Shown here piece after piece: positions 1 through 64,000 of a stretch of DNA of 64,000 bases. Position 1 is the first letter of the stretch, and every line of letters begins with the position of its first letter. The DNA lies in the NCBI GenBank assembly GCA_013265495.1, contig MU057584.1, positions 288,608 through 352,607 of the forward strand, given 5' to 3'. The notes under the pieces were generated by a model. The model made no database searches. It saw only the letters and a program-made list of their open reading frames with translations, and was not told the origin of the DNA. This DNA is from Vicugna vicugna. Lineage: Eukaryota. Position numbers and translations under genes: made by a program.

Positions 1-115
1 ACCCAAGGCAGCCTGGTCATTAGAAATGTGACAACTCAGGACGCGGGCAGCTACACCATGGTGCTGGAAACCAGCAAGGGACGCAGGAGTGTGACGGAGC
101 AGATACAGGTCAAGG
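1..115 (+). CDS. IGSF23: IGSF23 upstream exon (5'-truncated by window): C-terminal half of a CEACAM-type IgV/N domain
   Basis: Frame 1 reads TQGSLVIRNVTTQDAGSYTMVLETSKGRRSVTEQIQVK, matching the CEACAM N-domain pattern GSLxIxNVTxxDxGxYT. Phase-1 donor AAGG|GTGAGT at 116 joins in frame to the exon at 2819. Confidence 0.75.
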
Positions 116-837
116 GTGAGTGGGGCCCTACGGCAGGAGGGGTGAGTTCTTGGTCAGCAGGGCCCATCAGGACCCATTCTGTGCTCCCTAGCAGACCAAC
201 CCAAAACTTAAAATAGCAACCACTTCTTTAGCTCATGATTCTGCTGGACAGTTCTTCTGGTCTCAGCTAGTTTTAGCTAAGCCCACTTATGTGTCTCTGG
301 TCAGCTAGGGAATGAGTGCCTGGGCACTGGTCCAGGGTGGCCTCCTTCCCATGTCTGGCAGTGGCCTGGCTGGCAGCTGGGACAATGGGGGTAAATGGGC
401 CACAAGGCCTCTCATCCACCAGCAGGCTAGCCCGGGCTTGTTCACTCAGCAACGGAAGAGAAACAAGAGCGAAAGCTGCAAGGCCTCCAGAGGCCCAGAC
501 TCAGAACTGGCGTGCCATCACTTCCACCACATTGTTTTGGCCAAAATGAGTCACATGACTGGCCCAGCTCCAATGGGAGAGAAATAAGCTTCACCTCCCG
601 GTGAGAGAAGCTTCAATGTGCTTGGCCATTTCTGTTACCTATCACACTTTTCAATAGATCTTCATTAAATATTTGTTCACTATCACTTGGGGAAGGACAG
701 GGGTCTCTGGTGGCAGCCTTCAAACTCACCTTGGTTTTTATGAGCTATTCAGCTCTGGACTTGAACTTTCACACCTAAACCGGAAAAACAAAGTCCTGAG
801 GCTAACCAGACTCATCCTCTAGAAGGTGGTTTAGAGA

Positions 838-1250
838 TGTATTAGTCTACTAGCGCTGCCACAACAAAAGACCACCTGCCGGGAGGTTTAAAAACCAGAA
901 AGTTATTTCTCATGGTTCTGGAGGCTGAAAGTCAAGATCAAGGTGTCGGCAGGTTTGGTTTCTTCTGAGGCCTCTCTCCTTGGCTTGCAGATTACTGCCT
1001 TCTCCTTGTGTCCTCACATGGTCTCTCCTCTGTTTGTCACCTCTGGTGTCTCCCTGTGAGTCCTAATCTCTTCTTATAAGAACATCAGTCAGATTGTATT
1101 TGGGCGCACCTTCATGGCCTCATTTTAACTTAATTACCTCTTTAAAGGCCCTAGCATCAAATGCTGTCACTTTCTGAGGTTCTGGGGGTTAGTGCTTCAG
1201 TATATGAATCTTGGAGAAGGTGAGGGAAAGACATAATTTAGCCCATAATG
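838..1250 (-). mobile_element. MaLR LTR (MLT1A-D-like)
   Basis: tgtattagtc...gttctggaggctgaaagtcaagatcaaggtgtcggcagg...taattacctctttaaaggccc, characteristic MLT1 text. Older MLT1 pieces flank it (~200-650, ~1260-1715). Confidence 0.75.
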
Positions 1251-2818
1251 GAGACCATATAAGACTCAGAGATTGATGCTCTAACAAAGACCCAAAGTAA
1301 CAGTGTCTTAAACAAGAAGGAGATTTAGCTCTCACATAGCAGTCTGGCATAAACCATTTAGGGATGACATGGTGGCTTCATGGTATCAGGACCCAGGCTC
1401 CTTCTCATTATTCCATCATCAGTAGGTTTTGTCTTGCTTGTGGGACCCAAGATGGCTCTCATCACATCTGCACTCCAACCAATACTACAGGGGAGGGGAA
1501 GGGGAGTGAAGATGCCTTCCTTTTAAGGCCCAACACAGAGGCTGCTCACATCTCATTGGCTGGGAACTAGTCACATGGTCATACTTAGCTTTAAGAGAAG
1601 CTGAAAATGTAGTCTTTATCCTGGGCAATCATATGCCCAGCTGAAAGGTGGGATTCTGAAACTAAAGGAAGAAGGGGAGAAGAGATGGAGGGAGATAGCC
1701 AGAAGTTTCTGCCACAAGTTTCTATCTGAGGATGCCCTTGGGGGTCTCACCCATCCCAAGTTTAAGCCAAGTGTACATCAAGCTTAGCCAATGGTTCCTT
1801 CCAACCACAGTGCATTTGGCTTCTAGATCAGTCAGGCAAGCCACCTGCTGATCAGCCTACTCCCCAATTTGTCTCTGTGTCCCAGCATGCCTGTGGGCTC
1901 CCAGCTCCACAGTGGGTGAATGATGGGGTGTGAAGAAAAGGTGTTTGGTCCCTAGAAGCAGTGATATGGGTTAGGGAGCTGGGGCTTCAGGGGAAGGCTT
2001 GAGGTGGGCATGTCAACATTACTACCTATTAATTCAACAAACCACCACCCTGACCCTGTACCTGGCCCTGTGGTGGGCAGTGGTGGAGACATAACCTGGC
2101 TGAGACAGCCCTGGTCTGGCCTTCCCCTCCTGGGCTCAGCATCCAGTGGGGAAAACGATGCATCCCCAGACAGGGATGACTCAGAGTGGGCAGGGCTGGG
2201 ACAAGCCAGCTGGCTATGGGAGCCCAGAGGGCGCCTGGCTCCCTCTGGACGGCCTGGGAGGGCTTCTTGGAGAAGGAGGAACGCGGCAGTGAATGACACA
2301 GAGTTGGTTCCTCCGACTATGGAATTCCCAGTTGGCGGGGGAGAGAGACGTGAAATGAATAACCTCAAGGACAGAGCCAAAGAAAGCTTCTCTGCAGAAG
2401 TGGCATTTCAAATGCTATCTGAAGGGAGGTTAGCCAGTAAAGATGATGAGACAGGTTGTTCCAGACAGCAAGAACAGTGTGGACAGGGCTGGAGGGGTAA
2501 GAGAACTTGGTGAGCGCGAGAAACTGAGAGCAGAGCAGTGTAGAGGGCATGGGCGTGTCCACTTCCCAGCTCTCTGGTCCGCTGCCTCCATGGCAGCCGT
2601 GGGGCAACAGGTGCAGCGTTGGCAGGTGGAAGTGCTGAGGGTGCGGATGCCAACAGCTCTGCTACCCCCAGCGTCTGGAGCAACACTGGGCACAGAGCAG
2701 GCACTCCAAGCACATTCGTTCATGAGTGAATGAATGAATGCCTCTGTCGTGAACTGAAGAAGTGCTCAGTCTCTGTGAGTGGCCTCCACCCACGTGACCT
2801 TGCTCCCTGTTTGCACAG

Positions 2819-3088
2819 CCAACTCGGACGGGGTGTTGCTGCTGACATTCCCAGGGAATACAAACGGTGTCATCTACAGTGACCTCAACTACTCAGTGAT
2901 CCTGCAGTGGGTGGCTTCCGTCAACCCTGAGCCTGTGCTACGATGGACCTTCAATGGGAAGCCTCGCGGGACTGGGGAGAAGCTAATTATTCAGAGGTTG
3001 TCCTTAGAGGATCTGGGCACCTACGTATGCTTCGCCGAGAATAGCCAGGCAGTGTCTTTCTCCAGGCCTGTGACTATCTCGCTGCCAC
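2819..3088 (+). CDS. IGSF23: IGSF23 Ig-like domain exon (270 nt, phase 1-1)
   Basis: Acceptor ttgcacag|CC, donor C|GTGAGT. Reads ANSDGVLLLTFPGNTNGVIYSDLNYSVILQWVASVNPEPVLRWTF...LGTYVCFAENSQAVSFSRPVTISLP, recognisably IGSF23 (LNYSVILQW, PEPVL.WTF, GEKL.I.RLS, PVTISLP). Confidence 0.92.
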
Positions 3089-4734
3089 GTGAGTCTCCCA
3101 CCCTCACCCCAGACCCCTGCACCCTTGCTGGTCAGTGGCCAGCTTTCCTGATTCCGTTGAGCTACCTTCTATGAGCAGTCCCCTCTGAGGCCCTTTATAG
3201 CCAAGAAGGCACCCCATTCTTTCATCTGCCTGGCAGAGTGAGGATCATCAGCCCATTTTACAGATGGGAGGCTGAGACCCAAAGACATGAACTCTAATGA
3301 AAGCTCAGGGCAGGATCTGGAGGCTACTGCCTAGGTCTTGCATCCAACCATTTGCTGGCTCTGTGAACCTGAGAAGCCCCATCACCTCTCTGAGTCTCAG
3401 CATATGCTGGAGAGAAAAATGAAAGTGATAATATAACGAGTGGTTCGAGTATGGGCTTTGGAATTTGAATTCTGGCTCTACCACTTCCTGGCTGTGTGAT
3501 TTTAGACCAGTACCTTGACATCTCTGTGCCTCAGTTTCCTCATATGTAAAATTGGGAAGATAATTGCGCCCACTCCAAAGTGTAGTTGTGAGCATTCAAT
3601 GAGATAAGCAGGTGAACAGCTTAAAATAAGAGTGCCTAGCACTACTGAACACCAGCGAGTGCTCAGTAAGGATGGACAAGCATCACTGCTGTGATTAGCA
3701 TTATCTATATTATTATTCATTTGTGCCTCTTACCATGTGCGGTAGCGTGTTTGGAGGCTCAAGTGGCAGTAACAAGAACAGCCAGTTGTTGGGGTAAGAA
3801 AAGTGGTTTGGGAGCCAAAGTGGGGTTCATTTCCTGCCCCTATGCCTTGTTGGCTGGGTGACCTAGAACAAGTGATGTCCCTTCTCTGAGCCTCAGCTTC
3901 CTCCTGTGTCTAACAGAGGTGATTGTGTAGACCTCTGCCAGATTGCTACAAGAAACTGAAATAGTATATGGGTGAGGCTGGCATAACACCTTTAAATAGC
4001 AGCTGTTACGCATATTATATTTGATGTTTCTATCCATGGAGGATGAGCAGCATGGAGCAAGCTGGAAGGATGCAGAGTTGCTGGCCAGTAGAGAAGATGG
4101 GGAGGGATCTAGAGAGCAGGGAATGCATAAGCAAAGGTCCAGAGCATGGAAAGGGGCATGGCTTGGCTGCGTTCCTAAAAGTTGCCTCCTCTCCCCAGCT
4201 AGGGTTCAGTGGAAGCTTCAGGATTTGGTTTTGCAGTGATTTACTGGGAGATAAAAATTTAAATCTCAGAGTATCTGGTGACCCTGATATGTTTACTGAG
4301 AATGACAATACTTCTAAGACCCCTTTCCTCACTCATCAACTGGTCAGAAAATGTTTTTTGAGCACCTACTATATGACTGGTCCATGATGGGCAGTGCTGA
4401 GGACATCTGGTGACAGAGACAGCCCTGGCCCTGCCTTCACAGAACTCCCAGTCCAGTAGGGGACAGACCTGTCTACAAATGGTAATGACCAGAGTGCGCA
4501 AGGCTGGGCTGGGGGAGCTCAAAAGTCTGTGGGACCCAAGGGGGTATCCAACTCAGCGAGTGAATCAGAAAGGGCTCCCTGGAAGAGGCGACATCTGAGC
4601 TGATTCTAGAATACACAGGAATTATCCAGCCCAAGGGGGAGAAAATGGCATAAATGGCACTCCAGGGGCATTCCAGACAAAGGCCTGGAAGTAGGAGAGA
4701 GAGGGGCTGAGCTCAGACAATTGAGTGGAATCCA

Positions 4735-4980
4735 AGGGGGTGGGGAAGGATAAATTGGGAGTTTGGGATTTGCAGATACCAACTACTATATATGAATAGA
4801 TAAACAACAAGGACCTACTGTCTAGCACAGGGAACTGTATTCAATATCTTGTAATAGCCTATAATGAAAAAGAATATGAAAAGGAATATATATATATATG
4901 CATGTATAACTGAATCACAATGCTATATACAGAAATAAACACAACCCTGTAAATCGGCTCTACTTCAATTAAAAAAAAAA
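4735..4980 (+). mobile_element. L1 3' end fragment
   Basis: ggataaattgggagtttggg...ataaacaacaaggacctactg...cacagggaact...tacttcaattaaaaaaa. Confidence 0.8.
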
Positions 4981-5325
4981 GGAACAAAGAAAATTGAGGA
5001 GGATCCTGTGGGGCTTCGTTATAAAGGTGGAGGGTGGAGAGAGCTGAGGCTGGCCAGGTGTCAGGGACTCAAAGGCCAAGGTGAAATCCTGGGGAGCCAT
5101 AGCAAGGTTCTGAGCAGGGAAGGAACAGGATCAAGTTTGAACTTTAAAAAGACCCCTCTGGCTTCTGTGTGGTGGGGAGATGGGTGGGGAGAGACTGGGG
5201 CAGGAGAACAGGGAGAAGCTGGGCTGGAGACCCAGAGGATGATGGGGAGAGGTGGAACGGCAGGAGCTGGGGTGGGGTATGGAAGGAGGGTGGCTCCCTT
5301 AGTCTCTCCTTCTCTCGGCCCCCAG

Positions 5326-5477
5326 AAGCCAATGTGGATCCCACAGACCCCGCACCTGTCCAGCCGGACCCCACTCTCTCCCTGTCAGGAGGATCTGCCA
5401 TCGCCCTCATCGTGGCTGCATTTGTGGGGATCGTGTTACTGATTGGAAGCATAGTCTTCACCTTAATCCAGAAGTGA
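5326..5477 (+). CDS. IGSF23: IGSF23 stalk + transmembrane exon, ending in an in-frame TGA
   Basis: Acceptor ccccag|AA (tandem CAG-AAG). Reads QANVDPTDPAPVQPDPTLSLSGGSAIALIVAAFVGIVLLIGSIVFTLIQK*; PDPTLSLSGGSAI is IGSF23-like. Candidate donors at 5474 and 5480. Confidence 0.88.
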
Positions 5478-5712
5478 AGGTACTTTCCGTCCCTCACTCC
5501 CATCCACTCAGCCCCCACAAGGCACAGAACTTGCCCTGCAGCGAGACTGAAGCCAGACCAACGGCCTCATCCCAAGGAGCTTTTAGCTCATCCAGAAAGG
5601 ATGACAAAAACAGAAAGGATGACACTGACCCCTGATGTGCCATCATCCATTCTCAAAGTGGCCTCTGGGGAACAAAGAGACAGGAGAGGGTTCTGGAGCT
5701 AGGGCCATCTCT

Positions 5713-5839
5713 TTTGGGGGAGGGGACAGGGTATTAGGTGTTTTCTTTTTTTTTTTCATTTTTTTAATGGAGGTACGAGATTGAACCCAGGACCTCGTGC
5801 ATGCTAAGCAGGCATTATACCACTGGGCTATACCTTCCC
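5713..5839 (-). mobile_element. tRNA-Ala-derived SINE (vic-1-like)
   Basis: Reverse complement of GGGAAGGTATAGCCCAGTGG...GCTTAGCATGCACGAGGTCCTGGGTTCAATC...CCTCCA plus A-rich tail. Confidence 0.85.
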
Positions 5840-7449
5840 ACCTGGACCTGGGTTCAAATGCCAGCTCTGTCACTTACCCACAGTGAAGCCATGGGCAAGT
5901 CACTTCCTCTCTCTGTGCCTCAGTTTGCCCACCTGCAGAGTCAGGGTGATGATAACGGCCCCTTCCTCAGAGCCGTTGTTTAGATTAAGCAAGGTAATAT
6001 TTCTAAAGCCTTTATAGCAGGGCCAAGGATATGGTCAGAGCCCTATTCATCCCATCTACACATAACTGTTGAGTCCCTACCATGTGCCAGGCACTGGGGA
6101 TACCATGGGAATAAACAGAGGAAAGTCCCTGCCCTCCTGAACTTGCAGTCTAGTTGAGATGCCAATGGTACACGTGATGACCAAGTAAAGCATCAATAGT
6201 ATGTTGCTGATGGTGAGTGCTAAGGAGCGGGGTAAGTTTGGGAAGGAGCACAGGGAGTGTGGGGATGGGACACAATTTAACTAAGCTAGTGAAGTCCTCC
6301 CTGAGAAAGTGACATGGGAGCAAAGATATTAAGCAAAGGAAAGGAAGGAGGAAGCCAGTGGATCTGGGGGAAGGGCATACCCAGCAGCGGGAACAGCAAG
6401 TGCAAAGGCCCTGAGGTGGGATCTGAATGGCATGTTCAAGAAACAGCCAAGAGGCCAATGTGGCATGAGGAATGGGAAGAGAAATAGGACATGGAATCAG
6501 AGAAGGAAACAGGGGTGGAGAGGGGGCAGGAGTGGTGGGGCACCAGACAGCAAAAGGTCTTGTTAGCCATGTAAGGACCTGGCTTTTGTTCTGAGTGAGA
6601 CAGGAGCCATGGAGGATTTAGGAAAGAGAAGGGATGGAATCTGACTTACATCTGATTTTCATTTTAATCTTAGATTAAATTAACTATTATGATAATACTG
6701 TACTATCCTACTGTGGATTAAGTGCCTAGTATGTGCTTACTAAACATTATTTAATCTCCACAAGAGCTCTGCAGGAGGTGGGGTGGAGTAGGAGTGAAGA
6801 TCTCATTTTGTGTTAAACAGGAAACTAAGACTCAAAAAGAAGGGACTGGCTCCAGACTCCACAGTTTAAGGTTCGAGCCCTGAACCCTGCCTCACTCTTG
6901 GTTCTAGCCCCTAACCCTCAATGCTTCTTCTCCACCATTGACAATACAAGCCTTGGTAGCTTATGTACTGAGGAAGAGAAATCTGCATGTTGAAATGGTT
7001 TGGAAAGGCCTCTTGGACCAGCTGGGAGGGCCTGGGGCCAGGTCTCCAGTCCGTGAGTGTTGTATGGAACCTTTAGAGTTGGGGAATAGGGGAGGCCAGG
7101 CTGCTGCCTGAATCACCCACATCACCTTTGTCACTGTGGCTCCAATTTCCCATGCCCTCAGTCAAGTCACAGCAACTCTCATGGATGGGGGCTGTTCCTG
7201 TGCTCATTTTCCACATGAGTAGAACTAAATCTCAGAGAAATCCATCAACTCATCAAGGACACGACGCTGACAAAGAGGTGATCTTGTATCAGACCCAGAG
7301 ACAACTCTAAAGTTAGGTTCTTAGAAGAGAAAGGTGAGAAATCAGGCTGGTGTGAAAATCCTCACCCAGACTACCTGGAGTCCCTACCTCTGTGAGTGGC
7401 AGGAGGGATCCCTTCCTGTCCTCCCGCCACCTTGGCCAACACCTGTTAG

Positions 7450-7513
7450 GATAGACCGATGCTGACGTCATCCAGAAGGAACCAGCCTCGTCCAATCGGC
7501 TGTGACCTTGGAG
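7450..7513 (+). CDS. IGSF23: Probable IGSF23 short cytoplasmic/3'UTR exon (64 nt; ...IDRC*)
   Basis: Pyrimidine-rich stretch then cctgttag|G, strong donor GAG|GTGAGG at 7514. A phase-2 join gives (R/K)-I-D-R-C-stop (7463-7465), reminiscent of human RTDR... Confidence 0.5.
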
Positions 7514-7848
7514 GTGAGGTCCTGAGGACAAGCACGGCTGTCTTGACCCTCCCCGTGGTTTGCAGTTAAGGCCTGGCTCCTTTGGCTTATCCCAGCTCTG
7601 CCATATGCTACCTTGTGGGACTTCGGGTAAATCCTTTAATGGCTCTGTGCCCCATCTGTAGAACAGGGATAATGGTAATGTAACACCTACTTCAAAGGGT
7701 AGGGATGTGGATTAACTAATATGGTAAAAGTAAAGTTCTGTAAATAGTGCTTGGCACATGGTGAGCCTTCAATGAACGTTGGCCACATTTTTTTATTATT
7801 ACTATTATTATTGCTATTGTTGCTGTTATTTCTCTCTCTTTCTTGTAG

Positions 7849-7950
7849 GTGTGGCAGACGAAGAAATGGTTGAACCATTTTGGCTTTTGTTTTTTCAGTT
7901 TAAATAAACTGACTGAAAATAAAAAACAAATAAATGACTCTAGACAAAAG
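7849..7950 (+). other. IGSF23: Candidate alternative terminal exon of IGSF23 (CGRRRNG* then three AATAAA)
   Basis: Strong acceptor tttctctctctttcttgtag|G. Phase-2 frame gives C-G-R-R-R-N-G-stop (7871-7873). AATAAA at 7903, 7918 and 7929. Confidence 0.4.
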
Positions 7951-10489
7951 GAGATAATTGCAAGCAGATCTTAACCATGAATTTTTGTGTGGTACTCAAA
8001 AATACTGACAGCTGTTTTACAATATCCTGTTTCAAAATATACATTTTGTGGAACCCATTGTGAACATTTCTGTTCAGTGGATAATTAGAGTGGAATTTCA
8101 GTTATAGAATATGTGTATCTTCAGCTTTTATTGATGCTCCCAAATTGTTTTTCAATCAAAGTTATTGTATTTTCTCACAGTGGGTTCCACAGTGAGATAC
8201 TACACAGTGATGGAACAAATATGGATAAATCACAAAAACATGAAGTCTCATAAACACAGCTCCAAGAGAAGGTAGAGGTTATAGTACCATTTTTAATAAT
8301 TCAAGCATTACTAGAACTACTATCTGCTATTACATGACAGGATATGTTGGGTAGCAAAAAAAATAATACAATGTGCTTCTGAAGTGTGGGCACTTGTCTA
8401 TCAGCCCAAGAGGTATTACATCAGGAACATATTACGTCAGGAACAGGCAGTAGGGAGGGGAAAATCCCGGGGCTGGGGACAAGAGGAAGTTCCTGGGAGC
8501 TCCTTCCTCCTGGCTTCTGGATCATTTGTCTCTGGGATGTTCCCATCTTGTTGAGAACCCCAGGGACTGCTCTCATCTCCTCTTGCCATCTACCAATACC
8601 CCATCTGCTCATCTCACCAAATCCCTGGAGCCACATAAACAAGCAGTCTATAATTCTTGGAACTCTTGGGCTACAAGCAAAAGAAACTCACTGAAGTTGC
8701 TCAAGAAAAAATACAGGGAATTTAGAAATTTAAGGAATTTAACATAAGGACCCAGGAAGAGTTCCAGGAATTGAAGGCTTTATCAGTTAGCACATGCTGT
8801 GTAACAAACTATCCCCAAAAGTTAGTGACTTGAAACAACAGCCATTTATTTAGCATACAATTCTATAGGTTATCAGTGTGGGCCAGGGTCAGCTGGGTAG
8901 TTCTTCTGGTCTCTGCCAGGCTCACTTATGCATCTTTGGTCAGTTGGCAGGTTGCCTAGGGGCTGTCTGGACTAGGATAGCCTCAGCTGTGTCAACTAGC
9001 CACTCTTCTACGTCATCTCTCATTCCCTAGCAGGCAAACCCAAGCATACTCACAAGACAGACCAGGATTCCAAGAATGAGAGCAGAACTGCAGTGCCTCT
9101 TAGGGCCAAGGTTAAGAACAGGCACATATCACTTATGCCACATTCTACTGGCCAAAGAAAGTCACATGGTGAGGGGTAGGGAAATGACCTCATCCTTGAT
9201 GGGAAGAGACAAATCTGTGGCTATTCTTGTAATCTGCCACCAAAGCCTCGAGTGTGTGTTCAGAAAGCAGAAAAGCTGCTGGAACCAGGGCAGTTGCTCA
9301 CTGCCTCTCTCAGTCCCCCACCCCTCAGCCTTTGTAAACCTCTTCTCCAGGAACATAGAATTCACAGTTCTCTCTGCAAATGGGCACTCAATGCTTCTCA
9401 GTCCACATGGAGAAAGGCACCATCCCATAGCTTCCAAATCCCCAACGCTCATGTTCAGAGGAACAGCCCAACTTAGCCAGCATCCCTTTGCCTGATTTCT
9501 GAACCCCCTGGAGAAGGTATCTGATTGGCTCACTTGGGACAGGTGTCAATACAGGCCCCATCACTGTAGCTGGGGTAAGGGCAGAGATGTTCTGTACAAT
9601 CAGAGCTCCAGCTCCTTGTCTATGGGGACTCAGTACTCAGAAAAAAAAGAGGGAGAGTTTTTGGCTTATAAACTGGGCAGATACTCCAAAATATGTCTTC
9701 TACACATGCAGCTTATTTTTGCTCCTTTTCAGAGAAAAAAAAAACACCTTCCAAATGCAGAGAAGTGGGTAAAGGGTCTCAACCCTCAGAAATCCATGAT
9801 GCATTTGTAAATAAGATCCAACACTTTCTTTCACTGGAGAATCCTGACAGATGGTAGGCAAAGGGTACTGGTGTGACCCTAGGCGAGTCACTTACCTCTC
9901 TGAGACTCATCTGCTTAAAATGAGTATGAATAGTGCTCCTGTGTGGATATAGCTAACATTTGAGGGACATTCAGTGCTTCTGTGACACATAACCGTGTCA
10001 ACACAAAGCCACCTACCATATTACTACAATTAGCAATAATAGTAGCAGACCTGAGTTCAAATCTTGTCTGTTGAGGGCTGTCCATGTGCCACCCTCTACA
10101 CTAAATTTCTTACGTGTTACATCATCCTCACTGCACCCATTTAGGAAAGGAGAACCACCCCCATTTTACAGACAAAGCAAGTGAGTCTCAGACAGGGTAT
10201 GACAGGGTCATCACCACAGCACATGGTGGGGCTGGTCTCCAAGGCAGGCTCCCTGGCTCTGAAATCCCTGTTTCCAATCACTCCACTGCTCTGTTGCTCC
10301 CTCCCTGGAGCTGAAACCTCCTTCTCATCCTCTCATGGGCTTCCCACCTCCTATGTCGAGGAAATGTCATTGTGCTCATGTACATAAGATAAAAGTGAGG
10401 CTCAGAGAAGGCAAGTGATTTGTCCAAGGTCACACAGCCACATGAGATGCCAACTCAAGTCTACTCAATTCCAAAGCCTGTGCCTTAGA

Positions 10490-10700
10490 CCAGCGCTGTC
10501 CAATAGAACCCTCTGTGGTGATGGTAATGTCTGTATCTGCACTGACCAATACAGTATTGTCCAACACAGGTGGCTGCTGAGCCCTGGAAATGGAGACAGT
10601 GTAACTGAGGAACTGAATTTTTAAATTTTCTTTATTTTTAATTAATTTTAATTTATCTAGCCACCTGTGGCTAAAGGCTATTATATCAGACAGTGCAACT
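10490..10700. mobile_element. MER3/MER33-like hAT-Charlie MITE (another at ~39712-39915)
   Basis: cagcgctgtccaatagaa...gtgatgg.aatgt...gtaactgaggaactgaattttt...tagccac.tgtggcta. Confidence 0.7.
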
Positions 10701-10908
10701 CTTACTCCTAATGTTAAAATAAATAAATAAATCCCCCGACATCCGTCTGTGTAGATCAGTGACTGTAAGGCAGTTCTGGGATCCTTGACCTGGCCTGTCC
10801 AAGGGTCCAGATTTGCTCAGAAGTCCCTACTGTCTAACTGGCTCGCTCCTCGCCCACCTGAGCTATCCTGCCCTACCACTTCTTCTTCCCACTTCCCTCC
10901 ATTGTCAG

Positions 10909-11140
10909 AGGAGAAGTTAGTCGTTTGCTGCCGGGGTGGTGATGGAGAGAGCTGGTTCCTGCAGCTCCTAGTCTATCTGCGTCTCAGAGGTGACGCTACA
11001 GCTACTGCTTGGCCACCAGCCAGCCTCCAGCTGTCCTCTGGCCACGGCTGCAGCAATACTTCTTGCGCTTTGCAACAGCTGAGAGTACTGTGACATCCTC
11101 CCTCCACTAAAAATAAACTGCACATTTCGTCAGAGATCTC
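10909..11140 (+). other. IGSF23: Candidate terminal (3'UTR) exon of IGSF23
   Basis: Long polypyrimidine tract cttcttcttcccacttccctccattgtcag| followed by non-repetitive-looking sequence and AATAAA at 11112-11117. Confidence 0.45.
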
Positions 11141-11925
11141 CTGACCACTCCTGTTATAAATTCAGTCCCTGGGGTGAACTCGCTCATCGTACCGTTCTGC
11201 TTTATAGCACTTATGACATTGTGTCATTAAATATTTATTGGTGTGATTATTTAACATTTATCTCATCTATTAGACTCGCAGCTCCATGAATGCCAGACTT
11301 ATATCTGTTGTACAGCATGTGCTCAATAAATGTTTGTTGAATGAATAAGAGACCAAAACCACACAACTAGGAAAACTCAAAGGCTCAGAAATGAAAGCAC
11401 CGACTGAATACCAAACCTTTCTCCAAGCTGGAGTTTAACCGGAATAACTTAACTCAAACTCCTTTCACTTTTTCTCTGTCTCAGAAAAACTGGGTCAGGC
11501 ATCCTGAGGCCTCTACCCTAACCCCAGGGTGGGGTGAATAGTCATCTGGCCTCAGTAGAATAGCCCAACCTCGTCGGCAGCTGTGATAGAGATTGCCCTC
11601 AGAGCCCCAGAATTCATTCTCTTCTCTCGCCATAGTAACAGAATCCTTAATTTTAGCTGGGTACATGATGTCCAAGGGGAAAAAAAATTACACTGTCAAT
11701 AAAACGTGAGAAGTGTTACGTGTGACTTACAGAACATGTCCTTAAGGTGAGGGAGCATCCTTTCCTGCTGGCAGGAATGGGAACATGATGGCTGGAACCG
11801 AGCAGCCATATTGGAGCATGAGGTGAATGTCTCAACTACCATTTTTGATAGACTGGCAGTGGGCCAAGATCTATATTAAGAATTCTGGGAACCACCCATG
11901 CCCCCAAGAAGGAATACCTGTATCC

Positions 11926-12018
11926 ATTTTTTTTTTTTAATGGAAGTACTGGGGATTGAACCTAGGACCTCATGAGTGCTAAGCACACACTCTACCACTG
12001 AGCCATTATCCTCCTCCC
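11926..12018 (-). mobile_element. tRNA-Ala-derived SINE (vic-1-like)
   Basis: Same head and poly(T) on the plus strand. Confidence 0.85.
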
Positions 12019-12475
12019 ACCCTTCCCATGGACTGTTAATGCCTGCTGGCATGCTTGCCCGGAAGGAGTGCCTGCATCAATTATTGATGTCTGACTAGAC
12101 GGTGGAGTCAGTAGCCCCGTGTTTGCTTCCCCTGCGCTTCAGCCAGGTGTTCTACTCTAAGGGGGACCCAAAGAACTTACTCCCAGTTCAAGGCCTACTC
12201 AGAATACACTGTGACTCACGATTACAGAGGCACAGCAAGGTTCCATAGGTATTTTAACAATGTCTGGCTCATTCAATCACTCAAGAAATATTTACTGAGC
12301 ACCTTCTGTGTCGGGATCCATGCTAGATGCTGGAGATATTGCCATGAACAAGACAGACTTGGTCTCTGCTTTCACAGAGTTTACAGATTCAACCTCCAAA
12401 ATCCAGCCCATTCTTTGCCCAAGTCCTCAGCCCACCCCGCTTTCCACCCAACCCAACCTTTTCCCTCTCTCAAAC

Positions 12476-12529
12476 TCTCTCTCTCTCTCTCTTACACACA
12501 CAGAGACAAACACACACACACACACACAC
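12476..12529. repeat. (CT)n-(CA)n compound microsatellite
   Basis: Seen directly. Confidence 0.9.
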
Positions 12530-15500
12530 TTAGTAAGTAAATTTTCTCTAAATTCCAGTATTTCTAGAAAACATAATTGTATATGCTAGAGTGGGAAGGA
12601 GGAATAAAAGACATATAACAGAGAACAAATAATTACTAAAGCCATTCATTCATTCATACATTCACTCATTCAACACACCTTTCTCTGGCACCTGGTCTGT
12701 GTGGAGCCCTGTGCTGGGCAGTACTGGGAACCCAAAGGTGGCCGTGAGAGCCACACCCTGCCCTCCCAGGGCTCACAGTCCAGTGGGAGAGACAGAAGCA
12801 CCCCCAGATAGTGACAACCCAGAGTAGTCTGGGCTGGGACATGGGAGCCCAGAAGGGACTCCTGATCCAGCCTGGGGGATCAGGAGGGCATCCTGCAGAG
12901 GGGCCAGCTGTCCTGGAGAACACACTGAGATGATGAACACGAGCAGCCACATCTCCTGAAGGTGATATTTACCAGACACTGCGCTCAAGGGCTTTAATGC
13001 ATCCTTTCCGTTTATTTCCCCAAACCCTGGAAAGTGGATGCTATTATTAGTTCCATTTCACAGATGAGGAAGTTGAATTGTCACTGCCTAGCTGTGAGTT
13101 GCACAGCCCTGGGATCTGCCTCTGTGGAACTTAAAGCCCAGTGGGTGACACAAATCTATCCCTAGAGAGTGACACATCAGAGTGGGCAGGGCTGGGACAG
13201 TGGGGCTCAGGGGGCTCTGGGAGACCAGAGGAGGGATTTGCCCAGCCCGGGGCAGGGAGGTTCCTGGAAGGCTTCCTGGAGAAGGGGATGGCTCAGCCAT
13301 GACCTAAAGTGGGAGTAGCCAGTGAAGAACAGAGGGAAAATGTTCCAGCCTTAAGGTGAGCAAACATGATCTTTTTAGGACTACAAGGGTTTCCGCCTGG
13401 CTGACGTGTAAAGGGGGAGAGGAAGAGACAGCAGACTTTCATCAGGGGCCAAGTCACGCAGGGTTCCTGGACTCTTTCCTGCAAATGACAGGGATGTGCT
13501 GAAGGGTGTGGCTCTGATTACTCACAGTGGGTAGAAGTAGACTGAGAGGATGTGGGTTTCATTTCCTTCCTTGGGTTGTGAGAGGACTGTAGGATCTGGA
13601 AGGGGAGAACCGAGGGGAGCAACCATTGTGAGGTACCACTACACCCCAAAAGATATGAGGGTTGTAGGGGGGCGCTGGTGGGAGGTGAGAGAGAGGACAT
13701 GCCCCCTCTGGTAGCTCTCGGGGAAGGACAGGCAGGTGGCTGTTATTTGGGGCTTTCTCTGCCAGTTTTCTCCCACCCAGCCTCAGAGTACAGAAGGTAA
13801 AAGCTCTGCCCTCGCCAACCCCACCACCCCATTCTCTATCCAGTCCACGACCGCACCACAAAGAGGACAGGACAGGGGTTTTCATCACTGTTTTCCACGT
13901 GAGGAATATGAGATTTAGCTGCCATGAGGTCTTTGCCCTGCACAAAACTCTGCGGCTCAACACAAAACTGTTAATCAATTATACTTCAATTAAAAAAGAA
14001 AAAACAACCCTATGGCTCTCTGCTGCCCACGTGCCTCCTGGTCAGGATGCACAGCAAGGTGCTACAAGCCCCAGGACGCCAGAAATAATATCTGCTGTTT
14101 GTTGAGCAGAAAAATAAACAACATTTTTAGCCATATAACTCATTTCTAAATAACTGATTTAACCATCACCTCATGTTTTCATGATCCTCTATTTTACAGG
14201 TGAGAAAAAGGAGGCAAGAGAATCATACAGGTTGCTTAGAATCACCAGCTGTTAGTTGGTGAAGATGGAATTTGAACCAAGGGAGTCACACTCAGAAGCC
14301 CCCACCTCATCGTTCTCAGCCTCCATCTCTCTCCCCCTCCCCTCTTCTTTCTTCCTTTCTCTCTCTCCCCTTCCCTCCTTCTCTTTCTCTCCCCACCCTC
14401 CTGCCCAGCCTCCAGGTTCCTACGTCAAACCCTTTGTGACAAACCTTCACATCTGAAATTGTAAAAGCTTCAGTTCACTACCATGAGCCACCCTGGGTAG
14501 GAAACCCCGCCATACTCCAACTTTGCTGGCAAGAGCACTGAATGACAATTTGGCACCATTCTCCGAGACCACAAATACGCATGCCCTTTGACCCAGCAAA
14601 TTCACTTCTAGGAACCTATGGAACTGATACTGTCGCACACGTGTGAAATGGCGTGGATGTGGTTACTCAGAGAAGGATCGTTTGCCAATGCTAAGAGTTG
14701 GAAACATTTGAAACGGCTATCTGCTGAGGACAGGTTCAAAATTTTTGCTGTGTTCATCCAAAGGAATGCTCCATGGCTATGAATAAGCAAACGAATGCAT
14801 GAGACGGCTTGTTTTGTCCTTTTATGGAAAGATCACCGAGATACATTGTCAAGTAAAAAGCAGAAAGAGGCAGAATGATGCTACGATTTATTGTTTCCAA
14901 TGTGGGAGAGAAGAATAAGGAAATATTTTCCCCATTGCTTGATGATACAAGCTTCCAGATGATTCTCCTGGATGCAGAAGTTAGAAAACCAAGACTTTCA
15001 TGGGATGAGCCCCAAGGAATTGTAACAGGCCCGTTGGAGACATCCATTCACTTATTTATTCTTTCAATAGATATTTCAGCACTTGTGTAAAGAAAAATGT
15101 CCAGAACTGGTCCCAACCCTCAAGGAATTTAGAATCTTGACAGGGAGACGCACAGAAGCAAGCAGTTATGTCCAAAAGCCACACTTGCTTTTCCTTCCAA
15201 ACCTACCACTTCTGACATCGTCCCCATTTCAGTCAAAGGCCCTCCTCCTCCCGCCAGGTCAGGACCTTGGGGTCCTCGGTGAGAAAGAGAGGTTTCCCTC
15301 ATGCCCTGCATCCAATTTGCTGGCAAATCCCTGGGTCTCTACCTTCAAAATACATTAGAATCCAACCGCTTGTTCTCTCCAACCCCACCACACCCAGTGG
15401 TGAGCCTCCATCACCTCCCACCTGGACCACTGCAGTCACTTCCCCACTGGCTTCAACCCTCAACCCCCTACAGCCTGTCCCCAACATGGCAGCCAGAGGG

Positions 15501-16022
15501 ATCCCATTAAAACACAAGTCTGATCACATCAGCTCAAAACCCTCCAAAGTCTTCCCATCTCCATAAAATGTAAACATCTTACCATGGGCCACTCAGTCCA
15601 ATAATATTCGACCCCTTCCTACCTCTCCAAACTATTCCTTATACCCCCATCACTCTTCCCACTCTAGCCACACCGGCCCCTTTGTCAAGTCAGTAAGCAG
15701 GTTTGTGCCTCAGGGCTTTTGCACTTGCTTTTTTCCTGGGCCTGAATTATCCCCAGGCAATTGCCGGGCTGACTTCATTTAGGTTTCAACTCCCCATCTC
15801 AGAGAGGATTTTTCTATCAGTCAGCTTTCACTGGATTTTGCTGCAATAACAAACAATCCCCAAATCTTGGTGCTTTGAATCATCAACTCCTCATTCATGT
15901 TACACGTTGACAGCAGGTCAGCTGTGGCTCTCCTTCACACATCTTCTTTGTCCTACGATCATGGCTGAAGGAGCAGCCCCATCTGGTACAGGCAGTTATG
16001 GGAACCAAAGAAGAACAACAGA

Positions 16023-16150
16023 GGGGAGGATTTAGGTCAAGTGGTAGAGCACGTGCTTAGCATGCACAAGGTCCTGGGTTCAGTCCCCAGCACCTCCATT
16101 ATAAATAAATAAATAAACAAACCTAGTTACCCGCCCCCCCCACCAAAAAA
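16023..16150 (+). mobile_element. tRNA-Ala-derived SINE (vic-1-like)
   Basis: tRNA-Ala head, (TAAA)n, CTAGTTACC-C-rich tail; flanking aagaagaacaa repeats. Confidence 0.88.
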
Positions 16151-16375
16151 AGAAGAAGAACAATGGATGAGCCAGGCCACAGCCTTAAAACATCTGCTCA
16201 GAACCGGCTCATGTGGTCCCCTCCAAATGCAAGTCAATTGATGACACCTAGTGCACAGGCTCACACCTGCATCAAGAAGCACAAAGCTGTGAAGGTTTTT
16301 TTGTTTCTACCTTGGGAAGGAAGAATACATAGAAGAAGCTAGAAAAGGGAGAGTCAAAAGTGTTGGGCAGCCACA

Positions 16376-16514
16376 GTGGGTGGGGAGGGTATAGCTCAGT
16401 GGTAGAGCACATGCTTAGCATGCACAAGGTCCTGGGTTCAATCCCCAGTATCTCCATTAAAAACAATAATTGTAGTAGTAAATAAATAAATAAATCTAGT
16501 TACCCCCCCCCAAA
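16376..16514 (+). mobile_element. tRNA-Ala-derived SINE (vic-1-like) with perfect 20-bp TSD
   Basis: AAAAGTGTTGGGCAGCCACA at 16356-16375 and 16515-16534. Confidence 0.92.
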
Positions 16515-17939
16515 AAAAGTGTTGGGCAGCCACAAAGGAGGAATATTGAAGAAGTTCTTCCTTGTCTCCTTACTGTGTCTTATTTTTTTTCACAGCTTTT
16601 ACAATTCCCTGGTATGTATAGTACCTGTCTACATTTTTAAAAAATTATCTTTCTCTCCCCAAGTCCCATCCAGCACGGGACCTCCAGGAGGGCAGGAATT
16701 TTGTCTCTTGCTCACTGCTGTATCTTCAGTGCATAGGACAGGGCCAAGCACACAGTGGGTGTTTAATAAACATGCACTGATTGAATGAATACAAAGAGCA
16801 AAAGGCCATGGGGAGAGAGCCCCGGGAGCTGTGGGAACCAGAGGTGGGTGGCTTCAGTGAAACCCCAGACCGCCCCTCAGGGCTCAGAGGTGGGGAGTGG
16901 CCAGGGGAGAGGCTGTCAGGGGAACCAGACAGCTCCTTGACTCAATCCACCCTTTCCGACTGGCACTAATCTCCCTCCAGCACATTCTCATCCAGCCTCA
17001 TCCAGACCTGCAATAAGACATTTTATTTAATTCAGCAATTTTGACAGCCTGGACCTTTTGGCCTTCCCAAGTATTTACTGACTCAAAGGTTTTTTACCCT
17101 GGGAATACCAGCCACCAAAGGCCCTCTCCCTCCTACTGACCCTCACCACACCCAAGCCCTATCCCTGAGATCTGCCCTTTTCTTGATCCCATCTTTGACT
17201 TCATCCCTAACCTTTGCCCCATCCCTGCCCCTCAGCCCTGCCTTGACCCCCACTTTTGAGCTTCAGTAACAGAACCTATATCATTGCCATTGCACAGAAT
17301 TGTTCAGGACCAAGGCTCTCATTGTTTGTTTTCAGACAGAGGCCCCATTCCTGTCACCAAGAAGTCAGATGCCTGGTGGGGAAGAGACAGAATATGGGGT
17401 GAAGTGAGCTCTAAATCTCAAGTCCAAACACTGGCGAGGGGACGAGGCAGCCTCTGACCATCCAGAGCCCGAGAGGAGGCTGCTGAAACCACAGTAGCCA
17501 TAGCCGGGAGCCCTGGGAGGAGGGGAACTCCCGAAGGTGACATCATGGTCCAGGGGAGGAACACAGAAGCTGCCACAGGTTCCCAATTCGGAAATAACTC
17601 AGTGGCCCAGAAAAAGAGTGTCAGAAAATTCAGAGATTTCCCAGAGACCAGCCTCAACAGTTCTATTCAGAAACTCACCCACATACATCCAGAGTGAAAA
17701 ACACCAAGCATCGGAGCCACGCACTCACCCACGGCTGTGCCAAGACGGAGAGGGCAGCAGGAAACAGAACCCCTCAAACTGGCCAAAGCCCAGAGGGTAT
17801 TTTCTCAAAGGATATAAGGATGTCACAGAACAAGGGTCAGAGTCACTAGCAGGCCAGGTGGGGACCAGGAAGTCTCCCAAGCTCTATGTCCGAGTAGATG
17901 GCTGTCTGGGTCTCTCTCTGAACTCTCAGTTCTCTCCCA

Positions 17940-18720
17940 TCTCACTGACCGTCCTGTCACCGGAATTCGACGACAAGTGTCAGCGCAGGCGCGGAGGGAG
18001 GGACTCAGCCGGCGCACCAGGAGCCGGGCGGGGACAGGGCGCCCTGGTCTTCCTCTAAGCCAGTCTGCGGAGGGAAGAAGCCGAACTTCCCCTCCCTGCC
18101 CCCAGGCCGCGGCGGCGGAGCGCGGCCGCGATTCCCGGGCAGGAGCGGCGGAATCAGGGCCGCCGGCGGCGGCGCGGCCACAGCGAGCGGACGCCGGGTT
18201 AGTGGAGAAGGCGGCGCGCCCAGCATGGCTCAAGCCGTTCTCTTAGCTTGGCCACGGCTGCTGATACCCCTGCTGTCTCTGTTCTGGTGGCGCACGGGAG
18301 CCGGTGAGTGACCCCGCGCGGCCGGGCTGCCCCTGCTCCCCTCCTCCCTCTTCACCAGCCCGGGCACTCGGTCCCCTGCGTTCCCCGAGGCTGAGAGCGC
18401 CGTCCTCCCCGATCCGCTCCGCCCCAGGGATGGAGGGATGCCGGGCCGGAGTCGGACCCTTCAGCGAGCTTCCCGGAAAAGCAGCCAGACTTCGGTCAGC
18501 CTCGGGGTAAAATAAAGTGGGTGTGCTGTGCCCTGGCACGGCACCTGGCGAACCTGCTCACCCTGCTCACTACTCGCAAACCCTTCTCCCCGGCTGCCAA
18601 CAGCCCGCTGCCGGTGAGAGAGGATGCTGCATGGGGGAAAGAGGGGCAGCGGCACAGAACCCCGTTCCCCTTTGACCCCAAATGTGTGGCTCTAAGGACG
18701 TGGCCGTTCGTTCGTTCGTG
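17940..18720. promoter_or_regulatory. PVR: CpG island / promoter of PVR
   Basis: Dense CpG, GC-rich, GGGCGG box at ~18026, spans the ATG at 18225 and exon 1. Confidence 0.9.
18225..18303 (+). CDS. PVR: PVR exon 1 (signal peptide)
   Basis: Kozak cagcATGG; MAQAVLLAWPRLLIPLLSLFWWRTGA; 79 coding nt; donor G|GTGAGT. Confidence 0.93.
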
Positions 18721-20773
18721 CATGCATTCATCCCACACACGTTTACTGAGTACCTACTATGTGTGGGGCAGCGTTCCAAGTATTGGGGATACAGCTCTGA
18801 TGTCAGACGGCCCCGGGTTCAAAATAGCTTTTGACATTTAATACTTGTGTGAGCTCAGGAAAGTGACCTAAGCTCTCTGTTTGCACAAAATGTGTGTTGG
18901 GGGTCTTGGAGTCGGGGTGGAATTGTACCTACCTTGTAAGGCTGTGTCTTGGGATGATGCTGAGCTAGGTCAATGCACTCCAGAAGACAGTAATGATGAT
19001 AGCGACCATTCATGTGAAGAACAGTAGTATTGAGTGTAGACTCCTTCGTGTCCTCATTTCCCAAAGGTCCCATGCTCTGCCCCTTGCTTGCTGGTCAGCC
19101 TAGGCGAGTAGTTTGACCTTCCAAAGCTCACTTGCCCTTCGATCCAACGGGGATGAAAATACTAATGTGTGCCCCATGGACTGTGGAGAGGGTTGGAGAC
19201 AGCCTTGCTTAAGGGAGCAGCCCAGCGCCTGGCACACATTAGGAGCTTGGACCTGGCTATTACACAGGCAACAAGCCCAGAGAAAGGTCATTTCACCCAA
19301 TTTCATCCTCATAGTGGCCTTGCCATCAGAGGAGACTCACTCGCTCAGAGCAGCACAGCACATCAGCGGTGGAGCTGGCATCCGAACCTAGACTGGCATG
19401 CTCACCACCCCACAATCCCCTTGAGTCCAGACCATGCCCTTCTTCCACACAGCAAGCTCCTAGCACCCCTGCCCACTACCTCCCAGCCTCCTCTTCTTCA
19501 TAACAATACTTATGATATTGGTCTTTATAGCGTGCTGGGCATATGCTTTCCAGAAATTTCATCCTTTAGTCCTCACAACACCCTGTCAAGTTATAACCAC
19601 TCCCACTTTACAGATGAGGAGACTGAGGCTCAGAGGAGTGAAACCACTGGCACAAAGGTCACAGCTAGTGAATGAGTAGCAGGACCAAGATTGAAAGAAC
19701 TTAATTCCTTCTCACCTCCTCCTCATCCTTATTATTATTTATAAGAATGCACAGCATTGTGTTTATCAATATCAAGAAAAGCCAACGAGTATTGAGGACC
19801 TACTATATGTTGGAGCCCTAGGAAGAAAGATTTTCATATGAAGTCTGGTGGATTAGAGGTCAGGAGTACCCTAGGTTCAAATCCCACCTCTTCCACTTGC
19901 CCACTGTATATGACCTGCATTAAAAGACTTGTTTCCCCCCTCTCTAAAGTTGGGCTGACCATAGTGTTTGCCTCGAGGAGCTATTTAAGGACTAAATGCT
20001 GGGAGACATGAGAAGCACTCAGAACAGTCCCTGATATGTGTAAGCAACTTGTGAATGTTTACTGTTACTAGTCCTATTTTACAAACTGGGAAAAAGAATC
20101 AGAGAGGTTAAGTAATCTGCCTGAAGCCTCACAGCAGAAATCTGGAAGGGATTCAAAACCCTAGGGCTATCATCACCTCCCTTCTTGTGCCAAGATCCCC
20201 TACAAATATTTTCCTACCTCCAGACCACGGAGAGTAATCATAATACCATATTTCATGGATTCTGAGACCTTGAGTTTCTTCCCATTTTCAGACCTTTAAA
20301 TCAGAGATGCTGTAACCACTGACAGTGAGTCGTGCTGTAAATGACAGCATCCCCAGTGCCTCTTAAAATCGATGTCTCTAGGGTGATGAAAAAAGTTTTG
20401 TAACTAGAAAGTGATGATGGTTGCACAACATCATGAATGTACTTACTGCCACTGCAAGATGGTACTTTTAAATTATTTAAATGGCAATTTTAAGTTTTTT
20501 AACCACAATAGTGACCACAATATTTTAAATGATGATGCTGACATAGAGGAAATACGGTAATAACAGCCCTTCGAAGGGGCGTGGGCCTGGTTGCAAACCC
20601 AGTCCAGCCCCGCTAACCCTTGCTGCTGCCCAGATCCAGAATGATTCCCACCCCACCCCCCCTACACGCTCCCAACCAAGGGGCTCCAGGCCCCAGGCAA
20701 GCGACCTCCTGGTCGCCCCTCCCCATTCAGATCAGGGACACCCGGGTGTGACCCGCCCCGTGTTTCCCCACAG

Positions 20774-21133
20774 AGACTGAGGTGGTCAGTGTACTGGCCC
20801 CTGCCCAGGTGCACGGCTTCCTGGGCGACACCGTGAAGCTGCCATGCAAATTACAGCTCATGGAGGATAAAGTGACAGTGACTCAGGTGACTTGGACCCG
20901 GCAGAAGCCGACGGAGGCCATCCGCAGCGTGGCAGTCTTCCACCCTACCCAGGGCCCCAGTTTCCCCGAGCCCGGGCGGTTGGAGTTTGTGGCCGCCAAG
21001 CCAGGAGAGGAGCTGCGGGACGCGTCGCTGGCCTTGCGGGGGTTGGGCGCAGAGGATGAGGCCAACTACACCTGCCAGTTCGCCATGTTCCCTCAAGGCG
21101 GCAGGAGCGCCCGAACCTGGCTCCGGGTGCTGG
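20774..21133 (+). CDS. PVR: PVR exon 2 (IgV D1)
   Basis: ccacag|AG ... G|GTGAGC. Reads GFLGDTVKLPC..VTQVTW..AVFHPTQGPSF..RLEFVAA..ELRDASL..EDEANYTCQFAMFPQG, typical of CD155 D1. Confidence 0.96.
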
Positions 21134-22671
21134 GTGAGCCGGGATGACTGGGGACGAAAGGGAAGGGCGTGGCGCAGGGGTGGGGTGGGGTGCGGTACGT
21201 AGAGAGGTAAGCACAGGGTGGGGATAGCCGGAAGGGAGTGAGATTCCCTCCAGAGCAGTGATTCTGCGGGCACAAAAGGATGTAGAGAAATGATGGGGGC
21301 AGGGGGGATGCAGAGGGGGAGGTTAGAAAGGGGAGGGGCTGGAGGACCAGAAGAGAGTAGCGATCATGGGGAGTAAGACCTTGGGAGACTGAGAGCAGAG
21401 GGGATGGAGAGGCTGGGAATGCTGTGTGGGGGAAGGTGGGGGCTGATGGGAGTACGGGGTGGGGGGAGAGGGAGGGGTCTAGGAAGCCCGGGGACCTGGG
21501 TTTGGACCCCAGCTAGCCACTACCAGCCTGGGCAAGGGGTTTCCTCTCAGAACCTCCTTTCCTCATCTGTAAAATAGGCTTAGTAAAAATACTGCTGCCT
21601 TCAGAAAGCTATCCTGAGGGTCCTGGGAGTTTATCAGGTGAATTGCTTAGAACAGAAGCCCATGTGAGCTAGCGACTACTCCCTTTGGGGAGGAAGAGTT
21701 GAAATAGACAGACTGGGAGGCAGGGATCCTGATACCCCGTAGTGGAGGGCTTTCCCCGTGGGGCCAGTTGCCCTTGGGCATTGTCATGGAATCCTGCGGT
21801 CATTTTCCTGAGCACCAGGGAGTCAGGCCTTCCTCTTGGCAATTGAGTACAATTGTTCAAGTTCCTCAGCTGTGAAAGGGAGCTCACTCTGACGATGAAT
21901 AAGAGCTGACATTACCTTTTCACTTAGATGCCAGGAACTGTTCCAAGCCTTGCATGAATGACTCATGAAAGGTTAAGTGCCTGGAACAATGCCTGGCATA
22001 CAGCACCCAGACAAAGGCAACTCTCATCATTTCAGAAAACTTGGGACTTCAGGACTGATGGTTTAGGATGAGGGTAAAACAGAACCAGTGAGTCAAGTTA
22101 AAGAGAAATCTTCAGTAACAATAACTCAGGTACTGATGAGAAAGGAACCAAGTGAAGCCCCAGGTCAGGGAATCACCAAAATGATGATTAAGAAACAGTC
22201 GAGGTAGTTTTGGAGTCAGATAGACCTCGTGTAAAAGCCCAGCTCTGCCGCTGTAACTTTGGGCCAGTCATTTTCCCTCTGAAACTCCAGGGCACAGCTC
22301 AGCCCTCCTCTCTTCCAAGAAGCCCTCTGCAACCACCTACATACCACCCCCAGATTCAGGCACCCCTTCTGGGCTCCCCCATCCCAGCCTTGCTCACTCA
22401 GAGTCATCACTGTCTAGGGAAGTCTCTCTTCCCCTTGGACCGCCCACCCCAGGAAGGCAAGGATGAGGCTGTCTCAGTCATTGCTGGGTCCTCAACGCTG
22501 CCCATCACAGAACCAGCCAATGGATTCAATTACCAATAATAAATAAATAAATAGGGCATTTATTATGTGCCAAGGACCGTTTTAAGAGCTTTACCTGCAT
22601 TTTCTCATCACCAATAACTCTATCATCATCCCCAGTGGACAGACAAGGAAACTGACTTGCCCAAGGCCACC

Positions 22672-22674
<3 letters not shown>

Positions 22675-22720
<46 letters not shown>
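22675..22720. repeat. (TA)n microsatellite
   Basis: About 22 perfect TA units. Confidence 0.95.
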
Positions 22721-22723
<3 letters not shown>

Positions 22724-22724
22724 C

Positions 22725-22860
22725 ACATTATTTTTATTCGTATTTATTTGGGGGAGTAATTGGGTTTTTGTTTATTTATTTTTAATGGAGGTACTGAGGA
22801 TTGAACCCAGGACCTTATGTGTGCTAGGCATGCGCTCTACCACTGAGCTACACCCTCCCC
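22725..22860 (-). mobile_element. tRNA-Ala-derived SINE (vic-1-like) next to a (TA)n microsatellite
   Basis: Reverse-complement head at ~22785-22860. Confidence 0.88.
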
Positions 22861-22984
22861 AACCCAAGAGCTGAGATTTGAACCTGGCCATTCTGTACCC
22901 TCAATTAGCCACCCTCCTCTGCTGCTGAGATGTTTAAGTGACTTCAGGCAAGGAGTGACCCGTCTCTTTCACTCCTATCCCCAG

Positions 22985-23290
22985 CCAAACCCCAGAACAA
23001 GGCTGAGACCCAGGAGGTCCCACTCAGCCCACTCGGCCCAGAGCCTGTGCCTGTGGCCAGCTGTGTCTCCACGGGGGGTCGCCCGCCTGCCCACATCTCC
23101 TGGTCCTCGCACCTGGACAGGAAGGCAAATAAGAGCCAGGTGCCAGGGCCCCTGCCCGGCACCTTCACCGTCATCAGCCTCTTAACCTTAACACCTTCAA
23201 GCCAGATGGATGGCGAGAACGTCACGTGCAGAGTGGAGCATGAGAGTCTGGAGGAGCCGGCGTTGCTGCCTGTGATCCTCAGCATGCCCT
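22985..23290 (+). CDS. PVR: PVR exon 3 (IgC D2)
   Basis: ccccag|CC. Reads [48 protein letters not shown]; donor T|GTGAGT. Confidence 0.96.
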
Positions 23291-23334
23291 GTGAGTGTGC
23301 CCTGGTGGAGGGACCCCGCCCCCACCCTCCTCCT

Positions 23335-24160
23335 GCCACCGTCTACACTGACTTCCCGGGCCACTTTCAACATTACCCCATCATCCACACTAGCTTCCCC
23401 TGACTATCGTCTACACCCCCTACACCATCTACACTGGCTCTCCTGGGCCACAAACAACACTGTCTTTCATTGCCTAAACCAACAGCTAAGGCCACAGTCC
23501 ACATTCCTGTCCGGGTTGTCTACCTGGCTGTCCTGGCCACTATCTCCACCAACGCCCCACACTGGTTTCCTTGAGCCCAATCTACACACAGTGCCTACAT
23601 CTGCCTCCCTGGGCAACTGTCCACACCGACCGTGTCCACATGGCTGCACACTTCCCCATGGTCTACACCGACTCCCTTGTTCGTTTTCTATACTGCCTTA
23701 CCTTTGTCTACACTGGCTTCCCTGGGTCCCAGAAGCACTGCCTCCATTGTCTACACCAGTTAGGCCATCAGCTGTGGGGAGTTGTCACTGTTCCCCACGT
23801 TGCCTAAAGTGGTTCCCCTGACCACGCTACATTGACACCCCACATTTTCTACACTGGTTCTCCTAGGATGTCTCTCACACTGACCCGCAACACTGCCTAC
23901 ACTGGCTCCCTTAGAGAACTGTCCCCCCAGTGTAGTCTCCACTCCCCTCTGCCCCAATGTGGTCTATACTGGCTGGTCTAGGGTCTGTGCCCCCATCGTT
24001 GTCTGTACTGAATAGACCCTCCCAGGCAGCTGCTGCACTGATTCCCTCAGGCACTGTCTACACCGGACCCCTTCAACATTGCCACTGGGTCTGAGAGAGG
24101 AGGGGATCTCTACTGACTCCCCCACACACAAACACACACATTCTGTCTCACTGGCCTTCC
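23335..24160 (+). repeat. Degenerate tandem array of GTCTACACTG-like motifs in PVR intron 3
   Basis: About 20-25 variants at irregular, mostly 20-60 bp spacing. Confidence 0.75.
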
Positions 24161-24588
24161 TCCTGGGGATTTTGAATAGTCTTCCCTGTCGCTCACTTTT
24201 GGGTTGGATAAGCAGCAGGCTGAAAAAACATCATCCAGGATTCTTTCCTGCAGGACTTGTCAGAGCCTTGAATATGCTCCTGTGCATTCTGAGCGCCCAG
24301 GAGGTCCAAGGCACGCCAGGACCTGGCTTTACCCAGGAAAAGGAGTAGAGAGAAGCAGGTCCTGAGATGCCCTCCCTGTGCCTCACCACCTCTCACCCTC
24401 CGGAGGACTCCCCAGGCTTCTATTCTCAGAGGGAACCCACTGCCCCAGACCCCTTCCAGGCCTCTCCATCTTGGGCCCTTCCCGAAACCCACTGAGGCCT
24501 TTTCCAGTTGTGACATGAATTCCAAATATCTTTAGGCTGACTATGTGAAGGCTCCCTGTCTCTGAGCCTATGTGTCTGTTTCCCCCAG

Positions 24589-24706
24589 ATTCCCCTGAGG
24601 TTTCCATCTCTGGCTATGATGACAACTGGTACCTTGGCCTCCGTGGGGCCACCCTGCACTGTGACGTCCGCAGCAAACCAGAGCCCACGGGCTATAACTG
24701 GAGCAC
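24589..24706 (+). CDS. PVR: PVR exon 4 (D3 first half, 118 nt)
   Basis: cccccag|[42 protein letters not shown]; donor AC|GTGAGT. Confidence 0.96.
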
Positions 24707-25274
24707 GTGAGTCCTGGGTCGGAAGAGGGAGGGGCTGGGGACCCAGATTCCCCAGGATCCTGAGAAATGAGGGGGTGGGGGACCTGGACTCCTAGGTCTG
24801 AGGGAGGAGGGGTGTAGGCAGGAAAGTAAAGAGAGCAAGAAGTCAACTTGGGGCCCCCAGGAAAATTTCTGTCTCGCATGCATAGAGTTTACGAGGTGGT
24901 TTAGTCCAGATGAGATGACATACCGGCTGTGTGCCAAGTACTTAGCCTCAGCCCGCACAATCCCCATATTCTGGGCACAATCCACACTATCACCATGTCG
25001 GGTTAAAGACCAGCTGGGCCCCAGCAGCTGCCGTCATTGGCCAGGGCACATAGCCACGGAGGCGCAGAGGTGACTCCAATCAGCGCCTGGATCCAAACTC
25101 GATCCTCTTAACCCCTGGGCTGGGCCACCTGCCCAGCTACCTCGTGTAACCTGCTCTGTCCTTGCTGATGGAACAAGTCCTGTCCCTATTCTCTGGATGA
25201 GGAAATTGAGAGGCGGAGCAATCAGAAGGTTTCCTCAAATTCATGCGGACACTGGGGTTAAAAGTGAGGGAAGA

Positions 25275-25412
25275 GGGGGAGGGTATAGTTCAGTGGTAGA
25301 GTGTGTGCTTAGCATGCATGAGGTCCTGGGTTTAATCCCCAGTACCTCCGTTAATAAATAAACCTAATTACCTCCTCCCTAAAAAAAGTTAAAAAAATAA
25401 AAAGCATTTTTT
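25275..25412 (+). mobile_element. tRNA-Ala-derived SINE (vic-1-like)
   Basis: Head plus tail; TSD aagtgagggaaga on both sides. Confidence 0.9.
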
Positions 25413-26269
25413 TAAGTGAGGGAAGATAAAGGCAAAGGGGTAAATTGTTTTTATATAATTTTTATTGGACCTTTTTCCTCACTACAAAAATAACTGGCAA
25501 GCATTGTGGAAACTTTAGACAATATGGTTATTGCAAAAAGAAAACAGCACCGAAGGTCAAGCATGCCCAGCCACCTCCAGGAATAGCCGCTGCGACCCCT
25601 TGTAATATGTCCTTCCTGTCTTTTTTTTTCCCCTCAATGTTTCTACACAAAAATTGTGCTGTACATACAATTTTGAAACTTCTCTGTTTTGTGAACATCC
25701 TTCCATGTCAAAGCCTGTAGATCCATTTTCCCCAACATTTTATCAGGAGATTTTTCAAACATACAGAAAAGTTGTAAGAATTGTCCAGCAAACACTCAAA
25801 AACCCACACGTGGATTCTCCCATTAATATTTTCCTGTTAGTTGTTTTTATCACATTCCTGCCCATCGGTTCATCCCTCTGTCCATCCATCAAACAGTCTT
25901 TATCTTTCATGTTTCAAAATACCCACAACCCCTCCTTCATGTTGCTCGGATTCCATCCTAGGTGATACCTTCAATGACTTAACCAATCCCAAGTGGGGAT
26001 AGAGGCGCTTTCCCATTTTCAACTATGCAGATGTCATGGTGGAGACCAACCGTGTCTGTCCACCTCCATGGATACCCACAGTAGGGTCTTGATGGTGAAA
26101 GGAACTGCTGGCCAAAGGTTTCCAACTGGTGTTGACAGCCAGCCTTTATTTTCCTGCCCCAAAACACCACAGTTCAGGCTTACAAGCCACAGGGCGGGGT
26201 TTCCAGGCCCGCTCTGCCAAATGCCCAAATCCGTGCCTCTGTCTCCTCCATCCCTTACGCCAGTGTTTC

Positions 26270-27240
26270 CTGATGGCTGTGGGCCAGACGCTGTTGACCC
26301 ACATACCTTGGTAAATAAAATAGAGCAAACTCCGTCCCCTCTTGGAGTTCCCATTTGGGTAAAGGAGAGAAACAATAAACAAGATAATGTTGTCAAGGAC
26401 GGTAGATAAAGGTAGATGAAGGCCGTGGAAAAGATAAAGCGGGGAGAGGAGGATGAGGAAGGGGGTCACTGCATTTGAAATAGAGTGGCCCAGGAAGGTG
26501 TCATAAAGGTGACATCCGAGCAGAGGCCTGAAAGAGGTGAGGGTGAACAGTGTGGTACTGGTGGGAAGAGCATTCCACACACAGGGAACAGAACATGCGA
26601 AGACCCTGGGATGGGAGCATAACTGGAGTGTTTGAGGATCTACTGTTGGCCACCGTGGATAGCTAAGAGCAAAGGGGAGAGTAACAGACAGTGTGATCAG
26701 TGGCATCAGGGGGCCAGCGTGTATGGGACCCATACCCATGGTAAGGACTTTTGTTTTATTCTGAGTGAGATTATAGAGGTGGACTTTGGATAGAGGAGGG
26801 ACTTGAGCTGACTTAGTTCTGATAAGATCTCTCAGGCTGCAGAATAAGGGACAGAGTGGGGTGGGGTGAGGGTAGAAATAGGGAACCCCATGAGAAGGTG
26901 GCCGCAGTGGACCAGGAGTAGGGGGCACAGCCCTGGGTGGTGGCTGCGGTCCTTTGCACTCACCTCTAGATCCACAGTGGCCTCCCTGTGGATCCTCAAA
27001 TACTTCAATTATGTTCCCATTCCAGGGTCTTCGCATATGCTGTTCCCTATGCCTGGAATGCTCTTCCCACCAGTTCGCACACTGGTTACTCTCACCCTTG
27101 CCTCCTTCAGGCCTCTGCTCAGGATTCTGTATATCCAGTTGGATTCTGGATAGATTTTGAAGGTGGGGCAGACAGGATCTGCTGATAGGCTGGACGTGAG
27201 TGTGAGCAGAAGAGTCAGGAGAACTCCAGGTTGCTCTCAG
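26270..27240 (-). mobile_element. L2 fragment containing an internal inverted duplication
   Basis: Antisense L2 motifs (gggaagagcattcca...gggaacag, taaggacttt...ttattctgagtga, ggattctggatagattttgaagg). Confidence 0.7.
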
Positions 27241-27356
27241 GGGCTATCACAGATGTCATGAGGGCTTCTGCGTTCCCAGCATACAGTAAGTGCTCAATCA
27301 CCTGTCACTCTAGGCCTCCACCAGAGGCCCCTTCCTCACCCATGTGTCTCTCCCAG

Positions 27357-27505
27357 GTCCACGGGACCCCTGCCACCCTCTGCTGTGGCCCAGGACACCC
27401 AGCTCCTGATCCACACCGTGGATGAATCCATCAACACGACTTTCATCTGCCTTGTCACCAACGCCCTGGGGACGGGCCAGGCAGAACTGACAGTCCTGGT
27501 CAGAG
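27357..27505 (+). CDS. PVR: PVR exon 5 (D3 second half, 149 nt)
   Basis: tctcccag|[50 protein letters not shown]; donor G|GTGAGG. Confidence 0.95.
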
Positions 27506-28565
27506 GTGAGGCGCCTCCTGGGTGGGGAGAGCAGAAGGACCATAGAAGGAAGTCACGGGAGGATTCTCTCTGGGGGAAGAGTTTAGAAGTGGTCCCTGGT
27601 AAGGGAGCCCCTCAGCCACAAGAATGCTCTCTGACTCCCATCCTTCCCCTAAGCTCCCTCATGGAAGGTCCAACAGGACCAGCTTTACTCTCTGTTAACT
27701 CAACATCTGTGCCACGGGAACCACGGTACCGCCACCAGGACTCAGCCGCTCTGCAAACCTGGCTGGGGTAGCTGGGTGATGCCCCTTTCACTGGGACTCA
27801 GGAAGGCTTTCCAAGTGTATCAGGCAGAACTCTACCATTCAGAATTGCTAGAAGCACAACTCAAAATAGTGAAGCAAAAATGAGATTTAAAAAAAAATTT
27901 TTCTCCATTATTTCCTTCACCACCATATTTGAGTATTATTACCCTTCAGTAGTATTATATTTTAATATAATATATAAATAATAAAGTTCATCCTTTGAAC
28001 ATGTACACTTTTTTCCTTAGTATATTTTCGAGGTTTTACAGCCATCAGGACTACCCAATTCCAGAACAAAAAAATGAGACTTTATTGAAAATGTGCCTCC
28101 AAGGATGGTTAGATCCAGGTGCTCCAACTGTGTAACCCAGGAGCTTTTCTTTACCTCTCTTGTCTGTGCTTTTATCTATGCTGACTTCATTCTCTGGAAG
28201 GCTCTCCCCTCAGGAAGGTGAGATGGTCCTCAGCTCTCAGCCCAATTCAGTAATCCCAAGGGAAAATACACCACTTTCAATAACTCTAGCCACAGTCTCA
28301 GGGCTGGCTCTCACTGGCTCAACTTGGGTCACAGACCCCGCTATGAACCAATCACCGCAGCCAGGGAGAATGGAATGCCCTGACAGGCCGGGCCCAGGTC
28401 AAAGTCCCATCCTAGGAACCAGAGGATGGTGTCAAATCCACCTGAACCATATAGACTAAGGGAAGCAGAGCGGTAGCTTCCTTTAAAAATGAGGAGTAAT
28501 GTTTTGGGGGCAGGTGAAAACCCCAGAAGTCTCTCAATTTAATTCTCTGCTTCCTTTTCCTGCAG

Positions 28566-28688
28566 GACTTCCTAGGGAGCAACCACATTCGGGCTTGCCT
28601 CCTTGGAAAATTATCCTCCTGACTCTGGGAATCCTGGTTGTTCTGGCCTTGTCCCTATTCATTTATCGCTGGCGATGCAGAAGCCTCT
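28566..28688 (+). CDS. PVR: PVR exon 6 (transmembrane); read-through to TGA 28760-28762 gives a delta-like isoform
   Basis: ttttcctgcag|GA; GLPREQPHSGLPPWKIILLTLGILVVLALSLFIYRWRCRSL; phase-1 donor T|GTGAGT at 28689. Confidence 0.9.
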
Positions 28689-28754
28689 GTGAGTCCCCTC
28701 CTTCCTGGCACGTCCTCCGCCTCTCTGCTGTAAATGAACATCACCACAGCCGCC

Positions 28755-28900
28755 ATAACTGAGCCCATACTATGTGCCAGGCTCTGCGCTAAGCCGTCCA
28801 CATGGCAGCCTCTCACTGAGTCCTCACCTCAGTACCATGAAGTTCCCCTATTTGACAGGCGAGGACATTGAGACCAGGGAGTTTGAGTCATTAGACTGTT
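28755..28900 (-). mobile_element. MIR fragment immediately after PVR exon 6
   Basis: ctgagcccatactatgtgccaggctctgcgctaagc...tttgacaggcgaggacattgagacc resembles the antisense MIR core. Confidence 0.65.
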
Positions 28901-30454
28901 GACTCATTTTACAAATATTTCGGGAGTGGGAGCAGATCCTGTAGGGCCTCGAAGCCCAGAGTAAGGACTTTAACTTTTAATTCAGTGACACAGGAGCCCC
29001 ACCAGAAGGATGGAGGGCAGAATAACACTTAACTGCACTCCCACTCACCCCCAGCTTTCCTCTATCTGCCTTGCTCAGGAGTGACTCCCTAACTGCTCTC
29101 ATGGAAAAAAAAGGAGGTGGCAGGAACTGGCACCTCGATCCCTGGCTCAAAAAGGACCTGATGCTCTCACCTCAAGGACTTTGCAAGGCTGTTCCCCTGC
29201 CTGGAGCACCCTCCCCATGGCTCCCTCTGACAAAGTCCTGCGGCTAATTCTGTAATCAAAAGAACTATATTTTGCTGAGCACTTTCTCTGTGCCAAGGAC
29301 TTCCTCTGCACAGCCCCCTTGAATGTCCACAACCACCCTGCAAAGAGAGTCCCGCTGTGAGCCCAACTTACAGATGAGGAAATGTTTGCTCAGAAGGGTG
29401 AAGTTGCCTGCCGAGTGACACACAAGTGGAATGTCAGGAGTAGATGGCAGTTCTGTTGGCTGGAAAGCTTTGTTCCCTCAATCACTAAATAAAATTACCT
29501 CCCCACATCCCAATGGGAGGCCCCCTCCTCCAGGAGGCCCTCCATATTCTTCCTTGAAATGAGCCAAGCACCAGCTCTAGGCTCCCCTACCCCGGCCTTG
29601 CCCACTCAGGGATATCACTGTGCAGGGACTCGTGTGTCTCTCCAGTGGACTGTGAGCCCCAGGAGGGCAGAGCTAGAACCATCACAATCACGGCTGTATC
29701 CCCAGCACCACCTACCACCAGGATAGGCATGAAAGAGATATTTGAGGAAGTGTTTGCTGAATACATCATGTCCAGAGCCAGACTGCCTATGTCTGGGCCC
29801 ACACTCTACTGCTTTATGGTGTCACCATGAGCAAATGACTTACTCTCTCTGACTCGAGTTTCCTCATCTGTGAAATGGAGTAACTGTACCTGATGATACA
29901 GGCAAAGGCCTCAGTGCAGTGGTTGCACTCTGTAAGCCACACGCGGGGCGTACGCATAGCTGTGATTATTACCACCACTCCTGCGGTGTCTATGATGCTT
30001 AATATGTAAGTACCATGAGAGCAGGGATTTTTGTCTGTTTTACAGCTATATCCCTAGCACCTAGGATGCCCCTGGCACAAAGCAGACATTCACTATTTAC
30101 TGAATAAATCCCGGTTTGATGGTTGAGGAAACTGAAGCCCAGAGAGGTTAAGTCAATTGCCCATTGTCACCCAGCTCCTTAAGGACAGAACAGGAATCTG
30201 AACCCTTCCATCTGGTTCCAGAGCCTGTGCTCTGTAAATATTGACTTATACCTAATAACTGAATGAAGAACTACATGAAGCGTATATCCCAGGTGTGTTT
30301 TAGAAATATAGAAACTGTTTTGGGAAGTGACTCCCCCATATCAATAGCAGAGCTGGGACTTAGAATTCAAGGGACACAGCCACCCACACGTCTTCTTCCC
30401 ATGCTCTCCTGCACTGTCATTCATTCCTGACCACTTCTCCTCCTGCTTCCCCAG

Positions 30455-30486
30455 GTCACAAACGGCGCAGCCCCTCTGCTAATGGC
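30455..30486 (+). CDS. PVR: PVR exon 7 (32 nt)
   Basis: cttccccag|GT; CHKRRSPSANG (cf. human ..SASANG); donor GGC|GTAAGT. Confidence 0.9.
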
Positions 30487-30879
30487 GTAAGTGTGGTGGT
30501 GGGGCTGAAGAGGGGGTGTGTGTGTGGGAAGTGGGGTCTGCATGAACCTCAGATTAATCACTGTGGGCTTTCCCAAGGCAGAGCCAGGCATATCTGGGCA
30601 CCTGCAGCACTGAACCAAAAGCCTGAATGGCCTCACATGTCAGGTCCTTGATCTCTTCTCCAAATGCCTTGAGCAGCAGTTCCCAACCCTTCCTGCCATA
30701 GCCCCTGTAAGGTTTGAGAAAATGCAGGTTCCTGGGCCTTGCCCCCTGAGAGTCTGGTCTGGTGGGTCTGCACTGAAGCCTGGAGATCTGCATTTTCACA
30801 GGCACCCCTTCCCTCCCCACTCATGACTCCACCTGGAGAAGTGTTGCCCTGGTTCCCAGAGGGTAGGGAACATGACTGC

Positions 30880-32815
30880 AGCTCTTTTTTTTCTCTTTAG
30901 GTGCACTTTTAATGAATTTTTATACACATGTAACAGTTTATGTAGACCACATCTGCACCACGGTCATGATACAGAACATTCTCTCCACCCCCAAATTTCC
31001 TTCTGCCCCGTTTTAGTCAATTCTCTCACTCCCCTCTCAGCATCCACCAACACTGATCAGGAGTCCATCCCTCCAGTTTTGCTTTTCCTAGAACATCCTA
31101 TAAGCACATATAATGCATCTGAGGTTCCTCCATGTTGGGCTGCCTCCATCAGTAGTTGGTGTTTGTATTTTTCTGAGTAGCATCAGATATACTAGTTTGT
31201 TTACTCACTGCTCAGTTGATGGACATTTAGTTTGTTACAAGTTTGTTGCTATTATGAATTGCTATAAAATTAATGTGCAGGGTTTTCTTTGTGGACATAT
31301 GTTTTCACTTCTCTTGGGTAGATGCCTAGGAGTGGAATAGCTGGGTCTGTTCTTTTGCTAATGCCATCTTGCCTTGATCAATGTAGCTCTACTGTAAGTC
31401 TTGGAATCAGCTAGTGTTTGTTCTCCAACTTTGTTCCTTCTTCTTTTAAAAAGTTGTTTTTTAGGCAATTCTAGTTTCTATGTCTTTCCATATAGATATT
31501 GGAATAAGCTTCTCAATATCTACAAAAATGCATGTTAAGATTGGGATTGTGTTAAACCCATACATCAGTTTGGATCTGGCAATCCATGAACATGGTATAT
31601 TTATTTAGATCTTCTTTGATTTCTCTTACCAATGTTTTATAGTTTTCTACATACAAATTTTACACATTTTCCCCAAGATTTAATAACTTTATGCTACTGT
31701 AAATGGTACTATTTTAAAATTTCGATTACTAATTATTCATTGCTAGTATATAGAAATAAAATTGATATCTGTATATTGACCTTTATTCTTTGATCTAGAT
31801 AACCTACTTATTAGTTGTAGTAGCCCTACTATTTTTTAACATTATTTATAATTGCCAAGATATGGAAGCATCCTAAGCGCACATCAATAATAGATGAATG
31901 GATAAAGAAGACACAGCATACATATGTAATGGAATACAATTCACCCATAAAAAGAAGGATATTTTGCCATTTGCACCCCTTCATTCACTTTTTATTTCCA
32001 CTTCAAAAACCAGAATTTTGTAACAGGTATAAACATTTTCATTGCATCAAAAACAACTAAATACCTAGAAATAAACTTAACCAAGGAGGTTACCTATACA
32101 CTGAAAACCGTACAACATTGATGAAAGAAACTGAAGATGATACAAAGAAATGGAACGATATCTTGTGCTCTTGGATTGTAAGAATCAACATTATCAAAAT
32201 GGCCATACTATCCAAAGCAATCTACAGATCCAGTGCAACCCCTGTCAAAATACTCACATTTTCCACAGAACTAGAACAAACAATTCCAAAATTTATATGG
32301 AACCATAAAAGACCCCAAATTGCCAAAACAATCTTTTGTTAAGTCTTTTTTTTTCTCTTTCTTCTTTTTGTTCTCTTTTCTTAAGTTTTGATACTAGAGA
32401 AGTTCCTTTAACATTTGTTGTAAAGCTGGTTTGGTGGTGCTGAATGCTTTTAGCTCTTGTTTATCTGTGAAGTTTTTGATTTCTTCATCAAATCTGAATG
32501 AGAACCTTGCTGGGTAAAGTATTCATGGTTGTAAGTTTTTTCCTTTCGTCACTTTAAATACATCATGCCACTCCCTTCTGGCCTGTAGAGTTTCTGCTGA
32601 AAAATCAGCTGATAACCTTACGAGAATTCTCTTCTATGTTATTTGTTGCTTTTCTGTTGCTAATTTTCATATTTTCTCCTTATCCTTAATTTTTGTCAAT
32701 TTGATTACTGTGCGCTTTGGTGTGTTCCTCTTTGGGTTGATCCTGTGTGGAACTCTCTCACTTCCAGGATTTGGGTGACTGTTTCCTTTCCCAAGTTGGG
32801 GAAGTTTTCAGTTAC
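30880..32815. mobile_element. Mosaic of L1 fragments filling PVR intron 7
   Basis: Antisense L1 3'UTR/ORF2 (~30880-31830), sense ORF2 piece (32118-32342: [28 protein letters not shown]...[14 protein letters not shown]), antisense ORF1-like piece (~32385-32815). Confidence 0.85.
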
Positions 32816-32907
32816 TAATGCCTCCAGCTCTTTGCATGCTAGGCTTCAGGGAGAAGATTTTTGTTTGAAAAGCGCCTGAGGCTAAAGTTTGCATATCCTC
32901 CTTCTAG

Positions 32908-32979
32908 AAGGTCTCCTATTCAACTGTGGACAGTAAAGACAGCTCTCCCCAGGATCCGCCAACAGAGAGCACAAGGTGA
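32908..32979 (+). CDS. PVR: PVR exon 8 coding part with ITIM (VSYSTV) and stop
   Basis: ccttctag|AAG; KVSYSTVDSKDSSPQDPPTESTR* (cf. human HVSYSAV...QDPQTEGTR). Summed exons 1239 nt = 412 aa + stop. Confidence 0.93.
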   Translation, partial: KVSYSTVDSKDSSPQDPPTESTR

Positions 32980-33114
32980 CAGCATCAGGACCGAATGGAG
33001 AGAGAGACTGCAGCTGGTGAGGATGTGGGTCTCACAGCCGGACTCCGCCTCAGTAGATGAAATCTCCCTCCAAAGAGACCCTCCCCGAGCCAGACCTCAA
33101 GAATGTCCCTTCTT

Positions 33115-33710
33115 ACGTGCAAGTTCAGGGGTCCCCAAGACCACCTTCAGGTCGAATCATTCACTACAAGGACTCACAGAACTCAGGAATGCTGTTGTAC
33201 TCATGGATACTCAGTTACAGTTTATTTCACTGGAAGTATGAGATTAAGGTCAGCAATGTGAAAAGGCTTGCAGGGAAGGGTCTTGGAGAGACTGCACACA
33301 AGCTTCCAGTTGTCCACTCCCTGTGGAGTCATGTGGACAACACTTACTTCTCCCAGCGATGATGTATGACAACACACACACAATACTGCCAACCAGAATA
33401 GCTCATCTCAGCCTTGGTTTCCAGGGTTTTTATTGGGGGTCAATCGTGTAGACACAACTGACCACCCACATAGCTGACTTCAGTCTCTAGCACCAACATA
33501 GGTCAGGCTAATATACTGTGGTCCAAGGCCCCCACCACAAAGTACACTGCTGGCACAGACTATCCAGTGTGGCCCACGGCCACAGGTCAACAAAGACTCC
33601 TATCAACCAGCACATTCCAAGAGCTTAGAGGTTACTTCCCAGGAGCCAAGGGCAAAGGGCTAGGTATCTTTTTGAACAAACTTAATCCTTTCCTGCATAG
33701 CAGAACCACA
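33115..33710. mobile_element. MER21-like ERV LTR inside the PVR 3'UTR
   Basis: ggggtccccaagaccacc...tcactacaaggactcacagaactcag...cagtttattt...ccagggtttttattggggg...ttccaagagcttagaggttac. Confidence 0.65.
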
Positions 33711-34464
33711 CAAAATGCTCCAACTACTGAAGATTTTTTCATAAGAATCTGATCTCTGGTCTTGAACTTCTAAATCTCTGTATAATATGGAATGTCTGTA
33801 GTTACAAGAAATAGCGACGGACCGTTATCACCAGAAGAGAACCAAAGGCTGGAGCCCAGCTGCCCGAGGCTGCCCAAGGAGCCAGCACAACTGGTGGTCA
33901 TGACCTTAGAGGCTGTCTGTTCCAAGCACCTTCTGCCAAGACTCAGCCCCAGGAGAACATCTGTAGCCAGGGTGCTAATATTGACAAGATGCTGGCAACC
34001 CATCAAGGTAAAGCACGAAGTTGTTTCCAAAACAAGGAGGAAGAGACACCGAGGAAGCAGAAACTACAGAAGAAACATTTCCCACAGACCAGGACCCAGG
34101 GCGCAAAACTGCTCAGATACAACTGACCTCTTTACTTTGAAATGGTCTTGATGCCAGGCACTAGAATTCCTCTTACAGACAGAACTGTCTGTTGGAGAAG
34201 ATACCCTAGGGAGATAGAGACCTTGGACCAGAATGCAAGGCATGAGCTGCTCTGCAAGAGAGATGAGAAGGATTCAGCTTTGCTCTGGACTGATGGGAGG
34301 GTGCAGGACAGAGAAGGATGGGGACAAAATGGGACTCGGCGGGACGGGAGGGGGAGCAGTGGGGTAACGAGGCCAGTGGGCTCCATAGTGTCAGGGACAC
34401 AAAGGGAGATTTGTAGCCTTGCTGCCATATAAACCCCTGACCGTCCCCAGCCCCCAAACATCTC

Positions 34465-34470
34465 ATTAAA
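34465..34470 (+). terminator. PVR: Probable PVR poly(A) signal ATTAAA
   Basis: ATTAAA followed by U/GU-rich downstream sequence (gtttatttatt...tggctgtgtg...tcttttgt), ~1.5 kb after the stop. Confidence 0.55.
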
Positions 34471-34698
34471 GTTTATTTATTAACCTCAAGTGGCTGTGTG
34501 CAAGGGGGTCTTTTGTGGGAACTGAGGAGAGACCAAGTTTCATGTGGGCTGTCACTGGGTGAGATGGAACCAGAGGTGTGGAGGCAAGACCTTGAATCAA
34601 GAAGATCATAAGGACACAAGTCCCCAGAATTCTCAGACACCAAGGGGAGTGCGCACCTTATTTCTCTTTCTCTCTCTCTTTAATTTAACTAGAAAATA

Positions 34699-35703
34699 CA
34701 GGCATACCTCAGGTATTGCCGGTTCAGTTCCAGACTATAGCAATATAGCAAATATCACAATAAAGATGTTGCAACATAGTGGATATCGCAATTAAGCAAC
34801 TCATGCAATTTTTTGTTTTCTAGTGCATATAAAAGGAATGTTTGCACTATACTGCAGTCTATTAGGTGTACAGCAGCATAATGTCTAAAAAATGTACATA
34901 CATCAACTTTAAAGTGCTTTATTGCTAAAAAATGCTAACCATCATCTGAGCCTTCAGTGAGTCATAATCTTTTATGACTTACAGTCAACAGTAACAGCAG
35001 ACTTACAGCTGTTATAACAACTGTGGGGCCAACTGACATCCTTCAAAGTCCAACAACCCCCGTTTCTGGGCTCTCAGATGTCTGCCTGTGATCCCTCAGC
35101 AGGCAAAGTACATTCTTTACTGGGCATGTTTCCACTAACAAACTAACAGCCCTAGGTAATGCTCAGGCTGGTTTGTTCCAGCCCACCTAATCAGTCATAA
35201 ACCACACCGCCCTTCACGGACCCTAAACCTCTTACCTCACCTACAACCAATCAGAGACTTGTGCACAAGCCCATCAGGCACCTTATGACCCTTATAAAAG
35301 ACCCCAACAACCAGCCCTCGGTGCTCACACAGGCACCTCTCGTCTGTGTGGCCCACTGGTTGCCTATAGCAGTGTAACCTAATAAACTCCCTTACTAGCT
35401 CCTCCTTCATCTTTGTAAATTCCTTTACCAACCCGCATCACCACATCTCTGACTGGACACCACTGTTTCCCACAACATCAAAGATCACTGGCCACAGATC
35501 ACCATACCAGACAGAATAAAGAGAAAGCTTGAAATATTGAGAGAATTACCAGCGTGTGACATAGAGACACGAAGTGAACAAATGCTGTTGGAAAAATGGC
35601 ACAGAACTGTTTGACCCGGGGTTGCCACAAACCTTCAATTTGTAAAAAATGCAATATCTGCAAAGCACCATAAAACAAAGAGCAATAACATGAGCTCTGC
35701 CTG
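34699..35703 (-). mobile_element. Tigger1-derived non-autonomous element (Tigger1a-like) split by an LTR
   Basis: TA target duplications at 34697-98 and 35704-05; termini CAGGCATACCTC ... GAGCTCTGCCTG; Tigger1 end text gttgccacaaaccttcaatttgtaaaaaatgcaatatctgc. Confidence 0.82.
35022..35474 (+). mobile_element. Solo ERV LTR (453 bp)
   Basis: TGTGGG...CCCACA inverted termini, 5-bp TSD acaac/acatc, CCAAT 35247, TATAAAA 35293, AATAAA 35381. Confidence 0.82.
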
Positions 35704-35866
35704 TACAGAAAATCCCCAAACTGAAAGTTATAAAAGCACCTCAGGGGTCCACTTTGAGTTAATTTTGCATATAGGGTATAAGGTTAAGGGTCCAACTTCA
35801 TTTTTTTGCATGTGGATATCCAGTTTTACACATTTGAATTAACACCACAAAATTGTACACTCAAAG

Positions 35867-36013
35867 AGGGAGGGTATAGCTCAGTGGTAGAGTGTGTGCT
35901 TAGCAAGCACGAGGTCCTGGGTTCAATCCCCAGTGCCTCCATTAAAAAAAAAATTAAAATAAATAGACCTAATTACCTCCCCTGCAAAAAAAAAAATCAT
36001 ATAATAAATAAAT
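35867..36013 (+). mobile_element. tRNA-Ala-derived SINE (vic-1-like)
   Basis: Head plus A-rich tail; tacact(c/t)aaa flanks. Confidence 0.88.
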
Positions 36014-36129
36014 GATACACTTAAAAGTAGTTAAAATGGCAAATCTTTTGCATCTCTATTACCTCAATTTTAAAAAATTAATAACATGATACATCAAAAA
36101 CCTTTGACTTGTACCTTTTGGGTAGGGGG

Positions 36130-36590
36130 AGTTGTGTTACCACAAACTTAGTAGCTTGAAAAACACAAAATTATTCGTTTACAGTTCTGGAGGTCAGAAG
36201 TCTGAAATGAGTCTCGGAGGGTTAAGATCAAGGTGTGGGGAGGGCTGGTTCCTTCTGGAGGCTCCAGGGGAGAGGCCCTTTCCTTGCCTTTCCAGCTTCT
36301 AGAGGCTGCCTGCGTTCCTTGGCTTACAGCCCCGCACTGCATCACCATTCCCCTCCCCACTCCATTATTACATCACCTTCTTTCTTCTTTGACCTTCCTG
36401 CCTCCCTCCTTCCCTTATGAGGACCCTTGTGATGACATTTAGGGCTCCCCCTAGACAATGCAGGATAAACTCCCCATCTCAAGGTCTCTAACTTAATCAC
36501 ATCTGCAAAGTCCATTTGCCATGTAAATAGACATATTCACAGGTTCCAGGGATTAGGACCTGGGTATCTTTGGGGACCCATTATTCTATT
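36130..36590 (-). mobile_element. MaLR LTR (MLT1C/D-like)
   Basis: acagttctggaggtcagaagtctgaaatg...ccttctggaggctccaggggag...ttaatcacatctgcaaagtcc...ttcacaggttccagggattagg. Confidence 0.8.
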
Positions 36591-37012
36591 TGCCTCTCCT
36601 ACCCTGGGCCCCTGCTCCACCGCAGATAACCATGGCACTGCTTTCTGGTAAGTTTATTTTATTTTTTTTTCCTGGTAAGTTTATTTTTGCACAGATGATA
36701 CACACATGTATTTTCCTCTGCAATAGGTTATGTCTCATACACACCGTTCTGCCCCTTGCTTTTATTACCTAAATTTTCTGGAAATTCAGAGAGAGCCTCT
36801 TTAGTCTTTTTATAGCCACACTGTCCTCCTCCCCAGGGGCTGTTCAGGACTTTTTCAACCAGGCCCCTATGGATGGATATTTGTATTGTTTGCACCCTTT
36901 CACTATTAGGAGAGCGATGTAGTAAGTGAATGACCTTGCGTGCTGTCACTAAGCATGGGTATTGGGACATACTCTGGAGGTGAAATTACTGGATCAAAGG
37001 TAGTGCCCCTTG

Positions 37013-37420
37013 GGTGGACCTAGAGATGATCATACCAAGTGAAGTAAGTCAGACAGAGAGAGACAAATATCATATGATACCACGTATATGTGCAATCAAA
37101 AAAAATGATTACAAATGAACTTGTTTATAAAACAGAAACAGACTCTCAGACATAGAAAACAAACTTGTGATTACCAAAGGGGAAAGGTGGGGGAGGGATA
37201 AATTAGGAGTTTGGGATCAACAGATACACACTATTATATATAAAATAGATAAACAACAAGGACCTACTGTGTAGCACAGGGAACTATACTCAGTATCTTG
37301 TAATAACCTATATGGAAAAAAATTTGAAAAATAATATATATACATATGTAACTGAACCCTTTGCTGTACACTTGAAACTAACACGATAGTGTAAATCAAC
37401 TATACTTCAATTAAAAAAAA
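37013..37420 (+). mobile_element. L1 3' end (related pieces at ~45965-46230 and, antisense, ~49530-49745)
   Basis: ggacctagagatgatcataccaagtgaagtaagtcagacagagag...aaatcaactatacttcaattaaaa. Confidence 0.85.
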
Positions 37421-37430
37421 AGTGCACCCT

Positions 37431-37563
37431 GGCGGGGAGGGTATAGCTCAAGTGGTAGAGCACATGCTCAGTATGCATGAGGTCCCAGATTCAATTCCCA
37501 GTACCTCCATTAAATAATTAGTTAATTAAATAGACCTAATTACCTACCCCCACCAAAAAAAAA
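37431..37563 (+). mobile_element. tRNA-Ala-derived SINE (vic-1-like) inserted at an L1 tail
   Basis: Head plus tail; gcaccct flanks. Confidence 0.88.
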
Positions 37564-38059
37564 AGCACCCTTTAACCAACTTCTCCAATATAGAAAATAA
37601 ATTCCATTCGTTAAAAAAAAAAAAAAAGAGCAGTGCCCTGTCACTGTGAGAGACACTGATGAACAGTCCCCCAGAGAAGTTGTGCTGGTCTCGTTCCCAT
37701 CAGTGGTGGATGCAATGGCCTGTTTGGGGAGAAGGACGTGTGGATTCCACAGAGCCAGGAGTAGAGAGTGGCCCCAGAATCTTGTTTTAAGTGTAGTGTA
37801 AACTCCACATAAGAAAACCACCGTTATCCACACTGGAGAATGGGAAGGAGAGGTCTGATGGAGAGGCTAGAACAAGCCCTTCCCAACCCTGGCACCGCTT
37901 CTGCACAGAGTAAGGGCAGGGGGGCTCAAGCCAATATCATCCAGCTTCGAGTTGCTACAAAATTCCAGAAACCTCTGGGCTGCAGATTACTCAGGATGAG
38001 GACGCCTGTGCTATTGAAATCTCATTTATTAAAAGACGATGAAGTGACCAAGGAATTCC

Positions 38060-38590
38060 ACTCCTAGGCAGTCCCCCCAAAGAATTGAAAAGAAGTACTC
38101 AAATACTTATATTCGAATGCTCATAGCAGCACTATTCACAATAGCCGAAAAGGAGAAACAATGAAAATGTCCATCAACAGATGAATGGATAAACAAATTG
38201 TGGTCTATCCACAGCGTGGAAGATTATCCAGCCACGAACGGAATGAAGCATTGATTGATGCTATAACATGAATGAATCCTTTGAAACATTATTCGAAGTG
38301 AAAGAAGCCAGACACAAAACGTCATATCTTCCATGGTTCCGTTTATATGAAATATCTAACACAGCCAAATCCATAGAGATAGGAAAGACATTAATGGTTG
38401 CCAGAGCCTGGGGGAAGGGGGAATGGGGAGTGACTGCTTAATGAGTTCAAAGTTTCATTTTGGCATAATAAAAAAAGTTCTGGAAATAGATAGCAGTGAC
38501 GGTTGCTCAACATTGTCAACGTACTAAATGCCACTGAATTGTACACTTTAAAGCAGTAAATTTTATGTGGGTTTTATCACAATTAAAAAA
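38060..38590 (+). mobile_element. Old L1M (L1MB-like) 3' fragment (similar at ~60030-60695)
   Basis: ttccactcctagg...catagcagcactattcacaatagcc...aatgtccatcaacagatgaatggataaac...tgccactgaattgtacactttaa. Confidence 0.8.
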
Positions 38591-40998
38591 TCATTTAAAT
38601 TTTTTATAGAAAAAAAAATTTCATCTCCCAGCTTTTACTGGCAGTTTTTCAGGAACCAATCAAATTCATGAAGTCAAGGATGGGTGAACTGTTAAAAAAT
38701 AAAATAATATTCTAACTGTTAAAGAAAAAATTACTTAATGACACCAGTTAAAGCATAAGGCAGACTTTGTTCAAGGGGAGGGGGCTATCAAAAGGAGTCG
38801 AAGTCATTACGAAAGAGAGAAGAGTTTCAGGAACTGGAAAATCCAAAATGACTGGTTTTGCTGTAGGCACTGCCTCTCCGCATATGGAGCCTTTGCTCCT
38901 AGGGATTAGCAGTGAACATTTATCAGAATCCCTTTCACCTCTAAACTCCACTTCTGCTCCATACTAAACTCCTACCAGAATGAGGCCGGTTTGGACAATC
39001 TGGCTGAAGCCCAGGACTGGGGCTCTCTCCCCTAGGCAGCTCCACTTGGAAATAATGGCTGGGTTTGCATCAACTTCTGTGAGGCAGACAGACAGAGGAA
39101 ATCTCAAAACTGCAGCAGGAAGGCCTGAGGGTAGATCCTGGACGGATTCTGACCCTGATGAACACCACCGGGAATACCACCTTGAAACCTGCCAGGTGTT
39201 GGAGACTGGGAGGCAGGGGACTGGGAACACCTTGAGGGAAATGCACTTCCCTTGAGCAGGGTCATGAATCTGGGAGGTAGGGCAAGTCCAAAGACAAGTC
39301 AGTAACGGGCATTTGTTGGCTCTTCATGCAGCATCTTGCTCCTCCCAACAGTCCGGTAAGGTGGGGATGCTTGTCCCATCCTTCAGAGGAAGCCGAAGCC
39401 CCAAGAAGTGAACTCATTTGCCCAAGATCCCAAAACCCAGGGATGACAGAGCTGGGCTGAGAGCCAGGCTCACCCACTCACAGCAGGCCTGCGCTGGTGT
39501 CTGCAGTTGTCAAGATGATTCAAAGTCAAGATTTCTTTCTCATCCCAACCTGGGGACTCTGCAAGATGCTGGCACCTCTGACAATCTGATGTGTGTCCAG
39601 TACATACACACGCGCACACAGAACCTGCTACTGATGTTTGGCACCCCGACTTGGTGTTCTCTCCTCTTGCAGGCTGAAATCTCACCTGGCGCTGCCCACC
39701 TCAGACCCCTAGTTGTGCGCTGTCCACTTTCTGTGATGGTGATGGAAATGTTTTAGATCTGCGCTGTCAAATGTGACAGCCACTAGTCACACAGGGCTGC
39801 TACGCCCTTGAAAGTGGCTAGTTTGAGTAACTAAGTTTTTTTTAAGGCACTGAAGTTTAATTACTTCAAATTTATATTTAAATAGCCATATGTGGCTAGT
39901 GGCTATGGTATGAGCTCAATCCTAGACCTGCCATCACCCAGGCCCTTGTCCCAACAGAGCTCAAAATTACAAGTGGTCCCTCCTCCTTCTCCAGCCTCGC
40001 CCCACACACTCACATCCTCCCACTTGACCTTCCATTCGTCCAGGGTTCTGCAGCCTCCTCAGTGAACCCTGATATCTGTCTCAGCCTCCACACCCCTGCC
40101 TGTGCTATTGACACTGCCTGGTACACCTCACCCTACTCCACCCCACCTCATTCCTCCTCCTACTCCAGGTCTCAACTCTGACCAGAGTCCCTCCTCCAGG
40201 AAGTCCTCCCTGCCCCTCAGGCTGAGTGCCGCATCTCCCAGGCCCCTGGACTCCTCCATCCCAGCGCTGATCATTCAGGGTCATCGTTGTCTGGGGATGG
40301 GTCTGTCCCCTGCACTCACAGAATTGTGAGCTGCAATGTGGACTGAGGGCAGAGAAGAAGCTGTCTCAACCATCGCCGTATCCTTAGTACCACCCAGCAC
40401 AGGGCCAGGCACAGGGAGGGACTGCATGTTGGAATGAACAAATAGAGGGATGTTTTGGAAAAACTATGCTAAGAGCTGTAGGGTGAGCCAGCCACAGGTC
40501 AAATCTCCACCTACTGGTAGACGTGCCTCTCTCCTTGAGCCTCTGTTTCCTCATCAGCGAAATGGGAAGAGCTTTGCATGGATGTGGGATGTGGCAGTTG
40601 GATGAGGCACCTACCTACCTGCCTGGCCTAGGGGACTGCTCAACCAGAGGCTGCTGTGACTGTTGTTAAAATTATTGCTGTTCCTACTGCTACTCACACT
40701 CAGTGGGAAAAAGAGATTAAAAGAGGTCAAGGGAGGAGTCCTGAGAAGCCCCAGAAAGTTTCCCAGTCACCCTGGAAAACTGGTTCAACCAGTGTCTCCG
40801 CGTCCATCCCAGAAAGCACAGGTGAAGACTCCAGAGGCTGTGGGAAAGGGGTGCTGGGCTGGGGCAGCCTCGGCCATGTCTCACAGGCACCCCTGGGACC
40901 CCTACTGAGCTGGCCCACTTCTGAAAGCCTGGGCCCAGCCCTCTGGCCCCCTCAGTATCCAGTAGGTGGCCCCTTGGCATCTCCAACAGGACACCGAG

Positions 40999-41053
40999 AT
41001 GGAGATTCCTGCTGGAGCCCAGCAAGACTTCTCAAAGAGCCTCCTGCTCTCAG
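40999..41053 (+). CDS. CEACAM19: CEACAM19 exon 1 (leader)
   Basis: gagATGG; MEIPAGAQQDFSKSLLLS; donor G|GTAAGG. Confidence 0.94.
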
Positions 41054-41657
41054 GTAAGGAGGAAATATACCTCTAGGGCTGAGGGGAGAAGTGGTACTTA
41101 GCCCAGGGGCTGAGGTTTCCTCTTGGAAGATTGTTCCAAGGGAAAGATTGTCAGGGAAGATGAAATTATTAGGGTAAGATGGGAGGGAGGGACAGCAGAA
41201 TCACAATCTCATCCCCATTTTCTCTATGGAATTTTCTAGAATGTCAGGACCATGAGGGCTGGAATTTATCTATATTTGATTCCCTACTGAGTCCCCAGTG
41301 CCTAGAAATCTAGGGAATTTTAGACATATATAATTGGTATTGTAGCATAAATAATATATTGGTTTTTAAAAGTATTGGTTAAATGAATAAGTTAATTCAG
41401 AGAGTCCATGTGTTTAAAGGTAGGTCACACAGCATCTCAGAGCAGAAAACCTTCTGGACCAATGGGATGGCAAATCTGTGGCACCCATGTCTGAGTTCCC
41501 ACTCCTGCACTGAGGGCAGACATCACTAGTCAATCCCAGCACTGTTTCCAATGAATAGCACACAGAGCCCCGAGTTGAGAACCTATAGAGAGGAGAGAAT
41601 GCAGGAGATGTCCCTGCCCAACACTTCTGATTTCAGGCCTCCCCTGTAACCCCACAG

Positions 41658-42026
41658 CCTCAATCCTGGCCCTCTGGGTCCCCCCAGGCTCCTGGGCAGC
41701 CCTCCGCATCCAGAAGATTCCAGAACAGCCTCAAACAAACCAGGACCTTCTCCTGTCTGTCCAGGGCATCCCAGACACCTTCCAGGACTTCAACTGGTAC
41801 CTGGGGGAGGAGACCTATGGTGGTACGATGCTATTCACCTACATCCCAGGGCTACTGAAGCCCCAGAGGGATGGCAGTGCCATGAAGCAGCGAGACATCA
41901 TCGGCTTCCCCAACGGCTCCATGCTGCTGCGTCATGCCCAGCCCACAGATAGTGGCACCTACCAGGTAGCTGTCACTATCAACCCTGCCTGGACTATGCG
42001 GGCCAAGACCGAGGTCCAGGTGGCCG
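41658..42026 (+). CDS. CEACAM19: CEACAM19 exon 2 (N/IgV domain, 369 nt)
   Basis: cccacag|CC. Reads ASILALW..IQKIPEQPQTNQDLLLSVQG..FQDFNWYLGEETYGG..QRDIIGFPNGSMLL..QPTDSGTYQVA..KTEVQVA; donor G|GTGAGT. Confidence 0.97.
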
Positions 42027-42484
42027 GTGAGTGTTGGGCACTGAAGGAGGAAGTGGGGAGGCTGATGCACCCTGAGCAGCCACCACATGCCAAGCTCTGG
42101 GCAAACATTTGGTCCTCTCATTCATCCATGCAACACATATTGGTTGAGCACTTAACTGTGTGCCAGGCCTGGAGATATCATTTAATACTCCTGTGCATTA
42201 ACTAATTAAGTATCTACTGAATGCCTACTTTGTGCCAGACCCAAAGCCAGAGCCTGGAGAATGCACCATCTCACCGACTCCTCACATGCATTAATTCATG
42301 AAAAATCTATTGAGCATCCACTGTATGCCTGGTCTTAAAGGATATATATCCATAAGTAAAGTATTTATTGATGAATCCACTCTGGGCAAAGTACCAGAGA
42401 GATGGTGGTGGACAGTAGCAACAGCTAACATTTCTTGGACACTTGTTATGGGAACAGTGTTATGGGAACACTGTTCTAAATGCT

Positions 42485-42650
42485 TGCCCTGGGCTAGTTC
42501 TTTGCAGTAGGGACCTGTTCTGTGCACTGTAGGATACTGAGCACCCTCCCCGGCCTCTAGCCACTAGATGCCAGTAGCAGCCTTTCAGTCGTGACAACCA
42601 CAAACGTCTCTAGACGAGGTCAAATGTTACCCTTGGTTGAGAACTACTGC
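42485..42650. mobile_element. MER20 fragment
   Basis: tgtgcactgtaggat...cggcctctagccactagatgccagtagc...gtgacaacc...tggttgagaactactg. Confidence 0.75.
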
Positions 42651-42729
42651 CCTATATTAACTTATTTGTATCTTAAAAAATAGAAAACTCCGTGAAATGT
42701 TATATGCCAATTATATCCCAATAAAGCTG

Positions 42730-42857
42730 GGGGGGGAGATAACTTAACCTTCCCTGGCAGATCTATTTCTTTATTATTTTTAATGGAGGTACTGGGGATT
42801 GAACCCAGGACCTTGTGCATGCTAAGCATGCACTCTGCTGAGCTATACCCTCCCCCC
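42730..42857 (-). mobile_element. tRNA-Ala-derived SINE (vic-1-like), left arm of an inverted repeat
   Basis: Reverse-complement head at ~42783-42857. Confidence 0.85.
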
Positions 42858-43402
42858 AAAATATGATCTTAATTTATTATTTACATGTTCACTCTCAGCA
42901 TCGTACATTGGAATGAAGGTAGGGATTAGTTTTTTTAATCATCATCTGTGCTCCTGTAGGACTCTGCTCATCCCCTCACCTTTCTGATTATCACAACATG
43001 TTCTAATTTATCACTCTACAAACTTGTCTCACTAGAATAGTAATTATTCAAAGTAACAGAAATAGAACATACTCATCCTTTTGTCATCCGTCTACCACAG
43101 TAGGTGGGACATAATGGGTTCTCAGTTAATGTATGTTGAATAAACAAATGAGTGAATGAAAACTTTCAAAACAAAATTCCATGAGGTGGGCACCATTGTT
43201 GTGTCCATTTTACAGATGGGGAAACTGAGACACACAAAGCAGTAGAGCTGGCATTTAATCCCATGAAGTCCCCAGGCCAGCATCTGGGAGCCTAACCACT
43301 TCCTCTCAAAGCAGAGAAGGAGAAAAAATTCCCCTCCCTTCATTCCAATGTGGGATGCTCAGAATGAACATGTAAATAATAATTTAAGATCAAATTTCAG
43401 CA

Positions 43403-43537
43403 GGGGAGAGTACAGCTCAGTGGCAGAGTGCGTGCTTAGCATGCATGAGGTCCGGGCTTCAATCCCCAGTACCTCCATTAAAAAATAATAATAAATACAT
43501 GAACCTAATTATCTCCCCCCCAAAAAAACAAACAAAA
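43403..43537 (+). mobile_element. tRNA-Ala-derived SINE (vic-1-like), right arm of an inverted repeat
   Basis: Head plus tail; TSD-like aagatca(a/c)atttca on both sides. Confidence 0.88.
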
Positions 43538-46239
43538 AGATCACATTTCAAGCAGAGACTTTAACAACAATAGTGATAGCTAACACTCTTTAGGGCTTAT
43601 TACATGCCAGTTTTACATATAATGGGTCATTTCATCATCATTGCAGCCCTGTGAAGCGGGCATTATTATAAGACCCAATTTACAGGTGAGGAAACTGAGG
43701 CCCAGAAAGGTTATGACTTGTCCAGTTAAATTTTTTTTTAATTAAATAGGAAGATGTGATCAGGGATGGGCCTCATTGAAGAAGTGACATTTGAGCAAAG
43801 GGAGGGAAAAGATCTCTGTAGATTTCAGAGTACAGAGTTCCTGGCAGAGGGAACAGCAAGTGCAAAGGCCCCAAGGCCAGCTTGGTACATTCAAAGCATA
43901 GACAGAAGGACACAGGGCTATAAGACATTGAGCAAGTAGGGTGTTAGGAGGCAAGGTCTAAGAGGGAGACGGGGCCAGGCTCATAGGCCGTGGAGAGATT
44001 GACAAGAATCCACCAGAGGGTTTAAGCAGGGGAGTGATCTGATTCACAGCCTAACCTGTCCACGAGGCACAGTGTAGCCTGAATCTCTGTTTTATCCAGG
44101 AGGAACCTGAGGTTCAGACAATTTAAGGCACCTCTCAAACATCAGGCAGCTAATCATCAAATCAGCAACAGAGTTGGGATTCGCGTGCAGGGCCTCCTGA
44201 ATCAGGCCCACAGCTGCCTCAGCAGACTCTAAATTGCTTATTCACTCATCCTTCAGCACTTTCCAAGTGCTGCCTCCTCAAGGTCTCCTCTGTGTCCAGC
44301 CTGTATCGGGCAGTGTCAGAGACACAGTGATGACCAAGGCAGCCCTGGCCTTGCCCTCTCAGGACTCATAGCCCAGTGATGGAGACAGATATTAGCTACA
44401 TAATCACACACACACAAACACAATCAGGGAGGTTGCCTGGAAAGGTAATCCTTCAACAAAGCTTGAATGATGACAACAGTTCTAAGTAGAAGGGGAAGGA
44501 GCTTTGGGAGATATTTGGGCAGAGGGCTAAGCCTGTGCAAAGTGCCTGTGGCAAGAAGCTGTAGGGCTCATGAACTGAGCTGGCAGGAGGCCAGCATGAC
44601 CGAGGCAGGACAGTGAAGGGGGGCATCCTACGAGGCCAGCACTGCAGGACAGATTTGAACCAAGGCTCAGGTTGTAAAGACATAAGCTCTCTCCACCTGG
44701 CTCAGAGTTGGGGTGCCTGGTAGAACCCGAAGTAGCCCCTGAGATGTCAGTTCTAGGAGGCCTGGGTTCCCAGCTGTCTCTTTGGAGCTTATAACAGGGC
44801 CAGACACACTGTTGAATGAATGAATGGTGGGGAAGCCCTGCCCCTGGTGGGAAAGGAAGCTTTGTCGGGAAAGCAAGTGCTCCCTCTTCCTCCAGGGGGC
44901 AGCATCTCTGGTATCATCTCTGTTCATGGGCTCTACCTTCCTCTCCATGACTGGTGAGTCCCACCAGGACACTAAACAGGGTGCCAGCCCAGGTTTCTTT
45001 GCATATTCTAAATCTCCTCTTCCAAAATGCAGAGATAGAAAGAAAGGGAGCTGGAGAGAGAGAGATGAAGAGAGAAGCTGGTTGGCCTGGCCTGGCCTGT
45101 GATTTGCTTCCTCTTGGGTCAAGGGTCTACCCCTTTTCTGAGGGGGGGTAGGATCAAGTACCACCAACAAGATGGGGAGCTGGGGCTGGGGTTAAGGGCT
45201 GGGAAGATGAGCAAGGAATCAGCAACTGCCATCCCTGGTAATAGTCACAATATAGACTTATCACCATTTTGTTCACCATTATTCCCCTGGTGCCTACAGC
45301 AGGGCTTAGCACACATTAAGCCACTAGAACAATACTTTCGATGCCATCTCCCATCTATGGAGCACTTACTACACATCAGGCACTTCCAGCTAAGCGCTCT
45401 GCCAGCCTCACCTGATTCCATCCCCACAAAAGGTAGCCTTGGGATGATCCCCATTTTACAGGAGGATAAACTGAAGCCCAGAGAGGGCCCAACAGCCTGC
45501 CGCTGGGAAAGGGAGGGGCCAAGGCTCCAGCTGGGTCCGAGTCCATGGCCCTGGTCCCTTGCCACCTGCCTCTTCCACAGGGACTCCCAGGGAAGCACTG
45601 AGAGGTCCCCATGGAGATCAGCAAGCTAAAGGGGCTAGAACAACCTTGGCTTCCAGAGAGCTGAGCACAGCAGGCAGGGAAGCAAGGCGGTTCAGCTCAG
45701 TGGAAAAGGAAGAGCAGAGGAAAAGACGGAATTGGGGATGGGGTTGGCTGCTAGTGTCCTCGTGCCAGGGGATTTATATTTAAAGGCAGCTGTGCCCCAA
45801 ATTTAGCCCCCGACCTAGGTGGGGACTGGAAATGACTGACAGCACTTCCTGCGTCCCAGGTAACTCACGTACTTGATCTCTTTTAATCATCAGGGAATTT
45901 GGCTGTAACAGAAGCCAACCCCAGCTAGCATGGGCAGAAAGATGTTTAATAAATGTCTAAAAAAATGTTAAAAATCAACTTATTTACAAAATAGACTCAT
46001 AGACATAGGAAACAAACTTATGCTTACCAAAGGGGAAAGGGGAGGGGAGATATAAGTTAGGGGTTCGGAATTAACAGATACACACCGCTACATATAAAAT
46101 AAACAACAAGGATTTACTGTACAGCCCAGGGAACTATATTCAGTGCCTGTAATAACCCATAATAACAATAATACAATACTGTAAATCAACTATAAAATTT
46201 TTAAACCTATTAAAATTAAAAATTAATAAAAAAATAAGT

Positions 46240-46426
46240 AGGGGGAGGGTATAGCTCAAATGGTAGAGCAAATGCTTAACATGCATGAGGTCCTGGGTTC
46301 AATCTTCAGTACCTCCTCTAAAAATAAAAACCTAATTACCTCCCCCCAAACAATAACAACAAAATAAACAAATAAATAAATAAATAGAAATAAAAATTTT
46401 TTTAAAAGATGACATAAAAAAAAAAA
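46240..46426 (+). mobile_element. tRNA-Ala-derived SINE (vic-1-like)
   Basis: Head plus long A-rich tail, following an L1 3' fragment. Confidence 0.85.
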
Positions 46427-48099
46427 GGAACAGGACCTCCACGAGGCTGGGAACCAGGAACAAGGTATGATCACCGGAACTGCTCCTGCCAGACAAACCA
46501 CTGCCCACAACATCAGCCTTGGGCCAAAAAACCATGCCTGGGTAGCCCTGAAAAACTGCATTCATTCCTTCAATCAACAAACATCTATCGAATACCTGCT
46601 GTGTGCCAGGCACTGAGTTTACAGACGGAAAGTACAAAGATCTCTGCCCTTGTAAAGTTTATATGCCGGTGGGCGGGCTGGCTCTGTCCTCACCATCAAA
46701 GGCCCCACATGGTGTCTGCGTCTCTGACTTCTGCAAGTCAGAAGCCAAGGCTCACAGGAATGCCTCTGATCAGGGAGCCTGGGTCACATGACACTGCGTG
46801 ACTAAAAAGGAGCGGAAGAAAGTGAGTCTCTGGCAGGACTCCAGAGGCCAATGATTCACAGAGACACAAGAAAAGGCCCTGGACTTGTAGGTACTGTGGC
46901 TGCCCCCATTTTACAGATGAGGACACTGAGGCTCAGAGAGGGGAAGTCAGTTGTCCAAGGTCCCACAGCCAGTAAGCAGCAGTTACTGGGCTCAAAAGCA
47001 CAGTGCAGGGATCACAGTCATTTACAGCTGGTATCTGTTGTCCCGTAAATCTAGTCATGAGGATTTGGGGCCTTCAAGCAACCCTGCAAAGGCTCCTCAA
47101 AACCTTCGGGCTCTCTGACACCCACAGTGGTTAAATTACCCAACTCCCCTCAACTCACCAAGTGCAGAGCGCTTCTCACATATTTATCCTCTGCATCCTC
47201 CCTGCCAAGGTGTGATGATCCCCATTATACAGATGGGAAAACTGAGACACAGTTTAAGTAACTCGTCCAGGTAACCCATCTACGGAGCAGCAGATGCTGG
47301 ACTTGTACCCAGGCTGCTTGACTCCAGAGCCCACATTTTTTTTTCTCTTGTTACCTAGCTCTCTGGTCGGGACGCTAGAGTATTTATTGCCACACTTCAT
47401 AAAAGAGACCTTTTACCCTCATGTGCTGGAAGCTTCTATAAGCAGTAACATTTTGTACCATTACAGTTTGCTTTTTCCCTCTTCTTGATGAAATCTTCTA
47501 TACTTCTACTGAAAGAAGAGAAAGAGAAAAACCAAGCTCATTGGCCTTTCCTACTAGCCTCTCCTTGCCTCAGTCTGGGCTGGGACACGAGGCAACACTC
47601 CTTAGACTCTAGCATTTATTTCAGCAGCATCTGTTGAGTTCAGATTCTCTGCCACCACCAGTGTTCTGCCTGGTGTCACCTCTCACGGGCGTGTGCGCGC
47701 AGCCCAGGGGGTCCACGGCAGTCTGCCTTTGGCAACACTCACCAGGCCTCTGTTTTAAAGCTCTGCCACTACTAAAACACGTGAGAGGAAAGAAGCACCA
47801 AGCTCCCTGGAGAGTCGGCCCCTGAAAGTCAGAATTGGTGCAAAAAAGCTGTTACCTTCTTGGTGGCCTAGAACCTACCACAACCCTCACAGCCTGAGAA
47901 ACAGGGGTCATAAAACTGCAGAAACTCTTTGGACCTTCAGAGCCTTTCAGCCGCAGGGTCACAAAAACGCTGACAGAAACAAGAAGCGCCCGGGGTCACA
48001 AATGGAGGCAAACAGACGGAGGCGTTTAACCAGAGCCCACACTCTTAACTAGGACTTGATTCTGCCTCGCCACCAAGCCTAACTCTGGTGTCAAGTACT

Positions 48100-48590
48100 C
48101 ACCGCACTGCGGTTAAGAAATCAGACGCAAGGCCCACCCCGAGGGCCCAAGCTCACACGCAGCGCCCCTGGCTTGGCCTGGGAGTCCTTTCCCGCGCAGG
48201 TCCGCGCTGCCAAGGATGAAACTGAATTTGATGCAAGCAAGACAGGGTTGAGGAAGGCCAGAGAATGGAGAAGGGGAGCTCATGTTCTAAAAGCCCCTCC
48301 CCTCCGAAAGGAGGCGAGTAACGGGGTTTTAAGGGTTAGGAGGCAGACGGTCATCCGGGCTCTAGAAGGGGGAGGAGACTTTCTGGAGCCGCCGGGCATG
48401 CGCAGTCTACGCTCCTTTGCCCAGGGCCCAAATTGCGCCTAGCAGGGTGCAGTCCGCCCCGCCCCCCACCTGGGGCAGAGATCTTAGCGTGGTAATGAGG
48501 CCAACGTAACTGTGGGACACCATCGCGTCTCATCTACGGAGGCATGTTCCTGTGGTCAAGATAGAGGCGATTCTGAGCCGTTGACCACTG
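48100..48590. promoter_or_regulatory. Intronic CpG-rich promoter-like element in CEACAM19 intron 2
   Basis: Local CpG enrichment, NRF1-like GGGCATGCGCAG (~48394), GC boxes CCGCCCCGCCCC (~48454), minus-strand donor GCG|GTGAGT at 48102. Confidence 0.55.
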
Positions 48591-49039
48591 TCTATCTCTT
48601 AAAGCACAGCTGCAAATACTAAGTGCCTTTGAAACAAACACAGTATAAATCTGGGCCAGTGTCCTTCAGCTCTCAAGGGCTGGTAGGGAAACACAGAGAT
48701 AAATCAAGGCAAGGAAAGCCAGCCACCGTGAATCTAGCCGGTTCAGTCTGGTTTTGTTGAGGGCCTCTGTGGCATCCCTGTTGATAAAACACAACTAGCC
48801 TGATGGTTAAAAAAAACAGCCTCTGCACCTAGGACCTGGGCTACAGAGCGTGGGTGACAATATGACTTCTAGTCAAATGGCCAAACCTCTCAGAACCTCT
48901 ATTTTTATGTCCGTAAAAAGGGCAGAACCACAACACCGCCCACTATGGGATCCTTACCAGGGCTGGCTTGACAAGTCCATGGGAAGCTGCTGCTTTTGAA
49001 GCTGTAGAAGTAAACAAAGAACAACAAAGTGTATCAATT

Positions 49040-49520
49040 CAAAACATGCTGTAGCAGGGGAGTCAGCCGTTACTTCTTGCAGAGACTCAAAGGCACGCAG
49101 AAGGGTGAGAAAGCTTTAGAATGGAAAACAGGGAAGGCGTCAGGTGTGTCCTTGTTGGAGGCAGAGAAAAAGCTAAAAGCAGGCTAATTAGAAGCAGGAT
49201 ATCCTAGGTGATCAGGGTGCGTGTTTAGCTTTCTCTGGTTGGTCCTAAGTTAGAAGCAGGGACAGAAATTAGAGAGGCTGTTAGTTTTTAATCAAGTCTT
49301 GGCTATTTGGAGCTGATTATTACAGAAGTTATTGTAATGCAGTTATTCCTGCATTGTCACTAGAGACGGCAATCTGGCTTCCTGTGAGTCTGACTTAAAG
49401 CATGCTGGCTTCCTGGGCTGTTTATAAGAGGGCTGTTTTTGTAGGCAGCTTGCTGCAACTTGTGAGTCAGAATCCTGTTTTTAGAGATGATCTGGCCACT
49501 GTCCATTTGTATACTGGTCT
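49040..49520. mobile_element. Probable ERV LTR fragment
   Basis: LTR-like text (ttctctggttggtcctaagttagaagcagggacag...gcttcctgggctg...ggcagcttgctgca...atctggccactgtccatttgtata); family not assigned. Confidence 0.5.
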
Positions 49521-51998
49521 TTCGAAGTGATTTATTTATTCACTTATTTATTTTTATTGAAGTAGAGTTGATTTACAATATTGTGTTAGTTTCAGGTATA
49601 CAACAAAGTGATTCAGTTGTATATACATACATACATATGTATATTCTTTTCAGATTCTTTCCAATTATAGGTTATTAAAAGATACTGAATATAGTTCCCT
49701 GTGCTATACAGTAAGTCCTTGTTGTTTATTTTATATATAGCAGTCCAAAACACTTTTTAGATATGATTTTACCTAGTCAAAGACCAACATGGATAAATTT
49801 GCTCCAAAGAAAAAGGCCCAGATGATTCTTTGCTCATAAAACTTGAGTGCACATGGTCCCAGAGGCTGATGAAAAGGAAAGCCAAAAGAAAACTCAGTCT
49901 TAGAAGAAGAAACAGAATGCAGAGCTCTGTCCTAGTTACTTCTTGCTGTGGAACAAACTCAGTGGTATAGAACAACAATCATTTCAAGACGCTGAGCTTG
50001 GCTCAAATGCTGGAAGCTAGAATCACCTAGATGTGACTTCACTCACATGTCTGGCAGCTCGCGCTGGCTGTCAGCTGGGACCTCAGCTGGGGCTGTCAAC
50101 CAGATTATCGTGACATATTCTCACCAACGTGACTGCTTGGGCTTCCTCACAACGTGGTGGCTGGGTTCAGGGTTTATGGAGGAGAGCATGTGGAGAGCAA
50201 ATGTTCCAAAAGACCAATGCAGAAACCCTATAGCTTCTTCCTTGGAAGTCATACACTGTCGCTGACACTGCATTCTTTCAACTACAAGTGAATCACTAAG
50301 GTTGGCCCAGATGCGAGAGAGGGAGGTTAGACCTTCTGCTGGATAGCAGGATGGTGAAGTCATATCACAGAAGAGCATACGATTGCAATCAACGTTGGAA
50401 AATACAGTAATTCACAGATGCCCTCTTTACAAGCTCACTGTCTATAATAAAAGCCAGGAAATGTAACAAACTGCAAAAATCATGTGAATCAGGAAAGGTT
50501 TCTGCTCCAGCAACAGAAACTGCTTCTGGCTGATTAAAGCAGAAAGGGAACAAATTAAAGGAATCTGAGCAGCTCAAAGAGTCTCCAGGATGGCAGGGAG
50601 CCAGGTTTAGGAGGTGCTGTATGTTGAATTAAGTCCCCTCAAAAAGATATGTTGAGTCCTAGCCCCCAGTACCTCAGAATGGGCCCTTATTTGGAAATAG
50701 CGTTTTTATAGAGGTAATCACGTTAAAATAAGGTCACCAGGTTTGAACACGGCATTGTGCTTCAGTCAATACAGTGTTAAGGCATGTGTGAATGAGCTGT
50801 GCTCTGCATGACACTGCAAAGGAGGCTGGAAAACGTCTTAATTAGGGGCAGGTTTCTGCCCAGCGAAAGCTCAGGGTTTTCTTTCCAAGGAAGGAGACGG
50901 ATACCGCCTTTGTGGTAGCAAAATGACTCCAGTCTTCACGTTCACAGGCCTCACAACTCCTCTTGGCTGCTTCCAGAACAAGGGCTCTCTTCTTCCATAA
51001 CACTGAACCACAGTCCTTCACTTCACTCTGATTGGACCAATCTGAACCAATCACTAAGGCCAAAGGAATGCAGAGCTCTGATTGGCTTAGGTCTGGATAG
51101 CCGCCATCTCTGATCCAATCACTGTGACAAGGGGTGGGGCTATACAGATTGCAATAGGCTAATAAGAGCCCCACCCAGAACTGGAGGTGGGCTCAATCGC
51201 GCAGAGCAGGTAGGTACTGAGGAGACGCCCACGTGCCCACTCTGGCAACACTAATCAACTAATTGCATAATTAAGTAATCCATAAAGGAGAATTGTATCA
51301 GAAGTCTCCTTGGCCCAGGGTTGTCAGAGAAGGCTTCCAGAAGGAACTAGGCACAGAAGAACGAGCAGGAGCTATACATAGCGTGGGGAGAAAAGCAAGC
51401 TAGGCAGAGCGAACAACATGGGGAAAGGCCAGGCAACCCTGAGAGTAAGGGAGTGAGACGTGGGTGATGGGGATGGGTGGGTATACGGGGCAGCATGGGC
51501 CAGAACACGCAGATTTGGGGAGAAGAGGCTCCACATGTTGCAGGAAGACTGGGCAACAAGGGAGAGGGAGTAGACAGAGACTAGGAGGCTCCCTGAGTTA
51601 GCTGACACAGCCCTGCCCCTCCTCCTAAGCTGCTCACAGAAGCCACTGAATTTCCACTTGCTGTTGTGGGGATTCAATTAAATAGAAGCTGCCGAAGTTG
51701 CTAGTATAGTATCTGGAAGAGGGACAACCTTCCATTCTCCACCCAAATGCAACCCGTCTGGGCCTTGGTTTGCACATCTGCAGAATGAGCCTAATTTAAC
51801 CACCTCCCTGGGCTGTGGGGACAACTTTGAATAAGCCCACGTACCAGATAAGTCTGGATATAAGCTCTGCCCTTCCTCCTAGTGACAAGATTAAATTTCA
51901 AAATGGGTTTTGGATACTTTGAACATATAAACGTTTAGGGAGATGGATGAAATAGGTAAAGGTTGACTTAAAATACTCATTACTATGATTAGAGAGAT

Positions 51999-52003
<5 letters not shown>

Positions 52004-52032
<29 letters not shown>
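52004..52032. repeat. (CT)n microsatellite
   Basis: Seen directly. Confidence 0.9.
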
Positions 52033-53013
52033 AATGAAGACTCTAGTCCATTTGGAGATAACAGTCTTTATTGCACTCTCTGCTCTGAAATAGCTCATTC
52101 CCACTCTTCAAGGGCTCTCAGGACACAGGCACACACAGCAGTCATTAGGAGCTCTCATGGCCTGGGTGTGATCCCAGCACTGCCCTTACCGAGCCCTCGG
52201 GAAGGTTAGTTCATTGCTCTGTGCCTCAGTTTCCTCTTCTGTAAAATGGCACCAAGTCTACTTTGTTTGGATAATTGAGAGAACTCTGTGTGTGCTTGTA
52301 TGTACATAGGTGTGTGTGTTGTAAACTCATCCAGTTGTCACAACAACCTTGTAAGGAAGTCAGGTATTTTTATTATCCCCATTTCACAGATGAGAAGAGG
52401 CACAGAGAGGTTGAGTAATTTGCCCAAGATCACACAGCCTGTAGGCAGCAGGAACTTAAACCCCAGCATTTCAAACTCAGAGTCTACAAGCTTAGCTGCC
52501 AAGGACTAGGATATAACAAGCATCCAGCTTGAGATTAAAGGCTAGAGGTCCTCGTGGTGGGGGCCAGAAGTCAGGTAGGCTTGGCCCCAAATCTGGCACA
52601 TCGATGAATTAAGTCCCCTATGTCCCCCACAAAACACAGTCCAGAACCCCATCCTTTTCCTGGAGAGATGGAGATCTCATCGACTGAGGCAAAAAAAAAG
52701 CAGGTTGGTAGGGTGAGGGAGTGTGTCAGGAGGTAGGTTTTGGATGGGCTGAGGATGATAGAAAATCCTAGGGAAGCAGAGGTTTTGAGGTGAGGAAAGC
52801 CGAGGTGTTCCAGCCGGGACATGTTGAGTTTCACGTGCGGTGGAATCAGACAGTTGGCTAACTCAGATCTGAAAAGCAGGAGAAAGCTCTGGGCTGGGAA
52901 GATGAGATTGCACATCAGTGCTCTGTGAACAGTCACTGATACAGCGGGGAGGGTGGCAGGGAGGCCCTCCCAAGACATCACACAGTCCTCTCTCTCTCTC
53001 TCTCATCCCTCAG

Positions 53014-53164
53014 AAAAGCATAAGGAGCTGCCCATTACAAACCTGCCAGTGAGTGCTGGGATCGTGGCCGCCATCATCATTGTCTCTCTGGCCATCGGGT
53101 CTCTCTGCGTTGGCAGCATTGCCTATCTCCTGGTGACAAGAGGCTGGAGAGCCCAGAGCCACAG
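53014..53164 (+). CDS. CEACAM19: CEACAM19 exon 3 (transmembrane, 151 nt)
   Basis: (ct)n catccctcag|AA; EKHKELPITNLPVSAGIVAAIIIVSLAIGSLCVGSIAYLLVTRGWRAQSH; donor AG|GTACAG. Confidence 0.95.
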
Positions 53165-53470
53165 GTACAGGAACCCCAGGCCTCTCTCTCCTTCCCTTCT
53201 GCCTCCCTCCCCCGCAAATCCCATTGATTCTTCTTCCACAAATCACATCATCCAACTCATCAAATCTCATCAAATCTCAGAACCACTATGGGGAACAGGA
53301 TCTTCCTGTCCTGTATTACACGGAATTTTGGATTGCAAGTGACAGAGACCCTACCTTTAAACTGGCTTATCAAAAAATAGAAAATGTTTTGTCCTATATA
53401 ACATAAGCTTCAGGTATGGCTGGCTCAGGGGCTCAATTCTGTCCAGAACCTCCTTCATACACCTCTCAAG

Positions 53471-53548
53471 GGACCCAAGAGGCCAGGGGTCTTTGTCAGT
53501 TTTGTTCCCAGCTGTGTTCCTAAGGCCTTCAACAGTGCCCAGCCCATG
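53471..53548 (+). CDS. CEACAM19: CEACAM19 L2-derived cassette exon (78 nt, phase 2-2)
   Basis: cctctcaag|G ... TG|GTCAGT; RDPRGQGSLSVLFPAVFLRPSTVPSPW, similar to human PRGQGSLSILCSAVSPVPSVTPSTW (recalled). Confidence 0.6.
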
Positions 53549-53942
53549 GTCAGTGTGCAGCAAATTAACAAATTTGCAGTAATGAGGTCAAGTATACCTT
53601 TTAAGTAAGGGTATTCAAACGAGCCAATCTTAAGAAGAATACTAAGGAAATCATGAAACAGGTAGATGGAGCAGGATGTTTACGTGGTCTGTGTAAACCG
53701 GGACATTAGGGAAGCGTTGCTTGTTGGCAGAAGGTGGCAGCCAGGGAAACTTGAGGAAGGACTGTGTGGCTGGGGATTATGGGAGAAGAGGGTAGGGTGG
53801 GGGCAGGTCTTGCCCTGGCTCATTGTAAAGCAAGGACCATCTCTCTCTCTGGGGCCTGATGGGCTTTCCAGCTTCTCTGAATCTCTCCCCACCCACCTGA
53901 GCATCTTTCTATCCTAATGTCATTCCCTCCATATGTCCCCAG

Positions 53943-53989
53943 GATGACGGCCGCAGAGAAACCGGAAGTGGGTTCCCATCATCACGCTG
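53943..53989 (+). CDS. CEACAM19: CEACAM19 cytoplasmic exon (47 nt)
   Basis: tgtccccag|G; MTAAEKPEVGSHHHA; donor G|GTAAGA. Confidence 0.9.
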
Positions 53990-54974
53990 GTAAGACAGAG
54001 GCCCTGGTCTCGCTACCTGGCTCTCCTCACAGTCCCCTCCCTTTCATGCACCAAGCCCAAAACCCCCTTGTGGTCCCCAACTTGGGGCCTCCAATCATTT
54101 GCCCCACCAAGCCCTCGCTGGGACTCCCCCAGACTCAGCCCACAGATTCTGAGCGCATGAGTGCTCACCCCAAACCTGCTTTTCCTCTTCTTCTCAGTGC
54201 CCAGCACTCCCAACCCCAGTCACCGCCACACTCACCGAGCCACACCAGTGGCTCCTGTCTACCAACAGGTCACAACTCAACCCAAGCTCCATCTCCCGGA
54301 TCCCCACACTCAACTCCTCGCTTTCCTCCCAAACTCCAGGCTGACCTCCACCCTATTGCTGGGCAAGGTCCTTTTAGAACTCTGACCCTGTCCCTCCTCT
54401 GCTCAGACACCCTCTATGGCTCCCCAGTACCCTTAGGACAAAGTTCAGGCTCCTTAATGTGGCTCTTCAGACCCTGCATAAACTGGTCGCCACTGTCTTC
54501 CCTGGCTTCATCTGTCCTATGTAATGTTTCTATCCTTAAAACAAATTGGTACAAAGAAATATATATACCAAATCCAGACAGAACATAGTTCCTTAAATAC
54601 AGCCAGCTCTCTCACTGCTAGGCCTCTGTATGCACGCTCTCGTGCCTTTAAATAACTCTCACTTCTCTTTCCAGTCTCAGATGTCCCCACATCCAGGAAG
54701 CCCTCCTGGTCTCCTCTCCAGGAGTCCTATGGGCTCATCCCACTCCAGCCCTGCCCATTCTGGATCATCCCTGTCTGGGGATGGGTCTGTCTCCCCCACT
54801 GGACTGAGGACAAGGCCAGCACTGCCTCAGTCACTGCTGTGTCCCCAGCATAAGGCCAGGCAAGAAAAGGGCTTAACACAAATGGTAATTGAATGAGTAA
54901 ATAAATGGCAGCAGCAGCTAGCGTGGACCTGAGGGCCACCTGTCAGCCGTTGCTCCCCTTGTCTTCTGCTCCAG

Positions 54975-55060
54975 GTGACAACAACATCTATGAAGCGATG
55001 CCAACTCCGGTTCTCCTGGTGTCCCCTCTCAGTGACACGAGGCCCACGAATGCCACCATG
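54975..55060 (+). CDS. CEACAM19: CEACAM19 cytoplasmic exon (86 nt; NIYEAM)
   Basis: tgctccag|GT; GDNNIYEAMPTPVLLVSPLSDTRPTNATM; donor ATG|GTGAGC. Confidence 0.93.
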
Positions 55061-55191
55061 GTGAGCCCCCACCCCTGTCCTCTAAATAGCCTACTTCTGA
55101 CCTGGTGCCTCCCCTTCAAGTTGGCTGCAGTGCCCTGCGGTGCTTCACACACATTTTGGGAACTGCTTCTCTCTCTCTTTCTCTCTCTCTA

Positions 55192-55225
<34 letters not shown>

Positions 55226-55704
55226 GGCTGCTCCCCATTTTAAAAATCATAAGCAAAAGAGACTGGAAGGAAACAGCATGACATAAACAGCATGTGACTT
55301 TGGGCGCGTAGGCTGGTGGGTGGATTTTATTTTCCCCCTGTAAGTGTCCATATTTGCCACACTGAGCAAATATTCCCTTTACAATCAGGTGGGAAAGGTT
55401 GATTAAAAAGAAGAATTCAATAAGAAAAGGGACATAAAACCTAACACTACAAGCTTACAACCACAGGTGTCAACAGGAAGGCTCGTTAATGGGTGATGGT
55501 CCGGCCCCTGGACAGACCCCCGTGATGCCCATTTCTCAAAGGAGAACACTGAGGTGCAGAAGGTTCATTCCCTTCACTCAGAGGGCTCACGGTCAGGGAG
55601 GGGTGGTGGGGATTTGGAATCCAGGTCTGTCCCTACATCAAAGGGCAAAAGTTGGGGGTGTTCGGGGTGCCCGGGGCCTGGCTCACCGTGTTCTTCCTTC
55701 ACAG

Positions 55705-55758
55705 CTGCCACCGCTGCCCCAACTCCCACCACTGGAGCCAGAGAGCCACCACTATCAG
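55705..55758 (+). CDS. CEACAM19: CEACAM19 cytoplasmic exon (54 nt)
   Basis: ttcttccttcacag|CTG; LPPLPQLPPLEPESHHYQ; donor CAG|GTGTGG. Confidence 0.88.
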
Positions 55759-56059
55759 GTGTGGAGCTGGGAGGCAGGAGTGGGTGTTGGGGACCCCGTG
55801 AGGGTGGGGAGGGGTCATGGCAACCGGGCTTGGTGGGAGAGGGCTGTCGCTCTCTGGAAAGTGCATCACAGCCTTGCGGAGGGACCCTGGACAAGTCCTT
55901 TCCCCTCTGGGGATGGCAGTTTCCTCCTTCAGAAAAGGATTCCAAGGCAGTGAATTTGCACAGGAGGAAATGAAGCCCAGAGAGGGGAAGGGCCTTGCCT
56001 GGCCAGGGCTCAAGCAGGGACCCCAGCACGGGGGCCCATTCGTGGGCCTGGGTCTCAGC

Positions 56060-56480
56060 CCATCTTCATCCCTTCCTGTCTGCCCCCAGATCTCTGCCTC
56101 CTCTCAGTGTCCCTTACTGTCCCGTCTCACATTTCCTGTGCGTGTCTCTCTACCCCTCTCAGGGTGTGTCTGTCTGTCTGTCTCTCTCTTGCTCTGTACT
56201 CTTTCCCATATCTTTGTTTCTGTCTCTCTCTCATTGTCCCTCCTCTTCTCTGTCCCTCCTGTCTTTTGATCTCTGTCGCCCCGTGTCTACCCCTTTTCCT
56301 GGCTCTTGGGTACCTCCACATCTCTCTGTATCTCTCTCTGTCTTTCCATCTCAGTCCTGCATTCCCCATGTGGGTGTTTCTCCCCATGTTTCTCGGTCTC
56401 CACCTGGCTCCTCTCTGTCTCCCCCCAGCTCTTCACCCCAACAACACCCCCTCCCTCTGTCTCCTCTCCCCTCCCCCCAG
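56060..56480 (+). repeat. ~400-bp pyrimidine-rich (CT/TCTG) low-complexity tract before the last CEACAM19 exon
   Basis: Strong C/T bias running up to the acceptor at 56480. Confidence 0.75.
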
Positions 56481-56549
56481 GACCTGCTGAACCCCGACCC
56501 TGCCCCGTACTGCCAGCTGGTGCCAACTCCTGAAGGGGTCCCAGGCTAG
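56481..56549 (+). CDS. CEACAM19: CEACAM19 last coding exon
   Basis: ctccccccag|GAC; DLLNPDPAPYCQLVPTPEGVPG*. Total 302 aa with the L2 cassette, 276 aa without. Confidence 0.92.
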   Translation, partial: DLLNPDPAPYCQLVPTPEGVPG

Positions 56550-57779
56550 GCCAGTGGCTTTCCCTCACCCCTCCTCGGGAGCCTTGGGCCCGCAGAAAAG
56601 CCACATCAGAGACCCAGAAGGACCGGGCCATCAGGGCTGTGAGGCTGGTGAGGTGGACTCAGCCGAAGACTCAGCACAGCATCAAACAGGTGTCCTGGGC
56701 AGGGGGCAGGGGAGTGAAGGGCCCAGCATCCCGCTCACCCTCTGCGTGTACAACCTGGCCTCAACTCTGGCCCTCCAGCAACCTGGCCTGGGGAAAGTAG
56801 GTTCTTGCCTCCCTCACCCCAAAGTCCCCCATCTGGATATTTGGGGGTGAAGAGGGTCATCTCAGGCCGACCTCCAGCCAGACCTCACAAGAGGGCTCCC
56901 TACTATCAGCCCACAACACCCCACCCCAGCTCTGCTGGTTGCCTTTGGAGCCCCTTCCCCTGGGCACAAGGCAGCACCCCCACCACCACACAAGCCCCAG
57001 AGGACAAGGCACGTGGCAGCCAGGCCTGGTCTCACGGGCCTGTGTCCCCAGATGACAGTCCTGGCCAGTTGCTGCGGCCCCCAGACCCCTTCCCTGCTCA
57101 GGCAGATCCAGCCCCACTCAAAATTCGGTCTCTCAAAACCTGTGGCCACCTTCTGCCACTTCCCCTGACACCAAGTCCCTCGGGACAGCTGCTCCCTGCT
57201 CTACCCTCAACCCAATCCTGTCCTAAATGCGGGCCGGCTCTCTCACCCTCTAATCTATTCATTCACTCCACAATGAATAAGCTGTGGGCCGTGCCCCATT
57301 CTAGACCCTGCTGCCCCAGCAAGGATCAAAATAAGCAAACCTTCCTGGTCTCCTAGAAGGACACTCTGGCAACGGAGAGAGAGCCAGAAAATATAAATAA
57401 ATAACATACATGCTGTGTTGGGTGCTGACAAGTGCACTGGGGAAATAAAGACAGAAGGGGGTTGGGAGAGTTAAGGGACTGAGGTTTTAAATAAAGAGCC
57501 AGAGAAGGCCTCCTCGCCCAGAAGGTAACAGTGAACAAAGACCTGAAGGAAGAGAAGCAGGGAGCCAGAGGGATCTGGAGGGAGAGCATTCCAGGCAGGA
57601 GGAACAGCAAGTACAAAGGCCCTGAGGTAGGAGTCAGCCTGGGATGGGCACAGAGTAAGGAAGGGGGAGAGGGCGGGAGGTGAGGTCAGGGAGATGGGGA
57701 GGTACAGAGCATGCAGGGCATGTAAGGCATTGCAAAGACTGTGGCTTTTGCTCTGGAAGCTAAGAAAAAAATTAAGAAC

Positions 57780-58350
57780 TGGATAATGGCCCCTCCAAGT
57801 TGTCTACCTTATATAGCAAAATTCTCTGTGAATGGTACAGAGGATTTTATATAGCAAAAAGAGTTTTGCAGGTGTGATTAAGTTAAGGATCCTGAGATGG
57901 GGAGATTATGCTGGATTACCTTGGAGGGCACTGAATGTCATAAGAAGGGTCTTTCTAAGAGGCACACAGAGGAGCAAGTGTCAGAGGAGGAGCTGTGATG
58001 AGGAAGGAAGCAGAGATTGGTGTGACACACTTGGAAGATGGAGGAAGGGGCTGAAAACCAAGGCAGCCCAGAGTCAGAGTGACCCGATGGGAGAAAAATT
58101 CCAGTGGTCCTTGCTGGCTTTGAAGATTGAAAGGGGCCATGAGCAGAAGCCTTTAGAAGTCAGAAAAGGCAAGGAAACAGATCCTCTCCTAGAAGCTCCA
58201 GAAAGCAACTCTGCACTGCTGACACCTTGATTTGGGCCCAGGGAGACCCACTTTGGACTTGTGACCTCCAGAGCTATGAGATAATAAATTTGTGTCATTT
58301 GAAGCCACAATATTGGTGGCAGTTTGTTTCAGCAGCCACAGGAAATTAAT
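57780..58350 (+). mobile_element. MaLR LTR (MLT1D-like)
   Basis: ggtgtgattaagttaaggatcctgagatggggagattat...aaaggcaaggaaacagatcctctcctagaagctccagaa...ataataaatttgtgt...gcagccacaggaaattaat. Confidence 0.8.
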
Positions 58351-60069
58351 GTAGAGGAGGAAGAAGAATTCACAGGAAGGGAAGTTGCCTCTCCCGCTGA
58401 CTCAATATGCAAATACTCCCTGTGAGGAACTTCTCCAGCCTCAGACCTCTCAGGACACCCAATGCCTGGGCCCCTGACCACCTGCTTGCTGAGGTTAACC
58501 AGGTCAACACACGGGTAGAACTCAGCCAGGCACTGGCTGCTAGGGTGTAGGGTGTGAGGGACTCAATTTATCCCAACCCCAGATGAGGAGAACCCAGATG
58601 CCTGCCTTCCTCTCCTCTATACCAGCAACTGCTTATCAAATGCCAATATCTGTGATCTCCTTTTCCCCAGAAATAGGGTTTTTAACCAAGTGTATGGCTG
58701 TCAAGCATAAAAACTACATTCCCCAGCTTCCCTTGCTGCTAGGTGTGGCCATGTGACTAATTCCAGAATAATGGGATATGAGCAGAAGTGATATACACAC
58801 TCCTCGGGTCATTTTCTTAAAGGGAAAGGATACCCTTTCTTCTTGGTTCACTTTCCCTTAGGCTCAAGAAGAGATGTGATGGGAACTATCTGGGGTCACA
58901 TGGACAAGGACAGCCCAAAGCCAAGTTAGAGGGAGCCTGAAGGACAGTGATATGGATGGAGCCACCATGCCAGGTTAGATAGTTACCCTCTTGTTTAAGC
59001 CACCATTATTTAGGGATTCTGTTACATCCAGCTCCTTCTAAATCCTAATACACCCAAGATGGCAATGTTTTCCAGAGTAAGTTCTCTGAGCCTGACTGTA
59101 CGCCTTCTAGCTCACTTGGAACTAGCTTTGTTATACAATGACTTGTGTCCCCCAAAACTCATGTTGAAGCCCTAACCTCCAATGTGACTTTATGCCAGTG
59201 TTGCAGTCAGGATGACCTGGATTATGCGGCAGTAACAAGCAACCCTACAACCTCCATGGCTCAGAACATTCAAAGGCTCATTTTTTTTGCTCATGCTACG
59301 TGTTCCTCTCAGGCAGGCAGGTGTGGCGAGGGTCAGGAGAGCTCTGCTCCACATCTCCCCATTCAGGAACCAGGATGACAGGGCCAGTCACTGTACAGGG
59401 AAAGGGAGGGCACCTAGCAAGACACGCACTGGCTTTTAAGGGCTTCCACCAGGAAGTGACACTCCCACTCTAAGTTCATTGGCCAAAGCAAGTCACACGG
59501 CACAATCCAATGTCAAGAGCACTGGGCAGGTGCAGTCCTACCACGTGCCCAGAATAGGGAGAACCAAAATATGTACAGTCAGTCAATGCACCTTCAGGAT
59601 TCACACCTGAGCCCACATTCTCAACCACATAGCTTCCTGAGAGAAATTCCCAGGCAGGCCTGCCCTCCCCTATCTATTCAATCAATGACTCATTCATTCA
59701 TTCAGCAAGTGCTGGACCACAGTGGTGGGGGTGACTGGGGAAATTTTTGTTTATTCATCAATTCAACAAACATTTATTGATCAACTCTTGTGTGCAGCTG
59801 TTTGAGGCTCTGAGGAGGTAGCCATGAACAAAACACACAGAGATTCCTGACCTTGGAGAGCTGACAACAAACAGCATCGAATGTCCAGGGGGGGTGATGC
59901 TCTGAGGGAGAACAGAACAGGTGCTGAGGAAGCTGGGGTACCAGAGTGGGGGAACACCCAGGTGCCTGCTTTGCCTACGAGGTTTAAGGAGTAGTGGTGA
60001 CGTTCACACTGCAAGAAGGCCAGGTTTGCAAGAAATGACAACATACGTTCACACAAAAGCTTGTACCCA

Positions 60070-60189
60070 GGAGTGGGTATAGCTCAGTGGTAGAGCATGT
60101 GCTTAGCATGCACGAGGTCCTGGGTTCAATTCCCAGCACCTCCATGTTTGATGATAGCAAAAAATAAATAAAATAAAATAAAATAAAAA
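60070..60189 (+). mobile_element. tRNA-Ala-derived SINE inserted in an L1 3' fragment
   Basis: Near-intact tRNA-Ala(AGC) head, (AAAAT)n tail, TSD-like aaaa(g/a)cttg(t/c)ac. Confidence 0.85.
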
Positions 60190-60699
60190 CTTGCACACAA
60201 ATGTTAGAGAAGCATTTGACTATTCAAAATAGTCAAAAAGTGAAAACAACCCAAATGTCCCTCAGCAGATGAATGGATAAACAAAGTACAACCTATCCAT
60301 ATTTCATATTTCATACCATGAAATATTGTTTGGTCATTAAAAAGGAATAAAATATTAATTCATGTTACAACATGGAACCTTGAGGACGTTATGCTGAGTG
60401 AAAGAAGCCAAACACAAAAGACTGCATACTGTACGATTCCACTCATATGAACTGTCCAGAATAGGCAAGTCCATAGGGACAGAAAGCAGATTAATGTTTG
60501 CCAGGGGCTGGGAGGGAGAGGGCATGGGTAGTGACTCCTAATAGGGACAGGGTTTCTTTGGGGAGGTGGTGGAAGTGTTCTAAGATTGTTGTGATGATGA
60601 TTGCACAACCCTATGAACATACAAAAAACATTGAGTTGTGCACTTTAAAGGAGTGAATTGTATGATATGTGCACTGTATCTCAATAACACTGTTTTTAG

Positions 60700-60745
60700 A
60701 AAGGAAGGAAGGAAGGTAGGAAGGAAGGAAGGAAAGAAGGAAGAA
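60700..60745. repeat. (GGAA)n simple repeat
   Basis: Seen directly. Confidence 0.85.
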
Positions 60746-60973
60746 GGGGTTTGGGAGGAAGAGAGAGATTTGGGAGGACAGTCTTGTGTTCAGTTCAGCG
60801 TGTTGGCAGAAGGCAGCTGGAGACCGAGGTTGGGAGTGTAGGCTTGGGGACAGTGAACGTGAGTGCACCCTGCAGCACGATCACCCAGGAAATGTCATCT
60901 GTCACTGGTTAGGTATGGACTTACTGAATCCATTCTAGTTAGACTTGCATGCAGGACGGGGGTCATCACGGAG

Positions 60974-60988
60974 CCAGGAGGGGGCAGC
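60974..60988 (+). promoter_or_regulatory. Candidate CTCF site
   Basis: CCAGGAGGGGGCAGC closely matches CCAScAGRKGGCRS; lies in a small CpG-containing unique patch with CACGTG at 61024. Confidence 0.45.
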
Positions 60989-63497
60989 AGAGGACCGCGC
61001 AGTCCCACAGCCGAACTCCCCGCCACGTGGTGCCCCTGCATCCACCCGCCCTCAGTTTCCAGCCCTGGCTTTAACTTTCTGGGCACCCAGAGAGTGCACC
61101 CAGCTACCCCGGTGCTGAAACATGGGCGCCTCCTTCCCTCAGTTTCTCTGGGGCAGGCACCTGAACCAGTCCCCTAGTCTCCTGAGCTGGGATTTCCCTG
61201 CTCTCTACAGTGCAGCCCTGGGCCAGACCGTCCTGTTTCTCCCTGTGCCTCCCCAACCTCCTACCTGGTCTCCTCCCACCCCGTCCCATCCTCCCAACAG
61301 AAAACAGCCCAGGGGATCTTTCTAAAGCCCAGACTCGACAGCTGTCCCTCCCTGCTGGGACCCATCTTGGCCAAATCATTCAACTGCCTGTGAGGTCTGG
61401 CTCCTGGGGGTCTGTCAGCCTCACCTCTAAGACCCCTGCCCCTAACCCCTACCCTGTGGTCTATGGTCCAAGACACTGAACTCCTTCCAGAACCTTGCAC
61501 ATTCTCTTCCCTCTGCCTGGAGTATGCCTGCAGCCACACCACTCTACTCTAGCTGCCCTACTCCTATTCATCCTCCAGTCTCAACTTAGACACCTCTTCC
61601 TCCAGGAAGTCCTCCCTCACTCCCAAGCTGGGTCAGGTCCTCATTCTGAGTTCATATCCACCCCAACCCTGCCACCTCTGGGTCATCACTGGCTGGAGAT
61701 GGGTTTATCTCCCTCACTGGACTATGAGCTCAGGGCACAGTCTTGCGTTCAGTTCAGCATGCTGGCAGGAGAAGGCAGCTGGAGACCCTGGTTGCAGGTG
61801 TAGGCACAGCCAGGGAGGCCTCAGCCACTTGATGGGTCCCAGCACCACCCAGCCCAGGGCAGGCACAGGGCAGGGGCTCCAGGAATGTGTGTGGAATAAA
61901 TGAACAGGTGTGGATTCTCATGGTCTGTATCCTTCCCTTCCTGTACCCAGCATCTCCATTCCTCACTGACAAGTGTTAATTGAGCAACTACTGTACACCA
62001 AGCTCTATTGAATGAACTGGGCACCAGAGACATGAAAATAAACCAGACTAGCCCCTACTCTCAGGGAACTCAAAGTCTGGTAGGGGAGGCAATATGGAAG
62101 CAAATGTAATAATAATTAATAATACATGTTTACTGAACGCCATACACGGTGCTGAGTGCTTTACTTATTGTTCATTTTATCCTCGAAACGATTTTGTGAG
62201 GCAAGAGCTTTGATTATCCCTATTTTACAGACGCAGATACCAAGGCTGAGAAAGATCAGGTCACGCAGGCTGTTAAGAGACAAACTGGGAATGGAACCCA
62301 AATCTTTCCAACACCCAAGCTTCATCCTCTGCATGTTTCAGTCTGAAATGAAGGACTAAGATTTAACCCCCACCTACTAAAATGTCAGGGGTCTGTTTGT
62401 CCAAGCAGAGGGGTCTGAGGAGAGGGCACTGCTCAATCCAAAGGAGGTATCACTCTCTGATGGTGGAATTTCAGGCACTGGGTTCAGTGTTTGGCCCAGT
62501 TAGGAAGAGACCAACATCCTTGGCTGGAACTGAGAGCCCCCAGGCTCCTTGGCTCTCCCCACCCAAGCTCTGCCCACCAGGGGTCACTGCCCACCATTAC
62601 CGACTTCCCATGGGTCCACAGGCACCTCTGATTCTCAGGGCTGTGGCTCCTTGTTTGACAAATGAGGAAGTGGCTGCTTGGGGGAAGGAAGTGTGTTGGG
62701 CCGTGACCAAGAGGGATTATGATTCATGGGGAAAACCCTTCTCTCCCAAACTCAACCGCTCTGTGTGCCAAAGGGCATTGCTCTCTGAAAGGGTCCGGCC
62801 GGGATCAGATGGCGTGGGTAGCCTGGTCTCAGAAGTATCACCCTCCATACCTTTGATGGGGGTGCAGACTTGTTCCCATACCTGGGGGTGGGGGGATGAG
62901 TCAAGACCAAGGTATTTTTATCTGCTGGACACCCTGGGGTTCCGTGGAAGAATTTAGTTGAGGAAATTGTTCCACTGATGGAACAAACATTTCAAAATAT
63001 GGAATCGTTTTTGTATCTCAACACAAGGAAACTCTTGAGGGTGATGAAAGTGTCCTAAAACAAGATTTGGGGGATGGATGCACAACGTGAATTTTATGGG
63101 ATGGAAATGATGCCCCCAGTGAAGCTGGTAAAGACAGTCTAATATTTAGGAGATGATGGGAAATTTGGACACTGACTGGATATTTGAAGATACTAAAAAG
63201 GTCTTCATTATTCATTTTAACTTTTTAGGTGAAATAATGACACTGTGAGTATGTTTGTTTGTTTCTTTTTAGCAAGTCCTTATCTTTTAGAGATACAGGC
63301 TGAAGTATCTATGAATAAAATGATCCCATGGCTGGAATTTGCTTTCAAATAAAATGGGAAAGGGTTTTGGGTAGGGGAAAGGAGACAAGATTGACCCAAG
63401 GTGGGAGACGGCTGTAGGGGAAGGATGTTGTTCTGCCCTTCGTTTTTGAGGAGTCTATAAAACTTGGAAGTTTTCCAGAATTAAAAAAGTTTTTAGA

Positions 63498-63620
63498 GGG
63501 GGAGGGTACAGCTCAGTGGCAGAGCACATGCCTAGCATGCACGAGGTCCTGGGTTCAGTCCCCAGTGCCTCCATTAAAAATAAATAAATCCTTTTAAAAA
63601 ACTAATTACCCCCCAAAAAA
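63498..63620 (+). mobile_element. tRNA-Ala-derived SINE (vic-1-like)
   Basis: Head plus CTAATTACCCCC tail. Confidence 0.85.
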
Positions 63621-64000
63621 TAATTAATTAATTAAAGAAAATAGAAAATAAATATTTTTTAAATTGTTTTTGACCATAAGTCTAAATACAAGTCCAACTC
63701 CTTCCCACATTACAGATGGGAGACATGAGGCCCAGAGAGGAAGGACACCTAGCTGGGTTCCCTTTTCCCAGGTCCTCATATCTCTTATGGGGTCCCCAAA
63801 GAACCCTGGCACCCTCTCTGCTCCCCTTCACCTCCCTAACTCTGCCTTTCACTTCCTGCCTTGAACTGCCTTCCAGAAAAGCCCAGCCCCTCACACATAC
63901 CAACCCAGACCCCTGCAGCCCCTCACCCCACACTTAGAGTCTTCCCTTCTGCCTCTCATTGGCTCTCTTACCCCAAGCTGGGACTTACCATCACCCGACT

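Follow-up and report, generated by a model that had tools for sequence, protein, structure and literature searches.

The DNA analysed here, a 64,000-nucleotide stretch of the genome of Vicugna vicugna (contig MU057584.1, positions 288,608 to 352,607; referred to as the window), carries the gene IGSF23 (table 1). Both the IgC exon and the full protein match proteins named IGSF23, and exons of PVR follow downstream (20776-27516), which bears out the gene name given in the initial annotation. With the upstream exons taken from L002, the reading frame is intact and encodes 269 amino acids, which match the IGSF23 of right whale at 81% and that of hippo at 78%. Pfam recognizes a V-set and an Ig domain (the V-set at residues 41-120 of the close relative P0038), and the best PDB matches include chains of CEA and CEACAM1. 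In a tree of IGSF23 proteins, the vicugna protein and its close relatives, which fall into two camelid sequence types grouped with a support of 100/99, form their own branch within a cetartiodactyl clade of equal support (100/99), apart from pig, ruminants, hippo and whale. Exon plan, stalk, helix, donor and the position upstream of PVR are all alike in the IGSF23 of other mammals (e.g. human P0148, pig P0045 and mouse P0022).

Table 1. Features of the IGSF23 locus, in positions of the window.
Feature	Position	Strand	Remarks
IgV-like (N) exon, 3' part	1..115	+	leader exon and 5' part lie upstream of the window (L002)
IgC-like exon	2819..3088	+	three database models splice from a GT within it (2997)
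TM exon	5326..5479	+	Pro-rich stalk, small residues, 24-residue hydrophobic helix, Gln-Lys, stop, 2 nt
TGA stop	5475..5477	+	codon is Leu in ruminants, hippo and whale; common to both camelid-type sequences
Upstream GT (GAA/GTGAAG)	5474..5479	+	weak; no use seen in the proteins compared
Conserved donor (AAG/GTACTT)	5480..5485	+	same AG/GTAC in orthologue models that read into the intron
Candidate cryptic exon (initial annotation)	7450..7513	+	strong donor, poor pyrimidine tract, no protein support
Start of ancestral tail exon, now 3' UTR	7849..7880	+	acceptor paired with donor 5480 in P0040; homologous to the last exon of pig
Dispersed repeat within ancestral tail exon	7881..8352	unassigned	75% identity to at least two further copies in the genome
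Stranded 3' half of ancestral tail exon	8361..8412	+	reads Met-Cys-Phe-stop; old donor next at 8413
Homologue of last exon of primate and right-whale models	9351..9470	+	right-whale acceptor at 9351 intact
Candidate last exon (initial annotation)	10909..11130 (end approximate)	+	AG acceptor, AATAAA at 11112; no protein support
Alternative downstream exon	14201..14262	+	joined to donor 5480 in P0020

The TM exon reads ATC CAG AAG TGA AG up to its end at 5479, i.e. an in-frame TGA (5475-5477) directly follows the codons for Ile-Gln-Lys (IQK), and two GT dinucleotides, both in phase 2, are found at 5474-5475 and 5480-5481, just as had been read initially. Close relatives in two clusters provide six proteins (P0002, P0037, P0038, P0020, P0039 and P0040) of the two sequence types. 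P0038 differs from vicugna IGSF23 by two residues and P0002 by seven; P0002, P0037 and P0038 all end at IQK, and in P0020, P0039 and P0040 the reading frame of the TM exon is shifted, as the same bases would give. Because both types share the IQK end, the TGA is older than the split between them. P0002 is also present in a Logan assembly, where its contiguous four-exon frame suggests a spliced RNA that keeps the stop, the alternative being a contig that happens to end there.

At the level of proteins, the stop position was compared across 58 rows, with one model per named genus including the two camelid types; intron read-through and fusion models were left out, and most of the IGSF23 proteins compared are computed gene models. 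Among the 56 other genera this position is occupied by Leu in 29, Gln in 12, Ile in five, His in three, Lys in two and Ser, Val or Arg in one each, and two proteins have already ended before it; in the eight other cetartiodactyl genera it is Leu in six and Lys in the two suids. The nonsense change is thus specific to the camelid lineage, as had been suspected. An origin by TGG to TGA, the example initially offered, finds no counterpart in these data: Trp occupies the position in none of the 56 genera, and the nearest ancestral residue is Leu. A single T to G change from TTA to TGA would be the shortest route to the stop. The truncated protein is already given in NCBI and UniRef records, and our literature search on IGSF23 yielded no report of this stop or of a loss of the tail, although gene-loss tables in supplements could mention the stop.

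How much of the protein does this stop remove? A basic tail that ends in or next to a Cys (human LRTDRQRIGICS) is seen in 32 of the 58 rows, including human, carnivores, most bats, pangolin, hedgehog and tenrec, whereas 22 rows end at most six residues past the camelid end, and four show other tails. The short-tailed rows comprise the two camelid types with zero residues, eight cetartiodactyl genera (among them pig, ruminants, hippo and whale) with four residues each, nine rodent genera with zero to four, two strepsirrhines and the sloth, where cases resting on a single genus may be model artefacts. Rat-type proteins from Logan and NCBI end three to nine residues past the camelid end, and the mouse lemur and mouse proteins are zero to three residues away from it. 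The camelid stop therefore trims four residues relative to the sister lineages and nine relative to its own read-through, and the conserved Cys end is not among them. Of the proposed contrast between tailed and tail-less forms, one half stands, in that the camelid protein lacks a cytoplasmic domain; the contrast itself, however, is small, with the sister lineages keeping just four residues more.

The downstream sequence reveals what became of the tail exon. Both tails that had been spelt out initially, IDRC-stop via 7450 and CGRRRNG-stop via 7849, are correctly translated, but the exons at 7450 and 10909 are not borne out: none of the 209 proteins with an in-frame TM exon continues into either of them, and it is 7849 that is the homologue of the tail exon. 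A TM-skipping isoform of pig (P0048) maps to 7858-7911 (E 7e-4) and one of bear (P0120) to 8386-8630 (E 9e-17). The bear tail exon, as reconstructed from two frames, aligns with its first part to 7855-7872 and with its later part to 8361-8380, in short and diverged alignments that are tentative; their overlap could be a target-site duplication. This site was given by gapped alignment, and an ungapped scan for the bear tail exon with 15 and 19 bases gave no clear site. In an anchored DNA test over 736 AG sites, 7849 ranked second for bear and tied for first for pig, a result that is modest taken alone. The exon at 7450, whose frame ends in Arg-Cys-stop, had for this reason also been considered as the counterpart of the human tail exon; this was rejected, as the frames of bear and pig fall on 7849 and 8361-8630, and 7450 reached only 9/18 and 7/14 in the anchored test. 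Between the two halves of the tail exon lies the dispersed repeat, with AATAAA signals at 7903, 7918 and 7929. Because the pig frame runs into this repeat, its insertion is older than the split between pig and camelids. The third codon of the tail exon is TGA in pig, a codon for Arg in bear and AGA in the window.

Overall, these data suggest that camelid IGSF23 is most likely a stable tail-less type I membrane protein. The fixed nonsense change completes the loss of a tail that was already broken by the insertion of a repeat, and would be the final stage in the decay of a part that the protein can do without. As protein comparison shows, the ancestral placental tail is basic, with 12 residues and a terminal Cys, and comes mostly from a small exon behind the TM exon. 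In the common ancestor of pig and camelids, as the pig, bear and window alignments suggest, a repeat of 470 nt would then have inserted into this tail exon and cut off the Cys end, and the poly(A) signals brought along by the repeat would have turned the split exon into the last exon. At the protein level, pig, ruminants, hippo and whale stop at the third codon of this exon, presumably as a later event; camelids have instead turned the Leu codon located two bases before the TM-exon donor into TGA. The product would be a precursor of 269 amino acids consisting of signal peptide, IgV and IgC domains, stalk, a full TM helix and a terminal Gln-Lys.

As regards the stability of the mRNA, PMC1854916 describes the rule that nonsense-mediated decay (NMD) is triggered when a stop precedes the last junction by more than 50-55 nt. 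The TGA is 2 nt away from this junction with 7849 or 14201 as the last exon, 66 nt with splicing via 7450 and 10909, and 566 nt with the old donor at 8413 used instead of the poly(A) signals. Of these, the path to 7849 appears to be the best supported, with homology and two shifted-frame models as its basis (proteins that end at the stop are blind to the next exon). With donor 5480 joined to 7849 as the last exon and the stop 2 nt above the junction, the mRNA would therefore escape NMD. The distances of 66 nt for the TGA and 48 nt for the IDRC stop, on which an NMD switch had been proposed, are arithmetically right given an exon at 7450-7513, but the argument loses its base with 7450 and 10909 devoid of support and 7849 being the homologous exon.

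A tail-less protein would signal only via partners, as the stub-tailed orthologues must. This matters since osteopetrosis and a decrease of MAPK signalling in osteoclast precursors have been linked to loss of human IGSF23 (PMC6869366). Should the gene be kept without a real tail in camelids, other hoofed mammals and rodents, the protein could not signal through its own cytoplasmic part in these animals, which has consequences for experiments on mouse and rat IGSF23 and would call for a partner chain in contact with the ectodomain or the helix. For gene-loss screens, this stop would be no ground to call camelid IGSF23 a pseudogene.

Alternatively, the gene could be under relaxed selection or dying in camelids, with the stop being one lesion among several and the mRNA being in part removed by NMD or giving rise to secreted or unstable forms. 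This is unlikely, but several features are consistent with it: camelid-type proteins miss six residues near the end of the signal peptide, three models of one of the two sequence types (type A) use the internal donor at 2997 and thereby lose the reading frame of the TM exon, a GT is still present at the old donor (8413), no more than 49% of the camelid protein is covered by human IGSF23, and the African manatee is reported to carry IGSF23 as a pseudogene (PMC11292518). Against relaxation, the frame of 269 amino acids is intact in both types, which show seven differences, no frameshift and an unchanged helix, and a full-length product is represented in a Logan assembly. Within the TM exon, type A and the window are distinguished by three changes that are silent in the main frame, one change in the stalk and none in the helix; this excess of silent changes hints weakly at constraint (P 0.06 to 0.13).

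Some of these features are worth describing in their own right. The GT at 2997 (GAG/GTTGTC) is spliced to the TM exon out of frame in P0020, P0039 and P0040, which belong to one type-A annotation; the product would have half an IgC domain and no helix and would perhaps be secreted, and is either a real isoform or an artefact of the models. The six residues missing from both camelid-type proteins, in comparison with hippo and whale, belong to a Cys-Ser-Ala-Ser stretch near the likely signal-peptidase site (L002, 9700-9730), for which a later Ser-Ser-Ala could substitute. Residue 50, in the N exon (L002), is Cys in vicugna and Arg in both relatives; this Cys of the IgV-like domain is perhaps unpaired and a private variant. 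The IgV-like domain is unstable elsewhere too, with IGSF23 models of 192 amino acids in human (P0148, 49% coverage), 235 in fox (P0126) and 239 in mouse (P0022), as compared to 269-287 in most other placentals.

Another question is whether the hydrophobic end of the protein still serves as a membrane-spanning helix or whether the stop has made it a GPI signal, in some or all of the protein, as is the case for CEACAM5-8 of primates and CEACAM60 of pig. GPI anchoring of IGSF23 had been suggested by analogy to the former, and we consider it rather improbable. Only two residues remain behind the helix, and conversion by a stop in the TM exon has occurred more than once in the related CEA family, with GPI anchoring of pig CEACAM60, which has an internal stop, demonstrated by phospholipase release (PMC13212111). 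In addition, C-terminal helices with very short tails can insert inefficiently (10.1101/843326), so some doubt about TM anchoring has to be kept. The camelid helix, however, is complete. Its best 19-residue Kyte-Doolittle mean is 3.02, a value above those of human (2.35) and bear (2.04) and exceeded only by pig in the set of ten proteins scored, and it ends in Gln-Lys before the stop, i.e. the charged cytoplasmic flank is kept. By a loose rule, five omega candidates with small residues are found at residues 238-244, 25 to 31 residues from the end. The omega rule asks for small residues at omega and omega+2 and no Pro at omega+1, and a polar spacer is expected between omega and the hydrophobic end of a GPI signal. 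At all five candidates, by contrast, the stretch from omega+3 to omega+9 is hydrophobic (mean Kyte-Doolittle 1.47 to 3.3). Thus, the small residues that had been pointed out ahead of the helix do fit the omega rule, but the same run is present in full-tailed orthologues such as human; it is therefore not new in camelids and not diagnostic.

The comparison with the CEACAM proteins points in the same direction. IGSF23 shares with the GPI-anchored CEACAM5/6/7/8 and pig CEACAM60 its membership in a related Ig family, the nonsense change in the TM exon and the small residues before a hydrophobic run. In GPI-anchored CEACAMs, however, the stop lies inside the helix, so that the helix is shortened and the charged residue bordering the cytoplasm is lost (PMC5856374), whereas IGSF23 has a whole helix of 24 residues, a Gln-Lys end and no polar spacer, so that the analogy to CEACAM5-8 does not carry. 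Also, GPI signals are described as moderately hydrophobic (10.1101/843326), in contrast to the value of 3.02 for the camelid helix. Closer counterparts are horse CEACAM45, 53 and 54 and pig CEACAM62, i.e. CEA-like Ig proteins with a TM-exon stop after a complete helix and with cytoplasmic exons turned into 3' UTR (PMC5856374, PMC13212111). The three horse proteins have no GPI prediction, and tagged CEACAM54 was found on the cell surface (PMC5856374); pig CEACAM62, with three cytoplasmic residues, is treated as membrane-spanning on the basis of prediction, its cDNA not having been cloned (PMC13212111). These horse and pig proteins are species-specific paralogues of CEACAM1 that have shed an ITIM tail, whereas IGSF23 is single-copy, and its ancestral tail had 12 residues, no Tyr motif and was broken before the stop arose. 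Where IGSF23 and GPI are mentioned together, the available text of PMC4079198 and PMC9578707 ties no GPI anchor to IGSF23. A GPI anchor, if shown, would represent a new independent conversion from a TM anchor.

A broader version of this idea is that the basic Cys-ended tail was lost independently at least four times in placentals (in cetartiodactyls in two further steps, in rodents, in strepsirrhine primates and in the sloth) and that, where the end is zero to three residues past the helix (camelids, grasshopper mouse and mouse lemur), the helix may now act, at least partly, as a GPI signal. Taken as a whole, this scenario is speculative and improbable. If true, a single-copy gene of intestine and osteoclasts, not one of the CEACAM1 paralogues, would have switched convergently from a TM to a GPI anchor, with the splitting of the tail exon by a repeat insertion as the trigger in cetartiodactyls. 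In the model for grasshopper mouse the C-terminal run is purely hydrophobic and no charged residue follows (orthologues P0024, P0035 and P0022 compared), and, if this model is right, grasshopper mouse may be a better candidate for GPI anchoring than camelids.

Returning to the tail-less membrane protein as the preferred reading, the two GTs at the end of the TM exon require consideration. They had been interpreted as a switch, in which donors 6 nt apart choose between a tailed form (upstream GT) and a tail-less or NMD-prone form (downstream GT with the exons at 7450 and 10909). Indeed, both GTs are present in the same phase, the donor of the 7450 exon is strong (-10.2 kcal/mol against U1) and 10909 offers an AG and an AATAAA; moreover, alternative 5' splice sites in tandem, at a spacing of 3 to 6 nt, form a genuine, albeit minor, class of alternative splicing, as described in PMC2423196. 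IGSF23 resembles this class in that its exon end carries two closely spaced GTs, but the second GT has the score of a pseudo-donor. By U1 pairing energies and consensus counts, which are crude stand-ins for MaxEntScan, the donor at 5480 has 7/9 consensus positions and pairs with the 5' end of U1 at -5.6 kcal/mol, whereas the GT at 5474 has 5/9, without the G at -1 and the G at +5, and pairs at -3.8 kcal/mol. Two other GTs inside the TM exon outscore it, and 35% of the sampled GTs of the window pair with U1 as well as it does. Nor is the spacing unusual: of the 3101 GT sites on the plus strand of the window, 159 (5.1%) are preceded by another GT at a distance of 6 nt, in line with the background frequency of GT, and tens of thousands of constitutive exons have unused neighbouring GTs (PMC2423196).

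The protein models agree with this picture. Where models of whale, pig and ruminants extend into the intron, the next residues are Arg-Tyr-Leu, as in the window, which indicates that AG/GTAC is conserved, and the camelid-type proteins P0040 and P0020 have the junctions 5479>7849 (14/17 residues match) and 5479>14201 (17/19), respectively. None of the six camelid-type proteins, all of which were read, uses the GT at 5474, although it may be used at a low level. A search for other tails among 19 candidate short C-terminal fragments found none at E <= 1e-6. Words of the TM exon occurred in 20 of 24 sequencing runs, at a share of 0.46 in 14 runs and of 0.91 to 1.00 in six, and were not used as evidence on donors. 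Furthermore, a tail rescued by 5474 would be without the ancestral Cys end, a choice between 66 and 48 nt would require the weak donor at 5474 together with two unsupported exons, and use of the donor at 8413 would produce an NMD target from either TM donor and therefore again no switch. Such a switch is thus very unlikely. That the stop is an assembly error or a private variant is practically out of the question, with P0002, P0037 and P0038 coming from three differing contigs and two sequence types and sharing the same final residue.

Beyond the tail exon, the 3' end of IGSF23 differs widely between annotations. The sheep and goat models P0015 and P0073 join the TM exon to the equivalent of 11655-11780 in the window, and P0020 joins it to 14201-14262. 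In the exon at 9351-9470, the AG expected at 9378-9379 reads AA, and the upstream acceptor at 9351, which the right-whale model uses, is intact. In three fallow-deer models (P0009, P0011 and P0062), IGSF23 is fused in frame to PVR exons (corresponding to 1-27516 of the window), which could represent either read-through transcripts or annotation merges.
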